This document shows positions 1-64,000 of a stretch of 64,000 nt of DNA, in pieces. The notes beneath the pieces were generated by a model, which searched no databases, was not told the origin of the DNA, and saw only the letters and a list, made by a program, of their open reading frames with translations. Within the stretch, counting starts at the first letter, position 1; the number at the start of each line of letters is the position of its first letter. The position numbers were made by a program, and so were the translations under genes. This stretch comes from Candidatus Bathyarchaeota archaeon (GTDB lineage: Archaea; Thermoproteota; Bathyarchaeia; TCS64). Location of the stretch: the NCBI GenBank assembly GCA_963771885.1, contig CAVYVF010000023.1, forward strand, positions 288,001 to 352,000, written 5' to 3'.

Positions 1-2
1 CC

Positions 3-1874
3 TACGACAGGGAAAGGACCCACATGCGCGGCTTCCCTATGTGCGAGGACTGTGTGACCGACTACAGGAACCCACTTGACAGGCGGTTCGACGCCCAGGG
101 GATAACCTGCAGTGTCTGCGGCCCAAAGATGAGTCTGCTCGACGCCTCGGGGCAGCGAATGGGAGTCACCGACGTCTTCTCAGAGGCCTCGAAGCTACTA
201 AGAGAAGGGCACGTCGTCGCCGTCAAGGGCATTGGGGGCTTCCATATCGCCGCCCTAGCCACCGAGGATGACACTGTGGCAAAGCTCAGGGCACGGAAGA
301 ACCGTCCCTACCAGCCATTCGCCCTGATGGCACCCGACATAAGCGCCGTCAGGAGATTCGCCGAACCCGACGAGAACGAGTCGAAGGCGCTAGTCTCTTG
401 GCAGAAGCCGATAGTCCTCATCAGGAGGAAAGAGGAGGTCATTTCGGAGCTCGTCGCCCCCGGATTGAGCCGTGTTGGCGTAATGTTGCCCTACACAGGG
501 ATACAGGTGATGCTCTTCAAGCGTCTGGGGTTGCCCGCTCTCATTATGACGAGTGGCAACAGGTCGGGATTGCCTATGGCGACGACGAACGAAGCCGCGC
601 TGAGCGAGCTGCGGGGCATCGCCGACTATTTCCTCGTTCACGAAAGGGAGATCGTGAACAGGTGTGACGATTCGCTTTTGAGGATTAATGGAGAAAGAGT
701 CGCCTTCATACGCAGATCGCGTGGATACGTACCTGATCCTGTGGAAATTCCAATCAAAAAAGGGGTATCATTCGCAGTCGGGACCGAGCAGAGTAACGTC
801 GCCGCGATCACTCTCAACGGTAAATGTTATCAAACGCAATATTTAGGTGATATATCCAACCTCGAGTCCTTCGACTACGAGAAAACAGCCATCTACACTA
901 TGCGTGACCTTCTGAAAATCACATGTAACCCCGATGTGATTGCCTGTGACCAACATCCAGGTTACATGACATCACAGTTGGCCGAGGTGATATCACAAGA
1001 GACAGGGTCGCAAATCACAAAGTCACAGCACCATCACGCCCACATAGTCTCAGTGTGCGCTGAGAACGGAGTAAAACCAGACGAAACAGTCGTGGGAATA
1101 GCGCTAGATGGTGCGGGATACGGTCCTGACGGTACGATCTGGGGTGGAGAAGTGCTAATTTCGACGTATTTTAGCTATAAAAGGGCAGGTCATCTGCAAA
1201 ATCTACCTATGCCGGGAGGCGATCAATGCGCATACAGCCCATACAGGATGCTGATCTCAGCCCTGACCCTCACCTTGAGTGACGAAGAGATACGTGATAT
1301 CACGAAGAATCACATATCACAAGCGTTAGTTAACGGTCATGATGAGCTCAACGTGATACTCCATGAGGCACGGACGAAAAACGTTTCAAAAACTTCGAGT
1401 TCTGGCCGTTATCTCGACTCAATTGCTTCACTTCTTGGCTTGACATATCGCAGAACCTACGAAGGTGAACCCGCGATGAGACTAGAGTCACTGGCTGAAC
1501 TTGGAAACCCTGAAAACATACAAATAGAACCGAAAATCAGTCTCAACAAGGATATTCGAGTGCTTAACACGGCTAATATCCTCAATTACCTGACAATATA
1601 CCAAAATAAGCTTAAAAAACAAGATATTGCGGCATTTGCCCAAAAATATCTCGCCGTTGGTATATCGAATATTGCAATCGAGATAGCACAAGCAGAACAC
1701 ATAGATACAGTGGTAATATCTGGCGGAGTCTTCGTAAACCAGTACATATCTAATACAATCGTCAAAACTCTCGAAAAAAACGGAGTAAAAGTATTAGTTA
1801 ATAAAAAAACCGCACCTGGAGATGGTGGTTCAGCTTTAGGACAATCGTGTATAGCCCTTGCATCTGTGATTTAG
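3..1874 (+). CDS. hypF: Hydrogenase maturation carbamoyltransferase HypF (5' truncated by window edge)
   Basis: FPMCxxC...RRFDAQGITCxxCGP Zn finger, AVKGIGGFH, MTSGN, NRCDDS, QHHHAH, LDGxGYG..WGGE, TSSxGR, SGGVFxN, PGDGGxxLGQ motifs; frame is open back to the window start. Confidence 0.96.
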   Translation, partial: YDRERTHMRGFPMCEDCVTDYRNPLDRRFDAQGITCSVCGPKMSLLDASGQRMGVTDVFSEASKLLREGHVVAVKGIGGFHIAALATEDDTVAKLRARKNRPYQPFALMAPDISAVRRFAEPDENESKALVSWQKPIVLIRRKEEVISELVAPGLSRVGVMLPYTGIQVMLFKRLGLPALIMTSGNRSGLPMATTNEAALSELRGIADYFLVHEREIVNRCDDSLLRINGERVAFIRRSRGYVPDPVEIPIKKGVSFAVGTEQSNVAAITLNGKCYQTQYLGDISNLESFDYEKTAIYTMRDLLKITCNPDVIACDQHPGYMTSQLAEVISQETGSQITKSQHHHAHIVSVCAENGVKPDETVVGIALDGAGYGPDGTIWGGEVLISTYFSYKRAGHLQNLPMPGGDQCAYSPYRMLISALTLTLSDEEIRDITKNHISQALVNGHDELNVILHEARTKNVSKTSSSGRYLDSIASLLGLTYRRTYEGEPAMRLESLAELGNPENIQIEPKISLNKDIRVLNTANILNYLTIYQNKLKKQDIAAFAQKYLAVGISNIAIEIAQAEHIDTVVISGGVFVNQYISNTIVKTLEKNGVKVLVNKKTAPGDGGSALGQSCIALASVI

Positions 1875-2775
1875 TGTGATATCACACCACTTTAAGCTTC
1901 GTCGGCCGTGCCATCAACTCGATTCCTTCAGTTAACTCATCCTCGATCCGCTTGAGCAATCGCCCTAGAAACCTTAGGACCCGATTTTTCTACAGCCGTA
2001 AGATAATCCCTCAATTTTTCGACGAGATTTTGGTACTCCTCAAAGGGTTTTGCATCGAAGACCCCAACGTAGCTAAGTAAAACTATAGTGAATATTGAAG
2101 ATATCACTCGCCTCCTTCCCTGCCCTAATGTACGGCTAAATGAGCCCCGACTCACCTTTTTGTTCCTATAAATGACCTTATTTTTAAATGGTACCTTTTC
2201 CTCAGACATTACGTCAATTAAAAGATCAATCATCAGTGTTTCAAATTGAATCTTCGTTAAATTGCTGTTTTTAAGTAACAAGTCTGTAATTGGGTCTTGA
2301 AACGCTTTTTGGATTATATTTTGGGCTTCTTCAGGTGATTCCATTGCATCGCCTCAATACAGAGTTGATTACGCCAAATGATACCATTGTATACAATACT
2401 GTATGCCGTATCAATCTTTTGTTTTCACCAGTCAACAACGTCTATTACTGCTTTAAGGAAAGCGGATCGCGTTTTCTAGGTATATAACATAAAAAATCAT
2501 TATAAATTAGCTAAAAATACATCAGGCACTGTTTAAATCCGCCAAATAACACCCTCACAAACAATGATCACTATAGAGCAATTACAGATCGACCCCGACA
2601 AAACCCTGGCAAAGATCGCTAAATTCATAAAAAATGCTTTAAAAAGAGCACACCAAGACGGTGTTGTCATAGCTGTAAGCGGCGGAATCGACTCAGCAGT
2701 AGCACTAGCCGCATCTGTAAGAGTCCTGGGACCGGACAAGATCACGGCGCTCACCCTTCCCGAACGTGATATCAC
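987..2775. repeat. Dispersed array of palindromic GTGATATCAC sites (987-996, 1294-1303, 1876-1885, 2766-2775)
   Basis: Four exact 10-bp palindromes read directly; extended to CGTGATATCACG at 1293-1304 and 2765-2776 and to GTGTGATATCACAC at 1874-1887. Confidence 0.9.
1882..2344 (-). CDS. Hypothetical protein, putative helix-turn-helix DNA-binding protein (ORF 1937-2344; probable +1 frameshift near 1958 extends it to stop at 1882)
   Basis: LTKIQFETL...VSRGSFSRTLGQGRRRV resembles the LuxR/HTH_10-type pattern LTxRQxExL...iSxxxxSxxLxxAxxkl; removing one base restores the helical tail MLKRIEDELTEGIELMARPTKLKVV*. Confidence 0.7.
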
Positions 2776-3358
2776 GCCTCAGGCAGACGTACAGGATGTG
2801 ATGGAACTCTGTGAGGCATTTGAAGTCACGTGTGAGCACGTTGAAATCACGCCGATGTTACACGTGATGCGGAAAAACATCCCCAAATTCGACCCAGACG
2901 ACCGCGTCGTCTACGGAAACATGAAAGCGCGCCTTAGGATGCTCCTCGCCTACTACTACGCCAACAAACGCAAGTCCATGGTCATGGGAACATCAAATAA
3001 AACCGAGCTTTACCTAGGCTATTTCACTAAATACGGTGACGGCGGAGTCGACATCATGCCTTTCGCCGACCTCTACAAGTGCCAGATCAGGACACTGGGC
3101 AGGCACCTGGGAGTACCAAAGAGTATCACCGAAAAGCCGGCTTCGGCTCGCCTCTGGGCAGGACAGGACACAGAGAAGGACATCGGACTACCCTACAACA
3201 GCATGGACCTTATCGTCCACACCCACTTGTTGGGCTGGGAACCAGCCAAGATTGCCGCCGAGATAGGCATAGACCAGCGCAGTGTAGAGGGGATAATAAC
3301 CAGGATAGCAGCCAACAAGCACAAACGTCGCTCTCCGGCAATCTTAAGACTAAGCTAA
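2564..3358 (+). CDS. nadE: NH3-dependent NAD+ synthetase
   Basis: SGGIDSAV, GNMKARLRM, GTSNKTE..GYFTKYGDG, DLYKxQIR, PASARLW motifs. Confidence 0.96.
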   Translation: MITIEQLQIDPDKTLAKIAKFIKNALKRAHQDGVVIAVSGGIDSAVALAASVRVLGPDKITALTLPERDITPQADVQDVMELCEAFEVTCEHVEITPMLHVMRKNIPKFDPDDRVVYGNMKARLRMLLAYYYANKRKSMVMGTSNKTELYLGYFTKYGDGGVDIMPFADLYKCQIRTLGRHLGVPKSITEKPASARLWAGQDTEKDIGLPYNSMDLIVHTHLLGWEPAKIAAEIGIDQRSVEGIITRIAANKHKRRSPAILRLS

Positions 3359-3389
3359 CCCCCTACGATAACACTTAGGAGACACGTCC

Positions 3390-3641
3390 ATGGGAAGAAG
3401 AAGGAAGAAAGAAGAGAAGATCATCAGGAAGACGCTGCCGGAGCTCTTCCTCTGCCCCAACTGCGCCAAAAACTCCATAAAAGTCACCATAGATCCCAAG
3501 AACAACCTCGCCGGCATCCGCTGCAGCGCATGCGGCCTCCATGGACGAATAGTAATCGAGCCGAACACCGCCCCCGTGGACGCCTACAGCACCTTCGTCG
3601 ACAAGTACTACGAGGAAGGGGCGACCCAGAAGGTTGGCTAA
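3390..3641 (+). CDS. elf1: Transcription elongation factor Elf1-like Zn-ribbon protein
   Basis: MGRRRKK start, FxCPxC...CxxCG, PVDAYSTFVD. Confidence 0.9.
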   Translation: MGRRRKKEEKIIRKTLPELFLCPNCAKNSIKVTIDPKNNLAGIRCSACGLHGRIVIEPNTAPVDAYSTFVDKYYEEGATQKVG

Positions 3642-4377
3642 GGTAGAGGAATACCTCCAGAAGCGCATCAGGGAGGAGGGCTGCATACACATGACCCTCC
3701 TCGACCCCGAGAAAAAGTCGGGCTACGACTGCGCGGCCATCGCAAAGCAGGCCGAGACAGGTGGTACTGCAGCCATAATGGTTGGCGGGAGCACCGTCGC
3801 CTCAGGCGTCGAGATGGAGGACGCTGTCAAGCGCATCAAAGCTATAGTTAAGCTCCCCGTCATCATCTTCCCCAACAACATCGCCAGCATCACCGGAGCA
3901 GCCGACGCCATCTGGTTCATGAGCCTCCTCAACAGCTCCAACACATACTACCTCATCGACAGCCAAGCTATCGGCGCACCCATGGTGAAGAAACTCGGCA
4001 TCGAGTCTCTGCCGATGGGCTACATAATCATAGGCTACGGTGGCGCAGCAGGCTACGTCGGCCAGGCACGCGTCATCCCATACGAGCGCCCAGAACTCGC
4101 CGTCGCTTATGCTTCGGCAGCAGAGCTTCTAGGTATGCGCTACATCTACCTCGAAGCCGGCTCAGGGGCGCCACAGCCAGTAACGCCACAGATGATAGCC
4201 GCCGTCCGTAAATACTGCAGCGGCACACTCATCGTCGGCGGGGGCATACGCGACCCCAAGGCTGCGGTAGCCGCCAAGAAGGCGGGGGCACAAATAATCG
4301 TCACCGGCACGCTCGTCGAGGAAGAGGCGAAGGTCACGGAGCGCATCTCCGAGATCACCAAGGCCCTCAAGGCCTAA
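3634..4377 (+). CDS. Geranylgeranylglyceryl phosphate synthase
   Basis: HMTLLDPEK, IMVGGST, FMSLLNS, YLEAGSGA, VGGGIR, IVTGT motifs. Confidence 0.95.
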   Translation: MAKVEEYLQKRIREEGCIHMTLLDPEKKSGYDCAAIAKQAETGGTAAIMVGGSTVASGVEMEDAVKRIKAIVKLPVIIFPNNIASITGAADAIWFMSLLNSSNTYYLIDSQAIGAPMVKKLGIESLPMGYIIIGYGGAAGYVGQARVIPYERPELAVAYASAAELLGMRYIYLEAGSGAPQPVTPQMIAAVRKYCSGTLIVGGGIRDPKAAVAAKKAGAQIIVTGTLVEEEAKVTERISEITKALKA

Positions 4378-4412
4378 GCCTATTATCCCGCCGACGCAGT
4401 TACCTTTTCGAT

Positions 4413-7400
4413 TTGAGCCAGCTCCGCATGACCCCAGAGTACAGGGCATACTTCGACGAGTTAGAGGCGAAGCTGGCTAAGCTATACGAGATCGCAGGCG
4501 AGGCGAGGAAAAAGGGCTTCGATGCCTCCACCGAGGTCGAGGCTCAGATCACGCGGGACATCGCGGAGCGAGTCGAGAAGATGCTCGGCCCACCTGGCCT
4601 CACGGCGCGCATGCGCGAGCTTGAGGGCATGGACCGCCGAGAGATGGCCTTCAAGATCGCGGAGGAGATCACCCTCGGACGCTTCGGCAGCTTAGAGAAG
4701 GAAAAGGCCGCCGACCAGGCGATACGCACCGCCCTCGCCATAATGACTGAGGGCGTAACCGTCGCCCCAATCGAGGGCCTCCCAAAGATATGCATAAAGC
4801 CCAACCCCGACCGCACACAATACCTGAGCCTCTACTTCGCCGGCCCCATACGCCCCGCCGGAGGCACAGCCCAGGCGATGACCCTCGTCGTCGCTGACCA
4901 TGTCCGCAAGAAGCTCGGCCTAGAGAAGTTCCAGCCAAGCGAGAACCAGGTCCAGCGCTTCGTCGAGGAAGTGCGCCTCTACGAGCGCACCGTTCGCCGC
5001 TTCCAGTACCACACCACCGACGAGGACCTCGAGGCAGCAATACGCCAGATACCTGTCGAGGCCACGGGAGTCGCCACCGATCCCTTCGAGGTGAGCAACT
5101 ACCGAGACGTCGCCGGTATTGAGACGAACAGGCTCCGCGGCGGCGCCCTCATCGTCGTCGTGGATGGCGTCGTTGGACGCGCAAGGAAACTCCACGGCGC
5201 CTGCGACAAGCTCGGCATCACCGGCTGGGAGTGGCTCCTCAAGATGGGGAGGAAGAAGAAGGTCGAGGGTGAGGTCAAGGCGGAGCCCACTGCCGCCTTC
5301 ATGGATGAGATAATTGTTGGTCGCCCTGTCTTCAGCTTCCCCGGGGCGATAGGGGGTTTCCGACTCCGCTACGGCAGGGCGCGCAACACGGGGCTCGCAG
5401 CCTCTGGCGTACACCCAGCAGCCATGGTCGTGCTCAACAAGTTCCTCGCCACGGGCGTTCAAATGAGAACAGAGCTACCGGGTAAGTCCGCCGCCACTTG
5501 CCCCGTCGACTCAATAGAGCCGCCAGTAGTGCGCCTCAAAGACGGCTCGGTACAGAGAGTAGAGACAGAAGCCGAGGCCGAGCTCCTCCTCCCCCAGATA
5601 AACAGGATAATCTTCCTCGGCGACTACCTCAGCAACGCCGGTGACTTCATCCAGAACAACAAGGCCCTACTCCCAACGGGGTACGACGAGAACCAGTGGG
5701 TGCAGGACCTCAACGCCTCATGCGCGAGGCTCGGCGAGGACGCCGCCATAAGCCTCACGGGGCTCCTCTCAGAGAGGATTAGGTTCCTCAAGTCGAGCCC
5801 CCTCAACCGCCCGACTGTGGATGAGGCGCTCGCAGTCACGGCTATGGACGTCCCCATACACCCGAGGTGGAACTATCACTGGTCCGCCCTCACGAAAGAC
5901 GAATCTACTAGCCTTCCGCAACACACTCGCCACCGAGTACAACCCTGAGTCCACCGAGTACCCAAACATCCCCGAGATCAAAGCGCCCCTCGAGGCACTG
6001 CTCCTGCCCCACAAGGTTCGCGGCGGCAAACTCGACCTCGGTGAGGACGCCCGCGTGTTAGCGAGGACCCTCAACCTAGGCCAGAGATACACGGAGGTCA
6101 AGGGCGAGAAGCCGATTGAGGTCGTGAACTACTTCGCCGGGTTCCCCGTACGGGAGAAGGTAGGGGTATTTGTCGGAGCCCGCATGGGGCGCCCTGAGAA
6201 GGCGAAGGAGCGTCGCATGGCCCCCTACGTCCACAGCCTCTACCCCGTCGGTGAGGCAGGCGGCCCCCAGAGGGACATACTCAAGGCAGAGAAGGGCAAA
6301 ACGGTCAGGATCGAGCTCAGTCAGCGGGAGTGCCTCACCTGTGGCGAGATAGGCAGCACCACCGTCTGCCAGAACTGCGGGGGAGAGACCAAAGAGATAC
6401 GCAGGTGCAGCCGCTGCGGACTCCGATTCGAGGGTGAGCGGTGCCCCCAGTGCCGATCCGAGATCGTCTCCTACACAGGCGTCGATGTAGACCTGAAGGA
6501 CGAGCTCGAGGCGGCGCGCAAAGCGATCGGCGGACAGCTACCGGCGCGCGTCAAGTGCGTGAAGAGGCTAATGAACGCGACGAGGACGCCAGAGAACCTC
6601 GCCAAAGGCATACTCCGTGCCCGTTACGACCTTAGCGTCTTCAAGGACGGCACGCTCCGCTTCGACCTTACCGATATACCCCTCACACACTTCAGACCCA
6701 ACGAGGTCTTCGTCCCCGTTGAGAGGCTCAGGAGCCTCGGCTACACCCATGACACGCATGGCGCACCCCTAGAGCGCCCCGACCAGATGCTTGAGCTCAA
6801 GGTGCAGGACGTAATACTCCCCGAGGACTGCGGCGACTACCTCCTCAAGGCATCCAAGTTCCTCGATGACCAGCTACGCGACTTCTACGGGATGCAGCCG
6901 TACTACAACGCAAAGAGTCGGAACGACCTCGTGGGCTGCCTGCTCCTTGGCCTGGCGCCGCACACCTCCGCCGCCATAACAGGGCGCCTCATTGGCTTCA
7001 CGAAGGTACGCAACCAGTACGCTCACCCCCTTTGGCACGCTGCGAAGAGGAGGAACTGCGACGGCGATGAGGACGCAGTCATGTTAGCGCTCGACCCGCT
7101 GCTCAACTTCAGTAAAGCCTACCTGCCACAGCAGAGCGGTGGCCAGATGGACGCGCCTCTATTTATCATCCCCACGATGAACCCGAGCGAGGTTGATAAG
7201 GAGGCGCACAACGTCGACGTGAACAGCAGCTACCCACCGGAGTTCTACAAGCTTTGCTCGGAGGGGGCGGGGAGCGGCCAGTACGGCGCCTTAGTCGACA
7301 CGATCGGGGCACGCCTCGGCACCGAGGCCCAGTTCGAGGGTATAAGTTACACCGAGGAGTGCAGCGACATAAACCTCGGCAGCTTCCACGGCGCTTATAA

Positions 7401-7851
7401 CACACTCACCACGATGGTGGAGAAGCTCGACAGCCAGCTAGAGCTCGCCCAGAAGCTACGCGCCGTCGACGCCAAGCAGGTTGCCCTTAAGATCCTCAAC
7501 AGTCACTTCATGAAGGACATCGTCGGGAACCTTCGTGCTTTCACCAGCCAGACCTTCCGCTGCACAAAGTGCAACAGGAAGTATAGGCGTCCCCCGCTCG
7601 CCGGGAAGTGCCTGCGCTGCGGCGGCACCATACAGATGACCGTCCACAAGGGCGGCATCGAGAAGTACCTCAAGCCCGCCCTCGACATGGTGAAGAAGTA
7701 CGAGCTCGACCCATACTACGTCGACCGCCTCGAGCTAGTAAAGCTGGAGATGAGCCAGATATTCGTCGAAGAGGCTGTCCCCGAGGAGACATCGAAGCAG
7801 TTCAGCCTCACCGACTTCATGCGGTCGTCTGCAAAGAAGCCCGCACAGTAA
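4413..7851 (+). CDS. polC: DNA polymerase D large subunit DP2; split into ORFs 4413-5948 and 5821-7851 by an apparent +1 frameshift near 5902
   Basis: YFAGPIRxAGGTAQ, GRPVF..GGFRLRYGRxRNTG, GARMGRPEK, HAAKRRNCDGDED catalytic motif and C-terminal CxxC...CxxC; no intein seen. Confidence 0.95.
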
Positions 7852-7891
7852 CCCTTTTAGGGGGAATTGCCTGTATCTGGGACGATAATCC

Positions 7892-8077
7892 ATGAGCGGT
7901 AGGAAGAAGAAAGATGGCTCAGCTGGAATGCCTCAAAGCAGCGCTGGACTAATGAGGTTCTTCCAGGATGAGACGAACGGCCCCAAGATCAGGCCAGAGT
8001 TCGTCGTCGGCGGCGCAGCTGTACTCATCGTCGTCGTGCTCGTCGCAAGAATATTCTTCGCCGGACTCGTCTTTTAG
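7892..8077 (+). CDS. secG: Preprotein translocase subunit Sec61beta
   Basis: SSAGLMRFFQDE..GPKIxPE followed by one TM helix. Confidence 0.92.
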   Translation: MSGRKKKDGSAGMPQSSAGLMRFFQDETNGPKIRPEFVVGGAAVLIVVVLVARIFFAGLVF

Positions 8078-8132
8078 GGCGAGACTTTTAACCACCACCC
8101 GGCATACAACTTCCAGCTAGGTAGGGTCGACT

Positions 8133-9911
8133 CTGTCGGAAAGCCGGGAAGCAATCAGCAACATCGTCGACTACTACTCATACCTTGTGACGTTTCCTTC
8201 CCGCCTCGTGATGGTCGCATCCGTCCTCGCCGCGACGAGCGTCACGGGGGCCGCGAGCTTCACACTCGCGATGGGCTGGACGGCGGCGCGGCAGGGTTTC
8301 ATTTTCGGCCTCCTCGGACTCGCCGTGCCCCTCATCGCATCCGACGTGCTAACGGGGCTGTTCTACAGGGACGACCCCCTCCTTTCGCCGAGGCGTGTGA
8401 ACATAGTGTCTTTCGTCTGGAGCATCGCCGGTGGCGCCTTACTAGTGGCTGTAGGGGCGATCGCCGGCTTCCTTGATGCACCCGACCTACTCCTGCGGGG
8501 CATACTCCTGACGATATACTCCTCGGCCTCACTTCGTTTTCTCATCTACGCCGTCTTCTCAACCCGCGGAGCCGGGAGGACAGCGTTGGGTATATCCATC
8601 CAACCGGTACTCCTCGCTGCGGTATCATACATGCTCATACCCTCCATCTGGGAGGCGCCGCCATTCGTCATCGTGGCGGTACTGGGACTGACACTGCTCG
8701 GCCCCGCGATTTTGTTGATCCAGATCAGGAAGTGGGTCTTCGGCGATGGCTCGATAAAGATAATCCCTCTCTTCCGGGCATTTATCTACGCTTGGGCTGA
8801 GCAGCACAGTGAGCCCCTTGAGGAGCAGCTCGCCGCCGTATCGGAGACGGCGCGACTTGAGATCGATGAGTTGACGTTCACGGACTCGTCCGGGGCGTCC
8901 GTAGGGAGTCTTGTCGCCCCATATATTCACCCTGGCCCCTTCAGGAACGTCGGTAGCAGCGGCCTGAGCCTCTCACTCACGGAGGGACTCGGGGAGGGGG
9001 CGGTCGTAATCCACGGCGTGTCAAGCCACGAGAAGGACGTAACACGCAGTGACGATATAGCGAGACTGGTCTCAGCTGTGATGTCTGCTGAGAGAGGAGC
9101 CGCGTCTCCAACCTGCACGCCGATGGCACTCGCCGAGGTCGAGGGAGCAAAAGCGTCCTGCCAGATATTCGGTGAAGCCGCCGTATTCACCCTCACGCTC
9201 AGCCCTAAGAGCCACGACGACATACCCGACGCCGCGAAGGACCGCATAAGGGAAGCTACATCGACCCGCGGACTTGTGGCGGTCGTCGCCGACGCCCACA
9301 ACTGCTTTAATCACGACGACCTACTCGATGACGCTGATATCGAGAACCTCGTCGCTGCCGCCGCGACGGCGCTGGAGAAGGCTTTGAGTCTACCAAAGGC
9401 GCACTTCAGGGTTGGCGTCGCGCGTGTGCGCCCCGAGGAGTGGGGGCTTAACGAGGGCATGGGCCCCTGCGGGATCGCGGTCGTCATCATTGAGACGACC
9501 GTAGGAAAGAATGCCTACATCGTCTTCGATACTAACAACATGATCCCGGGCTTCCGCGAGGAGATACTCACCCACGTTTCCAAACTCGGCTTCTACTCCG
9601 AGGCGATGACCTCGGATACGCACCTCGTGAACGCGATAGGCGCCACAGACAGGGGTTACCATCCCGCTGGCGAAGTTATGGATCACAGCAGAGTGTTATT
9701 TTACATCGATGAGTTACTCAAAGTGGAGACGGAGCCGGCACAGGCGGCTTTCACTCGTGTCGTCGTGGACGGAGTGCCGATTATTGGGCACAGGGGTATA
9801 GAGCTGCTCAGAGGGGTGGTGAAGACGAGTTTCAGGGTCTTCATAAGGACCGCCGCCGCAGCGCTCCCTCTGACCTTCCTTGCCGCCATCGCCGTGGCCC
9901 TTCTCGCCTAG
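8133..9911 (+). CDS. DUF2070 family membrane protein (probable CTG start at 8133, upstream of the ORF-track start at 8187)
   Basis: N-terminal TM helices, HPGPFRNVGSS, HGxxxHxxD, DAHN, DxNNM, TSDTH motifs. Confidence 0.85.
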   Translation: MSESREAISNIVDYYSYLVTFPSRLVMVASVLAATSVTGAASFTLAMGWTAARQGFIFGLLGLAVPLIASDVLTGLFYRDDPLLSPRRVNIVSFVWSIAGGALLVAVGAIAGFLDAPDLLLRGILLTIYSSASLRFLIYAVFSTRGAGRTALGISIQPVLLAAVSYMLIPSIWEAPPFVIVAVLGLTLLGPAILLIQIRKWVFGDGSIKIIPLFRAFIYAWAEQHSEPLEEQLAAVSETARLEIDELTFTDSSGASVGSLVAPYIHPGPFRNVGSSGLSLSLTEGLGEGAVVIHGVSSHEKDVTRSDDIARLVSAVMSAERGAASPTCTPMALAEVEGAKASCQIFGEAAVFTLTLSPKSHDDIPDAAKDRIREATSTRGLVAVVADAHNCFNHDDLLDDADIENLVAAAATALEKALSLPKAHFRVGVARVRPEEWGLNEGMGPCGIAVVIIETTVGKNAYIVFDTNNMIPGFREEILTHVSKLGFYSEAMTSDTHLVNAIGATDRGYHPAGEVMDHSRVLFYIDELLKVETEPAQAAFTRVVVDGVPIIGHRGIELLRGVVKTSFRVFIRTAAAALPLTFLAAIAVALLA

Positions 9912-10000
9912 CGCTTCGGCGGTAAGTACTCCCACGTGCGGCAACCGTCACTCCTTTTATCCTAGGTGGAGCAGACTAGACCTCGAAGAGGGTGAAGTGG

Positions 10001-11338
10001 TTGAGTTACCCGAAGATCGTAGTCACGCCTCCAGGTCCTAAGGCGCAGAAGGCCGTCGCAAGGGACCAGAGGTACATCTCCCCCTCCTTCGGCAGGGCTT
10101 ATCCCCTAGTCGTTAAGGAGGCGAAGGGCTGTATAGTAACCGATGTCGACGGTAACCAGTTCATCGACATGAACTCGGGCCTCGCCGTCATGAGCGTCGG
10201 ACACAGCCACCCCAAGGTCTTAAAGGCGATCCACGAGCAGACGGATAAGTTCCTCAGCTACAGCTACACAGACTTCTTTTATGAAAACTACCTAGATCTC
10301 GGCGAGCAACTCCACAGCATCGTGCCTGGGAACTTCGAGAAGAAGTTCTTCATGGGAAACAGCGGCGCTGAAGCGAATGAGGCGGCGATAAAACTCTCAC
10401 GCTGGCACTCGAAGCGACAGCTCATCCTCGCGTACATAAGTAGCTTCCACGGACGCACAATGGGCGCCGTCAGCCTAACGGCTAGCCGCCCGGCTCAGCG
10501 CCGATACTTTCACCCACTCGTACCCGGTGTAGAGCATATCTTCTACCCATACTGCTACAGGTGCCCATTCCACCTAGAGTGTCCAAGCTGCGACTACTAC
10601 TGTGTAGACTACATCGAGGAGTACCTTTTCAGTAAATTCGTGCCACCAGAAGAGGTTGCGATGCTCATCGCAGAAGCGGTGCAAGGCGAAGGCGGATACA
10701 TCGTTCCACCTGCGGGTTACTTCAAGAAGCTCAAGAAATTACTTGATAAGTACGGCATACTCTTCGCGGTCGATGAAGTGCAGTCGGGCATGGGCAGGAC
10801 GGGAAAGTGGTTCGCTATAGAGCACTTCGGTGTCACACCCGACATCGTCACAATCGCCAAGGCCATTGCCGCGGGCCTCCCGTTGGGCGTCATGGCCTCA
10901 CGGGCTGACCTACAGGACTGGACCCCTGGCAGCCACGCATCCACGTTCGGGGCGAACCCCGTTGCCTGCGCTGCGGCAAACGCCGTTATCAAGGCGATGA
11001 AGGAGGAAAAGATGCTCGAGAACGCCACAAAGCAGGGCATACACATCATGAAGAGGCTCAACGAGATGAAGGAGAGCCACCCCATGGTCGGTGACGTTCG
11101 CGGACTTGGCCTCATGTGCGGCCTCGAGTTGGTCAAGGATAAGAAGAGCAAGATCCCCGCCAGCCAAGAAACAGAGGACGTGATGATGGACTGCTTCAGG
11201 AAGGGCATCGCCGTCGTCAACTGCGGGAAGAGTGTCATACGCCTCATGCCACCGCTCGCCATCACGCAGGATCTAGTTGATAAGAGCCTCGACGTCCTCG
11301 ATGCGAGCATAGGCGTGATGGAGAAGGCCCACAAATAA
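10001..11338 (+). CDS. Class III PLP-dependent aminotransferase (4-aminobutyrate/acetylornithine family)
   Basis: NSGAEANEAA, FHGRT, EAVQGEGG, DEVQSGMGRTG, AKAIAAG (PLP Lys), HASTFG; TTG start after GGTGA. Confidence 0.93.
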   Translation: MSYPKIVVTPPGPKAQKAVARDQRYISPSFGRAYPLVVKEAKGCIVTDVDGNQFIDMNSGLAVMSVGHSHPKVLKAIHEQTDKFLSYSYTDFFYENYLDLGEQLHSIVPGNFEKKFFMGNSGAEANEAAIKLSRWHSKRQLILAYISSFHGRTMGAVSLTASRPAQRRYFHPLVPGVEHIFYPYCYRCPFHLECPSCDYYCVDYIEEYLFSKFVPPEEVAMLIAEAVQGEGGYIVPPAGYFKKLKKLLDKYGILFAVDEVQSGMGRTGKWFAIEHFGVTPDIVTIAKAIAAGLPLGVMASRADLQDWTPGSHASTFGANPVACAAANAVIKAMKEEKMLENATKQGIHIMKRLNEMKESHPMVGDVRGLGLMCGLELVKDKKSKIPASQETEDVMMDCFRKGIAVVNCGKSVIRLMPPLAITQDLVDKSLDVLDASIGVMEKAHK

Positions 11339-11355
11339 CCGGGCACTCCAACAGC

Positions 11356-12333
11356 CTACTTTTTCCTCTTAACAAACTCGGCAACGGCAGCGAAGCTGTT
11401 CCTCAATCTTTCAGCAAGAGGCCTACCAGGTATCTTCGACCTATCAAAGATCCCCATGAGGCCCTCCGGCTGAAGGAACAGAACGAGAACGACGAGCACC
11501 ATGGGGAAGAGCGACTCGTAGGCGAAGATGTCTACCCCCACGAATGTGACGCCGAGGGCGGTGAATATCTTCTGGGAGGCGACGACGAGAACGCCCCCAA
11601 CGATGGCTCCCGCAACCGTGTTAAGTCCACCTAAGACGCTGCCAGTCATTACGAGTATGAGGAACTGATCGTTCGCGTCGAGTCCCGTGTATCTCCAAAG
11701 GGGAATTAGCCCGCCCGCCAGCCCCGCAAGCAGACCCGTGATAAACCAGCTCAGGAGGTGTATTCCCTCAACGTTGACGCCTAGGCTGGAAGAGAGGGTC
11801 TCGTCCTCGGCGACCGCCCTGAAGGCTATGCCCTGCTTGACACGTGTAAGGAAGAACCATAATGAGAAGACGAGGAGTAGGCACGTCGGTACTGCGACAA
11901 GAAGCACGCCGGGGTAACCTTCCCACGTGAAGTCGCCGCTGAAGAAGTAAAAGCCGCTAGTTGGGGCACGCATCTCGTAGAGGTACCAGTAGCTGTAGAT
12001 GTTGATGAGACTGGCGAGGACCTGCGCCATAACGAAGAACGCGAAGGTAAGGGTGATCTCCCGCGCTCCCGTCGCCTTTATCGGGCGTACAACGAGCCTG
12101 TAAAGCCCCAACCCGAGCAGCCCACAGAAGAGCATCGAAACGGGGATCGCTCTGTAGGGATCGAAGCCGCTGAACTTCACTAGGGTGAAGGAGACGACGG
12201 TTCCGACTGTAGCAAACGCGGCGTGGGCGAAGTTCGGGAACTTCTCCATCATGTACGTGAAGGTGAAGCCGACGCAGAGGATGACAACAACACTGACTTG
12301 GATCAGCGTGCTGACGGTGAGAGGGGAGAGCAT
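11356..12333 (-). CDS. Branched-chain amino acid ABC transporter permease (LivH-like), orphan
   Basis: FPNFAH, GIAFRAVAED...LGVN, VLGGL motifs; ATG at 12333 preceded by GGTGA. Confidence 0.88.
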   Translation of the reverse strand: MLSPLTVSTLIQVSVVVILCVGFTFTYMMEKFPNFAHAAFATVGTVVSFTLVKFSGFDPYRAIPVSMLFCGLLGLGLYRLVVRPIKATGAREITLTFAFFVMAQVLASLINIYSYWYLYEMRAPTSGFYFFSGDFTWEGYPGVLLVAVPTCLLLVFSLWFFLTRVKQGIAFRAVAEDETLSSSLGVNVEGIHLLSWFITGLLAGLAGGLIPLWRYTGLDANDQFLILVMTGSVLGGLNTVAGAIVGGVLVVASQKIFTALGVTFVGVDIFAYESLFPMVLVVLVLFLQPEGLMGIFDRSKIPGRPLAERLRNSFAAVAEFVKRKK

Positions 12334-12457
12334 TCTCACCTTCCCCCCACGATAACGTCCACTAACACAGGAAGGCGCAGAACCCAGACCGAGCACGCGT
12401 CTCGCTTGTTGACCATCGTTCAATAATGCCTTTGGCAACAACCATATTAAAGCCTTA

Positions 12458-12470
12458 TGAACATTGTTCA
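12458..12470. promoter_or_regulatory. Putative TetR operator TGAACA-T-TGTTCA
   Basis: Perfect 6-1-6 inverted repeat between a TATA-like TATTAAA (12445-12451) and the TetR start. Confidence 0.65.
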
Positions 12471-12482
12471 ACAGTGGTGTGT

Positions 12483-13019
12483 TTGGCGGCGTATACGCGC
12501 GACGCGGAGGCCAAGAAGAGGCAGATACTGGATGCCTTCGCCGACCTCGTTAGGAAGAAAGGCTACCCCACTATCACCATGCGCGATATAGCAGACGCTG
12601 CCGGCGTTAGCGTCGGCATCATCTACAGGTACTTCCCCGCCGGTAAGCCCGAGGTGACGAGCAAGCTCTACGAGAGCTATCTCCTTACAACTACCCCATC
12701 CGAGATAGATCCAGACACCCCTGGGACCCTCGAGGAGGAAATACGCCGCCATATCAAGACCCATAGGGATAACGCAGCCCTCTACAGGGCCTTCGATGTC
12801 GCAAACCTTGAGGACCACGACATCTTCGCAGGGAGCAAGAGGACACGCGACGCCGTCCTTGCCGAAAGGTACAAGGACAATAAGAGGCTCAGGAGGATAT
12901 CGCTGAACTACGCTATAGTGGACGCCATCGTCCACAGGCACGTACTCCTAGAGAAGATAACAGAGACGGATGAGGATCTGGTCCAGTTGCTCGTCGGGCT
13001 CTTTCTGCCTACTTCTTGA
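12483..13019 (+). CDS. TetR/AcrR family transcriptional regulator
   Basis: ILDAFADL..KGY...TMRDIADAAGVSVGIIYRYF HTH; TTG start after GGTG. Confidence 0.92.
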   Translation: MAAYTRDAEAKKRQILDAFADLVRKKGYPTITMRDIADAAGVSVGIIYRYFPAGKPEVTSKLYESYLLTTTPSEIDPDTPGTLEEEIRRHIKTHRDNAALYRAFDVANLEDHDIFAGSKRTRDAVLAERYKDNKRLRRISLNYAIVDAIVHRHVLLEKITETDEDLVQLLVGLFLPTS

Positions 13020-14532
13020 GGACAGTTATCTTCGTGAACTGGGTGCTCGTCACCTGCATGAGCCCGTCGAAGGGCTCGCGGATGTTGCAGTTCTCAAGCC
13101 TTATGCGGGCTCCTGCGGTGAGGCCCTCAACGGCCTTGCCGTGATCCCTCCAGAGGCTTATACGCGCCTCTCCTGTGCCGTCGTCGACACGGAAGCTAAC
13201 CACATTGGTCGGCCCCCTCATCGTGTTCACCTCGCGGCTGATCGGGTCGTCGAGCAACTGACCTTCAATAGTTATGTTTTTTGTGCCTTCACGCAGGTCC
13301 TTGATCTGTGTGACGCGCTCCGAGGCGTCCACCATCTCAACCATGACGCCGTCGGGGTTGATCTTCATGGCACCCATTCGACCCACGTTCAAGTCGATAG
13401 TGTTCCCGAATCCGGCGCGCGTGTAGCCATTCTCCACGGCAACGACCGTGCCAATGGGCATGTCGCCGAGGGCGTTTACATCATCGTCCCAGAGGCTTAG
13501 GCGTACAATGCCCGTCTCGTCCTCTAAGACAACGGAGGCTACTCGCCCCTTCGTGCCGTCTTTCCTCGTGAACTCGCGTGGCTCGTTGACGCTCATCACC
13601 CTGCCGGCGACGCTGACGCTGCGCATTCCGTCACGTAGCTCGCCGATCTTCGTCCACATACTGAGCGGCTCATGTGGGAGGACGCCCTCCTCTAGGACCT
13701 CGACTTCGCTGCTCCTGTTAAGGTGGACTTCAAAGCCTCCTCCTTGACGGACTTTAGAGTTGGCGCCGATGATCCGGACACGTGTGCCGTCGCCCCACTT
13801 GGCGGCTTCGTCCACTTTCTCGTCCCAGAGGACTGTGGTTATCTGTCTGCCACCCTCCTCGAGTGTGAGTCGGGCGACCTTGCCCTCGGTACCGTCCTTC
13901 CTGCTGAAGGTTGAGGGCTGGGACCTGCCCATGATTACTCCCTCGACGTTGACGGGGCCCGTGGAGCTTACCTGCCCCGGAGATTTGAAGAAGGAATCCA
14001 TCTTGGGGAACTCGGAGTCGGTGACGTCGAGTGGCTCCATGTAGACGGTACCCCTGTTGCCGACGTTGACCTCGATCTCTCCGGTCCCCTGCCTCTCGCG
14101 GCTGTAGCCATGGAGAACCCTGATGATCTTGCCCCTGCCGACCTTGCTAGCGACTACGTGGTCCGCCTTATCATCCCAGAAGACGACGGCGACGATGCCC
14201 GTGGTATCCCCGATTAGCATGCGTAGCACCTTGCCCTGTCTGCCGTCGGCGCGTTGGAAGGTCCGGGGGGGCAGAAAAACATGCAGAACACGCCCCGTGA
14301 GGCTGACGTCGTTGAGCCCAGAGGTGAGGGCACCTATTTTGAGCTTGGCCTCAATGCGCTCCCCGGCGCCGTCCATGCCGAGGCTAGATGCCACGAGGTG
14401 CGCCGCGGCCTCGTCGGTGAGGAGCCCTGCAGCCTTCGCCTTCTCCTCCTGTATGAGGCGCTCAACCGCCTCACGTGTAAGGGTCGGCTTCGTAGCAAGA
14501 ATCCTCTTTATGACGTCCTCAGTGGCGGACAT
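13009..14532 (-). CDS. rpa: Replication protein A (multi OB-fold ssDNA-binding protein)
   Basis: N-terminal GLLTDEAAAHLVA domain plus four OB repeats (FxRxDG..GxV...DxTGxxxxxxW). Confidence 0.9.
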   Translation of the reverse strand: MSATEDVIKRILATKPTLTREAVERLIQEEKAKAAGLLTDEAAAHLVASSLGMDGAGERIEAKLKIGALTSGLNDVSLTGRVLHVFLPPRTFQRADGRQGKVLRMLIGDTTGIVAVVFWDDKADHVVASKVGRGKIIRVLHGYSRERQGTGEIEVNVGNRGTVYMEPLDVTDSEFPKMDSFFKSPGQVSSTGPVNVEGVIMGRSQPSTFSRKDGTEGKVARLTLEEGGRQITTVLWDEKVDEAAKWGDGTRVRIIGANSKVRQGGGFEVHLNRSSEVEVLEEGVLPHEPLSMWTKIGELRDGMRSVSVAGRVMSVNEPREFTRKDGTKGRVASVVLEDETGIVRLSLWDDDVNALGDMPIGTVVAVENGYTRAGFGNTIDLNVGRMGAMKINPDGVMVEMVDASERVTQIKDLREGTKNITIEGQLLDDPISREVNTMRGPTNVVSFRVDDGTGEARISLWRDHGKAVEGLTAGARIRLENCNIREPFDGLMQVTSTQFTKITVLKK

Positions 14533-14593
14533 GGCTGTAACGCCCCTAACTGAGAATCGGAGCTATAAAAGTGCGTTTATGGCCTAAGTTCGT

Positions 14594-14722
14594 TTACTGC
14601 TTCTTATCCTCGGGCTTCGAAATGAGGACGTAGACGACGCCGAGGACTATGACCGCCGTAGAGAGCACCCATGAGAGGTCAACGAGGATCGTATAGTAAC
14701 TGGCGATGTCCATACCGATCAT
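14594..14722 (-). CDS. Small single-TM membrane protein, 42 aa (not in ORF track)
   Basis: MIGMDIASYYTILVDLSWVLSTAVIVLGVVYVLISKPEDKKQ*; fills the gap between co-oriented genes. Confidence 0.65.
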   Translation of the reverse strand: MIGMDIASYYTILVDLSWVLSTAVIVLGVVYVLISKPEDKKQ

Positions 14723-14749
14723 AGATGTTGAGGGCGAGGGTATTTAGGC

Positions 14750-15169
14750 TTAGTCTTCCTCTGCGCGGACCTGGGCTCGCCACTCCCCGGTGAGTAATCT
14801 GTACGCCTCGTCCTCCTCATCGACCCTGTCGTAGTTGCCGAGGGCGTCGGCAATCCTCTGGCCGAGGAGGTGGTAGCATAGTCCCGCCTCGCCGTCCACG
14901 ACGCGGAAGTAGAAGTCGTCGCAACCGCAGTAACCAGCTGTCGGGTATATCTGGTACTCCCCGCCCTGGCCGACAACCACCCACGTCACCCTTCCCGATG
15001 GGCGGAACGTGTACCTCTTTACACGCCTCTCCTGCACAAGGCGCCACGCCTTATCGAATCGGTCCCCAAATGTGCCCTTGAGCCTCTCCCAGTTGCTGCG
15101 GCTAAGCTGCCTCTCCGTGCGCACCTCGTCTAGCACACGCTCAAGGATGAGGCGCTCCTCGGTCACCAT
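14750..15169 (-). CDS. SWIM zinc-finger protein
   Basis: YCGCDDF...CYHLL (CxC-xn-CxH). Confidence 0.85.
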   Translation of the reverse strand: MVTEERLILERVLDEVRTERQLSRSNWERLKGTFGDRFDKAWRLVQERRVKRYTFRPSGRVTWVVVGQGGEYQIYPTAGYCGCDDFYFRVVDGEAGLCYHLLGQRIADALGNYDRVDEEDEAYRLLTGEWRAQVRAEED

Positions 15170-15261
15170 TCGGGATCAGGGGTATTCCACGGCACGCCTT
15201 TTCACGGTTGCGGAAGGGAACCGGTTTAAATCCGGCGGGCAGAGGAGGTTTCAGGGATCCC

Positions 15262-16101
15262 TTGATACGCCTGCTCACCCCCTGGCCCGCGCTGCTGGCG
15301 GACATAGGCGAAAGGGTACTCATCGTGGCCGACCTCCATATCGGACTAGAGTACGAGCTGAGTAAGGCAGGCGTGAACATCCCCTACCAAACAGAGCGCA
15401 TACAAGGGGAACTCGTAGCACTCTGCAAAGAACATAAGCCGGATCGACTCGTTATCGCCGGTGATGTGAAACACGGCGTCCCAGTAACCAGCTTCCAGGA
15501 AAAACGTGAGCTGCCCCGACTCTTCGAGGTGTTGCGAGAAGTCGTTTCAAAGATCGACGTGACCCGAGGCAACCACGATGGAAACATACAGGACCTCGCC
15601 ACCAAGGAGGTGGAGATACACAGTAGCAAGGGCATAATCCTTGGCGACGACTTCAAGATCGCCGTCTTTCATGGCCACGCCTGGCCAAAAGCGAAGGCAC
15701 TAGAGGCTGACTGTCTCATAGCGGGGCATAACCATCCCACGGTGCTCCTTCGCACACCCCTAGGCATCAGGATGGTGCAACGGGCATGGGTCAAGGGCGT
15801 CGCCGAGCCCGAGAAGCTTGCCAAGGCTTTCCTGGAACAGGACGCCGTCAGGTATGAGGGCAACCCGGTTACAGCCTTCAACGACAACTATGAAGCAGAG
15901 ATCGGTGCCCCTGAGATGATACTCATGCCCACCTTCAACGACCTCCTCGGTGGCCTACCCGTAAACGGCGAGGCACCACAGAGCCTTTTAGGCCCCATGC
16001 TCAGGAGGAACGCAATAAACACAGAGGACTTCGAGGTCTTCCTCCTCGACGGCACGTTCCTAGGCAGGGTAGGCTTCCTGCGCGAGCTGAACGCGCGGTA
16101 G
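15262..16101 (+). CDS. Calcineurin-like metallophosphoesterase
   Basis: ADLHIG, GDVKH, GNHD, HGH, GHNHP, MPTFN motifs; TTG start inferred. Confidence 0.9.
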   Translation: MIRLLTPWPALLADIGERVLIVADLHIGLEYELSKAGVNIPYQTERIQGELVALCKEHKPDRLVIAGDVKHGVPVTSFQEKRELPRLFEVLREVVSKIDVTRGNHDGNIQDLATKEVEIHSSKGIILGDDFKIAVFHGHAWPKAKALEADCLIAGHNHPTVLLRTPLGIRMVQRAWVKGVAEPEKLAKAFLEQDAVRYEGNPVTAFNDNYEAEIGAPEMILMPTFNDLLGGLPVNGEAPQSLLGPMLRRNAINTEDFEVFLLDGTFLGRVGFLRELNAR

Positions 16102-16289
16102 GTTCAGATATATCTATCAGGCTTTTCCAAGGGAGCCCGTGGGAGAAATTGCTGCATCGAAGTTAAACCAGCCTCATGAAGCACAGATTTTTGATCTACC
16201 GATAATACTAGTCGAGGACTGATGGAGACCTCGACGAGGTGTGCGCCGAGGCGCACTTATGACGACGCCATTAGAAGCAGGTGGATGAG

Positions 16290-17192
16290 CTAGGCAAGCA
16301 GCCTGCCGAAGACCTCGCTGCAGAGGTGGCACTTGTTCACGTAGACGCCCTTAGGCGGCCCATTGAGTAGCCCTATGGGTCCTTTCTCGCTTAGAATATT
16401 GAACACATCGGCATCCCACGCCTTGTCCAGCATCTCACCAAGCTCAAAGTCATCGAGTTTACCTAGACTGAATCCGGGTATCGTCGCCGAGGCGGAACAG
16501 CATGGGAGCACCTCGCCGCTCGGCTTCACGCCCAGGTCGCGGAGCACGGCCTTACACCCACCTGTGAGAGGGGAGGCTTCGGGGTGCCACTCTCCCCGGG
16601 GCAGGGACGCGCCTCTACCGACGGGTGTGAAGCCCGATTCGATCCCGATGGCGGCGTGGCCGTCCATCTCACCCGGCGGCGGAACCTCGTCCCCGAGTTT
16701 AGTAGCGATGTCCGCGAGTCGGGAACTCCCACAGCTCAATGCAGACATCACAACCATCTTCAGCCCTAACCGCTTCGCGGCGGCGTAGACGTGCCCGACC
16801 CTCTCGAAGGGGACATAAGCCTGGTGGAAGTCGTCAGCGCTTATGTTCACGACGTCCAGCCCGGCGTCTCTGAGGACCCTCAGCGTGTCTGACGCCTTTT
16901 CGTGCGACTCGGCCCAGTTACAGTTGGTGACAAGCTCGGTCCTAAGGCCCCGCCCCGAGGCATAGGCGACGAGGTTCTCGACAAGTGAGGGGTAGAGCAT
17001 CGGCTCGCCCCCCGTAAGGCTAATCCATTCCACCCCCGCTCTCGACACCTTATCCACGTAGTCGTACGCGTTGTAGCTACTGATCGTCGCCGTCTTCTCG
17101 GGGCCGCAGCTGAACCAGCAGTGGGCGCAGGAAGCGTCGCACTGCTCCGTTAGTATTAACCCGACCCTGAATGGCTGGAGGCGGACAGGCAT
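16290..17192 (-). CDS. Radical SAM protein with C-terminal Cys-containing (SPASM/twitch-like) region
   Basis: CDASCAHC, TGGEP, VTN, GEVLPCC, CHLC. Confidence 0.9.
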   Translation of the reverse strand: MPVRLQPFRVGLILTEQCDASCAHCWFSCGPEKTATISSYNAYDYVDKVSRAGVEWISLTGGEPMLYPSLVENLVAYASGRGLRTELVTNCNWAESHEKASDTLRVLRDAGLDVVNISADDFHQAYVPFERVGHVYAAAKRLGLKMVVMSALSCGSSRLADIATKLGDEVPPPGEMDGHAAIGIESGFTPVGRGASLPRGEWHPEASPLTGGCKAVLRDLGVKPSGEVLPCCSASATIPGFSLGKLDDFELGEMLDKAWDADVFNILSEKGPIGLLNGPPKGVYVNKCHLCSEVFGRLLA

Positions 17193-17193
17193 C

Positions 17194-18987
17194 CTAGAGC
17201 TTCCCCAAAGTAGCCCTGATCAACTCGTTCGCCTGATAGAAACCGTCCTCCACGAGGTTCCGCTCCCGGACTAGTTTCGTGTAGAGAAACTTGAACTCGG
17301 GGCTCTGGTGGAGCGTCATGTTGGCGAGCTCCGAGATCTGGCTTATCCTCGGGAAGGGCTGGGCGCCGAACGTCTCCATGCTTACCTGATTGGCGATGTC
17401 CGCGTCGCTGTGAGCGATGGGATTGACGTTACGCCCCACCCACATGAGACACCTGTTCAGGTCTGCCACCTTCACCGAGTCGCCCTCTTTCGCGACTCGC
17501 TTCGCGGCCTCCTCAAGCTTCTCGGAAAGCTCCACGAACGTCTTCGCCTCCCCAATCAAGACGTGGAGGTTGTAGAAGTCTACTATCTTGTCCGACTTCC
17601 TCTGCATGTCTTCGAGTATCTCGACCATCCTCTTCGCGTACTTCGTATAGTTGAAGGGGAGGACCTGGCAGTTGACGAGGCGCCAAATGAGGTTGAGCTC
17701 AATCTTTACATCAGTTACGAGTATGTCGAGGTCCATCTTATCATGGGTCTCGAAGGGTGTGTGCCACCACCAGCCTCCACCCGAGTAGTTGACGTGTGGA
17801 TCGTAGGTCTCCTTTGGGCGGCTTGTCGTAACGCCAAAGTGAGGAAGCCCGGTGCCCCAAAAGCTGCCATCGCCAGCACGCGTTGGCCAGCGATAATGCT
17901 CCACCGCTATCCCGGTAGCGTCTTTGATGCTCTCGAGGACAACCTCCAATACCTCGCTGTACGGCGCCTCGCGGACAGTCGTTGCGCCCTGGCAGCCGGG
18001 GGAGTCGATGTTGTAACTCGCCACGCAGTTGTAGCGGAGGTCATGCCAGAAAGCGTCGTTGAACCACGTCGAGCCGGCGTACTTGCCGATCTCGTGGCCC
18101 GTCCAGTAGGCGATCCTGACACTGCGGCGGAGCTTATCCCTGTGCTTGTTTAGTATGCGGGCGACCTCCATGATGGCTGTGTCGCCACTGATGTTGTCGG
18201 TTGCGCCCATGCAATAGGGTGGCGTATCGACGTGGCCGTTGACGAGTATGAACTTCTCAGGCTCTACGCTACCCCTGATCTCGGTGACAAGCAGTGGCAG
18301 CTTCTTCCATTTTGTCTCGGCGAAACTGACGATGTGTACTCTCATGCCGCCGCATTGCGCCATTTTGCGTAGCTTGGCGCCATCCCTGTTCGAAACGTGG
18401 AGTATCGCGGGTATCTTGGGTATTAGGTGGAAGTTCTCCGGAGTTGGGTTGCCGGAGACGGAGAAATCAGCCCTCTGATGGCAGACGCTCGGCATGAAGT
18501 CGTCCTGCTCGATGACGATGAGCCCGGCGACGCCCATCTCCTGAAGTGTGAGCAGCAACTTACCCTGCAGTCCCATCCAGTCTCCGCTCGTCTTCTGCTC
18601 ACAGAGCACGATCTTGTCTCGGCATTCCTGATAGCCGATCATATCTGGGGGTACGTAGATGACCTCGGCCTCGAAGCCATCCGGCGTCGTGGAGCCAGCT
18701 TGCCTGTAGGGGGTGGTCTGTATCTCCATGACCTGCGGCGCCGTCACCGTCAGCTTGGCAGTCTTCGGGTCGGTAATATACGCCTCGTACCGGAGCACCT
18801 TTACCTCGAGCCCATACACCTCGAGCTTCCCCTTCATCACCTGTATGACCTTCTCCTCCTCGGGACTGCCCGAGTGGAGGGGTGGGTACTGCATCAGCTC
18901 GTCGAAGTTGGCGCCGAGCGTCTCTTTCGAGATCTCAGACTCCATCTTCCTCAGGAGCTTTACGTCGTCTTTGCCTAGGAGAATCAT
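17194..18987 (-). CDS. M28 family peptidase with PA-like insert
   Basis: GHVDT, GATDNxSG, WTGHExG, NIDSPG, WWWHT motifs. Confidence 0.85.
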   Translation of the reverse strand: MILLGKDDVKLLRKMESEISKETLGANFDELMQYPPLHSGSPEEEKVIQVMKGKLEVYGLEVKVLRYEAYITDPKTAKLTVTAPQVMEIQTTPYRQAGSTTPDGFEAEVIYVPPDMIGYQECRDKIVLCEQKTSGDWMGLQGKLLLTLQEMGVAGLIVIEQDDFMPSVCHQRADFSVSGNPTPENFHLIPKIPAILHVSNRDGAKLRKMAQCGGMRVHIVSFAETKWKKLPLLVTEIRGSVEPEKFILVNGHVDTPPYCMGATDNISGDTAIMEVARILNKHRDKLRRSVRIAYWTGHEIGKYAGSTWFNDAFWHDLRYNCVASYNIDSPGCQGATTVREAPYSEVLEVVLESIKDATGIAVEHYRWPTRAGDGSFWGTGLPHFGVTTSRPKETYDPHVNYSGGGWWWHTPFETHDKMDLDILVTDVKIELNLIWRLVNCQVLPFNYTKYAKRMVEILEDMQRKSDKIVDFYNLHVLIGEAKTFVELSEKLEEAAKRVAKEGDSVKVADLNRCLMWVGRNVNPIAHSDADIANQVSMETFGAQPFPRISQISELANMTLHQSPEFKFLYTKLVRERNLVEDGFYQANELIRATLGKL

Positions 18988-19098
18988 GGTTATCGGGTAT
19001 CACGGCTGCGGAAAGTGGGTATAACACTATCGAGGGAGAGGAATAGCGGCGTGATTTGGCGATAGTTTGATTTCCGCTGAGGCTCAGATGCGATTGGA

Positions 19099-19458
19099 AT
19101 GATCACGAGAGGTAGGGCGGTGAAGTTCGCCGAGGAGTGGATCGACGCCTGGAACTCTCACGACCTCGACTTGATCCTCTCACACTACTCCGACGACTTC
19201 GAGATGAGCAGCCCCCGAATCGTCCAGGTTATGAACGTGCCCTCGGGGACGCTGAAGGGAAAGAATAACGTCCGCATGTACTGGGAGAAGTCGCTAAGCC
19301 AGTCCCCCAATCTAAGGTTCGAGCTTATCGAGGTACTGGTGGGCGTAGAGAGCCTCGTCGTCTACTACCACAACGTGACCCGGGACAAGAAGGCAGCAGA
19401 GGTCTTTGTCTTCGGCCCCGATGGACTTGTAGTCAAGTCGATGGCCCACTACGATTGA
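19099..19458 (+). CDS. NTF2/SnoaL-like protein
   Basis: FAEEWIDAWNSHDLDxILSHYSDD...AHY pattern. Confidence 0.88.
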   Translation: MITRGRAVKFAEEWIDAWNSHDLDLILSHYSDDFEMSSPRIVQVMNVPSGTLKGKNNVRMYWEKSLSQSPNLRFELIEVLVGVESLVVYYHNVTRDKKAAEVFVFGPDGLVVKSMAHYD

Positions 19459-19471
19459 TTCCCAAAGGCGA

Positions 19472-19549
19472 TGGTGGGACCGCCCGGATTTGAACCGGGG
19501 ATCACGTGGTCCCGAACCACGTATCCTAGCCAAGCTAGACCACGATCCC
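19472..19549 (-). tRNA. tRNA-Pro(CGG), CCA encoded
   Basis: Reverse complement GGGATCG...CGTGG-TT-CGG-GA-CCACG...GGTTCAAATCC...CGGTCCC-ACCA folds as a cloverleaf. Confidence 0.96.
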
Positions 19550-19593
19550 AGCCGTATTAGGCGGGGTGCGGCTATACTTAAAAACGATGTGGG

Positions 19594-20643
19594 CTAGGCC
19601 TCGACGACGGCGTCGTTCACCGTCATGTTTAGCACAGCCTCCGCGATGTCTGCGCCGTACTCCGATGTTCTGACGATGCTCTCGACGATGAGCCTAAGCT
19701 GAGGCACGTCCTCGACCGGGGCGAGCTTGACTATCTTGTGGATAACCTCGTCTTCCATCCCGCTTGTGTCCTCAGCGGCATCCATCGTCGAGTCGGCCTC
19801 GGAGTAATCCTCGTCGAAGAGCGCCTCCATCGAGGCCTCGAAGACCTTGATGGCTGAACCGCTTATCCCGTTGAGCTCCGCGAGTATCTCATCGTTGATC
19901 GGCACGAGGTGCAGGGCGAGGCGGTTCTCGGCGATGTTCGTCGCGTGGTCCGCCATGCGCTCGACCGACTTCGTGATGAGGCGGTACCCGAGCAGCTGCC
20001 GGGGCGTGTTTATGCCGCTCTCCTTTAGCACATGGGCGTCCATCGAAGCCACGTTGAGCAGTCTGATCACGTAGAAGCTGAAGCGGTCAACCTCGTCATC
20101 CATCGCTACTATCTCCTTGGCGATGCGGGGGTTGTCGGTGCTCAGCGTCTGCACCGCGTCCCTGTGCATCGAGGCGGCGATGATCGACATCCGCCTGAGC
20201 GCGTCCTTTACGGATAGCTCCGAGTAACTCAGCAATATCTGGAGTGTAAGCTCGTTGGGCAGATCGCTCAGGATCTCTGTGCCGACGAGCTTCTTCCGCA
20301 CGAAGTCCTTTATGGCGAAGCGGGTCTCAAGGTCGATCCTCTTCTCGTTGGAGCGTATCTGCAGGATGTTGTAGCCGTTGACATAGGCGGAGACCATGCG
20401 GCGCACCACACTATCCGGCTTCTCCCCCTGCTCTATCGATATTATGACCTTACGGACCCTATCGGGGGACACGAGGCCCTTCGGCTGCAGGCATAGGGAC
20501 ATATCGTCACGCTGGCTCATGCTCACGACGCTGCCCTTCTTGAGGCCGAGCTGGTCGACCCAGTCCTTTGGCAATGAGATTATGTATGTGGATCCGCCTG
20601 TAACCTGTATCTTACGAAGCTCTTCCTGTTCCTGAACAGACAT
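19594..20643 (-). CDS. Phosphate uptake regulator (AbrB-type N-terminus + PhoU domains)
   Basis: RKIQVTGGSTYIISLPKDW, DDEVDR, ERMADHA; divergent from pstS; GGAGG before ATG 20643. Confidence 0.93.
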   Translation of the reverse strand: MSVQEQEELRKIQVTGGSTYIISLPKDWVDQLGLKKGSVVSMSQRDDMSLCLQPKGLVSPDRVRKVIISIEQGEKPDSVVRRMVSAYVNGYNILQIRSNEKRIDLETRFAIKDFVRKKLVGTEILSDLPNELTLQILLSYSELSVKDALRRMSIIAASMHRDAVQTLSTDNPRIAKEIVAMDDEVDRFSFYVIRLLNVASMDAHVLKESGINTPRQLLGYRLITKSVERMADHATNIAENRLALHLVPINDEILAELNGISGSAIKVFEASMEALFDEDYSEADSTMDAAEDTSGMEDEVIHKIVKLAPVEDVPQLRLIVESIVRTSEYGADIAEAVLNMTVNDAVVEA

Positions 20644-20724
20644 CTGCTTCTCCCCCTCCGTTTTTCTCTTGGTTGGAATATAGGTCACACCCTATTTATG
20701 TTATCCAACGTAAAAACAATAATA

Positions 20725-20775
20725 AAAATATAGCTATAGTATCTCTATATAATCTATAAGTAAGTTATATAATCG
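20725..20775. promoter_or_regulatory. AT-rich divergent promoter with periodic YTATA units (candidate phosphate-responsive sites)
   Basis: CTATA/TTATA at 20734, 20745, 20754, 20765; TATATAATC repeated at 20746 and 20766. Confidence 0.5.
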
Positions 20776-20801
20776 GCGCACTTCATGCAGTAATCGAGAA
20801 A

Positions 20802-21737
20802 ATGAGACAAACAGCAATAATTGGGTTAGTTGCCGCTATTCTATTAGTGGCGGCCGGATATTGGTGGTGGTCAAATCAGCAGGCCACCGGCATAGGATTA
20901 TCGGGCACGATTGAAATCGATGGCTCAAGCACGGTTTTCCCAATAACCCAGGCAATGGCCGAGGAGTTCCAGAACATACACCCGGGCGTTAAGATCAACG
21001 TCGGCATAAGTGGGACGGGGGGCGGCTTCAAGCGATTCACAAAGGGTGAAACCGACATAAGCGACGCCTCGAGACCGATCTCTACCTCGGAAGTCGATGC
21101 GGCACACACTAACAACATTAACTATGTCGAGTTTAAGATAGCCCTCGACGGGATAGCGGTCGTCGTAAACCCCCAGAATATTTGGGTGGACTACCTCACG
21201 ACCGCAGAACTGAAGGCGATATGGGAGACGAACAGCACTGTCATGAGTTGGTCGGATGTAAGGGCGGGTTGGCCAAATCAGCCCTTACACCTCTACGGCC
21301 CGGGTACGGACAGCGGGACATTTGACTACTTCACAGAGGTTATCAACGGTAAGACAAAGGCGAGCAGGGCAGACTTCACCGCGAGTGAGGACGACAACAT
21401 TCTCGTCCAAGGCGTGAGCGGCGACGCGAATAGCCTAGGATACTTCGGCTACGCGTACTATGTTGAGAACTCGGATAATGTGAAGATTGTGCCTATAGAT
21501 TCGGGCTCAGGACCAGTGACGCCGGACGACTCTACCATCACCAATAATGAGTACACGCCCCTCAGCCGGCCGTTATTCATCTACGTGAATACCGCCTCGC
21601 TCCAGAGAGAAGGGGTGAAGGCGTTCGCCGAGTTCTACATGGAGAACGGCGAGATCCTCGTGCACGAAGTCGGATATACGCCGTTAGACGCGCTGGTCTA
21701 CGAAAACAACCTGTTAAAAATTAATAGTATGCCATAA
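20802..21737 (+). CDS. pstS: Phosphate ABC transporter substrate-binding protein
   Basis: [34 protein letters not shown]. Confidence 0.96.
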
Positions 21738-21767
21738 TTTTATACATATTATGCAGGAGGGGTCACC

Positions 21768-22673
21768 TTGAAGGGTCAGGATAGTAAAACAAAGCGATCG
21801 CAGAAGCTCAGAGAGGGGTTGATTGAGAAGCTTCTCTTCGGGAGTGCCATCCTCTCCGTCTTCACGACACTCGGCATCCTCGGGCTCTTCGTCTTCGAGG
21901 CATTCGATTTCTTCGGGGAGGTTTCGATAGTTGAGTTCCTCACGGGCACCCTGTGGACGCCGCTGTTTGAGCCGAAACACTTCGGAGTTCTCCCCCTCGT
22001 TGCGGGTACGCTGATGGTGACGGCGATAGCGCTTCTCGTCGCGGTACCGATAGGTTTACTCACTGCAGTCTTCCTCAGTGAGTACGCGTCCGATAGGCTC
22101 AGGCGCATGTTGAAGCCCGTCCTGGAGATACTGGCGGGCATCCCCACAGTTGTCTACGGCTACTTCGCTTTGACATACGTCACGCCTCTGCTCCGGCTTG
22201 TTTTCCCGGAGATCATTGTGTTTAACGCTCTGAGCGCGGGGCTCGTTATGGGTATAATGATCATCCCAATGGTCTCATCCCTGAGCGAGGACGCCATGAT
22301 CGCGGTGCCGAAGTCGCTTAGGGAGGGGGCGTACGCGCTAGGGAGCCAGAAGCATGAAGTGGCGCTCAAGATTGTGTTCCCGTCGGCGCTCTCGGGGATA
22401 ATAGCGTCTGTGATCCTCGCGATAAGTCGCGCTATCGGCGAGACAATGATAGTGAGCATCGCCGCCGGCTCCACGCCTAGGTTCACGTTAAATCCGCTTG
22501 AGAGCATCCAGACAATGACGGGCTATATCACCCAGATCAGCCTCGGTGAGGCACCCTTCGGTAGCATCGAGTACAACACCATCTTCGCTGTGGGGCTCAC
22601 CCTCTTCGTCATGGTAATAATTGTCAACACCCTCGGCAACTGGGCAACCAAGAGATACTGGAGGAGCTACTGA
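21768..22673 (+). CDS. pstC: Phosphate ABC transporter permease
   Basis: [25 protein letters not shown]. Confidence 0.96.
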
Positions 22674-23533
22674 TGGCGGACAATAATATTCGGAGGCACC
22701 TCACAGGTAGGCTTCTGCTCTCCGCCGCCATCATCGCCGTGTCCATCAGCCTCCTGAGCCTCGTCGTACTCCTCGTAGACGCGTTCTCAGACGGCCTCAC
22801 ATACCTCGACTGGGATTTCATAACGAGCTATCCTAGTAGGTTCCCCGATCAGGCGGGGATACTTCCGGCGCTCTTCGGCACGGTCTGGGTCGTGGGGCTG
22901 ACCGCGCTCTTGTCCTTCCCCATCGGCGTCTTCGCTGCGATATACCTCGAGGAGTATGCTCTGAAGAACAGACTCACCGAGCTGATCCAGCTCAACATCG
23001 CGAACCTCGCAGGTGTTCCCTCCATAGTTTACGGCCTGTTGGGGCTAGGGCTCTTCGTGGAGGCCCTCGCGATGGGGCGCGTCGTCCTAGCCGGAGCCCT
23101 GACGATGACACTTCTAATCCTCCCCGTGATAATCATCACATCGCGAGAGGCGATCCGTAGTGTTCCTAAGGAGTACCGAGAGGGTGCGTTTGCCCTTGGG
23201 GCAAGCAAGTGGCAGGTGACTCGCCGGGTCGTCCTCCCAGAGGCATTTCCCGGCATTCTGACGGGTACCATCCTATCGCTGTCGAGGGCGATCGGCGAGG
23301 CTGCGCCTATGATCGCCATCGCAGCCCTCGCCTACGTCAGGTTTGTGCCCACGAGCCCACTAGACCGCTTCACCGTAATGCCCATCCAGATTTACAACTG
23401 GATCAATATGCCGAGGACCGAGTTTAGGGACCTAGCGGCCTCCGGTATAATCGTACTGCTGATCGTGCTTCTGGCGATGAACAGCGTCGCCATCCTGATC
23501 AGAAACAAGTACCAGAAAAGAGGAGTAGGCTAA
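22673..23533 (+). CDS. pstA: Phosphate ABC transporter permease
   Basis: [28 protein letters not shown]. Confidence 0.96.
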
Positions 23534-23535
23534 AA

Positions 23536-24378
23536 ATGGCTCAAAACGTAGTTAAGAACCCGTTCACATACAGCGACGCGGATGAGATGCCGCAGGAAAC
23601 AAAGGGACTCGGCTCCATGGGGAGAAACGACAAGATCAGCTTCAGGGAATATAACCTCTGGTACGGGACGAAGCACGCCCTCAAGAAGATCAATATCGAC
23701 ATCAAGAACAACCTCGTCACCGCCATCATGGGGCCCTCAGGCTGCGGCAAGAGCAGCCTCCTCCGGAGCATTAACAGGATAAACGACCTGATACCGACCT
23801 GCCGGACCGAAGGCGCGCTCCTCATCGACGGCGAGAACATCTATGAAGCGAAGGTCGACGTCGACGACCTCCGGCGGCGCGTCGGGATGGTCTTCCAGAA
23901 GCCGAACCCTTTCCCGAAGAGCATCTACGAGAACGTCGCTTTCGGCCCCAAGATACACGGCACAACTGAGAAAGCGGATCTCGACGCTATAGTCGAGAAG
24001 AGCCTAAAAGGCGCGGCGCTCTGGGAAGAGGTAAAGGACCGCCTGAACGACAACGCCTACAGCCTCTCGGGCGGCCAGCAGCAACGCCTCTGCATAGCAA
24101 GGGCCCTCTCCATCGAGCCAGAGATTATTCTAATGGACGAGCCATGCAGCGCCTTAGACCCTATCGCCACCACAAAGATTGAAACGCTGATGAGGCAGCT
24201 CAAGGACAGCTATACGGTGGTGCTGGTCACTCATAACCTTCAGCAGGCCGCGAGGGTGAGCGATATGACCGCCTTCATGTACATAGGCGAGGTAGTAGAG
24301 TTTGGGAACACGCGGGGTGTCTTCGAAAACCCCCGAAACGAGCTGACGGAGAACTACATAACTGGGAAGTTCGGGTGA
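23536..24378 (+). CDS. pstB: Phosphate ABC transporter ATPase
   Basis: [42 protein letters not shown]. Confidence 0.97.
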
Positions 24379-25022
24379 CGATGATGGCACGACCACTGGA
24401 TCAGGGGATAGTGAGGATCAAGAGCCTCATCATAAAGATGGGTAGGCTCACCGAGGAAACACTCAAACTAGCCATGGAGGGATTCACGAAGAGGGAGGAC
24501 GTCCACGTCCAGGTTCAGGCGTGGTCGAACACCATTCTCATGCTCTCCGAGGAAGTCGAGGACAGGGCCACGGAGTTGATCGCCCTCCAACAGCCGATGG
24601 CGGGGGACCTGCGCACCCTCAAGGCCTACATTAAGATCGCTTACGACATCGAGCGCTACAGCAGGTACGCCCTCGACATCTCCGATGTGCTCAACAGACT
24701 CGAGGACTGGCCACCGTTCCCGGGGGAGTTAAAGTTAGACGAGATGGCTGAAAAGACCCTCACCACGATGGGCATCTCCATACACCTCATAGAGGCGATG
24801 GACGAGAAACTCGTCTTCGAGCTATCCCGCCTCGAGGCGGAAACGGACGAGCTCTACCTGAAGAACCTCGCAGCCTTGGCGGCAGCGAAGGGCACAGACC
24901 ACAGGACGATAATCGCCTACACCCTCACCATTAGGTACCTCGAGAGAATCGCCGACCACGCGAGCTACATAGCCGAGTCGCTAACATATGCCTCTACCGG
25001 GCGGCGCCTCACCCTCCGCTAA
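24375..25022 (+). CDS. phoU: Phosphate signalling protein PhoU
   Basis: [21 protein letters not shown]; follows pstB. Confidence 0.93.
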
Positions 25023-25064
25023 ACCGTTTTAACCCCTCGGGGATCCATTCAGATTGATACGCTC

Positions 25065-25526
25065 TTGAAGTACGACGTCGAGAAGATTAGGAAGAGCTCG
25101 GAGTCGGTCCACGACTACGTCTCGGAGCCGAGTAAGGCGAAGGAGGCCTTCGACAAGAGACGCATTGAGTACAAGCTCGACACTGCTGCGGTTAAGGAAC
25201 TCAAAAAGAAGACTAGGGATTATTTCGTGGTCGCCTTCAGCGCCGAGTGGTGCCCAGACTGCATGAGGAACATTCCCGTCCTCGAAATTCTAGCCGAGGC
25301 GACGGGGCTCGAGGTCAGGGTCTTCGGCCATATAATGAGGGACGCTAAGAGCAACACGAGGAAGTGGGCGGTACCGCCGAGCCCGCCGGAGGTCTACGAG
25401 TTTAACGTCTCAAAGATACCTCTCATAGTCGTTCTACGTAAGGACGGTGAGTTGACTGGGGAGATAGTTGAGAACCCTCCCTCTGGAGTCACCGTTGAGA
25501 AGGCGCTGCTCGACCTTATGAAATAG
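25065..25526 (+). CDS. Thioredoxin-family protein
   Basis: WCPDC active site and cis-Pro region KIPLIVV. Confidence 0.85.
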   Translation: MKYDVEKIRKSSESVHDYVSEPSKAKEAFDKRRIEYKLDTAAVKELKKKTRDYFVVAFSAEWCPDCMRNIPVLEILAEATGLEVRVFGHIMRDAKSNTRKWAVPPSPPEVYEFNVSKIPLIVVLRKDGELTGEIVENPPSGVTVEKALLDLMK

Positions 25527-25571
25527 CCCAAATTTTTAACGCTAGTTAAACATACTCTCCAGCGATAAGCC

Positions 25572-26120
25572 ATGAGGGAAGGCACGGTCTACCGCCGCTT
25601 CAAGGCCCGCGATGGCAGGAAAGTCACGTTGCGCGCCCCGAAGTGGAGCGATGTCGATGACATGCTCGACTTCATCAACGGCCTCGTCGAAGAGAGGGCG
25701 ATGATCATGATGAACGAGAGGCAGACCCGGGACCAGGAGGTTGACTGGATCGGTAAACTGCTGTCGAACGTCGAGAGGGATAAGATGGTCGCCGTTGTCG
25801 CTGAGGTCGAGGGCAGATTCGCGGGGAGCTGCGAGATAACGCCTAAGAGAGGCTACTCAAGCCACCTCGGAAGCCTCGGAATAAGCCTCGTCGCTGAGTT
25901 CCGCGACCTTGGCATAGGGCAGGAGATGATGCTCGAGGCTGAGAAGCAAGTCAAGCACCTAGGTGTCGAGGTCGTCGACCTCGAGGTCTTCGACAGCAAC
26001 GCGCGCGCCATACACACTTATGAGAAGGTCGGCTACAAGATTACGGGTAAGATACCCGAGGCACTCAAGTACGGCGGTGGGTATGTCGACGCCCTCATCA
26101 TGACGAAGCGCATAGCCTAA
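25572..26120 (+). CDS. GNAT family N-acetyltransferase
   Basis: FRDLGIG, NARAIHTYEKVGY. Confidence 0.9.
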   Translation: MREGTVYRRFKARDGRKVTLRAPKWSDVDDMLDFINGLVEERAMIMMNERQTRDQEVDWIGKLLSNVERDKMVAVVAEVEGRFAGSCEITPKRGYSSHLGSLGISLVAEFRDLGIGQEMMLEAEKQVKHLGVEVVDLEVFDSNARAIHTYEKVGYKITGKIPEALKYGGGYVDALIMTKRIA

Positions 26121-26297
26121 TCAGGCAACCTTTTTATCCCGTCTAAACCATCTTGGGGCTGGGAATAGGGATGGTCGTGTATCAGCCGGACTGGGCATTA
26201 GCCTAGACGAGGCAAACAACAGCCTAGACCCTAGAAACCTTCTAAACCGCGTGGCGATGGTTGATAGCCAATACGTCACCGGCGGGAGGCGAATGTA

Positions 26298-27428
26298 TTG
26301 AGTGCAGAGAACAAGAACGACAACATGGTAGTAACCCCGTGGGAGGTCAAGGGTGACATAGACTACGGAACGCTCATACAGCGCTTCGGTACCCAGCCGC
26401 TCACGGAGGAGCTCAAGGAGAGGATCGCCAAACACGCGGGCTACATGCATATGCAGCTCCGCCGCAACGTCTACTTCAGCCACAGGGATCTAGATTGGTG
26501 GCTGAACCAGTATGACGCGGGGCACCCCGTGGGCCTTTACACGGGCCGCGGCCCGTCCGGCGGCGTCCACCTCGGGCACCTGCTGCCGTGGTTCTTCTGT
26601 GCCTACCTCCAGAAGGCATACAACGCGGAGCTCTACTTCCAGATGACAGACGACGAGAAATTCCTACACCGCGAAGACCTCACACTAGACGAAACCATCG
26701 CCTACTCTTACGACAATGCTCTGGATGTGATCGCCTGCGGCGTCCAGCCCAAGCTGACGCACATCTTCAGCGACACAGACCACATAGATCACATCTACAA
26801 GCTGGGACTTCAGGTGTCGAAGAGGATAACGATGAGCACGGTGAAGGCTGTCTTCGGCTTCACCGACTCGGATAACATCGGGTTGACGTGGTACCCAGCG
26901 CTTCAGGCGATGACTTGCTTCCTGCAGAGCTACCGCGAGGGCAGGAAAGTCGCGTGCCTCATACCCGCCGCAATCGACCAGGACCCCTACTGGCGCATGA
27001 CCCGCGACATCGCAGAGAAGATGGGCTACACGAAGCCTACGCAAATACACAACAAGTTCCTACCACCCCTCACGCAGGGGGGTAAAATGAGCGCTAGTCA
27101 GCCAGAGTCCGCCATCTTCACCACGGACGTACCGGAGAAGGCAGCAAAGAAAGTTATGGCGGCATTCACCGGCGGACGGGAGACAATAAAGCTCCAGAAG
27201 GAGCTCGGCGGCCGCCCCGAGGTCTGTAACATCTACGCCTACTACTACTACATCTTCGAGGAGGAGGATAAGAACCTCGCCGAGATAGAGCAGCAGTGCC
27301 GATCAGGCGCCCTAGTCTGCGGGGACTGCAAAGCGCGCCTAGCCTTGATGGTTAAAACCTTCCTCATAGACTTTCAGGCTAAGAGGAAGAAGGCGAAGGA
27401 CAACCTCCAGGACTACCTCATAAAGTAG
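26298..27428 (+). CDS. trpS: Tryptophanyl-tRNA synthetase
   Basis: VTPWEV, YTGRGPS..HLGH, TDDEK, IPAAIDQDPY, KMSAS. Confidence 0.97.
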   Translation: MSAENKNDNMVVTPWEVKGDIDYGTLIQRFGTQPLTEELKERIAKHAGYMHMQLRRNVYFSHRDLDWWLNQYDAGHPVGLYTGRGPSGGVHLGHLLPWFFCAYLQKAYNAELYFQMTDDEKFLHREDLTLDETIAYSYDNALDVIACGVQPKLTHIFSDTDHIDHIYKLGLQVSKRITMSTVKAVFGFTDSDNIGLTWYPALQAMTCFLQSYREGRKVACLIPAAIDQDPYWRMTRDIAEKMGYTKPTQIHNKFLPPLTQGGKMSASQPESAIFTTDVPEKAAKKVMAAFTGGRETIKLQKELGGRPEVCNIYAYYYYIFEEEDKNLAEIEQQCRSGALVCGDCKARLALMVKTFLIDFQAKRKKAKDNLQDYLIK

Positions 27429-27432
27429 CACC

Positions 27433-27439
27433 TTTTTTT
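27433..27439 (+). terminator. Oligo-T tract after trpS (archaeal-type terminator)
   Basis: T7 four bases after the stop codon. Confidence 0.45.
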
Positions 27440-27477
27440 GAAAAAGGATAAAGCCTCGACGCAAGAATTATTCCACC

Positions 27478-29013
27478 ATGAATTCTAACCTGAAGAGTGA
27501 ATACGACCAACTCCTGTCGAAGGCGAAGGATCTCGCAATCATCCAGTCGACGACGGCGATAGTGAGCTGGGACATGGAGACCAAGATGCCTCCGAAGGCG
27601 CTCAACCTCCGCAGCCAGCAGATCGCCCAACTCGAGGTCATAGGGCACAAGATGCTCACAGACCCCGCCATCGGCAAGACAATAGAGGACATAGAGAAAG
27701 ACCCGGGATACTACGAGCTCGACAAGGCGCAGAAGAGAAACGTCTACCTCACCAAAAAGGCATACGACGAGTCAACGAAGCTCCCCGAGGAACTCGTCTT
27801 CGAAACGGCTAAGCAGCAGACCATCTCCGTGGGCGTCTGGAAGAAGGCCAAGGCGGCCAAGGACTACAAAATGTTCAAGCCGGAGTTGAAGAAGATGATA
27901 GAGCTCCGCATGAAGGCGGCGGATATACTCATGGGTGTTAAGGGTACGAAAACGCCCTACGATGCCTTGCTCGACATATTCGAGTCAAAGATGACCGCGG
28001 ATAAGACGACTAAGATCTTCGACGCCATGCGCGTCGGCCTCATGGGCATCATGAAGAAGGTGGAGAAATCAGGCGAAAAACCCGACACCTCGATGCTCCG
28101 TCGCCCCGTCCCCGTCGAGGTCCAGAAGAAGATCAGCGATGCCGCTATGGAGTTCATCGGCTACGACACGAAGAGCCCCAACGCAGGCGGTCGCCTCGAC
28201 GAGACGGAGCACCCCTTCACAACCGGCTACTACGACGACGTCCGCATTACCACGCACTACCATGAGGACAGGTGGCCCTCTAGCCTCTATAGCGTCCTCC
28301 ACGAGGGCGGCCACGCCATGTACGAGCAGGGACTCCCCCACGACTGGATGTACCAGCCCATCGGCAGCTCCGCGAGCTTCGGAATACACGAGAGCCAGAG
28401 CCGATTCGTCGAGAACATGGTAGGCCACAGCCCCGATTTCCTCAGCTACATGCTACCACGTCTAAAGAAGATCGTCGGTAAGCCTCTTAGGGGCGTCAAG
28501 CTCGCCGACTTCGTCACAGCCGTCAACGTCGTTGAGCCTAGCAAGATCAGAATAGAGGCCGACGAGGTCACCTACGGGCTCCACATCATAATCCGCTTCG
28601 AGATGGAGAGGGACATCTTCTCCGGCAAGCTCAAGGTCGATGAGCTGCCACACGCGTGGAATGAGAAGTACGACAAGTACCTCGGGGTTGAGATAGAAAA
28701 CGACTCGGAGGGCGTCATGCAGGATACCCACTGGGCGAGCGGCTACTACGGCTACTTCCCCAGCTACGCCTTGGGCAACATCTACGGCGGCATGTTCCTC
28801 AAGAAGCTAAAGAAGGACCAGCCGGCATGGAAGAAGGAACTCAAGAAGGGCAACTTCACCCCCGTTAAGAGCTGGATGATTGAGAACGTACACAGCAAGG
28901 GCAACCTCTACGACCCTGCCGACCTAGTCAAGGAGGTCACCGGCGAGAGCCTCACCGTGAAGCCCTTCATAGCCTACCTCGAGAAAAAGTACTCCAAGAT
29001 ATATGGCTTCTAA
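27478..29013 (+). CDS. Carboxypeptidase M32
   Basis: HPF, DVRITT, HEGGH, HESQ, IRIEADE, GVMQDTHW, GYFPSY. Confidence 0.97.
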   Translation: MNSNLKSEYDQLLSKAKDLAIIQSTTAIVSWDMETKMPPKALNLRSQQIAQLEVIGHKMLTDPAIGKTIEDIEKDPGYYELDKAQKRNVYLTKKAYDESTKLPEELVFETAKQQTISVGVWKKAKAAKDYKMFKPELKKMIELRMKAADILMGVKGTKTPYDALLDIFESKMTADKTTKIFDAMRVGLMGIMKKVEKSGEKPDTSMLRRPVPVEVQKKISDAAMEFIGYDTKSPNAGGRLDETEHPFTTGYYDDVRITTHYHEDRWPSSLYSVLHEGGHAMYEQGLPHDWMYQPIGSSASFGIHESQSRFVENMVGHSPDFLSYMLPRLKKIVGKPLRGVKLADFVTAVNVVEPSKIRIEADEVTYGLHIIIRFEMERDIFSGKLKVDELPHAWNEKYDKYLGVEIENDSEGVMQDTHWASGYYGYFPSYALGNIYGGMFLKKLKKDQPAWKKELKKGNFTPVKSWMIENVHSKGNLYDPADLVKEVTGESLTVKPFIAYLEKKYSKIYGF

Positions 29014-29107
29014 CACACCAACCTTGATTCCGGATCCCGATTTTTATTAACTCGTGTTTTTACGATATTCGACTCAGATATAAGCCGCCGCGCCCCCTTT
29101 TTGTGCC

Positions 29108-30073
29108 GTGAGTGTCCCGGAGGAACTTCGCAATCGCTACTTGAGGCAGCGCTACAGACTGGTGGGCGGGCACAGCGCGGTCAAGACGTGCACGTGGCTC
29201 GCAAAGTCTCTGCGTTCCTCGGGGGCTGAGCACTGCTACAAGCAGAAGTTCTACGGTGTCCCCACGCACCGTTGCCTGCAGATGACGCCGGGCCTCGGCC
29301 ACTGCACGCAGAGCTGCGTCTTCTGCTGGCGCGCCACGCCGGAGACACTCGGCGTCAGCTGGGAGCAGACGCAGCCCATAAGCTATGGGGACGACCCAGA
29401 CGCGATAGTCGAAGGCGCAATCGCCGCCCACAAAAAGCTCATCTACGGCTGGGGAGGCAACGAGAAAGTAACCGAACAGTTCTCCAAGGAGGCCCTCAAC
29501 CCTGTGCATGCCGCCATAAGCCTCGAGGGGGAACCGACACTCTATGACAGACTCGGCGAACTCGTGGCGAGCTTCAAGGCCCACGGATTCCGAAGCGTCT
29601 TCATAGTCACTAACGGCACAAAGCCGGAGGCTCTAGCCAACCTTGGCACTGAGCCCAGCCAGCTCTATGTCAGCCTATGCGCTCCTGATGAGGAGACCTA
29701 TAACCGGACTTGCCGTCCTATGATCCCTGGCGCTTGGGGAAAGGTAATGGAGACCCTCGACATCCTCCAGAGCTTCAGGTGCCCCACCGTAATACGTCAG
29801 ACTCTCGTCCCTAAGCTCAATATGGGTAACATCCCCGGCTACGCCGAGCTCGTTCTCCGCGGTGAGCCCACCTACGTAGAACCTAAGGGGGCCATGAGCG
29901 TCGGCTTCGCCAGGAAGCGCTTCTCCTACGAGGAGATGGCGAGCTACAAACAGATCAAGGAATTCGCCGAGAACCTCAGCGCTCTCACAGGATACAACCA
30001 GATAGACGAGCAGTACGAGAGCAATATAGTGCTCCTCAGCCGCCTAACCAAACCGATAAACCTCTACGCCTAA
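29108..30073 (+). CDS. taw1: 4-demethylwyosine synthase (TYW1/Taw1 radical SAM)
   Basis: HSAVKxCxW, CYKxKFYG, CTQSCVFCWR, AISLxGEPT, VTNGT. Confidence 0.95.
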   Translation: MSVPEELRNRYLRQRYRLVGGHSAVKTCTWLAKSLRSSGAEHCYKQKFYGVPTHRCLQMTPGLGHCTQSCVFCWRATPETLGVSWEQTQPISYGDDPDAIVEGAIAAHKKLIYGWGGNEKVTEQFSKEALNPVHAAISLEGEPTLYDRLGELVASFKAHGFRSVFIVTNGTKPEALANLGTEPSQLYVSLCAPDEETYNRTCRPMIPGAWGKVMETLDILQSFRCPTVIRQTLVPKLNMGNIPGYAELVLRGEPTYVEPKGAMSVGFARKRFSYEEMASYKQIKEFAENLSALTGYNQIDEQYESNIVLLSRLTKPINLYA

Positions 30074-30107
30074 AGGTTTTAAGCCCCCGCGAACTGTAGC
30101 CTCCCCA

Positions 30108-30587
30108 ATGATAGTAAAGATCGGAGTCAGAACCCTCAACGAGGACCTCGTCGCTTATAAAGAGCTTAAGCCAGATGAGAGCGAAGCCGAGGCATTCGCC
30201 AAGCTCAACGCCGAGGCACACGAGAAGGGCGTGAGGGTGAAGGACCCCACCATGGTCATCTACTACGACCCCAAGGAAGCGAACAGCTGCCGTAGGGAGG
30301 TCCTCGTACCCGTCGACCGCGACGCCCCGGGACTCAAGACCAAGAAACTAAATCCCCTTAGGGCCGGCTTCATAGTATACTCAGGCGTCAGCCACCCACC
30401 AGAGTACTACTACGATGAGCTGATGAATCACCTAAAAGCGAGGGGCCTAAAACCGGTTACGGGTAACTTCTGCAGTATGGAGGCAGTATACCAACCCGAC
30501 AACTTCAACCTCAGCTCCGGGAGCTTTGTCGACGAGGACAGCCAGGACACGTGGACGACGGAGATACTCGTCCCCGTCGAGGGCTAA
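30108..30587 (+). CDS. GyrI-like small-molecule-binding protein
   Basis: MVIYYDP...EVLVPV and EAVY...TEILVPV two-fold pattern. Confidence 0.7.
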   Translation: MIVKIGVRTLNEDLVAYKELKPDESEAEAFAKLNAEAHEKGVRVKDPTMVIYYDPKEANSCRREVLVPVDRDAPGLKTKKLNPLRAGFIVYSGVSHPPEYYYDELMNHLKARGLKPVTGNFCSMEAVYQPDNFNLSSGSFVDEDSQDTWTTEILVPVEG

Positions 30588-30621
30588 ACATTTTAACGGA
30601 GCTCCGCACCATCTGAGTCGA

Positions 30622-30696
30622 GCGACTGTAGTCTAGTGGTTAGGATTCTGGCCTTCCAAGCCAGTAACCCGGGTTCAAATCCCGGCGGTCGCACCA
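30622..30696 (+). tRNA. tRNA-Gly(TCC), CCA encoded
   Basis: GCGACTG...CTGGC-CT-TCC-AA-GCCAG...GGTTCAAATCC...CGGTCGC-ACCA; TTTTAA about 30 bp upstream. Confidence 0.96.
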
Positions 30697-30967
30697 ACAC
30701 ACTGTAGTAATCACCCAAATACACATCGTAATTGTGGCAATCTTCAAACCACTCTCAGATAACAGCCAAGAGTTGGGTCGAGCAGAAAGAGCCCGTCAGA
30801 AGCATGATCAAGTAACCACCCATCCCCGAGATTCTCGGGTACCGCACGGCAAATGCTGATTTCCTTGGGTTCCTTACGAAGCCGGAGTCAAAGGGGGAGC
30901 TCACCTACTATACCCTAACAAAGTTAACTGAAATCCTCGAATTCAATCTAAGAAGGAAAGACTCTAG

Positions 30968-32122
30968 TTACTTGCCGCTGACCTTGACGGATATCCTTTC
31001 TTCGTCGAACGTATATGGGTAGCCCGCTTTGTTCAACTCGGCGCATGCCAGCTTCAGCCAGTCCCCAAAGGAGCCCTTCATCATATTATCCGGGTCGAAG
31101 AGCACCGGGTCAACGTTGTACCGCGATTTGGATATCTGGCAGAGTATGTTCTTGGATGCCCAATAGTCAAGGGCGATGGGGTCGATACCCGCGGCGAGGA
31201 TACCCGCCTGGGTCGCGCCTTCGAATGGGGTCTTGGGGCCGGTGCCCGGCTTCGCGTTGACGCGTATGGCGTCAATGACACTCAGAGTTGGTACGCGTGT
31301 CTCCGCCATAAGAGTGCCCATGCCCCCCTTGCCAACTGACGCGTGCGGTCGGTGCCCGCGGGCGGCTGAGAGCTTGTCGCTTGGGATGCCCATGTAGTGC
31401 TTCACAGCCCCAGTCACGCCGTATATGAAGTGCGACTTGAGGACGGGGACATTAATCACCTTGAGGCGTTCAGCGTCATATCTTTTCGCTGCCGGGTCCC
31501 AGACCCCCCTCTTGAAGCTGACGAATGAGCCGTGTAGTGTCCTGAACTTTGGGTAACTAGTGAGCATCCCAGTGATGGGATCCGCCCGCTCCGCGACGAC
31601 GTAGCCGTCGTTCGCATCCCCCTCCGAGTACTCGCCTACAAGCGTCTCCGTAATCTCGTCCCAGAGATACGTCGAGACCTTTCCAAACCCGCCGAGGGAG
31701 TCGGCGGCCTTTTGTGTCGACTGGGACCTGTCCTCGGCGTTGTTGACCTCGTAGTCGAAGCTGCCACCGTGACCCGTGCTACCATACTGTGCCTGACCGT
31801 TGTCAGCAACGACGACCTCCCCGGTGAAGCCCTCGGGGTGAGCGAGGACAGCAGCGGCGACAGCCTTGACGAGATCGGTGTTGGTCATGCCGCACTCGTC
31901 CCACTGGCTGTTGACCTTGACGATGACGACGTCGTTCTTGGCGATCAGTCCCTTAGGGCCCTGCAGAAGCCCCTTCGCCTTCGACCTGTAGAAAGCAAGG
32001 CCGTTCGCGTCCATGAGTTCGAGGAGCGCATTGAAGGCTCCGTCGTTTTCTCCGGCGCCCTCGACTGCATAGATGGTGGAAACGGGCTTTACCGATGCCT
32101 CCCTCGCCTCTAGCGATAACAT
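30968..32122 (-). CDS. DUF362 domain protein
   Basis: DVVIVKVN, INVPVLKSH..GVTGAVKHYMG, IDA, DPIALD. Confidence 0.82.
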   Translation of the reverse strand: MLSLEAREASVKPVSTIYAVEGAGENDGAFNALLELMDANGLAFYRSKAKGLLQGPKGLIAKNDVVIVKVNSQWDECGMTNTDLVKAVAAAVLAHPEGFTGEVVVADNGQAQYGSTGHGGSFDYEVNNAEDRSQSTQKAADSLGGFGKVSTYLWDEITETLVGEYSEGDANDGYVVAERADPITGMLTSYPKFRTLHGSFVSFKRGVWDPAAKRYDAERLKVINVPVLKSHFIYGVTGAVKHYMGIPSDKLSAARGHRPHASVGKGGMGTLMAETRVPTLSVIDAIRVNAKPGTGPKTPFEGATQAGILAAGIDPIALDYWASKNILCQISKSRYNVDPVLFDPDNMMKGSFGDWLKLACAELNKAGYPYTFDEERISVKVSGK

Positions 32123-32215
32123 GTACGAATCACTGCTTCACGCCCTCATCAACCTTCGCAAATAGCTTGATATCCCACGTCAAATTCCTAGAAGACTATT
32201 CGGAGGCATAGAGAC

Positions 32216-33133
32216 ACGAAGTCAAAGATAGGCATCGAGGTCATAGACGCGCACGCCCACTTCATGACAGCGAACTCCATCAAGGCGTGGAGCCAGCGCG
32301 GGCGCAGCATGGCGAGCTTCACTAAAAGAACGCAGACGCGCACCGATATGAAGACCATAGAGCTACCCGACGAAGACTACGATGCGGGGCAAAAGTGGGC
32401 AGGTGAGCTCGATCGCTACGGCGTAAGCAGCGTCGGCTTGATGATCGGCCCCGAGACCTATGATGAGTTCATCGAGGCGAGAAAGAGGTTTCCAGGGTAC
32501 TTCCTCGGCTACCTAAATGTCCAGCCAGCTGACCCGGAGGCTCCGAAAAAGATCAGGCAGGCAGCGAAGGACGGCTTCTACGGCATCAAGCTCTACCCTT
32601 CGACGTGGAGGGACATGCACGTCTACGACCAACAGCTCTACCCGATCTACGAGGAGGTACAGAGGAACAAGATGGTCGTCTTCTGCCACTTCGGAGTCAG
32701 CATCGGCGGCGACGCCGACCTGCGAAGCGGCAACCCCATCGACATACAAATACCAGCACGCGACTTCCCCGACACCAATTTCATAATCGCCCACTTCGGC
32801 GCCGGCTGGTTCCGAGAGGTCCTCCTCCTGCAGTACCAGGCTGACAACGTCTACATGGACAGCAGCGGCAGCAACATCTGGTACAAGTACCTCCCCGAGG
32901 ACCTCAGCGTTAGGGACATCTTCCGACACGCTCTGCGTGCCGGAGGACCCGACAAGATACTCTTCGGAACAGACTCCACTTTCTTCCCACGCGGCTTCCG
33001 CTACAACATCCTAGAGGAGCAGTTCAACGCCCTGCAGAGCCTGAAGAAGGACGGCTTCGTAAACGACGAGGGCATCGCAAAGATATTCGCTGACAACCAC
33101 AAGCGTCTTACCGGATACAAGCCAAGGGAATAA
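32216..33133 (+). CDS. Amidohydrolase_2 family metallohydrolase (true start upstream of 32264, exact codon uncertain)
   Basis: In-frame VIDAHAH lies upstream of the first ATG; GIKLYP, FIIAHFG, YMDSS, LFGTDS. Confidence 0.88.
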   Translation, partial: TKSKIGIEVIDAHAHFMTANSIKAWSQRGRSMASFTKRTQTRTDMKTIELPDEDYDAGQKWAGELDRYGVSSVGLMIGPETYDEFIEARKRFPGYFLGYLNVQPADPEAPKKIRQAAKDGFYGIKLYPSTWRDMHVYDQQLYPIYEEVQRNKMVVFCHFGVSIGGDADLRSGNPIDIQIPARDFPDTNFIIAHFGAGWFREVLLLQYQADNVYMDSSGSNIWYKYLPEDLSVRDIFRHALRAGGPDKILFGTDSTFFPRGFRYNILEEQFNALQSLKKDGFVNDEGIAKIFADNHKRLTGYKPRE

Positions 33134-33135
33134 CC

Positions 33136-33817
33136 ATGCCACGAAAGAGGTCGAAGGGGATACCCGACCGCAATCCTCATCGGCCTCGACAATCAGTCCG
33201 CCAACCTCTGGCTCGTCTACAGTGAATCGCTGAAACAGGGAAAGACGATAACGAAGATAGGCAACGACGAAAAAACGGCCTATAAGCACTACGAAGAGAT
33301 TGTGGAAGCTATTAGAACACTGCTGCCTGAGGGCTTCAACCAACTCCTCATCGCCTCAACGGAGAAATACACGAGAAAATCCGGATTCATAGAATATATC
33401 AACCGCAGCCACAGCTGGCTCACAAAGAAACTCACAGTAAAGTTGCTAGACAAGAAAGCGGTGACGAAAATGGATGTCCTCCAGCTCGTCAAGATGAACA
33501 TTATACAGGAGAGTGTCGCCGAGGCGGCAGTTGAATCTAATGAGAATGTCATGGAGATGCTAGAGAAAGCCCTGAACAGCGGCGACGTTATGTTCACAAT
33601 AGAAGAATTATCTTACGCCCTCCGCGACGAGGCTGTGCCTGAGTTCATCCTCGTCACCGAAAAATTCGACAACTCATGGAGGGGAAACCGCCGCTACCAA
33701 AGCATGATCCAACGCGTTAAGAACATGAAAGCAACATTCACAATAGTAAAGCACGATACCCCTGCTAACGTACGCCTTGAACAGCTCGGCGGATTCGTCA
33801 GTGTAATTCGGCGGTAA
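33136..33817 (+). CDS. eRF1/Pelota-like protein lacking the N-terminal domain (probable +1 frameshift near 33145)
   Basis: C-terminus KHDTPANVRLEQLGGFVSVIR resembles the Pelota/eRF1 domain 3 end; upstream frame gives GYPTAILIGLD...HYEEIVEAIR, resembling domain 2. Confidence 0.65.
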
Positions 33818-33972
33818 CCTGAAACCAAATATGCCTTTTCGCCGCAAGGTGGAAATAACCCCCTTACTAAATTATACAATGAAATAGTTATTTATATCAA
33901 CATAGAGTAACATCGACGACCACGACGCAGCAAAAAGATATAGATGCTCTCAGATTAAGAGAGGAAGAAACG

Positions 33973-35350
33973 TTAAATCTCGTCTAAGAAAGCATGCGCC
34001 TTTTCTAAGAATTGACTTGGTATGTAAGTATCAGCTGTCGGTACGCCCATCTTCCTCAGTTTTTCGATCGCTGAAGCTGTATATGGTCTAAATATTTCCT
34101 TATGCGCTAGGGGACTTATCCCGGCGAATACTCTGATGCCGTCGTCAAGCATCCGTCCGATTACCTCATAGTTCTGTCTGTTTTCTACGTCGTCCTTCCC
34201 TGGATCGGTGAGGACGAAGTCACTGAAGTAGAAACATATGCGGTCGCTACGCTCCGAGGCCTCAGCGAGCTGGTCGTAGGCCCACTGTATGCTCTTGTTC
34301 GGCACGGTACCGCCCCAGGTGGAGCCCTCGACTGTTCCGCGGAACCTGAACTCCATCTGCGTCGTCGTCATCGTAATCATATCGAGAAGCTGCTCAAGGA
34401 CGGGCTCAAGGTCAATCTCATCGCTCAAGTCCTTGATGACGTGGCTGTTGCTCTCGTAGAGAATGAGGCCCCACTTATCGTTGCGCAGCCCCCACATGAG
34501 TGGTATGAGGCTCAGTATACTGTAGTTGACAGAATTAATGCCCTCAAAGTCGTAGAACATAGTGTTACTGATATCTTGGATGTAGACGATGCTCCTGTTC
34601 TTCTTCTTGCGCTTGAGCATCATGAAGTCATCAGGGCGTATCTCCTCGAGCTTCCTGCCGAGGTCAATGATATTCTCGAGACTCCGGTCTTCATCGATGG
34701 AGTCTGTGTCCTCGCCGGGCTGGAACGGGCGCACCGAGGCTACCCTGCTCCAGTCATCCTTCCTCTCAAGCTCCCTTCCGAGCTTCATGAGGCGCTCCTT
34801 GAGGAGGTGGGCGAGGAGCTTACGCATCTTCTCGTCCCTCTCCTCCTTGAAGGTCTTGGCGCCGAACTTCAGTATCTTGTCCTCGCCGGGGCCAACGCCG
34901 ATGTCGGGTTTGTTGCTCAGTTTCTTGAACTGATCTGGCCCTGTGATACTGGGGTTGTCGTTGACAATGTTCTGTTCAAGCCCCTTCGCATGTGGTGTGA
35001 CGTAGACCTCCTGGCTCTTCTTGCTGAGAAGGCTGAGGAGCTGGTCGCCGTCCATCTCGTCTTGGGGCTCCTCCTCGTACTCGTCAATGTTAGTGAGGAT
35101 ATCGAGGGCGATCTTCTCCGCCATCTTCTGATTGTCGACCTGGCTCGTGATCACCGCAGCGCGGAGCAGATCACGTGAATGTTAGACAACCGTTACGCAT
35201 GTAGCCGGGGAGCAGAATTTTCCCCATGTTTATGCTCTGGCGGGGGCTCGGTTTCTCGACCACCTCCCTGCTCTTCCGCATACGCTGAATGAACTCGGGT
35301 ATGAAGTAGTTCGCGTAGTGGAAGGGGTACTCCAGGGAGGAGGTGGACAT
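33973..35350 (-). CDS. vWA domain protein, MoxR partner (probable +1 frameshift near 35174; ORF track gives 33973-35154)
   Basis: YIQDISNTM MIDAS-like motif, GGT, FSDF; ATG at 35350 abuts the MoxR stop. Confidence 0.8.
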
Positions 35351-35351
35351 C

Positions 35352-36251
35352 TCAGCCCAGTACCTTCTTGATTATCTCATCGACGACCTTCGACACCGTC
35401 TTACCCTCTTCACCCCTCACCTTCATCTCCTTGGCGAGCACCGCGGGGGCGAAGAACCTGATGGTGGCGTCCTCGGTCTCGAAGCGGTCGATATACTTGT
35501 TGACGAGGCGGGTAAGATAGATTCCGCTGCGTGGCGATGCGGGGATCTCAAGCACCGGGCTCTCTCGAGTAGCCTTGACAATCTCGTAAATTTTATCAAG
35601 GGCGCTTATGGGGAGGCTGAAGGCGGGGGTGTTCTCTTTGAGTATCTCGAGCTCCGTCTCCTTCGTCGGGTATGTGAGCCTGATCCAGCAGCCTATACGG
35701 TCGACGAGGACCTTACTGAGCCTGTAGGTTCCGGAGGTCTCAATAGGGTTCTGGGTTGCGACGAAGGCGAAGCTCTCCTGCGCCTTGACCATGCCAAGGG
35801 GGAAGAGGTGGTAATGGCGCTCCTCCAGCGGCGCGATGAGGCTGTTCTGACAGAACTCTGTTGCGCGGTTAAGCTCATGGGCGACGAAGAGGCCCCCCTC
35901 GACCATAGCGCGGATGAGTGGACCCGGCTCGAAGCTGCTGATGTTCCTACCACTACGTACAACGAGTGCAGGGTCGAAGCTTCCGATGAGGCGGCTCGGC
36001 GTCACGTTCTCGTCGAAGAAGACCTCGTGGAAGCTACGTTGCGTGTCTTCGGCGACTTTTCGGGCTAGGAGGCTCTTGCCTACACCGGGTGGGCCGACGA
36101 GACAAGGGGTGATGCCTGTGTCTAGGGCATCCTTCAATAAGCTGTAGGCGGTCTCGTACTGTCCCTTGAGTACAACTGGATGCTCTATGCGAATGTTCTC
36201 GACGATGCTCTTCTCCAGCATCTTGCGGAAGCCCTGCTCCTTCTCCGCCAT
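35352..36251 (-). CDS. MoxR family AAA+ ATPase
   Basis: GPPGVGKS, (H)ELNRA, FVATQNP, DR, LTYP, SPR. Confidence 0.92.
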   Translation of the reverse strand: MAEKEQGFRKMLEKSIVENIRIEHPVVLKGQYETAYSLLKDALDTGITPCLVGPPGVGKSLLARKVAEDTQRSFHEVFFDENVTPSRLIGSFDPALVVRSGRNISSFEPGPLIRAMVEGGLFVAHELNRATEFCQNSLIAPLEERHYHLFPLGMVKAQESFAFVATQNPIETSGTYRLSKVLVDRIGCWIRLTYPTKETELEILKENTPAFSLPISALDKIYEIVKATRESPVLEIPASPRSGIYLTRLVNKYIDRFETEDATIRFFAPAVLAKEMKVRGEEGKTVSKVVDEIIKKVLG

Positions 36252-36656
36252 GGTTTAGTCCATCAACCATTAACTAGCCTTAATTTAAATCTTCAACCCC
36301 GGCAGCGTTAACACTCTAATCAAAGATTGACGATTCAAATAGGCGGTATTGGCTGAATAAAATAATTGCTTGAGTGAGCAGATATTTACGGTACTATTTA
36401 ACCAATTGAAGTAATTACAACACCTGTTTTTAGGCTGCTTGACTGTATATTACCCATTTTTTTGGTCGTTTAAAGTGTATTTCTGCCTGTTTATGGGCAT
36501 ATTATCTATTTTTCGAGCAATGGAGAGAGTATTTTTCATCAAATGAATATTTCATAGTCAACCTTTAAATCCTCCTTCGCTGACTCTTTACGGAATCGTT
36601 ACTCTTTTAACAGTCAAGGTTAGAGTGGTAACGAATCACTGAGGGATAAATGACCC

Positions 36657-37481
36657 GTGATTGAGATAAGGTTGCACGGCAGGGGCGGCCAAGGGGCCGT
36701 CACCGCCTCTAGGATCATCGCCACGGCAGCCTATGAGGAAGGCAAATACAGTCAGGCCATCCCCATGTACGGCACCGAGAGGCGAGGAGCACCTCTCACC
36801 GCGTACGTCCGCATCGACAACGTACGTGTTAGGGAGAGGGAGCTTGTTCATACTCCCGGCATCAGTCTCTGCTTCGACCCACTGATCAGCCTGCAGCAGG
36901 CTGTCGCAAACGACCTACTGCCCGGTGGCCAGGTCCTGCTCAACGCCCCGTTCTCGCCTGAGAAGAGCGAGCTAGCGGGCGACATCAACATTGCCACGGT
37001 CGACGCCACCAGCATCGCGCTCGAGACGCTCGGCAGGCCCATCACGAACACCGCCCTTCTGGGCGCCTTTGCGAAGGCGACCGGCGTCGTCAAGCTTGAG
37101 TCCATCGAGAAGGCCATCAAGAAGTACTTCCCAGGCAGACTAGGCGATATGAACATCGCCGCTGTCAGGAAGAGCTACGAGAAGGTCTCCCCCTGGGTCC
37201 CCGCGAAGAACAAGGTCGCCCCCAAGATGCAGGTTGACCTCAACGTCGGCGGGTACGGCACCCTTAAGGACGTCAGTAGCTGGCGTGTCTTCTACCCCGA
37301 GGTAAACGAGGAGAAGTGCATCGGCTGTAAAACGTGCTGGATCTTCTGCCCTGAGGCCGCTCTTGAGTGGAAGGAGAACAACAAGCCAGCGATGGTCGAC
37401 CGCGCCTGCAAGGGTTGTGGAGTCTGTGCAAATGAGTGCCCAGTCAAGGCCATCGAGATGAAGAGGGTGGAGATCAAGTAG
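36657..37481 (+). CDS. 2-oxoacid:ferredoxin oxidoreductase fused gamma-delta subunit
   Basis: EIRLHGRGGQGAVT, YGTERRGAP, NTALLGA; then WR..P, CIGCKTCWIFCP and CKGCGVCANECP. Confidence 0.94.
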   Translation: MIEIRLHGRGGQGAVTASRIIATAAYEEGKYSQAIPMYGTERRGAPLTAYVRIDNVRVRERELVHTPGISLCFDPLISLQQAVANDLLPGGQVLLNAPFSPEKSELAGDINIATVDATSIALETLGRPITNTALLGAFAKATGVVKLESIEKAIKKYFPGRLGDMNIAAVRKSYEKVSPWVPAKNKVAPKMQVDLNVGGYGTLKDVSSWRVFYPEVNEEKCIGCKTCWIFCPEAALEWKENNKPAMVDRACKGCGVCANECPVKAIEMKRVEIK

Positions 37482-37493
37482 GAGGATAATGAA

Positions 37494-38687
37494 ATGTCAT
37501 ACGAAGTAATGGTCGGTAACAAGGCGACGGCCGTCGGCTGTAAACTCGCACGCGTTAAGGTAGCCGCAGTCTTCCCAATCACACCGCAGACGACGATCAC
37601 CGAGTACCTCTCGGAGATCCACGCCTCGGGTGAGCTACCCAACTTTGAGTTCATCAACGCTGAGGGAGAGCTCGCCAGCCAGGTCATCGCCCAAGCGGCG
37701 GAGGCCACCGGCGCGCGTAGCTTCACATGCACCTCAGGTCCCGGTCTCCTATACATGCACCACCCGATGCAGGAAACTGCCAGCAAAAGGCTACCCCTCG
37801 TCATGGCGGTCGTCCACCGCGGCGTCAAGAGCATGCAGCCTGACCACAGCGACCTAATGTCGCAGCAGTGGCAGGGCTGGCTCCACATATATGTGGAGAA
37901 CGCCCAGGAGATACTAGACACGACAATTATGGCGTACAAGATCGCCGAGGACAAGAGGATACGACTCCCAGTCGCAATGGGCTATGACGGCTACGTCCTC
38001 AGCTACACGGCTGAGCCCGTCGAGATTCCATCGCAGGAGGAGATAGATGCCTTCTTGCCGCCCTACAAGCCAATGCCAGGAATACTCCCCGTATCGGATG
38101 ATGCGAAGTGGAAGGACTTTGAAGTCAACCCTAATACCTTCGGCGCCGGATGGGGCGAGGGTGACCCCATGAAGCCGTGGCAGGTCCACAACGAAGCGGT
38201 CCTTAACGGTGAGAAGGTCATCAAAGAGGTCTTCGCCGAGTGGAGTAAAAAATTCGGCCGCACATACGGTAACGGCATGATTGAGCAGTACCGCGTCGAG
38301 GGAGCTGACTGCGTCATCACCGCGATGGGCACGATCGCCGGAACCGCGATGGCAGCCATCGACAAGCTCTGGGCGGACGGCAAGAAGGTCGGGCTCGTGA
38401 AGATCAGGAGCTTCCTGCCCTTCCCGAGGACCGACTTCCAGGAGATCGCCAAGAATGTGAAGGCCATAGGTGTCTTCGACCGCAGCTGCCAGCCTGGCAT
38501 GTGGGGCCCCGTCTATCACCAGATGAGGAGCACCCTCTACGACGAGGCGAAGCAGACCCCCGTCATCGGTTTCATCGGTGGCCTCAGTGGAAAGGAGGTG
38601 CGCGTAGGCGACATGTACAAGATCGGCGAGAAGACCCTAAAGGTCGCTCAGGGTGGGAAGCCGGATGCTCCCATCCAGTGGGTGTAG
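37494..38687 (+). CDS. 2-oxoacid:ferredoxin oxidoreductase alpha subunit
   Basis: FPITPQT, TSGPGL, DHSD, DGYVLS, LPFP, GGLSG. Confidence 0.93.
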   Translation: MSYEVMVGNKATAVGCKLARVKVAAVFPITPQTTITEYLSEIHASGELPNFEFINAEGELASQVIAQAAEATGARSFTCTSGPGLLYMHHPMQETASKRLPLVMAVVHRGVKSMQPDHSDLMSQQWQGWLHIYVENAQEILDTTIMAYKIAEDKRIRLPVAMGYDGYVLSYTAEPVEIPSQEEIDAFLPPYKPMPGILPVSDDAKWKDFEVNPNTFGAGWGEGDPMKPWQVHNEAVLNGEKVIKEVFAEWSKKFGRTYGNGMIEQYRVEGADCVITAMGTIAGTAMAAIDKLWADGKKVGLVKIRSFLPFPRTDFQEIAKNVKAIGVFDRSCQPGMWGPVYHQMRSTLYDEAKQTPVIGFIGGLSGKEVRVGDMYKIGEKTLKVAQGGKPDAPIQWV

Positions 38688-38702
38688 GAGAGGTAATGTG
38701 AA

Positions 38703-39602
38703 ATGAGTGCAAGCATGAAGATGACGAGAGCCCAGGTCCCCATGGATGAGATGATTCTTGCGCCGGGTAGCACCTGCCAGGGTTGCGGTGCCGCCATGGC
38801 CGCGAGGCTCACCTTCAAGGTCTTAGGCTCCAACCTCATCAGGCACGGAATCCCGTGCTGCCCCGACCACGTCTCGAAGCACCCCCGCGCGGGCTCGGTC
38901 TTCGAGGCAGGAGGCGCATCCCTGACTGGTACCTCCCGAGCCCTAAAGGCTCTGGGAAGGACCGACGTCAAGGCCGTAGCCTTCTACGGAGACGGCGGAA
39001 CCTACGACATAGGCTTCCAGGCGCTATCGGCCGCTGCTGAGCGCAACGAGAACATCCTTGTGATAACGAAGGACAACGAGGCCTATATGAACACGGGCGG
39101 ACAGAGGAGTGGAGGAACCCCCAAGTACGCGGAGACCACCACTAACCCGGTTGGCCCGAACAGCAGGGGTAAGAACGAGCCAAAGAAGAACATACCCATG
39201 ATCTTTGCGGCCCACTACGTTCCCTACATCGCCACCGCCTCAGTCGCCTTCCCCGAGGACCTCATGCAGAAGGTCAAGTACGCCAAGGACATCGAGGGTT
39301 TCAGGATGATACTCATCCAGGCCCCGTGCCCCGTCGGTTGGCGCTTCGACCCAGCAAAGACGATCGAACTCGCGCGCTCCGGCGTCCAGGCGGGCGTCTG
39401 GCCGCTCTACGAGATCGAGCACGGCACAAGCTTCAAGCTCAACTATAAGCCGAAGGAGCTGAAGCCCGTGAGCGAGTACCTCAAGCCTCAGAGCCGCTTC
39501 CGCCACATGACGGAGGCCGAGGTCAACGAGGTACAAGGCAACGTCACGACCAACTGGGCGAGACTCCTTAAGGCAGACGAGCTGAAGACGGTAGTCCTGT
39601 AA
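38703..39602 (+). CDS. 2-oxoacid:ferredoxin oxidoreductase beta subunit (TPP-binding)
   Basis: CQGCG, GDGGTYDIG...DNEAYMNTGGQRS, PCPVGW. Confidence 0.94.
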   Translation: MSASMKMTRAQVPMDEMILAPGSTCQGCGAAMAARLTFKVLGSNLIRHGIPCCPDHVSKHPRAGSVFEAGGASLTGTSRALKALGRTDVKAVAFYGDGGTYDIGFQALSAAAERNENILVITKDNEAYMNTGGQRSGGTPKYAETTTNPVGPNSRGKNEPKKNIPMIFAAHYVPYIATASVAFPEDLMQKVKYAKDIEGFRMILIQAPCPVGWRFDPAKTIELARSGVQAGVWPLYEIEHGTSFKLNYKPKELKPVSEYLKPQSRFRHMTEAEVNEVQGNVTTNWARLLKADELKTVVL

Positions 39603-39699
39603 GACTACCAAGCCCTTTTTTCATATCTAGCTCCGCCCAGCGGATGCTGGATTTTTTCTCCTAAAGTTTATCCCCTGATGTGCCCCCCGTCTCTGCGTC

Positions 39700-40884
39700 T
39701 TGTCGACTCTGGATCGGCTGAGAGGGGGACTACCGGGGAGCTTCTACGCAGTCGCCTTCGCGGGCTTCCTCTGGGAGATGGGCCTCTTCATGACGCAGCC
39801 GATACTGACTCTCCACTACCTAAACATCGGTGCGTCAATCCTATTCATAGGTGTGATATTGGGGCTGCAGGCCTTCCTACTAATCTTCCTCAGGCTGCCG
39901 CTGACTATTCTAGCGACGCGTGTGGGGGAGAGGAGGATGCTCGCTGTGAGCTTCGGGGCTCAAGCTCTGCAGCTTGCCCTCATCGGGTTCGCGCCAAGCC
40001 CAGCATGGCTCTACTTCATACCTATCGTGCAGCTTGTGGCCACGGGGACTTTCTTCCAGCTCATCACGGCGATGAACAGCGAGCAGGCGCCGCCGGATAG
40101 GCAGGGAGACGCCCTCGGGAGGCACATGACGATCGTCTCGTCTGGGATGTTCATAGGGCCGGCTCTCTGCGGGGTACTTGTTGCCCCCCTCGGCTACCCG
40201 CGGGTGTTCCTTATCGCCTCGTTATTTCCCCTAGCGGGGTTGGCGATACTGCTCCGGGTGACTGGCCTCGGGGCGGGTAGGAACCTGCGTAGCCATGAGC
40301 TGCCCTCCCTTACGTCGCTCAAGACGCTGCTGGGGCAGAGGAACGTCGTTGCCCTCGCCGTGATACGCACACTCTACTCGACCTCGAACAACCTCTTCCT
40401 CACCCTCTTCAGCATCTACGCCGTGCAGAGTCTAGGCTTCAACCCGTCACTGGTCGCTATCCTATACTCGATCCAAGGCGTCGCTAACGCGTTCGTGAAG
40501 GTGCCGATGGGCTGGGCGTCGGATAAGTGGGGTCGCAAGACTGTGCTCCTGGTGACCTTCTCGGGGATCGTTCTCAGTTATGTTGGCTTCGCGTCGCTGA
40601 CCGCCTACCCGCTTATCGCGGCTGTGATGCTCTTCTTCGGCGCCTGTTGGGGGGCTCGCGCCGTGACTGAGTGGGCGTTCCTCGCCGTCATAGTGCCCCC
40701 CGAGTCGCGTACGATTGCCATCGGCTACATGGAAAGCTTCTGGGACATCGGCAGCAGCGCCGGGAGCCTCCTCGCCGGCGTCGCCATCGGGCTCCTACCC
40801 TACCAGACTATCTTCCTGCTTCTCGCAGCGCTTAACCTCCCAGCGATACCCTCCATACTCTTGATGAGGGAGGAGCGGAAATGA
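39700..40884 (+). CDS. MFS transporter
   Basis: About 12 hydrophobic segments, GWASDKWGRK motif A. Confidence 0.9.
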   Translation: MSTLDRLRGGLPGSFYAVAFAGFLWEMGLFMTQPILTLHYLNIGASILFIGVILGLQAFLLIFLRLPLTILATRVGERRMLAVSFGAQALQLALIGFAPSPAWLYFIPIVQLVATGTFFQLITAMNSEQAPPDRQGDALGRHMTIVSSGMFIGPALCGVLVAPLGYPRVFLIASLFPLAGLAILLRVTGLGAGRNLRSHELPSLTSLKTLLGQRNVVALAVIRTLYSTSNNLFLTLFSIYAVQSLGFNPSLVAILYSIQGVANAFVKVPMGWASDKWGRKTVLLVTFSGIVLSYVGFASLTAYPLIAAVMLFFGACWGARAVTEWAFLAVIVPPESRTIAIGYMESFWDIGSSAGSLLAGVAIGLLPYQTIFLLLAALNLPAIPSILLMREERK

Positions 40885-42049
40885 GAGTCAACAGCTTGCT
40901 CAGGCACTCGGGCGATCCTCTTCGGCGGCTTCCTAGCCCTCACCGTCCTCGCCATCATGAACTCCGCCTACAGCTACGTTTTAGGTTCCATCAAGGATGA
41001 GATGGCGCTAAGCTACACTGAGAGCGGGGCGCTTATGTCGGCGTACTTCAGTGGGTACACTGTAGGGCAGATCCCGTGGGGGCTCCTCGCAGATCGCTTT
41101 GGGAGCAAGCGTATTATGTCGGTGAGCGTTCTCGGCGTCTCCGCGGCGACGGTTCTCTTCGGCTTCGGAGACGACTTCCTCGGGCTGGCTGCGGCACGCT
41201 TCGCGGCGGGGCTTCTCGGGGCAGGCGTCTTCGTCCCGGCGGTTAGGCTTATCGCAGGGTGGTACGAGGCGCGTGAGAGGGGAACGGCGCTGGGCATTCT
41301 GAACATCGGCGGCAGCATCGGGCTAATAATTGTCACCTGGTCGTCGCCTCTACTCGCCCTCGCCTACGGGTGGAGGTTCTCAATAATAGTACAGGGCGCC
41401 GTAGGCGTGGCGGCGTCAGTGCCTAGTCTGGCTCAGCCTCAAGGACGGGACTCGGAGCGGCAAGGTCTCAGGCGGCGCCGTCGTCTCAGCGATGAAACGC
41501 GGTAGCTTCTGGGTGCTCGCCCTGTCCCAGTTCATACGCTTAGGTAGCTACTATACGTTCCTCGCCTGGCTCCCCCTTCTGCTCAAAGAAGACTACGGGT
41601 TAGATATGGTGCTCGTCGGCACCGCGATGAGCCTCTTCAACTTCGCTGGTATGGTGTCGAATCCCGCCGGTGGGATTCTCGCGGACTTCATCGGGGAGAA
41701 GAAGGTCCTCGCTGCCAGCTTCGTTCTTCTGTCTATGAACGTCTACGCCCTCACGGTGCTGCCGGATGGAACATGGATACTTGTAGCCTCCTTCCTGCTT
41801 GGGTGGCTGATCAACTTCGTCAGGAGCCCGGCTTTCACGATAATCCCGCGCTTATTTGGGGCTGAGACTGCGGGGAGCCTCTCAGGTTTCCACAACACTT
41901 TCGCGAGTCTCGGGGCACTTACATTGCCACTTGTTCTCGGGATAGTCAGAGATGCTACAGCGAGCTATGACATAGGCTGGTTTGCGCTGAGCACTCTTAT
42001 GCTCGTCGGCACAGGCCTGATAGCCGTCATTCGGGTTCCGGATAGCTGA
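40881..42049 (+). CDS. MFS transporter with two apparent +1 frameshifts (near 40911 and 41422)
   Basis: GLLADRFGSK and GILADFIGEK motifs in consecutive frames; ATG overlaps the previous stop. Confidence 0.8.
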
Positions 42050-42102
42050 CAAAACTATACCCTTTTAAGCTGATTTTTCAACTCCACCATGAAGTGAACC
42101 GT

Positions 42103-42627
42103 ATGCCGTACTGCCCTAAGTGTGGTAAGGAAGTCAAAGAGGACGCTGTCTTCTGCCCCTACTGCGGTGAAACCATGAAAGCTGGGGAGCGCGTGGTTTA
42201 CGCGCGTGCCCGTGACGAGAAGGATGAGAGAGGCGAGAAGGGGGAGAAGAACGAGAAGAATGAAAAGTCTGAGAAGAACGAAGGCGCCGGCGGCATGTGG
42301 AGCGGCGTCATGGGCGGCCTCATACTGCTCTGGCTGGGCGTGACCTTCCTGCTCCGCCAGTACAACTACATCGCATCAAACGATTGGTGGAACATATTCC
42401 TCATTGGTCTGGGAGCTATCATAATCCTCCGCGGCCTCGCCCTGTACATGCAGCTTAACAACTGGCGCGCAGCAAGCGGCTTCATAATCGGCGGAGGCAT
42501 AGTTGCGCTGATAGGCGCGGCGACATTCGTCGGCCTCAGGGACTGGTGGGCTGTGCTACTCGTCCTCGCTGGCCTATGGATAATCCTCAACGCCTACATG
42601 AACAGGAATAAGCACCCGCGCCCCTAA
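42103..42627 (+). CDS. Zinc-ribbon membrane protein with EKx tripeptide repeat linker
   Basis: YCPKCG...FCPYCG, EKDERGEKGEKNEKNEKSEKNE, four TM helices. Confidence 0.85.
   Translation: MPYCPKCGKEVKEDAVFCPYCGETMKAGERVVYARARDEKDERGEKGEKNEKNEKSEKNEGAGGMWSGVMGGLILLWLGVTFLLRQYNYIASNDWWNIFLIGLGAIIILRGLALYMQLNNWRAASGFIIGGGIVALIGAATFVGLRDWWAVLLVLAGLWIILNAYMNRNKHPRP
42217..42282 (+). repeat. 9-bp period coding tandem repeat (GAGAAGNNN)
   Basis: About seven degenerate units encoding EKx. Confidence 0.75.
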
Positions 42628-43769
42628 ACCGCCCAGCCGACAAACAATTTCCATAATAGATGTTCTAGGACCACCTCGGGCTTGTCTCGCCCGAATATCC
42701 TGAAGTGGTTCTTCCCCATCGCCTCGACAAGGTCTCCGATGCGGTATCGGGGCAGCATGACGGTGGAGATTATTATCCGCCCCCATTCCCCCCGCTTCAT
42801 CTCATGGAGCATCTTCAGGCCCGAGGCCGTCTCGACCTCGAAGAGGTAAACATCGTAGTTGGGTGAGACGTAGGGGAGTTCGTTCCTCTGCTGGGCGAAG
42901 GCGCCCTCGGTCGCGCTGTATAGCTCCACCACAGGGACGTCGCCGTAGAGGGCTCGCAGCCGCGGCGCGTACTCCTGCTGTATCTTCGCCACACTCGTGC
43001 TGTAGATGACCTTGAGCTTCCAGATGTCCTTGGGTGCGACGCCGTGCTTCTTTTTGACGTATCTCGCGAAGCCCATCTCGACGGGTGCGACGCCTATTAT
43101 GCTGGTGACCTCTTTCTCTTTCGCTTTCTGGTAGATGAACTCGTAGCGCTTTTCCCATCCCTCTGAGGTGAGGTCGGTCTTGAGGGCGTCTATCTCCTCC
43201 TGCCGTGGCACCAATGCGAGCCCCATCATCATCGGGTTGAGCTTCGCGTATGTCCCCGAACTGAAGCCGTAGACCACCTCCTTACTCCCCTGGGTGAGGA
43301 CTCGCATGTTGCTGGGAAACTGCAGGTTCAAAACACCGCCAGCAAGCAGGTCTAGCCCACCATTGTTCATCGAAAAGTTGAGAACCGCCCTGGAGCCGCA
43401 CCTGATGAGATCTTGTAAGTGCTTCGGTGTAACTGGGATGACCTTTGATTCCCCGGTGGAGCCGCGGGTCATAACCCACGTTATAGGCTCCTCGTCGAGG
43501 AAGACGAGGTGCCCCTCGCTGCGCACCCTTTCAAACCACGGCTCTAGATCTCGATACCTGACGGCGGGGAACCTCTCCCTGTACTCGGCGATGGATGAGA
43601 TGCCCTCGACGCCGTATGTCCGTCCGTACTCCGTCTTTGCGTAGCCATCTAGCAGTTTGCGCAGAACCTTGTCCTGCGCTGCGGCGGGGTCGGCGAGCCC
43701 CTGCTCCCATGCGGCGAGGTTCCTTGTGATCCGTCCTATAGGGTCCTCGAACAAATTCTGACGAGCCAA
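42624..43769 (-). CDS. GH3 family (acyl-amido synthetase-like) protein
   Basis: TRGSTGESKVIPVT P-loop, YSATEG, LPRYRIGDLV, FGR. Confidence 0.85.
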   Translation of the reverse strand: MARQNLFEDPIGRITRNLAAWEQGLADPAAAQDKVLRKLLDGYAKTEYGRTYGVEGISSIAEYRERFPAVRYRDLEPWFERVRSEGHLVFLDEEPITWVMTRGSTGESKVIPVTPKHLQDLIRCGSRAVLNFSMNNGGLDLLAGGVLNLQFPSNMRVLTQGSKEVVYGFSSGTYAKLNPMMMGLALVPRQEEIDALKTDLTSEGWEKRYEFIYQKAKEKEVTSIIGVAPVEMGFARYVKKKHGVAPKDIWKLKVIYSTSVAKIQQEYAPRLRALYGDVPVVELYSATEGAFAQQRNELPYVSPNYDVYLFEVETASGLKMLHEMKRGEWGRIIISTVMLPRYRIGDLVEAMGKNHFRIFGRDKPEVVLEHLLWKLFVGWAV

Positions 43770-44227
43770 TATTGCGAACTCATCGTTATAGAGATTCGCC
43801 CACGCTCAACCCGCGCCGCACACGCTAAAAGAGGGAGGAGTACACAAAATAACTAGAAAAAGATCCCGTTGGTTGAAAGAAGCTAAACAAATAAGCTTGT
43901 TAGAGATCGAAAGTGTACATTTTACACAATGACGCTAAACTATACAAAAAGTGCACTCAAAACGACGTTTTCGGACACGCTGCCCTACATCGCTGCGAAA
44001 TAACCCGTTTTCCATATGAACTACAAGCACACCGGTTATAAAAACGGGGTCATCCCAATCGGCAAAAAAACACGCCGTTCCCTTAGAGGGTTCCGGAAAC
44101 ACCACCAATCTCAACAAAAGAAGCATATACACCCTACAAATCCCCGCAGAGAATCACCCGCACATTCGACCCAAAATAAAGGCTCCACTTTTTATTCGGA
44201 GACCCACCCGATACCCCAGTGAAACCC

Positions 44228-44971
44228 ATGAAGAAACAAGTCATCCTCACAGTAGCCGAGTCGAAGAGGCTAATCGCAAAGGGAGTCGCCGCCCTACCCG
44301 AGGTACAAGGCGCAATGCAAGAGGGATACGTCGTAGTCGCCACGGGTACAACTAACGCCTACATCCTCCAGGAGCTAAAGGGCGAGAAGTTCGACCTACG
44401 CAGATACCGTAGCGGAATCACAACCCCACAGGTACCCGAGAAACAGCCAGAGAAACAGGGCGAGCCCATCCCCGACGTCGTCTTCCGAAAAGGCGAGGTC
44501 GCCAAGGAGCTCGACCGCTACAACGCCGTCAAGGTAATGGGCAAGAACGACGTCTACATCAAAGGCGCCAACGCCCTCGACTACGTCGGGCAGATGGCAG
44601 GGGTCCTCATCGCAGGCGAATCCGGCGGCACAGTCGGCGCCGTCCTAGGCACAATAATCGGCAAGAAGATCACACTCCTTATCCCCATCGGGCTCGAAAA
44701 GCTCGTCTACGAGGACATGAACGAGCTACACATGCTAACCATGGACCCCGACAGCGAGGGACCAGCCATCTGGCCCATAACCGGCCTCATCTTCACCGAG
44801 ATCGAGGCACTCGAGGTCCTCTGCGGTGTACAGGCTACCCTCATCTCAGCCGGCGGAGTCGCCGGAGCCGAGGGGAGCGTCCGCCTCCTCATTGAGGGCA
44901 TCGACGAGGACGTGGAGGCCGCCGCTGAGCTCGTCAAGGGCATCAAGGGCGAGCCCCGCTACCTACTCTAA
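44228..44971 (+). CDS. Conserved hypothetical protein
   Basis: Long ORF with typical codon usage; TVAESKRLIAKG, GTTNAY, IKGANA, PIGLEK, AGGVAGAEG look like conserved blocks. Confidence 0.75.
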   Translation: MKKQVILTVAESKRLIAKGVAALPEVQGAMQEGYVVVATGTTNAYILQELKGEKFDLRRYRSGITTPQVPEKQPEKQGEPIPDVVFRKGEVAKELDRYNAVKVMGKNDVYIKGANALDYVGQMAGVLIAGESGGTVGAVLGTIIGKKITLLIPIGLEKLVYEDMNELHMLTMDPDSEGPAIWPITGLIFTEIEALEVLCGVQATLISAGGVAGAEGSVRLLIEGIDEDVEAAAELVKGIKGEPRYLL

Positions 44972-44974
44972 ACG

Positions 44975-45838
44975 GTGCTCACGGTGCTCAGAGACGAGAC
45001 CTTAAACCGCCTTGCGAAGCACAGACTAACCGCCGAGGCTACACTCGACGAGCAGCAGCTCATCGACGCTGGGGTAATAACTGCCCTCATCGACGCTTCT
45101 GGTCTCAAAGCGGAGGATACCGCACTGGAGATCGGACCAGGCGCGGGCAACATCACCGTCGAGCTGGCGAAGAGGAGTAAAAAAGTCTACACAGTTGAGA
45201 AGAACCCAAAGTTCCTCCCACTCCTCAAGGAGAGGCTAGAGGGGAGCAACGTTGAGGTCATACTCGGCGACGCCCTCACAATCTACCTCCCACAGTTTGA
45301 CGTCCTCGTCTCAAACCTACCCTATGCAATAATCGAGGCAGTCATGCAAAGGCTAAAGTATCTACATTTCCGAGCCGCATCCCTTCTAGTTCCGATCTCA
45401 CTCGCCAATATTCTCACCGCGAGACACGGCGAGCTACAATACAGCAAGCTAACCCTCGAAGCTAACCTCTTCTTCCACGTCTCTCTAGTGAAGGTGGTCA
45501 AGCAGTCCGCTTACCACCCTGAGCCGAAAACGGAGACCGCCATAATCAACCTGAAGCCTAGGAAGGCAACCGAAAAAGGCGAAGCCGTCATCTGGCACCT
45601 CCTCAAGCAGAGGGACAAGAAAGTAACTAACGCGCTGCGGGAAGCTCTCATCTCCATAGAGGGGTATCCCCAAACGAAGAATGCGGCTAAGGAAGCGATC
45701 ACAATGCTCCAATTGAACAATCAACTACTCGAGAAACGTGTCTACTCCCTCAGCCTCGCAGACGTCGAGTTGATACGCAGCCGTTTAGACGAGGACGCCG
45801 CTAAACACCCGCCAGGCGAGCACCGATATAGCGGGTAG
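44975..45838 (+). CDS. RsmA/KsgA-like rRNA adenine dimethyltransferase
   Basis: LEIGPGAGNIT, VEK, GDAL, VSNLPY, YSKL, HPEPK. Confidence 0.85.
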   Translation: MLTVLRDETLNRLAKHRLTAEATLDEQQLIDAGVITALIDASGLKAEDTALEIGPGAGNITVELAKRSKKVYTVEKNPKFLPLLKERLEGSNVEVILGDALTIYLPQFDVLVSNLPYAIIEAVMQRLKYLHFRAASLLVPISLANILTARHGELQYSKLTLEANLFFHVSLVKVVKQSAYHPEPKTETAIINLKPRKATEKGEAVIWHLLKQRDKKVTNALREALISIEGYPQTKNAAKEAITMLQLNNQLLEKRVYSLSLADVELIRSRLDEDAAKHPPGEHRYSG

Positions 45839-46014
45839 ACAGAGCGCACCCAAAACTAGGGCAAGCTTTGCGATACTCTTCACCGGCATATTCTTCACAC
45901 ATAACAGCCCCGCAGCCACAGTCTTAATCCTAGGGAACCGAACAACCGTTCTAAAACCCCGAACGCTATGGCGAAATTGAAATAGTACAGATGCGAAGTG
46001 CCTATTGAGAGACC

Positions 46015-46260
46015 TTGAAGGCATACGTACTCTTGAATACTGAGCTAGGGAAGGAACCCGAGGTCATCAAGGCGATGAAGGGCGCTAAGGAGGTCAAAAA
46101 CATATACAGCCTCTACGGCATCTACGACGTAATCGTCGAGGTCGAGGCCGAGACGATGGAGAAAGTGAAGGAGGTCGTCTTCAACCGCATAAGGCGGCTT
46201 GACAACGTGAAGAGCACCATCACCCTGATCACTTACGGCGAACCTGTAACTAACCCGTAG
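46015..46260 (+). CDS. Stand-alone Lrp/AsnC ligand-binding (RAM) domain protein
   Basis: KAYVLLN...YGIYDVIVEVE...IRRLxxVxSTxTLI; no HTH. Confidence 0.9.
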   Translation: MKAYVLLNTELGKEPEVIKAMKGAKEVKNIYSLYGIYDVIVEVEAETMEKVKEVVFNRIRRLDNVKSTITLITYGEPVTNP

Positions 46261-46399
46261 ATGTCTACATCTAGACCGCCGACCTCCACACGTTTCTTAG
46301 ACGACCGACAATACACGCCCGCGAGCCCTCTATAGAGACAATACTCGCAATAAGATACGGTTTTATCTCTGTTTGAGAGTCTCCATCGCGGTAAAGAAC

Positions 46400-47479
46400 A
46401 TGAGCAACGGTGGAGCAATAGGCTTCGGCGGATTCCTCCTCGGACTTGGGGCCGGATACCTTGTGTTCAGGGAGCTCAACCTCGCGGTGAATAGCCTCGC
46501 GTGGATACTGATGATAATCGGGGCGACCATCATACTCTCAGCCTTGATACGCTATGCAAGTCCAAACCTCGGGATACACAGGATAGTCGGCGGACTCGCC
46601 GGCGGACTCGTCTTTGCCCTATTCCTCACCCAGGGATTCAACTTCTTCTCAGGAATATTCAACACAGGCAACACCCTCCTACCCTACTCGACGACAGAGG
46701 TAAAGACCTATACGGGACCCAGCCCAAGCGACTCCATCTACCTCCGCCTCGGCTCGATAAACGGGCAGATCATGCTCAGCACATGGGACAAGCCCGAGTA
46801 CAGCATCGAGGCGACAATCATCGCCCGCGGCGCCACCCAGTCTGAGGCAGATAGCAACCTCGCCGCCCTTAACAAGGAGCTCACAACGGAGGAGACTACC
46901 GCCCAGCAGAAGCTCACACTCCTCTACACATCCAACCTCCTCAACAACCCTCACCAGATCAACGTTGTAGTCACGCTCCCCGCATCAGCTACCCTCGATC
47001 TCGACCTCACGAGCAGCAACGGCGACATCACTCTCACAGATGTAGACGGAGGTTCCGTTGTCGTCCACACGAGCAACGCAGCGCTACAGCTCGACAACGT
47101 GCGCGCTGACACCATCCGCGCATCGACATCCAACGGTGCTATAACGGGCACAGTCGACGCCTCAAACTGCATACTCGACACCAGCAACGCACGCATCAAC
47201 ATACAGGTCCTTTCTACCACCAGCGGGTCATACACACTTGACACGAGCAACGGCGCGGTGAATCTCACAGTCGGCTCATCAGCCTCCTACAGGCTCAATG
47301 CCGAGACAAGTAACGCCGACGTCACTTTCACCCTCCCCAACTTGACATACACACGCGACACCAGAACATCCAAGGTAGCCCAGACAGTCGGCTACGACAC
47401 TGCGGACACTAAGATAACCGTGAACATCCAAACCAGCAACAGCGACGTAACAGTGAACAGGAACGTCGCTGGCATCTAG
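46400..47479 (+). CDS. Membrane-anchored DUF4097/adhesin-like beta-repeat protein
   Basis: Three N-terminal TM helices followed by repeated xTSN(G/A)xI units. Confidence 0.82.
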   Translation: MSNGGAIGFGGFLLGLGAGYLVFRELNLAVNSLAWILMIIGATIILSALIRYASPNLGIHRIVGGLAGGLVFALFLTQGFNFFSGIFNTGNTLLPYSTTEVKTYTGPSPSDSIYLRLGSINGQIMLSTWDKPEYSIEATIIARGATQSEADSNLAALNKELTTEETTAQQKLTLLYTSNLLNNPHQINVVVTLPASATLDLDLTSSNGDITLTDVDGGSVVVHTSNAALQLDNVRADTIRASTSNGAITGTVDASNCILDTSNARINIQVLSTTSGSYTLDTSNGAVNLTVGSSASYRLNAETSNADVTFTLPNLTYTRDTRTSKVAQTVGYDTADTKITVNIQTSNSDVTVNRNVAGI

Positions 47480-47613
47480 ACAACGTCACGATAAGTTCCA
47501 CGCACCGCCTCGATCACGCCCAGAGGAGGCTGATAGCGTAGAGAACAAGTATGGGACAATTTTAGGTAACGTTTTTATGTTCAACAGTTACAAACTGTCG
47601 GGAGATTTCCGCA

Positions 47614-48102
47614 GTGTCAAGGGAATTCAACTATATAGTAAGGCTACACGGGACCAACCTCGACGGTACAAAGGCGGTCCCCTATGCCATCTCCGCCATC
47701 AAGGGAGTTGGCAGCCGTATGGCTTTATCCTTGACCAAGGCGGTTGGCGTAGATCCGACCCAAAGGTTGGGGAGCCTCTCCGACGCCGAAGTCAAGCGTC
47801 TGGAGGAAGCACTCGACAACCCAGTCAAAGTAGGGCTGCCGACGTGGATGCTCAATCACAGGAAGGATCCAATAACAGGCGGTGACCACCACCACCTCGC
47901 CTCCGACTTGGACATAAGGACCAAGGACGAACTCGAGCTCATGAGGGAAACCCGGAGCTGGAAGGGAGAACGCCACGCAAGAGGCATCAAAGTCCGTGGA
48001 CAACACACAAAGACCACGGCGCGCAAGGGCCGTAGCGTAGGTGTCACCAAGAAGCAGCTGCAGCAGCCAGGCGGCGCAGCAGCCGCGAAGAAGGAGGAAT
48101 AA
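47614..48102 (+). CDS. rps13: 30S ribosomal protein S13
   Basis: FNYIVRL.GTNLDG, IKGVG, WMLNHRKD, RHARGIKVRGQHTKTT. Confidence 0.97.
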   Translation: MSREFNYIVRLHGTNLDGTKAVPYAISAIKGVGSRMALSLTKAVGVDPTQRLGSLSDAEVKRLEEALDNPVKVGLPTWMLNHRKDPITGGDHHHLASDLDIRTKDELELMRETRSWKGERHARGIKVRGQHTKTTARKGRSVGVTKKQLQQPGGAAAAKKEE

Positions 48103-48106
48103 ACGC

Positions 48107-48658
48107 ATGGGAGACCCAAAGAAGCAGCATAAGACGTACACGACTCCACGCGTTCCCTACGACACCGAGATGTTCATGGAGGAGCTAAAACTCCTCGGCG
48201 CATACGGACTACGCAACAAGCACGAGCTCTGGCGAGTCAGGACACACCTGAGTGACCTCCGCCGCAGAGCACGCAACCTCCTCGCCCAGACTGCCACCGA
48301 GCGCGAAAAGCAGGAGAAGGAGATGATCTCCAAGCTCCACAAGATGGGGCTCGTCCAAGAAAACGGAACACTAGACGACATACTCACCCTCAGCATAGAG
48401 GATCTCATGGAGCGCAGACTCCAAACCTACATCTTCAGGAAAGGCATGGTAAAGAGCCTATGGCAGGCACGCCAATTCATCACACACGGACACATCAGCA
48501 TAAACGGCAATGAAATAAAAGTACCCGGCTACCACGTCCTCATAGACGACGAGAAAACCATCGAGTTCACAAACGTCAGCCCATTCAACAACAAAGACCA
48601 CCCCCTCCGCAAGGAGATGTCAGTAAACGAGATCGCAGGAGGAAACAGAGTTGAGTAA
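48107..48658 (+). CDS. rps4: 30S ribosomal protein S4
   Basis: [32 protein letters not shown]. Confidence 0.97.
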
Positions 48659-49112
48659 CGAAACTGAAGCCACTCCGAGCCCGAACGCAACTCCAGCGCC
48701 GACACCAGTCACGACGCCTCCGCCAGCAGGCGACAAGTGGGCAATAGTCCACGTCTTCAGCAGCTTCAACAATACTATCATACACATGACAGATCTCACT
48801 GGCGCCGAGACCTTCGGCTTCGCAACCGGCGGAATGTTCGTCAAGGCAGATAGGCTCAAACCGAGCCCCTACGCCGCGATGAAGGCCGCCCAGCAGATAG
48901 CCGACTGGGGCCGTGACAAGGGCGTCACAGGCATACACATTAAGGTTCGCGCGCCTGGAGGCAGCGGGTCCAAGACCCCCGGCCCAGGAGCGCAGGCAGC
49001 GATCCGTATCCTCGCCCGAAGCGGCTTCAGGATCGGTCGCATCGAAGAGGTCACCCCCGTCCCCCACGATGGCACACGCAAGCCCGGAGGAAGGAGAGGC
49101 AGAAGGCCGTAA
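48651..49112 (+). CDS. rps11: 30S ribosomal protein S11
   Basis: [41 protein letters not shown]. Confidence 0.97.
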
Positions 49113-49127
49113 GCTGGTGGTGCTGCA

Positions 49128-50072
49128 ATGAAGGTAACAGTGCTAAGCGTAAACGAGGACACCATCCGCTTCACGGTAGATGGAATAGACAACGCATTCG
49201 CTAACGCACTACGCAGAACCATGGTCAGCGAAGTCCCAACAATGTCCATTGAGGACATCTTCTACTACGACAACACGAGCGTCGTCCCCGACGAGGTTCT
49301 TGCACACAGGATAGGCATGGTCCCCCTCAAGACCGATCTAGAACACTATAGGCTTCCATCTGAGTGCGACTGCAAGGCCGACCTCGGCTGTCCCAAGTGT
49401 CGAGTCACCCTCAGCCTCAGCGTGAAGGCGGAAGACGAGAAGAGGACAGTCTACTCCGGCGATCTGCAGCCAGTGGACCCCGCCATCACACCCGTCAGCC
49501 CCTATATACCTCTGGCGAAGCTGGCCGCGGGCCAGTCGATAAGCCTCGAGGCGTACGCACAGCTCGGGAAGGGGCGCTTCCACACCAAGTGGAGTCCCGT
49601 TGCGATGGCGATCTACCAGAACGTAGCAGAGATAAAGACGGATGCGGCGACCGCCGCAAAGTGCGCGGAGGAGTCGCCCAAGGGCGTAGTTCTAGCCAAG
49701 AAGGACACAATAAAAGTCGTTGACATTCAGGCCTTCAACCGCAGCCCCACATGTGCCAGCCTCCTGAAGGAGGAAACCCTCAAGAGCCACATGAAGATGG
49801 ACGAATTCGTCTTCATCGTGGAGTCGACTGGCGCACTCGCACCCGAGAAGATAGTCACAGAGGCTGTAAAGATCCTCAACGCGAAGCTCGAGGAGCTCAA
49901 GCGGAAGGTAGACGCGGGCGAGCTGCACGAGGAGATTGAGGACTTTGAGGCTCCCACAGAGGTGGGCAGGCGCCTCTACAGCATAGGCTCCGGTGAGTTC
50001 GACGAGGAGGAAGAGGGAGAGGAAGGCGGCGGCGCAGCAACAGGAAGTGAACCAACATATGATGAACAGTGA
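49128..50072 (+). CDS. rpo3: DNA-directed RNA polymerase subunit D (Rpo3)
   Basis: FANALRR, DEVLAHRIG, CDC...CPKC, HTKWSP, VESTGAL; position after rps11. Confidence 0.96.
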   Translation: MKVTVLSVNEDTIRFTVDGIDNAFANALRRTMVSEVPTMSIEDIFYYDNTSVVPDEVLAHRIGMVPLKTDLEHYRLPSECDCKADLGCPKCRVTLSLSVKAEDEKRTVYSGDLQPVDPAITPVSPYIPLAKLAAGQSISLEAYAQLGKGRFHTKWSPVAMAIYQNVAEIKTDAATAAKCAEESPKGVVLAKKDTIKVVDIQAFNRSPTCASLLKEETLKSHMKMDEFVFIVESTGALAPEKIVTEAVKILNAKLEELKRKVDAGELHEEIEDFEAPTEVGRRLYSIGSGEFDEEEEGEEGGGAATGSEPTYDEQ

Positions 50073-50406
50073 ACTTGAGAAGACTATAAGGGAGTTAAAG
50101 ACGGCGAAGAAGAAGACGGGTCAGCCCATATGGGGTGCCCTCGCCGAGGAGCTCGACAAGCCGAAGAGGATCAGGGTAGACGTCAACCTGAGCAGTATAA
50201 ACAGGCTCACAAAGGAAGGTGAGGTAGCCGCTGTACCCGGCAAAGTCCTCGCAACAGGCAAGCTAGAGCACCCCGTAACCGTCGCAGCGTTCTCCTTCAG
50301 CGACGCAGCCAAGGAGAAGATCGAGGCGGCGGGCGGAGTCGTCAAGTCCCTCACTCAACTGGCCGGTGAAGGCGTCGAGCCCTCAAAGGTCAAGTTGATC
50401 AAGTAA
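50047..50406 (+). CDS. rpl18e: 50S ribosomal protein L18e (start 50047 or 50059)
   Basis: VNLSSIN, VPGKVL, VAAFSFS..AKEKI..AGG. Confidence 0.95.
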   Translation: MNQHMMNSELEKTIRELKTAKKKTGQPIWGALAEELDKPKRIRVDVNLSSINRLTKEGEVAAVPGKVLATGKLEHPVTVAAFSFSDAAKEKIEAAGGVVKSLTQLAGEGVEPSKVKLIK

Positions 50407-50476
50407 CCTACCCCACTTTTACCGGCCTTCGGGCTGAAACGTTTAAATTTGGACGCTTGCATGAGTGTTGGCGGTT

Positions 50477-50553
50477 GGGTTCGTAGCTCAGCAAGGTAGA
50501 GCGGCGGCCTCTTAAGCCGTTGGCCGAGGGTCCGAATCCCTCCGAACCCGCCA
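50477..50553 (+). tRNA. tRNA-Lys(CTT), CCA encoded
   Basis: GGGTTCG...GCGGC-CT-CTT-AA-GCCGT...GAGGG-TCCGAAT-CCCTC-CGAACCC-GCCA; TTTAAATT upstream. Confidence 0.93.
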
Positions 50554-50701
50554 TTCTTATACACTCTCGCTTATGCCGTGATACTGCGCATATGCCAAAA
50601 CTATTCGTAATATTTAGGGACTCGGCGATAAGAGTCTATATTATGATATAAGAGCCGGCTTTTAAAAAGGCAAATGAGAATATTGGGGAGGTATTGCACG
50701 T

Positions 50702-53431
50702 CTATTTCCAGCGCCAAATCTTCCTGCCGTAGAAGACCTCGGGCAGTATCAGCAGCCCCGTCATGGATGCTGCAAATACTATGACCCAGTCCATCGGGTT
50801 GGTCAGCCAGACCATACCGAAGACGCCGAAGTAGGGCAGGAAGACGGTCAACACCATCGAGACCACCACCGCGCCGAGCAGGAACTTGTTCGACGTGAAC
50901 CCGGTCACGAAGGCGTTGTGCTTTTCAGACCTGCAGTTCCAGACGACGAAGAGCTCCTGTAGCGAGGCGCGCATGAACGCCATCGTCCTCGCGTATGCGA
51001 GCTTGTCGGGCGTGAGCGGCCCAGGCGCTATGTAATACTGATAGTAGAACAGCCCACCGGTGAGGGATAGCTGCAGTATGAAGGTCACGATTATCGAAGC
51101 CATCCGGCCGTGTAAGATTCCCTCGTTGGGGTCGCGCGGCGGGCGCTGCATTACGTCTTTCTGCGGTGGATCCATCGTCAGTGCGAGGGCGGGTCCTCCG
51201 TCCGTGACTAGGTTTAGCCATAGAATCATTGCAGCCGTGAGAGGTAGCTCCAAACCTGCGAGCGCAAAGACGCCTATGATGGCGAGTTCGTCGAAGTTGC
51301 ACCTCATGAGGAAGAACGTGAACTTCCTGATGTTGTCGTAGATGGTTCTGCCGCCCTCGATCGCGCTCACGATTGTGGCGAAGTTGTCGTCGGCGAGGAC
51401 CATATGGGATGCCTCCCTCGTGACGTCGGTGCCGGTGATGCCCATGGCGATACCGATGTCGGACTGCTTGAGCGCGGGGGCGTCGTTTACGCCGTCGCCG
51501 CTCATGGCGACGATATTGCCCTTCGCTTTCAAGGCCCTAACTATCTTGATCTTGTGCTCAGGCGAGACCCTAGCGTAGACATTGACGTCCGAGACAATCT
51601 TCTGGTAGGTCTCGTCGTCCATAGCGTCTAGCTCGGCACCCGTCAGGACCTTGCCCTCCTTGAGGATTCCGAGCTCCTTCGCCACCGCCTCGGCGGTCAA
51701 CTTGTGGTCGCCGGTGATCATCACCGTCTTGATGCCCGCCTCGTCGCACTTCCTGACGGCGTCCTTGACCTCCGCCCTAGGCGGGTCGATCATGCCGATG
51801 AGTCCGACGAATGTGAGCGTCGCCTCAATCTCGTCCTCGCTTAGCTCGTCAACCTTTGAGTCGGGGAGGTTACGGTACGCAACGCCGAGGACGCGTAGCG
51901 CCTTGTGTGCCATCCTCTCGTTTGCCTGCAGGATCTCCTTCCTCTTCTCGTCAGTGAGCTTTACCGATTTTCCGTTCACCATCACCGCCGAGCAGCGTTC
52001 GAGCACGAGCTCTGTCGCACCCTTGACATTGCACACGAGGGTATCTCCCTCGTGCTTGTGGATTGTGGACATCCTCTTCCTCTCAGAGGAGAACGTGATC
52101 TCGTGGACGCGTGGAGCCTCCTTGTCCAGTTCAGGTTTGTTCAGCCCGAGCTTCGCCGCCGCAACGATCAGCGCGCCCTCCGTGGTATCTCCGATGACCT
52201 TTGTCCCATCGAGGATCGCGTTAGAGCATAGAGTCGAAGCCCTCAGGATAAGGTCCAGACTGGGCTTCTCACCCTTCTTCAGGCTTTTACCCTCGAGGAG
52301 GAACTCGCCCTTCTGCTCGTAGCCCACGCCGGTGACCTCTATCGTGTCATGGTCGACGTAGATCTCGCGCACCGTCATCTCTCCCTTCGTCAGCGTACCC
52401 GTCTTGTCCGAACAGACTACTGTGACGGCGCCAAGCGTCTCAGCGGACGAGAGCTTCCTAAGAACCGCGTTCCTCTTCGCCAGCTCCCTCGCACCGAGTG
52501 CGAGCGAGATCGTGACGACAGCAGGTAAGCCCTCTGGGACCGCCGATACAGCTAGTGACACAGAGACCATTAGGGAGTCAAGTATCGACTCGATTCCGAA
52601 ACCGCTCCTGAAGATCTCGACTACAAAGATGAGTATGACGATGCCGATGATGATCTTACCGAGCTTAGTAGCGAAACTCTCCAGCTTCTGTTGTAGGGGG
52701 GTGTCCCCCTCCTCAACACTCTGGACGAGCTCTGCGATCTTTCCGAACTCGGTCGTCATACCTGTCCCGGTTACGACCGCTTTGGCACGCCCATATGTTG
52801 CGTAGGTCCCCATGTACACCATGTTCTTCCTGTCGGCCACAGGGGTGTTATCGGACATCACGCCGCGCTTCTTGCTAACTGGCGAGGATTCACCCGTGAG
52901 GGCAGCCTCCGCCGTCATAAGATCGGTCGACTCGATCAGCACGGCGTCGGCTGGGATATGGTCGCCGGCTTCCAGGATCAGGATGTCGCCGGGGACTACT
53001 TCCCTCGCTGCCAGTACCGTTGGTTTACCATCCCTCAGTACATGGGCGCGCGGGGCCTGGAGCTTCTTCATAGCCTCGATCGCCTTCTCCGAACGATACT
53101 CCTGGACGAAGCCGACCGCCGCGTTTAGGACTACAATGAGACCGATGGTTATGGCATCGATGTACTCGTTCATCGACTCCTCGCCGCCGCTCTTGTACCA
53201 ACCGATGGCGACCGAGACAACTATAGCTACGAGGAGCATTATGACGAAGATGTCCTTAAACTGGTTGAGCAGTATCTGGAGTGGGGTTATCCGCTTCTTC
53301 TCAACGAGTTCGTTGTAGCCGTATTGTTTGATTTTTGCCTCGGCTTCGGAGGATGTGATGCCGTTCTCATTGGTTTTTAGATCACTCAGTATTTCATGAA
53401 CATCTCTTGTGTACCATTGCTTCTTCTCCAA
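50702..53431 (-). CDS. P-type cation-transporting ATPase (type IIA, Ca2+-like)
   Basis: TGES, VPEGLP, DKTGTLT, KGA, DPPR, TGD, GDGVNDAPAL, NLVTDG. Confidence 0.96.
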   Translation of the reverse strand: MEKKQWYTRDVHEILSDLKTNENGITSSEAEAKIKQYGYNELVEKKRITPLQILLNQFKDIFVIMLLVAIVVSVAIGWYKSGGEESMNEYIDAITIGLIVVLNAAVGFVQEYRSEKAIEAMKKLQAPRAHVLRDGKPTVLAAREVVPGDILILEAGDHIPADAVLIESTDLMTAEAALTGESSPVSKKRGVMSDNTPVADRKNMVYMGTYATYGRAKAVVTGTGMTTEFGKIAELVQSVEEGDTPLQQKLESFATKLGKIIIGIVILIFVVEIFRSGFGIESILDSLMVSVSLAVSAVPEGLPAVVTISLALGARELAKRNAVLRKLSSAETLGAVTVVCSDKTGTLTKGEMTVREIYVDHDTIEVTGVGYEQKGEFLLEGKSLKKGEKPSLDLILRASTLCSNAILDGTKVIGDTTEGALIVAAAKLGLNKPELDKEAPRVHEITFSSERKRMSTIHKHEGDTLVCNVKGATELVLERCSAVMVNGKSVKLTDEKRKEILQANERMAHKALRVLGVAYRNLPDSKVDELSEDEIEATLTFVGLIGMIDPPRAEVKDAVRKCDEAGIKTVMITGDHKLTAEAVAKELGILKEGKVLTGAELDAMDDETYQKIVSDVNVYARVSPEHKIKIVRALKAKGNIVAMSGDGVNDAPALKQSDIGIAMGITGTDVTREASHMVLADDNFATIVSAIEGGRTIYDNIRKFTFFLMRCNFDELAIIGVFALAGLELPLTAAMILWLNLVTDGGPALALTMDPPQKDVMQRPPRDPNEGILHGRMASIIVTFILQLSLTGGLFYYQYYIAPGPLTPDKLAYARTMAFMRASLQELFVVWNCRSEKHNAFVTGFTSNKFLLGAVVVSMVLTVFLPYFGVFGMVWLTNPMDWVIVFAASMTGLLILPEVFYGRKIWRWK

Positions 53432-53546
53432 GCAATCACCGCGTGTCCCTTTCCTAGAAATTCAGTACCCCTAAAAAGATTTGGGCTGATATTTTTCGTG
53501 GATAAAATCTGTTATAGGCTGTAACTGCATCGTTATTCTGACTGTC

Positions 53547-54209
53547 TTGGTTAAGAAAGCGAAAGTCGATTTGGCTCTGATCAGGGAGAAACTAAACTCA
53601 AGCCTACTTAGCGACGTACTCGACGGAATGGGTATAAGGAATCAATGTATGTCTCAGGGGATCCGTCCCGCCTACCCGGGCGCAAAGGTCGTTGGGTGGG
53701 CGCACACGATGCTCATGGTCGACCAGCACGAGCCGGAGCAGGACACATTCAAGCTGCAGCTTGAGGGGATCGACTCCCTGAAGGGCGACGACTTAATGAT
53801 CGTCGCTTCGAACGGCTCGACCTCCGCAGCACTCTGGGGCGAGCTTCTCTCCACAGCCGCACGGTGCAGGGGTGCGACAGGCGCAGTCATCGACGGTCTC
53901 GTCCGCGACATAAGCCAGATCGAGGAGATGAAGTTCCCCGTCTTCGCCTCGGGGATTCGCCCGATCAGCAGCAAGGGGCGTGTCATCGCGATAGGCTATG
54001 GTTGCAGAATAAGGTGCGGGGGTGTAAACGTCGAAGAGGGTGACCTCATCGTCGGTGACGTCGACGGGGTGACCGTCGTCCCGGACACGGCGGTTGAAGA
54101 GGTGGTGAAACGGGCATTTGAGAGGGCAAGCAGCGAGAGAAAGACGCGCAAGGAACTCCTCGCCGGATCCACGCTCAGCGCCGTGTACCAGAAGTACGGC
54201 ACGATCTAG
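53547..54209 (+). CDS. RraA / HMG-aldolase family protein
   Basis: LSDVLD, ALWGELL, VIDGLVRD, GDLIVGDVDGV. Confidence 0.92.
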   Translation: MVKKAKVDLALIREKLNSSLLSDVLDGMGIRNQCMSQGIRPAYPGAKVVGWAHTMLMVDQHEPEQDTFKLQLEGIDSLKGDDLMIVASNGSTSAALWGELLSTAARCRGATGAVIDGLVRDISQIEEMKFPVFASGIRPISSKGRVIAIGYGCRIRCGGVNVEEGDLIVGDVDGVTVVPDTAVEEVVKRAFERASSERKTRKELLAGSTLSAVYQKYGTI

Positions 54210-56161
54210 CCGAAGCCGAGAAATACCAGAACCCGGAAGATTACACCTCCCAGAGCAACAGCTAGAAAAACCTCTACCAAGCTTATCACCGCAGCTGTCC
54301 TCGTACCGAACTCCTTGGCGAGCACCGCAATGGTCGCGAGGCAGGGTAAGTAGAGCATCACGACAAAGGCGAAGACGAACATCTGTGCCGGTGTCAAGAT
54401 AAGGGCAAAGTTCGTAGTCCCCATGATAGACGCGAGGAGGATGAGTGTCAGCTCTTTTCTAAGGACGCCAAAGATAAGCACGACGCCAGTCGCGGCGGGT
54501 AGCCCGAGCCACCACACCGTGACCGGGCTGAACAAATCCTGCACCACATTAAGTAGCCCCAACGTGTTTGCGACATAGATCACAAGGTTCCCAGCGACCA
54601 TAATCGGGAACGCCTCATAGACAAAGTCCTTGACCCTGAACCAAGTCCGCTGCGCCGTAATCTTCGATGAAGGGAGCTTGTAAACAGGCATTTCCATTAT
54701 CAACCCAACTGGTTCCCCGGGGAGCACCTTGAAGGCAACCCTACCCAGCGCAAAGATGATGATGAAGTCGATGAGGTAGAGGGCGACCGCCCACTCGAAG
54801 CCGAGGTACGTTGCGACGAGACCCATGATGACGATGCTCCTCGCAGCGCAGGGCACGAGGCTTGATACAAAGGCGCAGATTAGGCGTTCCCTCTCCGTCT
54901 CCATAATGCTACAGCCGAGGCACGCTGGTACGTTGCACCCGAAGCCAAGCATCATTGGGATGAAGCCCTTCCCGTGCAACCCGATCTTATGCATAAGAGA
55001 ATCCATTAGGAAGGCTATTCTAGCGAGGTAGCCCGAGTCCTCGAGGAGGCTCAGGACGAGGAAGAACGGGACGATGTATGGGAGCGCAATCGAAACGCCG
55101 GCTATCACGCCCTCAATCAGACCCGTCCATATGAACGCTTGAATCACGCCGTCACCCAGCGAGGCGAAGTACACGTTTTTGAATGTCTCGAAGACATTGC
55201 CAAGTATTCCTGTCACAAAGTCCCCGACCGCGAAGATCGAGAGAAATGTCGCTAAGACGACGCTGATCATGATTGCGTATCCGATAACCGGGTGGCTCGT
55301 CGCGTCCTCAAGTTCCCTCAGGATATTTCTCCTCGACTCGACGTGTATCGAAGCCTCGGCTGCTATCCTGCTCGCTTGGATGTACCGCTCCGAAGTTATG
55401 ACACTGGCTGCGTCGTGACCGTGTATTTCCTCCATCTTGCGCCTCGCGGCTGCGACCCGCCCTTCACATGCGGGGCAGTTTGGGTAGACGAGCTTCTCAA
55501 TCTCATCATCGCCCTCAAGGAGCTTTATCGCGACCCAACGCCGGGGGTAGGGGGACTCGACGCCCTCGAGTATCGTCATTATTTCACTGACGGTCTTCTC
55601 TACCTCGGTGCCGAAGGGGAGCGGTCGGGAAACCGGGGAGTCGTTAACATGTATCTTAATCGCCTCGTCCATTAACTCGTGCAGCCCAAGGTTCTTCACC
55701 GCCGTCGTAGCGACGACAGGGACTCCGAGGAGGGTGGAGAGCCTTTGAGCGTTGACGCGTATGCCCCGCTTCTCGGCAACGTCAACAAGATTCAACGCGA
55801 CGACGAGGTGTGGCTCAAGCTCGAGGAGCTGGGCCGTGAAGAAGAGGTTCCTCTCTAGCGCTGAGGCGTCGACGACGTTTATGAGGGCGTCGGGGTGCTC
55901 TACAGCGATGTATTCCCTGCTGACCTGCTCCTCTAGGCTGTAAGTGCTCAGGCTGTAGATGCCGGGAAGATCGACTACATCGATCGTGTAACCATCATGT
56001 ACAAGTGTCCCCTCAGCCCGTTTCACTGTCTTACCCGGCCAGTTGCCGACATGTTGGTGGAGTCCCGTGAGCTGGTTGAAGATAACGCTCTTGCCGACGT
56101 TCGCGTTACCCGCAAGGGCGACGGTCAGCAACCATTCATCTTTGTGGATTATATTCGACAA
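54206..56161 (-). CDS. feoB: Ferrous iron transporter FeoB
   Basis: GNANVGKS, GNWPGKTV, DLPG, EDSGY, GFGCNVP, MEMP, LYLPC. Confidence 0.97.
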   Translation of the reverse strand: MSNIIHKDEWLLTVALAGNANVGKSVIFNQLTGLHQHVGNWPGKTVKRAEGTLVHDGYTIDVVDLPGIYSLSTYSLEEQVSREYIAVEHPDALINVVDASALERNLFFTAQLLELEPHLVVALNLVDVAEKRGIRVNAQRLSTLLGVPVVATTAVKNLGLHELMDEAIKIHVNDSPVSRPLPFGTEVEKTVSEIMTILEGVESPYPRRWVAIKLLEGDDEIEKLVYPNCPACEGRVAAARRKMEEIHGHDAASVITSERYIQASRIAAEASIHVESRRNILRELEDATSHPVIGYAIMISVVLATFLSIFAVGDFVTGILGNVFETFKNVYFASLGDGVIQAFIWTGLIEGVIAGVSIALPYIVPFFLVLSLLEDSGYLARIAFLMDSLMHKIGLHGKGFIPMMLGFGCNVPACLGCSIMETERERLICAFVSSLVPCAARSIVIMGLVATYLGFEWAVALYLIDFIIIFALGRVAFKVLPGEPVGLIMEMPVYKLPSSKITAQRTWFRVKDFVYEAFPIMVAGNLVIYVANTLGLLNVVQDLFSPVTVWWLGLPAATGVVLIFGVLRKELTLILLASIMGTTNFALILTPAQMFVFAFVVMLYLPCLATIAVLAKEFGTRTAAVISLVEVFLAVALGGVIFRVLVFLGFG

Positions 56162-56171
56162 GTTGACCGCC

Positions 56172-56921
56172 TCAGTGGATTACATGGTGGGGACCGTGTG
56201 GGTGTGTGGTCGGCGCGGTTGCCTCACCGACCTCGATGTAGACTTTGTCGGCAAGCCCCCTTCCAATTGCGAGTCGGGTTCCCCTGACCTCTATTTCGAC
56301 GGGTCCTTGAAATGGTGCGGCATTTATTACCTTGACCTCAGCGCCGGGGCAGAGGCCCATGTCACCAATCCTCTGGCAGGCGGTGCCACCGCCTTTCGTG
56401 AATGCGACCTTGCCTGAGTCCCTCGGTCTCATCCGCGACAGCTGCGCGAGGAGGCGCGGACGCCCGCTCTCCCTCTCCCTTAGGTTCTTGCAGTCCTCAC
56501 AGCTACTGTAGTCGAGTGTACAGGGGGGGATTGGGTTGCCGTCGTCTGGACACGTCGAAGGATTGTTGAGTTTCTCGCAGAGCGCACAAGCAACCTCGTC
56601 ACTCACACTGTGCTCGAGCCTGCAAGCCTCGTCATGCACCTTTTCCTTGGAGAACCCGAGAGAGTCGTGTAGGAACCTCTCGAGGAGCCTGTGCTTCCTG
56701 ACGACCTTCTGAGCCCTCGCGTTGCCTACGCCAGTGAGTAGAACGCCCTTGTATGGCTCATATGTTACGAGTCCCTCGTCGGCTAGCTTTTTTATCATCT
56801 GTGTGACGCTGGCAGGGGAGACATGAAGCTTCTCGGCGAGGTCCTGGTTTTTAGCTAGTTCGCCTTTTTCATTGAAAGTGTAGATTGCTTCTAGGTATTC
56901 CTCGACGCTGTCGCTCATCAC
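56172..56921 (-). CDS. DtxR/MntR family metal-dependent regulator with Cys-rich linker and C-terminal FeoA domain
   Basis: EEYLEAIY, SPASVTQM, RKHRLLERFL, EACRLEH; DMGLCPG...GP...LAIGR (FeoA). Confidence 0.93.
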   Translation of the reverse strand: MMSDSVEEYLEAIYTFNEKGELAKNQDLAEKLHVSPASVTQMIKKLADEGLVTYEPYKGVLLTGVGNARAQKVVRKHRLLERFLHDSLGFSKEKVHDEACRLEHSVSDEVACALCEKLNNPSTCPDDGNPIPPCTLDYSSCEDCKNLRERESGRPRLLAQLSRMRPRDSGKVAFTKGGGTACQRIGDMGLCPGAEVKVINAAPFQGPVEIEVRGTRLAIGRGLADKVYIEVGEATAPTTHPHGPHHVIH

Positions 56922-56931
56922 GCCTCAGTCT

Positions 56932-56971
56932 TTTTAGGCATGCCTAAAATATAAAGTTTAGGCTTGCCTAA
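56932..56971. promoter_or_regulatory. Two DtxR-family operators flanking the TATA box of the regulator-feoB operon
   Basis: TTTTAGGCATGCCTAAAA (56932-56949) and TTAGGC-TT-GCCTAA (56958-56971); minus-strand TTTATATT between them. Confidence 0.85.
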
Positions 56972-58014
56972 GAAAGAAGGTGATATAAGAAGCGAGGCGT
57001 CCTTAGGCAGCAGCCCTCCGCTCGGTAGTCGATCTTCTTAGATATCCTGCCCGCTGCGATCAGCTCATCGAGCACCTCGATGAAGGGATTGACTATGCTG
57101 ACTCCGTAGTCGCGGCGTAAGGCCCTCCATTCATCCAGCTCTATGCCGTATGCCTTCGCCCAGTGCGTCCTGTCGAGTGCGTACCAGAGGCGATAGAAGT
57201 CGAGGTCGCTTGCGCCGAGGATGCTCGTGATGCCCTCCTTGAGTACCCTTTTGTTTAGCTTCATGTCATGCATCTTATAGTTCGTGTCGAGGACGGAGAC
57301 CTCCGCCTTGCCCCGAGTAAGCTTAATGAGGCTGTTCTTCGGCGGCTGGTAGACCTTCTTCAATTCGTCCTTTATCGGTTCCATGCCGGCAAGGCTACTA
57401 GTCCAAATGACCTCGTCCTTGCCTATTCCTATGCAGCAGGGCTGCCACCTATTAGCGAGCCAGATGGTATCAGGCTCGGACTCGCTTATGAGGCAGAGGA
57501 GGACTTGCCCCGTGAGCTTGGGCATGACTGTATGTAGCGCCTCGTCGAAGCCTGCGCCTTTCTTGATTTCGTCGTCGATCATATGGACGGCGACCTCGCT
57601 ATCTGTGATCCAGTCGATGGCGGGGTTGTACGCCTTGAACTTGTGGCTCGGCTTGAGGCGCGCCCAGTGCTCCTTGAAGTTGGAGATGTCTCCGTTGTGC
57701 ATCATAGCGATGTCGCCAGCGTCGTTGGTGAAGGGGTGGCACATGTTGTCTGCGTCGTACCGGGGGTCCTCGCGGGCGTAGGCGCTGTACCGGCTGTGAC
57801 CAATCCCGATGCTGCCCCTTAGCTTTGCGATCTTGGTGGTTTTCTTGACCATGGCGACTGGACCGGTCGCCTTCTGGAGTTGTATCTTACCCTTGGCGTC
57901 GATGACGCCTATACCCGTCGCGTGGGCGGCGAAGTAGGGTTCTTGGATTTCTAGGGCCTTGAGAACCAGAGACGCTATGGGTCTGTCCCCTATGTATCCG
58001 ACAAGTTGGCACAT
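56968..58014 (-). CDS. Stand-alone class II glutamine amidotransferase-domain (Ntn hydrolase) protein
   Basis: N-terminal MC, GIGHSRY, HPF, HNGDI, TDSE; no SIS or PRTase domain. Confidence 0.85.
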   Translation of the reverse strand: MCQLVGYIGDRPIASLVLKALEIQEPYFAAHATGIGVIDAKGKIQLQKATGPVAMVKKTTKIAKLRGSIGIGHSRYSAYAREDPRYDADNMCHPFTNDAGDIAMMHNGDISNFKEHWARLKPSHKFKAYNPAIDWITDSEVAVHMIDDEIKKGAGFDEALHTVMPKLTGQVLLCLISESEPDTIWLANRWQPCCIGIGKDEVIWTSSLAGMEPIKDELKKVYQPPKNSLIKLTRGKAEVSVLDTNYKMHDMKLNKRVLKEGITSILGASDLDFYRLWYALDRTHWAKAYGIELDEWRALRRDYGVSIVNPFIEVLDELIAAGRISKKIDYRAEGCCLRTPRFLYHLLS

Positions 58015-58106
58015 TGGGGGAGAGTACGCCTCTGCGTGTATTAAAAACTGAGTATAATCGGAGCAAAACTATGAATAAAAATGGCTAATTTTTTTATCTA
58101 ACTGCG

Positions 58107-58601
58107 CTAGGCGAGCCTCATATTTCCCCGCTCGATGGCGGCTGCGCCGGTCCTGCTCATCTCCTCTATGCCGATGGGCGCGATCTTCTTGAGGAACTCA
58201 TCGATCTCGTCGGTGGGTCCCGTGACCTCTGCGATGAGTATGTCCGGCTCCACATCGAGGATGAGTCCGTGGTATGCGTTTACAGTGTTGACTGCCTCGA
58301 TCCTTGCGATCGGGTCCGATGTCTTCATTTTAATAAGCAGTAATTCCCTGCTGAGTGTCCTGATTGGGTCGAGGCGTTTCACCTTGACGACATCAACCAT
58401 CTTGTCGAGCTGTTCGACTATCTGGTTCAGTATCTTGCTCTCAGCGTCTACTACGACCGTCATTCTACTTAGCGGGCTACCCTCAACTGGGCCGACTGTG
58501 AGGCTCTGGATGTTGTAGCCTCGGCGCCGGAAGAGGTTGGCGACTTTGAAGAGGACTCCCGGTTTGTTTTCGACGAGGAAGCTGACTGTGTGTAGTGGCA
58601 T
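58107..58601 (-). CDS. ilvN: Acetolactate synthase small (regulatory) subunit
   Basis: VENKPGVL..LFRRRGYNIxSL, SRMT, RELxLIK, RTG. Confidence 0.95.
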   Translation of the reverse strand: MPLHTVSFLVENKPGVLFKVANLFRRRGYNIQSLTVGPVEGSPLSRMTVVVDAESKILNQIVEQLDKMVDVVKVKRLDPIRTLSRELLLIKMKTSDPIARIEAVNTVNAYHGLILDVEPDILIAEVTGPTDEIDEFLKKIAPIGIEEMSRTGAAAIERGNMRLA

Positions 58602-58602
58602 C

Positions 58603-60286
58603 TTAGACGCCTCCTAGGAGGATGTCCTTTAGCCCCATGCCCGGCGGGATCATAGGGTAGACGTTCTCCTCTGGGTCGATAGGGACCTCGATGACGGTCG
58701 TCTGCTTGTCTTTGATGCTCCTCTTTATGGCTGACTCTATCTGCTTCGTGGACTCTGCCTTGATACCTACGGCTCCGTAGGTCTCGGCGAGCTTGGCGAA
58801 GTCGGGGTGCTTCGGTCTCGTTATTGTGCTGTATCTGCGGTCGTAGAATAGGCGCTGCCACTGTGCGACCATGCCGAGGACGCCGTTGTTTAGTATGACG
58901 ACGGTTATGGGGAAACCCTCATCCACAGCGAGTGCGAGGTTGTTCTCCGTCATGGCGAAGCTGCCGTCGCCGCTGATGTTGAGGACGGGGAGGTCAGGGC
59001 GCGCTGCCTTGGCGCCGATGGCTGCTGGCGTCCCCCAGCCCATCGTACCGAGACCGCCACTTGTGAAGAACTCGCCGGCGCCGTGTACGTCGTAGTGCTG
59101 GGCCGCCCACATCTGGTGCTGGCCCACGTCGGTCACGACTATGCTCTTCGCGGGCATAGCTCTCCGTATCGCACGGATAACCTCTGGGCCAGAGAGTGGC
59201 GAGGTGTTGAGTGTGTTCGTCTGCGCCCGTAACTCAGCGATCCTCTTTATGAGCGCCTCGTCCTTCTTGCCGGTCTTCCTCTGCTGGGCGACCTTATCTC
59301 CTATCCCGCGTAGGGCGAGCCTTGCGTCGCCCGACTATCCTCGTGATGCTGTCGACGTTCTTGTCTATCTCACTCCTGTCGACGTCGACATGGATGATAC
59401 GAGCGTTCGGGGCGAAGCCCCTGAGCGAGCCGGTTGTGCGGTCGCTGAAGCGCGCGCCGACGACTAGGAGGACATCCGCCTCAGGGACCACATAATTCGC
59501 CTCGCAGCGCCCGTGCATCCCGCAGAGCCCGAGGCTGAGCGGGTGGTCGCTGGGTATGGCGCCCTTTCCCATGAGGCTGTGGGCTACGGGTGCCTGCAGC
59601 ATCTCGGCAAGCTCGATAAGCTCCGACGTTGCCCCTGCTGCGACGGCTCCTCCACCGGCGATGATGACGGGTCGGTGCGCCTTCGAAAGAAGCGTCGCGG
59701 CCCAGTGTATCTCCTGAGGGTTGGGCTCAGCGCTCGGGTGGTACCCGCGGAACTCGACCTTGTCCGGGAAGACCATCTCAGCCCTATCCGTCTGGGTGTC
59801 CTTTGGGATGTCGACTAGGACAGCGCCCTTCCTGCCGGTCGATGAGATGTGGAAGGCGGACTTGATCGCGTGCGGTATCTCCGCCGCCTCCATGACCTGT
59901 ATGTTGTGCTTAGTGACGGAGGCGGTGATGCCTATGATGTCGACCTCTTGGAAGGCGTCGGTTCCCACCATGCTGAGTGGGACCTGCCCCGTGAGGGCGA
60001 CGACGGGCGACGAGTCGAGCTGCGCCGTTGCGAGCCCAGTCACGATGTTGGTCGCGCCGGGTCCGCTGGTCACCTGCACGACGCCAGGTCTCCCGGAGAC
60101 GCGCGCGTAGCCGTCCGCCATGTGGGTGGAGCCCTGCTCGTGGACGCCGCCCACGTAGCGGATCTTCGACTTGAGCAGCTCGTCGCATATCGGGATAATA
60201 GCGGCGCCGGTTATACCGAACAGGTACTCGACGCCCTCCTTTTCAAGCGCCTTGACGTAAGCCTCGGCGCCAGTCATCTCAGGCAT
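58603..60286 (-). CDS. ilvB: Acetolactate synthase large subunit; split by an apparent +1 frameshift near 59331
   Basis: HEQG..HMADGYAR, TSGPGATN, FQEVD, GMHG, RFSDR, DVGQHQMW, SGGLGTMG, GDGSF..NN..LGMVxQWQ. Confidence 0.94.
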
Positions 60287-60515
60287 GCATGGAATCCTCC
60301 AGTTGTTGAATTTTCTAGGATCATTGATCCAGTTGTCTCTGACGGGAATCTAGGGACTAAGAATACGATTCCCCATTCAGCTCTCCCCCGCGCTCGGGGG
60401 CTCGACAAAGCAATACCCCATGTTCCATCCTCCCTTGCGGGATGTAAGCTAACCAAACTACGGATCGAATAAAAAGGTTTGGAGTAACAAAAACCCAACA
60501 AAATTTGACTTGTAG

Positions 60516-62144
60516 TCACTTCAGGTTTTTCAGGATCGATGAGATGAGACCCTCCTCGGTCTCAGCGTATAAAACGTGTATCTGGTAGAGTTCAGCGAGC
60601 CTAAGCTCCTCCGAATTAGGCGGTATTAGGGAGGCGAGGACGAATCTAGCCGACTTCAGGTCAGAATGAAGGCTACTTCTCTCCACTATCCTGTTGAAAA
60701 CGGAGCCGTCCGTCAGTACGTCTATGCAGAGGCTTGCCTCCATCTTCGGGTTCTTGGCGAACACGTCAAAGAGGTAGGACTTCGATGCACCTTGCAGTGT
60801 GCCCGGCACTTCGACGGACCATTTCTTGTCTTCTAGGGCGTCCCTGATCTTGGTGGCGAGCGTTTCCACCTTGATGCGTTGGGCGACCTGCTTCAACTTT
60901 TCCTGTATCGGCTGCCCGAGCTGCCAATAGTCCCTGAACATCAGGAGCATCGTCTCGACGTAGGCGCTGATGTTTGACCATACTGTGCGTTTCTGGAGAT
61001 CCATGTAGGGGACGTTCATCAGCGCCTCCTTTGCGTCGATGGTAAGGAGGATGAGGTCGGTCGAGGCGGCGTTCTCCGCGATGATCATGTCTTCGCCGGC
61101 GATGTTGGCGAGGTAGGGTAGGTTCTTCGGGTTAGTCTTTGTCAGCACCCTCGTCTTTACACCCTTGACCGTGATGTCATCGATCTCATCGAGAGGCAAC
61201 GGTAAGGCAGTCGAGTCGTTCGCCATGATATCAACTGCTTTGGTGGCTCTCCCTATCATGTCTCTGAAGAGCTTGGTGTACTCCTCGTTCGTCATGTAGG
61301 TGATTATTTCCTGACTTGGTTCCCCGGTCTGGATGGATTTTATCATGGACTCCGCCTCGGGGGCGAGGCTCCAGAGGGCGTCGAAGAATATCCTCATCGC
61401 CGCGACATAGCTCGAGGCGTTTGTCCAGAGCCCGGTGTCTGCCTTCGTCGTCATGCTCATCGAGTCGTCCATGGCGACTGTCGTGAGGGTCTCCCTCCCG
61501 TCGATTATTGCGAACCTTATTGGCGCCGAGAGGATCACGTGGCGGGCCTCGACCAGCCCCAGATATGGCTCGACATTTTTCAGGCCTTCCACATCGATCT
61601 GCGTGAGCACTCTAACCTTCTTCCCATTCTGAGTGAGCGCCTTGAACCTATCGTCAACCCCCCAGAGCGAGAGACGTGCTAGGTCACGCGTCGTCGTGAC
61701 GAGTCGCACCTCTTCCTCCGCCTTGTCACACATCTCCAGTAGGAGGTCGAAAACCTGCTGTCTGCCTTGGAATATTCGGAACTTGAACTCCTCGTCTGTT
61801 GGCTGTGCGGCACCACTTGCGAGGTTCTTCCACTCCTCAACGAGGGTACCGCTGTTCTGTTCGAGGTCCGTTAGGCGCTGCTTAAGCCCACCTTTCTGCC
61901 TGTTTAGTACGTCGATGAGTGGTGTCGCGACGTACCTTATGGGACGCCCAATGAGGCTTTGCACGAGCCCCTTGTCCTCGAGCGTCTTCAGGCTCCTGTA
62001 TGCCTTCATCCTGTTGAGGTTGAATCGGCGGGAGACTATGCGGGCGGGTGACGGCCCCATCGCCGAGAGGAAAACGTATAGCTCCGCTTCGTTTTTTTCA
62101 AGCCCAAGTTCCTGTAGGCGCTTCGTTAGCCTCTCGGTGGACAT
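60516..62144 (-). CDS. TrmB family transcriptional regulator with tandem effector-like domains and an extra C-terminal domain
   Basis: LGLxxNEAxLYxxL...YRSLKTLEDKGLV..GRPIRY HTH; two RFAIID/LLTID...W.N....F..xW repeats. Confidence 0.88.
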   Translation of the reverse strand: MSTERLTKRLQELGLEKNEAELYVFLSAMGPSPARIVSRRFNLNRMKAYRSLKTLEDKGLVQSLIGRPIRYVATPLIDVLNRQKGGLKQRLTDLEQNSGTLVEEWKNLASGAAQPTDEEFKFRIFQGRQQVFDLLLEMCDKAEEEVRLVTTTRDLARLSLWGVDDRFKALTQNGKKVRVLTQIDVEGLKNVEPYLGLVEARHVILSAPIRFAIIDGRETLTTVAMDDSMSMTTKADTGLWTNASSYVAAMRIFFDALWSLAPEAESMIKSIQTGEPSQEIITYMTNEEYTKLFRDMIGRATKAVDIMANDSTALPLPLDEIDDITVKGVKTRVLTKTNPKNLPYLANIAGEDMIIAENAASTDLILLTIDAKEALMNVPYMDLQKRTVWSNISAYVETMLLMFRDYWQLGQPIQEKLKQVAQRIKVETLATKIRDALEDKKWSVEVPGTLQGASKSYLFDVFAKNPKMEASLCIDVLTDGSVFNRIVERSSLHSDLKSARFVLASLIPPNSEELRLAELYQIHVLYAETEEGLISSILKNLK

Positions 62145-62273
62145 TATGTGAGGGTTGGATCTCTATATTTTTAAATGTTCGTTCATTGAGTGCAAGCATT
62201 CTGCACGTGCATTTGTTACACACCGATCGTTTTCCCCTACACGTAGGACCTTGGATGCAGAGGTGTGTAGGTC

Positions 62274-62537
62274 ATGAAGAGGCTCATTATAAAGGGGAAG
62301 GATCGAATGTGGCCTACCGTGATCTGGCAGGGGTCGCAGCTCGTCGTCTACTATCTAGGCGAGGACGAGAGCGATGTTAAGGTGAAGGAGGCGAACGGCA
62401 TCGATTTCGAGGAGTTCTTCCTTCACCTCGATCGCGGGGGCTCTGTGTTCGTTACAATGAAGCCCAGCGACAGCAATGTGATCGACAACGCCCACGCTGC
62501 AGAGGTAGCTGCCGACGACCTCTATGAATACGCATAA
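62274..62537 (+). CDS. Hypothetical protein upstream of TFB
   Basis: 87-aa acidic ORF, SD-like GAGGTG upstream, 17 bp from the TFB start. Confidence 0.65.
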   Translation: MKRLIIKGKDRMWPTVIWQGSQLVVYYLGEDESDVKVKEANGIDFEEFFLHLDRGGSVFVTMKPSDSNVIDNAHAAEVAADDLYEYA

Positions 62538-62554
62538 TATGGGAGAGATGAAAA

Positions 62555-63523
62555 ATGGAACAGGAATATAATCACGAGTGTCCAAAGTGTCACAGTTCGC
62601 AGATAATTAGAGACAACGAGGCGGGTGAGGAGGTCTGTAGTCAATGCGGCCTCGTCATCTCCAACATGGTTGACTCGGGCGCTGAGTGGAGGGCCTTCGA
62701 GTTCAGCGAGATGGGCAGGTCGCGCGCGGGTCAGGCACTAACCCCCTCCCTCTGGGACCAAGGCATGTCTACGAGCTTCAACTGCCTCAGAGACGGCACT
62801 GGGAAGCCACTCAAACTCGACGCGATCGACAAGATGTACCGCCTAAAGAAGTACGATAATAGGTCGAAGGTCAATGACACTCAGGCGAGGAACCTCAGCA
62901 TCGCTATGGCGGAGCTGAGCAGGCTCTCGACTGCGATCCACCTCCCGGAGAACGCGAAGAACGATGCAGCGACCCTTTACAGGAAGGCCCTCAACAAGGA
63001 TATGATTAGGGGGCGCAGCATTGACTCCTTCATTGCGGCGTGCGTCTATGCGACGTGCAGGCTACGCGGGATACCACGCCCACTAAAGTCAATAGCCACG
63101 GAGAGCCGCAGAGACATGGGTGACGTCGCGAGGACCTACCGTCTCCTAATCCAGGAGATGGGTCTCAAGATGCCCATCAACGAGTCCGAGAAGTTCATCC
63201 CTGGGATCGCCGCCAAGCTGGGGCTGAGGAGGCAGACCGAGCAGCAGGCGGTCGAGATACTCCGCGAGGCAAGGGCGAAGAATCAACTATCGGGCAAGGA
63301 CCCAAGAGGCTTGGCTGCGGCGTCCCTGTACCTATCGTGCATCCGCAACCACGACAAGAGGACGCAGAAGGACGTCGCCGAGGCAGCCGGCACAACCGAG
63401 GTTACCCTCCGCAACAGAGTGAAGGGGCTCGAGGAGTCGATGAACAGGGACGCGATGAACGCGATGCGCCCCGAGGACCAGCCGGCGATGATGGTAGATC
63501 CCCTATACAGCAAGGCCGACTAA
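62555..63523 (+). CDS. tfb: Transcription initiation factor IIB
   Basis: CPKC...GEEVCSQCG, D.GAEWRAF, RNL, RGRS, GKDPRGLAAA, TQKDVA...TEVTLRNR. Confidence 0.96.
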   Translation: MEQEYNHECPKCHSSQIIRDNEAGEEVCSQCGLVISNMVDSGAEWRAFEFSEMGRSRAGQALTPSLWDQGMSTSFNCLRDGTGKPLKLDAIDKMYRLKKYDNRSKVNDTQARNLSIAMAELSRLSTAIHLPENAKNDAATLYRKALNKDMIRGRSIDSFIAACVYATCRLRGIPRPLKSIATESRRDMGDVARTYRLLIQEMGLKMPINESEKFIPGIAAKLGLRRQTEQQAVEILREARAKNQLSGKDPRGLAAASLYLSCIRNHDKRTQKDVAEAAGTTEVTLRNRVKGLEESMNRDAMNAMRPEDQPAMMVDPLYSKAD

Positions 63524-63538
63524 ACAATACCCTTTTTT

Positions 63539-64000
63539 TTAGATTTGACGGAAGACCTCGTCTCGGAGAACCGCGCAAGTCTCCTTCATCTCGGAAAGCT
63601 TTCCGCTTCTCGGGATGGCTATCATCATCTTGTAGCCGCCATCCTCTACGGCTCGCAACTTTTCGATGAGGACCTCTGGGGTGCCTACGAAGACATCTTC
63701 GGCGACCTCCTTGATGGGCTTGTCCTTGGCGATCTTCTTGACTATCTCCTCGGTCTCCACGTCGTTCTTTGTGGGGGTTATCGTTGCGAATCCGTGGAGG
63801 TAGAAATCCTTCATTTTCCGCCCGTTCTTCTCAAGCTCGGGCTCCAGTATCTTGAGGTAGCCTTTTATCGCGTTTTTATTGCCGCTCCCGTTCATGCCGT
63901 CGGCGTACTTGGCGGCGATGCTTATCATGCGCTGCTGGCGGGCACCGACGCTGAGCCTCATCGGTTTCTGGACGGTACCGGGGACGTTGACTGCGTCCTT
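63539..64000 (-). CDS. LLM (luciferase-like) flavin/F420-dependent oxidoreductase, C-terminal part (truncated by window edge)
   Basis: PxxVQKP..LSVGA...MISIAAKYADG.N, FVGTPE...EKL. Confidence 0.8.
   Translation of the reverse strand, partial: KDAVNVPGTVQKPMRLSVGARQQRMISIAAKYADGMNGSGNKNAIKGYLKILEPELEKNGRKMKDFYLHGFATITPTKNDVETEEIVKKIAKDKPIKEVAEDVFVGTPEVLIEKLRAVEDGGYKMMIAIPRSGKLSEMKETCAVLRDEVFRQI

What the first reader, a model, noticed from the sequence alone, without database searches (positions are those of the whole stretch)
966..2850. Clustered GTGATATCAC palindromes embedded in housekeeping genes: candidate centromere/terminus/origin-like site array
Seen: four exact GTGATATCAC copies lie within 1.8 kb (987, 1294, 1876, 2766), three extended to 12-14 bp palindromes. 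There are also 8/10 variants (966 ATGACATCAC, 1680 GAGATAGCAC, 2098 AAGATATCAC, 2841 TTGAAATCAC) and many ATCAC/GTGAT half-sites. By eye I found no exact copy in the other 61 kb, only an 8/10 match near 61225. A given 10-mer is expected roughly once per Mb. Three copies are in coding DNA in two phases (GTG-ATA-TCA = VIS in hypF; CGT-GAT-ATC-ACG = RDIT in both hypF and nadE), so the constraint looks DNA-level, and none sits in a promoter. Knowledge: bacterial parS, matS and NBS sites are short palindromes clustered in one chromosomal region regardless of gene boundaries. Inference: a chromosome segregation, organisation or replication landmark in this lineage.
Basis: partly seen in the sequence, partly recalled or inferred. 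Interest (0 to 1): 0.88.

Follow-up and report, generated by a model that had tools for sequence, protein, structure and literature searches.

The report
Palindrome array for membrane-anchored DNA binder
In a group of uncultured archaea, a short DNA palindrome is written four times into one AT-rich spot, even inside housekeeping genes, and it most likely docks a membrane-anchored DNA-binding protein encoded next door, which could hold this part of the chromosome at the cell membrane.

Summary
Real and selected. All 4 GTGATATCAC copies of this 2.46-Mb Bathyarchaeia genome lie at 987-2766. In relatives, 78 of 93 copies lie at the same locus, and synonymous codons are frozen at the sites. The general motif is GTGAYRTCAC plus GTGAY half-sites, conserved across much of the phylum.

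It does not follow the central gene X, which has its own box at 2392. It follows Y, encoded 583 bp before the window: transmembrane helix, coiled coil, winged helix. No palindrome lies near X in 9 of 9 X-only loci.

X-Y(-Z) sits beside cdc6/oriC in 45 of 65 loci outside this order. This order lacks Z (0 of 79) and nearly always that cdc6 (1 of 79). Here hypF separates the sites from Y's promoter, which holds none, so plain autoregulation fits poorly.

Best reading (0.5): a RicO/RocS-like chromosome-to-membrane tether site. Binding and function are inferred, not shown. The scan noted this module before on other DNA (four notes). New here: the array persists, inside coding DNA, after losing both oriC and Y's promoter.

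The parts
918..1000 (.). Block of registered GTGAY/RTCAC half-sites inside hypF (codons 306-331). It includes the relaxed palindrome at 966 and the exact one at 987.
   Evidence: Near-fixed degenerate codons. The same block persists as non-coding DNA in 4 genomes whose hypF lies elsewhere.
966..975 (.). Relaxed palindrome ATGACATCAC (RTGAYRTCAY); a real member of the array
   Evidence: hypF T323 ACA 20/21, S324 TCA 21/21; aligns with the central palindrome of the non-coding blocks
987..996 (.). Exact GTGATATCAC, read as V-I-S in hypF
   Evidence: I330 ATA 17/17, S331 TCA 21/21
1293..1313 (.). 12-bp palindrome CGTGATATCACG (R-D-I-T in hypF) plus a tandem half-site at 1309
   Evidence: R431 CGT 18/18 (CGT is 9% of Arg codons genome-wide), I433 ATC 20/20, N436 AAT 19/19, H437 CAC 21/21
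1866..1887 (.). 14-bp palindrome (1874-1887) holding the stop codon of X, plus a half-site at 1866; lies between the converging 3' ends of hypF and X
   Evidence: The most constant site: at or beside the X stop in most X+Y lineages, also where hypF is absent or the stop has moved
2765..2776 (.). 12-bp palindrome in nadE (R-D-I-T), about 430 bp upstream of the X start
   Evidence: I70 ATC 14/14, R68 CGT 14/19; a site 360-630 bp upstream of X recurs in other orders with other neighbours
2798..2868 (.). Constrained half-sites in nadE (codons 79, 90, 95, 101)
   Evidence: GTG 22/22, TGT 24/24, ATC 23/23, GTG 17/17
1882..2344 (-). Gene X: single-copy conserved hypothetical protein, about 153 aa (one extra base near 1958-1960 is a probable assembly error); all-helical, probable N-terminal helix-turn-helix
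   Evidence: (158 of 301 phylum genomes); no meaningful Pfam, NCBIfam or PDB-sequence family
2392..2403 (.). X's own promoter box, TACA-N4-TGTA (a second motif, distinct from the finding's)
   Evidence: Within 1 mismatch before 65 of 72 X+Y and 4 of 9 X-only starts; 13 of 365 control starts
1148..2647 (.). AT-rich trough (40% GC against 58% for the contig) spanning the array
   Evidence: GC3 33 points below flanks across 15 loci of the order; absent from hypF copies located elsewhere
3..1874 (+). hypF (3' part), host gene of two exact sites. Its 5' end and gene Y (contig C23 287417-286749, minus strand, 222 aa, start 583 bp before window base 1) lie just outside the window.
2564..3358 (+). nadE, host gene of one exact site; followed by Elf1, GGGP synthase and DP2 (polC)

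Best explanation
The palindromes and surrounding half-sites are the binding array of protein Y, encoded just outside the window: N-terminal transmembrane helix, long coiled coil, C-terminal MarR/TrmB-type winged helix with a near-invariant REH(T/V/S)xR recognition helix. Each winged helix reads a GTGAY half-site, and the coiled-coil dimer reads GTGAYRTCAC. Many Y dimers coat a 2-kb AT-rich patch centred on gene X and, being membrane-anchored, hold this chromosomal position (ancestrally beside oriC) at the membrane. It would work like a centromere or origin tether of the RicO/RocS/RacA kind. SHOWN: clustering, DNA-level selection, co-occurrence with Y, Y's sequence features, and synteny with cdc6/ORB in other orders. 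INFERRED: that Y binds the motif (about 0.8), membrane topology, and tethering as the selected function.
For: Selection on DNA, not protein: frozen rare codons. 11 of 11 hypF copies next to X carry palindromes and 10 of them show falling GC3 towards X, while 0 of 4 hypF copies elsewhere in the order carry any palindrome or such a gradient. The site block survives in non-coding DNA.

Assignment to Y: a relaxed palindrome lies near X in 66 of 69 loci with Y (183 in 240 kb near against 8 in 715 kb far) and in 0 of 9 X-only loci (Y not found there). Y loss needs 3 changes on the X tree, at least 2 forced. Half-sites are enriched before Y in 18 Y-only loci (101 against 26 expected). X has a different box of its own. 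An independent set of 80 named Bathyarchaeia loci picked by Y gave 79 with X, and all 79 have GTGAYRTCAC near it.

Not just a promoter operator: with hypF between X and Y (13 loci), the 300 bp before Y hold 15 half-sites against 11.8 expected and no palindrome, with the nearest 1.4-3.4 kb away; when X and Y are adjacent (23 loci) it is 205 against 15.8.

Tether anatomy: hydropathy maximum 1.9-2.7 in 13 of 13 family-f1 Y proteins, basic residues after the helix and almost no outside domain. cdc6 lies within 6.5 kb of X in 45 of 65 loci outside the order, with ORB-like boxes in the spacer.
Against: No binding, localisation or phenotype data. Y lacks a transmembrane helix in families f24, f31, f22, f25, f51 and in the Y-only families f26, f39, f41, f49, f54, yet half-site arrays persist in most of them, so membrane anchoring is not required to keep sites. 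In the ancestral layout the sites flank Y's promoter, as operators do. After hypF insertion the array stays with X, not Y, which also fits control of X. All sites lie in 2 kb, whereas ricS sites span about 700 kb. In this order the link to an origin is lost, so 'origin-proximal' is ancestral only. The co-occurrence rests on 2-3 independent losses, and absence calls come from genomes 90-100% complete; one X-only genome (G135) has a weak Y-profile hit at 8e-8. The GC3 trough is weak in other Bathyarchaeia (10 points, 3 loci). The 4 unlinked hypF copies may be a different hypF lineage.
Confidence: 0.5

Rival explanations
1. Regulatory operator array: Y is a membrane-bound transcription regulator that controls itself (ancestral layout) and, by looping between the sites about 430 bp upstream of X and at the X stop, controls X. 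Sites in coding DNA are auxiliary operators, as for lac O2/O3 (recalled).
For: Dense sites flank Y's promoter wherever X and Y are adjacent and in Y-only lineages. Y's winged helix is MarR/TrmB/Lrs14-like. Sites bracket X at a steady distance across orders. TM-less Y keeps its arrays. An earlier scan note on another genome preferred this reading (e1-6521062).
Against: In 13 hypF-inserted loci Y's upstream region has no palindromes or enrichment. In this genome no exact site is within 400 bp of the X start or 1.5 kb of the Y start. There is no regulon: only 6 GTGAYRTCAC genome-wide, 4 of them here. Y has no sensory domain beyond the helix. A 2-kb synonymous AT trough is not expected of simple operators.
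Confidence: 0.3
2. Replacement replication origin: having lost the oriC-type cdc6, Z and the ORB spacer, this order initiates replication in the AT-rich patch, with Y (and/or X) acting as a WhiP-like initiator or accessory factor.
For: An oriC-type cdc6 was found in only 1 of 79 genomes of the order (that copy is on a 3.7-kb contig unlinked to X), against 7 of 8 sampled genomes of other orders. Z was found in 0 of 79 with the control positive in 4 of 4. Where hypF is absent, very AT-rich 250-550-bp spacers lie between the palindromes. DP1 and DP2 still flank the locus.
Against: The array and AT trough also exist where a normal ORB/cdc6 origin lies 2 kb away (family f20), so they predate the loss. 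No skew inflection at the locus on the 1-Mb contig (the signal is weak throughout). In most genomes the would-be unwinding zone is coding DNA. A second cdc6 paralogue remains. Origin-independent replication is reported in other archaea (PMC5663688, abstract start in a search listing).
Confidence: 0.12
3. The central protein X (or an X-Y complex) is the reader of the tight palindrome, and Y only reads loose half-sites.
For: The array stays centred on X when hypF separates X from Y. Zero-spacer palindromes are rare in Y-only loci. X has a probable helix-turn-helix.
Against: 0 of 9 X-only loci have a palindrome near X although X's putative recognition helix is conserved. X has its own, different box.
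Confidence: 0.08

Closest known systems
RicO-ricS of Staphylococcus aureus (bioRxiv 10.64898/2026.03.06.710092; 12 passages read)
   Same: [quoted passage not shown]
   Different: Bacterial. DNA-binding domain N-terminal and amphipathic helix C-terminal, the reverse of Y, which has a true TM helix. ricS is an 18-bp non-palindrome, intergenic, nine sites over about 700 kb. Here a 10-bp palindrome plus half-sites lies in 2 kb, partly in coding DNA.
RocS (Streptococcus pneumoniae) and pSK1 Par (PMC11500499; 8 passages read)
   Same: Winged helix, coiled coil and membrane anchor used for chromosome or plasmid segregation without needing its own ATPase partner.
   Different: MerR-type wHTH and DUF536 amphipathic helix, reversed domain order; Y is MarR/TrmB-like and matched none of these families.
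RacA-ram of Bacillus subtilis (described in passages; otherwise recalled)
   Same: Clustered sites inside protein-coding genes that anchor origin-side DNA.
   Different: RacA reaches the membrane through DivIVA and acts in development; its sites are spread far more widely.
SegAB (Sulfolobus) and AspA-ParBA (pNOB8) (PMC5120986; 12 passages read)
   Same: Archaeal site-specific binders of palindromes next to their own genes; the same centromere-versus-operator ambiguity was stated for SegB sites.
   Different: Both have a ParA-type ATPase in the cassette; none was recognised near X-Y and no clear ParA in G000. No membrane anchor there.
Sulfolobus oriC3-WhiP and ucm-UBP (PMC4010727, PMC12141716; passages read)
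   Same: Origin-adjacent, sequence-specific factors other than Cdc6.
   Different: Their sites lie within the intergenic origin; no WhiP or UBP match for X or Y in family or PDB-sequence scans.
Autoregulated MarR/TrmB/Lrs14-type archaeal regulators
   Same: Winged-helix type; sites around Y's promoter in the ancestral layout.
   Different: TM helix plus long coiled coil; in this order the sites are 1.4-3.4 kb from Y and inside other genes; scores are far below the Lrs14 cut-off.

Membership tests
ParABS (parS/ParB/ParA) | ParB-type protein as binder, encoded with ParA near the sites | tested here: not met
   X and Y have no ParB match. ParB_N hits in G000 are on other contigs and absent from G013 and G199. 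Best ParA-type hit in G000 is 3.5e-9.
ParABS (parS/ParB/ParA) | Short palindromes clustered near the origin regardless of gene borders | tested here: met
   Clustering; next to cdc6/ORB in other orders. In this order the origin position is unknown.
SegAB / AspA-ParBA | Walker-type ATPase gene in the cassette | tested here: not met
   None among the recurrent neighbours annotated in 81 loci; singleton neighbours were not all annotated.
Cdc6/ORB origin | ORB boxes with G-string flanking an intergenic AT-rich element next to cdc6 | tested here: not met
   No ORB-like spacer and no cdc6 in 16 of 16 loci of the order; present in other orders 1-5 kb from X.
Cdc6/ORB origin | Replication starts here | not testable with these tools
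   Skew uninformative; only assembled contigs of other runs were available.
WhiP-type initiator | Homology to WhiP | tested here: inconclusive
   No WhiP family among NCBIfam matches shown for X or Y (top 25 of 45 families shown for Y).
RicO/RocS/pSK1 Par tethers | N-terminal MerR-type wHTH with C-terminal amphipathic helix | tested here: not met
   Y has the reverse order and a MarR/TrmB-like wHTH.
RicO/RocS/pSK1 Par tethers | DNA-binding domain, coiled coil and membrane anchor in one chain | tested here: met
   By sequence only: Pfam MarR/TrmB, alanine-zipper-like middle, hydropathy; not met in TM-less lineages.
RicO/RocS/pSK1 Par tethers | Needed for origin positioning or segregation | not testable with these tools
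   Needs genetics and imaging.
matS / dif terminus landmark | Located at the terminus, near dif/Xer | tested here: inconclusive
   No tyrosine recombinase found in G000 or G021; synteny with oriC in other orders argues against it.
Autoregulated MarR/TrmB operator | Sites overlap the regulator's own promoter | tested here: not met
   Not met in this genome and 12 other hypF-inserted loci; met in 23 loci where X and Y are adjacent.

The most novel reading that the evidence does not exclude
In this Bathyarchaeia order, which seems to have dropped the canonical Cdc6/ORB origin, the Y-coated AT-rich patch is a membrane-attached site that serves as both centromere and Cdc6-ORB-independent replication start, overprinted on housekeeping genes: a literal replicon-at-the-membrane device in archaea.
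Probability: 0.12. Interest if true: 0.93.

Novelty: new variant of a known kind. Interest (0 to 1): 0.74.

Why it matters
How most archaea segregate chromosomes is open. The described systems (SegAB, AspA-ParBA) use a ParA-type ATPase, and no clear ParA was found in this genome. The finding names a specific protein (Y), a specific 10-bp site, a second protein-site pair (X and its box), and a natural experiment in which the sites leave Y's promoter and the origin yet stay under selection. That makes the tether-versus-operator question directly testable in vitro and in cultivable relatives. The apparent order-wide loss of the oriC-type cdc6 is itself a lead on how these abundant sediment archaea start replication.

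Tried and rejected
Chance: rejected. Protein-level constraint: rejected.

8/10 variants as independent evidence: not above chance as a class.

X as obvious binder: my first guess, dropped. My first X-box pattern was mis-specified and scored 0 of 81; it was corrected.

Family and fold of X: no real match in Pfam, NCBIfam or PDB sequences. Foldseek gave no hit at E 0.001 or better for either model. VIA-align matched residues 26-86 to helix-turn-helix chains (8hno Z 6.2, rmsd 1.4 over 52 residues; 7vim; 1rp3), but not above the helical background, so this is a lead only. The wide search was not obtained for the better model.

X-Y complex prediction: no answer, score 0.00, neither for nor against.

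GC, AT and strand-corrected skew on own contigs: no clear inflection. Xer: none found in G000 or G021. SMC is present but unlinked. The sigma-70 scan is not suited to archaea and gave nothing above chance.

Literature: ten searches listed no paper describing this motif or module. For one search, 20 of 28 listings were seen, all unrelated by title. The library lacks most subscription journals, and no supplements were read, so a prior mention cannot be excluded.
Full report
OBSERVATION. The four exact copies are at 987, 1294, 1876 and 2766. They are all the copies in the 2.46-Mb, 23-contig assembly. No other ten-base palindrome has four copies in 2 kb. Expected 0.89 copies per genome; cluster p about 4e-8 after correction; half-site density is the genome maximum, 21 per 2 kb against a mean of 3.2. 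The 8/10 variants are not enriched as a class (22 against 20.9). The organism is a Bathyarchaeia archaeon by the source names of close homologues.

LOCAL ANATOMY. hypF (3-1874, +) converges on gene X (2344-1882, -); nadE, Elf1, GGGP synthase and DP2 follow. X reads as 135 aa because of one extra base near 1958-1960 that is missing in contigs of 4 of 4 related runs. The ancestral stop is the TGA inside the 1876 palindrome. Beyond the 5' end of hypF, 583 bp before the window, starts gene Y (C23 287417-286749, 222 aa), then DP1.

SELECTION IS ON THE DNA. Codon alignments used 27 loci of the order (12-24 covering a codon). The mean majority-codon share at conserved degenerate positions is 0.57. 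At the sites it is near 1: CGT 18/18 (9% of Arg codons genome-wide), ATC 20/20, TCA 21/21, ATA 17/17. The same test exposes further frozen half-sites at hypF codons 306-345, 436-437 and 622 and nadE codons 79, 90, 95 and 101, and fixed A/T-ending codons at hypF 463-549. The nadE palindrome is less strict (CGT 14/19, GAT 14/18). Control: 11 of 11 hypF genes next to X carry palindromes and 10 show GC3 falling towards X (not G036, of another order); 0 of 4 hypF genes located elsewhere in genomes of the order carry any or show the gradient. In four such genomes an 80-bp block of registered half-sites persists as non-coding DNA, matching the hypF-embedded block at E down to 3e-8.

CONSERVATION. X is single-copy in 32 of 41 relatives and found in 158 of 301 phylum genomes, 41 of 43 in the class. 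In 30 genomes with a fetched X locus, 78 of 93 exact copies lie in those 3.3-kb loci. Outside the order the centre varies, giving GTGAYRTCAC with tandem ATCAC/GTCAC half-sites. Of 80 named Bathyarchaeia loci picked by Y, 79 hold X and all 79 have the motif near it (146 in 272 kb against 18 in 383 kb).

WHICH PROTEIN. Among 81 X loci, 66 of 69 with Y nearby have a relaxed palindrome near X. Of the 12 others, two have Y after all (7 kb away, or missed by my ORF filter) and carry sites; one has Y elsewhere in the genome and no site; nine from families f6, f19, f43 and f45 have no Y by profile search (one weak 8e-8 hit) and no site. Half-sites after the X stop are 12 against 10 expected there, but 79 against 22 in this order and 236 against 21 in other Bathyarchaeia. 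These losses are 3 changes on the X tree, 2 forced (rows L093 and L051 left out). In 18 loci with Y but no detectable X, half-sites before Y are 101 against 26, though tight palindromes are rare. Family f24, whose Y alters the REH motif, shows no enrichment after X (4 against 3), a single case. X has its own box, TACA-N4-TGTA, here at 2392 (65 of 72, 4 of 9, control 13 of 365). I infer that Y reads GTGAY.

THE PROTEINS. Y: hydrophobic N-terminal helix followed by basic residues, a coiled-coil-like middle, and a MarR/TrmB-type winged helix with invariant R-E-H..R in 39 aligned members; members were picked partly by that motif. Ten families lack the helix. X: confident all-helical model (pLDDT 91.6), no family; its N-terminal part resembles helix-turn-helix domains only at background-level Z.

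CHROMOSOMAL CONTEXT. Outside this order the usual layout is DP2-GGGPS-Elf1-X-Y-Z-[spacer]-cdc6-DP1. cdc6 lies within 6.5 kb of X in 45 of 65 loci, and ORB-like boxes lie in the spacer zone in 25 by a strict pattern. In this order cdc6 is near X in 0 of 16 loci. An oriC-type cdc6 was found in 1 of 79 genomes (unlinked, 3.7-kb contig) and Z in 0 of 79, control 4 of 4. The array sits in a GC3 trough of 33 points in the order, 27 in family f20, 10 in other Bathyarchaeia and 4 in X-only loci (3-15 loci each). Skew gives no origin or terminus signal.

OPERATOR OR LANDMARK. Where X and Y are adjacent, sites crowd Y's promoter (205 against 15.8, 23 loci). Where hypF intervenes, as here, Y's upstream DNA is at background (15 against 11.8, no palindrome, 13 loci), and the selected sites lie 1.4-3.4 kb away, in coding DNA and between converging stops. 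So autoregulation of Y cannot be the whole reason the array is kept. Control of X by looping remains possible.

MECHANISM AND ODDS. Most likely (0.5): Y dimers, anchored by the TM helix with the coiled coil as spacer, coat the array and tether this ancestrally origin-adjacent patch to the membrane, as RicO does in S. aureus. Rivals: regulatory array 0.3, replacement origin 0.12, X as reader 0.08. Membership of ParABS, SegAB, ORB origins and the RicO/RocS family fails on defining features; the likeness is one of working principle.

NOVELTY. Ten literature searches listed no description (see Tried and rejected for calls and limits). This scan noted the module beside oriC in other genomes; those notes are unchecked and are not independent support. 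What this window adds is the detached state: array retained and selected inside housekeeping genes, away from Y's promoter, in an order that appears to lack the oriC-type cdc6.

Papers seen: passages of PMC12141716, bioRxiv 10.64898/2026.03.06.710092, PMC11500499, PMC5120986 and PMC4010727; others only as search listings; no supplements. The lac O2/O3 comparison and the positive-inside rule for membrane topology are recalled. Parts of the outputs were cut from view; the counts quoted come.

Noticed in passing
G000 and 78 other genomes of the order: The oriC-type cdc6 and its neighbour Z seem lost order-wide; only the weaker cdc6 paralogue remains, so how these archaea start replication is unclear.
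   Followed up: partly
window 4413-7851: DP2 (polC) is split into two overlapping frames near 5821-5948, probably another single-base assembly error like the one in X.
   Followed up: no
window 2392-2403: Second conserved motif, TACA-N4-TGTA, before gene X across the phylum; likely X's autoregulatory box. Family f43 shows a GACA variant.
   Followed up: yes
L051 (G000 C23 about 283400-282600), just beyond DP1: Two more uncharacterised probable DNA-binding genes conserved in this order: a 149-aa protein with a ribbon-helix-helix-like N-terminus (by eye, no Pfam hit) and a 220-aa protein with a weak TrmB match, divergently arranged.
   Followed up: no
G000, G021: No tyrosine recombinase (Xer-like) found in the own genome or in a single-contig genome of the same family.
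   Followed up: partly
L115-L133 (families f26, f39, f41, f49, f54): Y without a transmembrane helix and without detectable X, with half-site arrays before Y; Z stays beside it in f26, f39 and f49, and hypF is again a neighbour in f26 and f49.
   Followed up: partly
G000 C2:265875 and C17:20791: Two similar cdc6 paralogues on different contigs, each followed by a small winged-helix gene; may reflect the 6.7% contamination of the bin.
   Followed up: no
L219 (G347 C37): The single oriC-type cdc6 in the order lies on a 3.7-kb contig unlinked to X; misbinning or a retained copy.
   Followed up: partly
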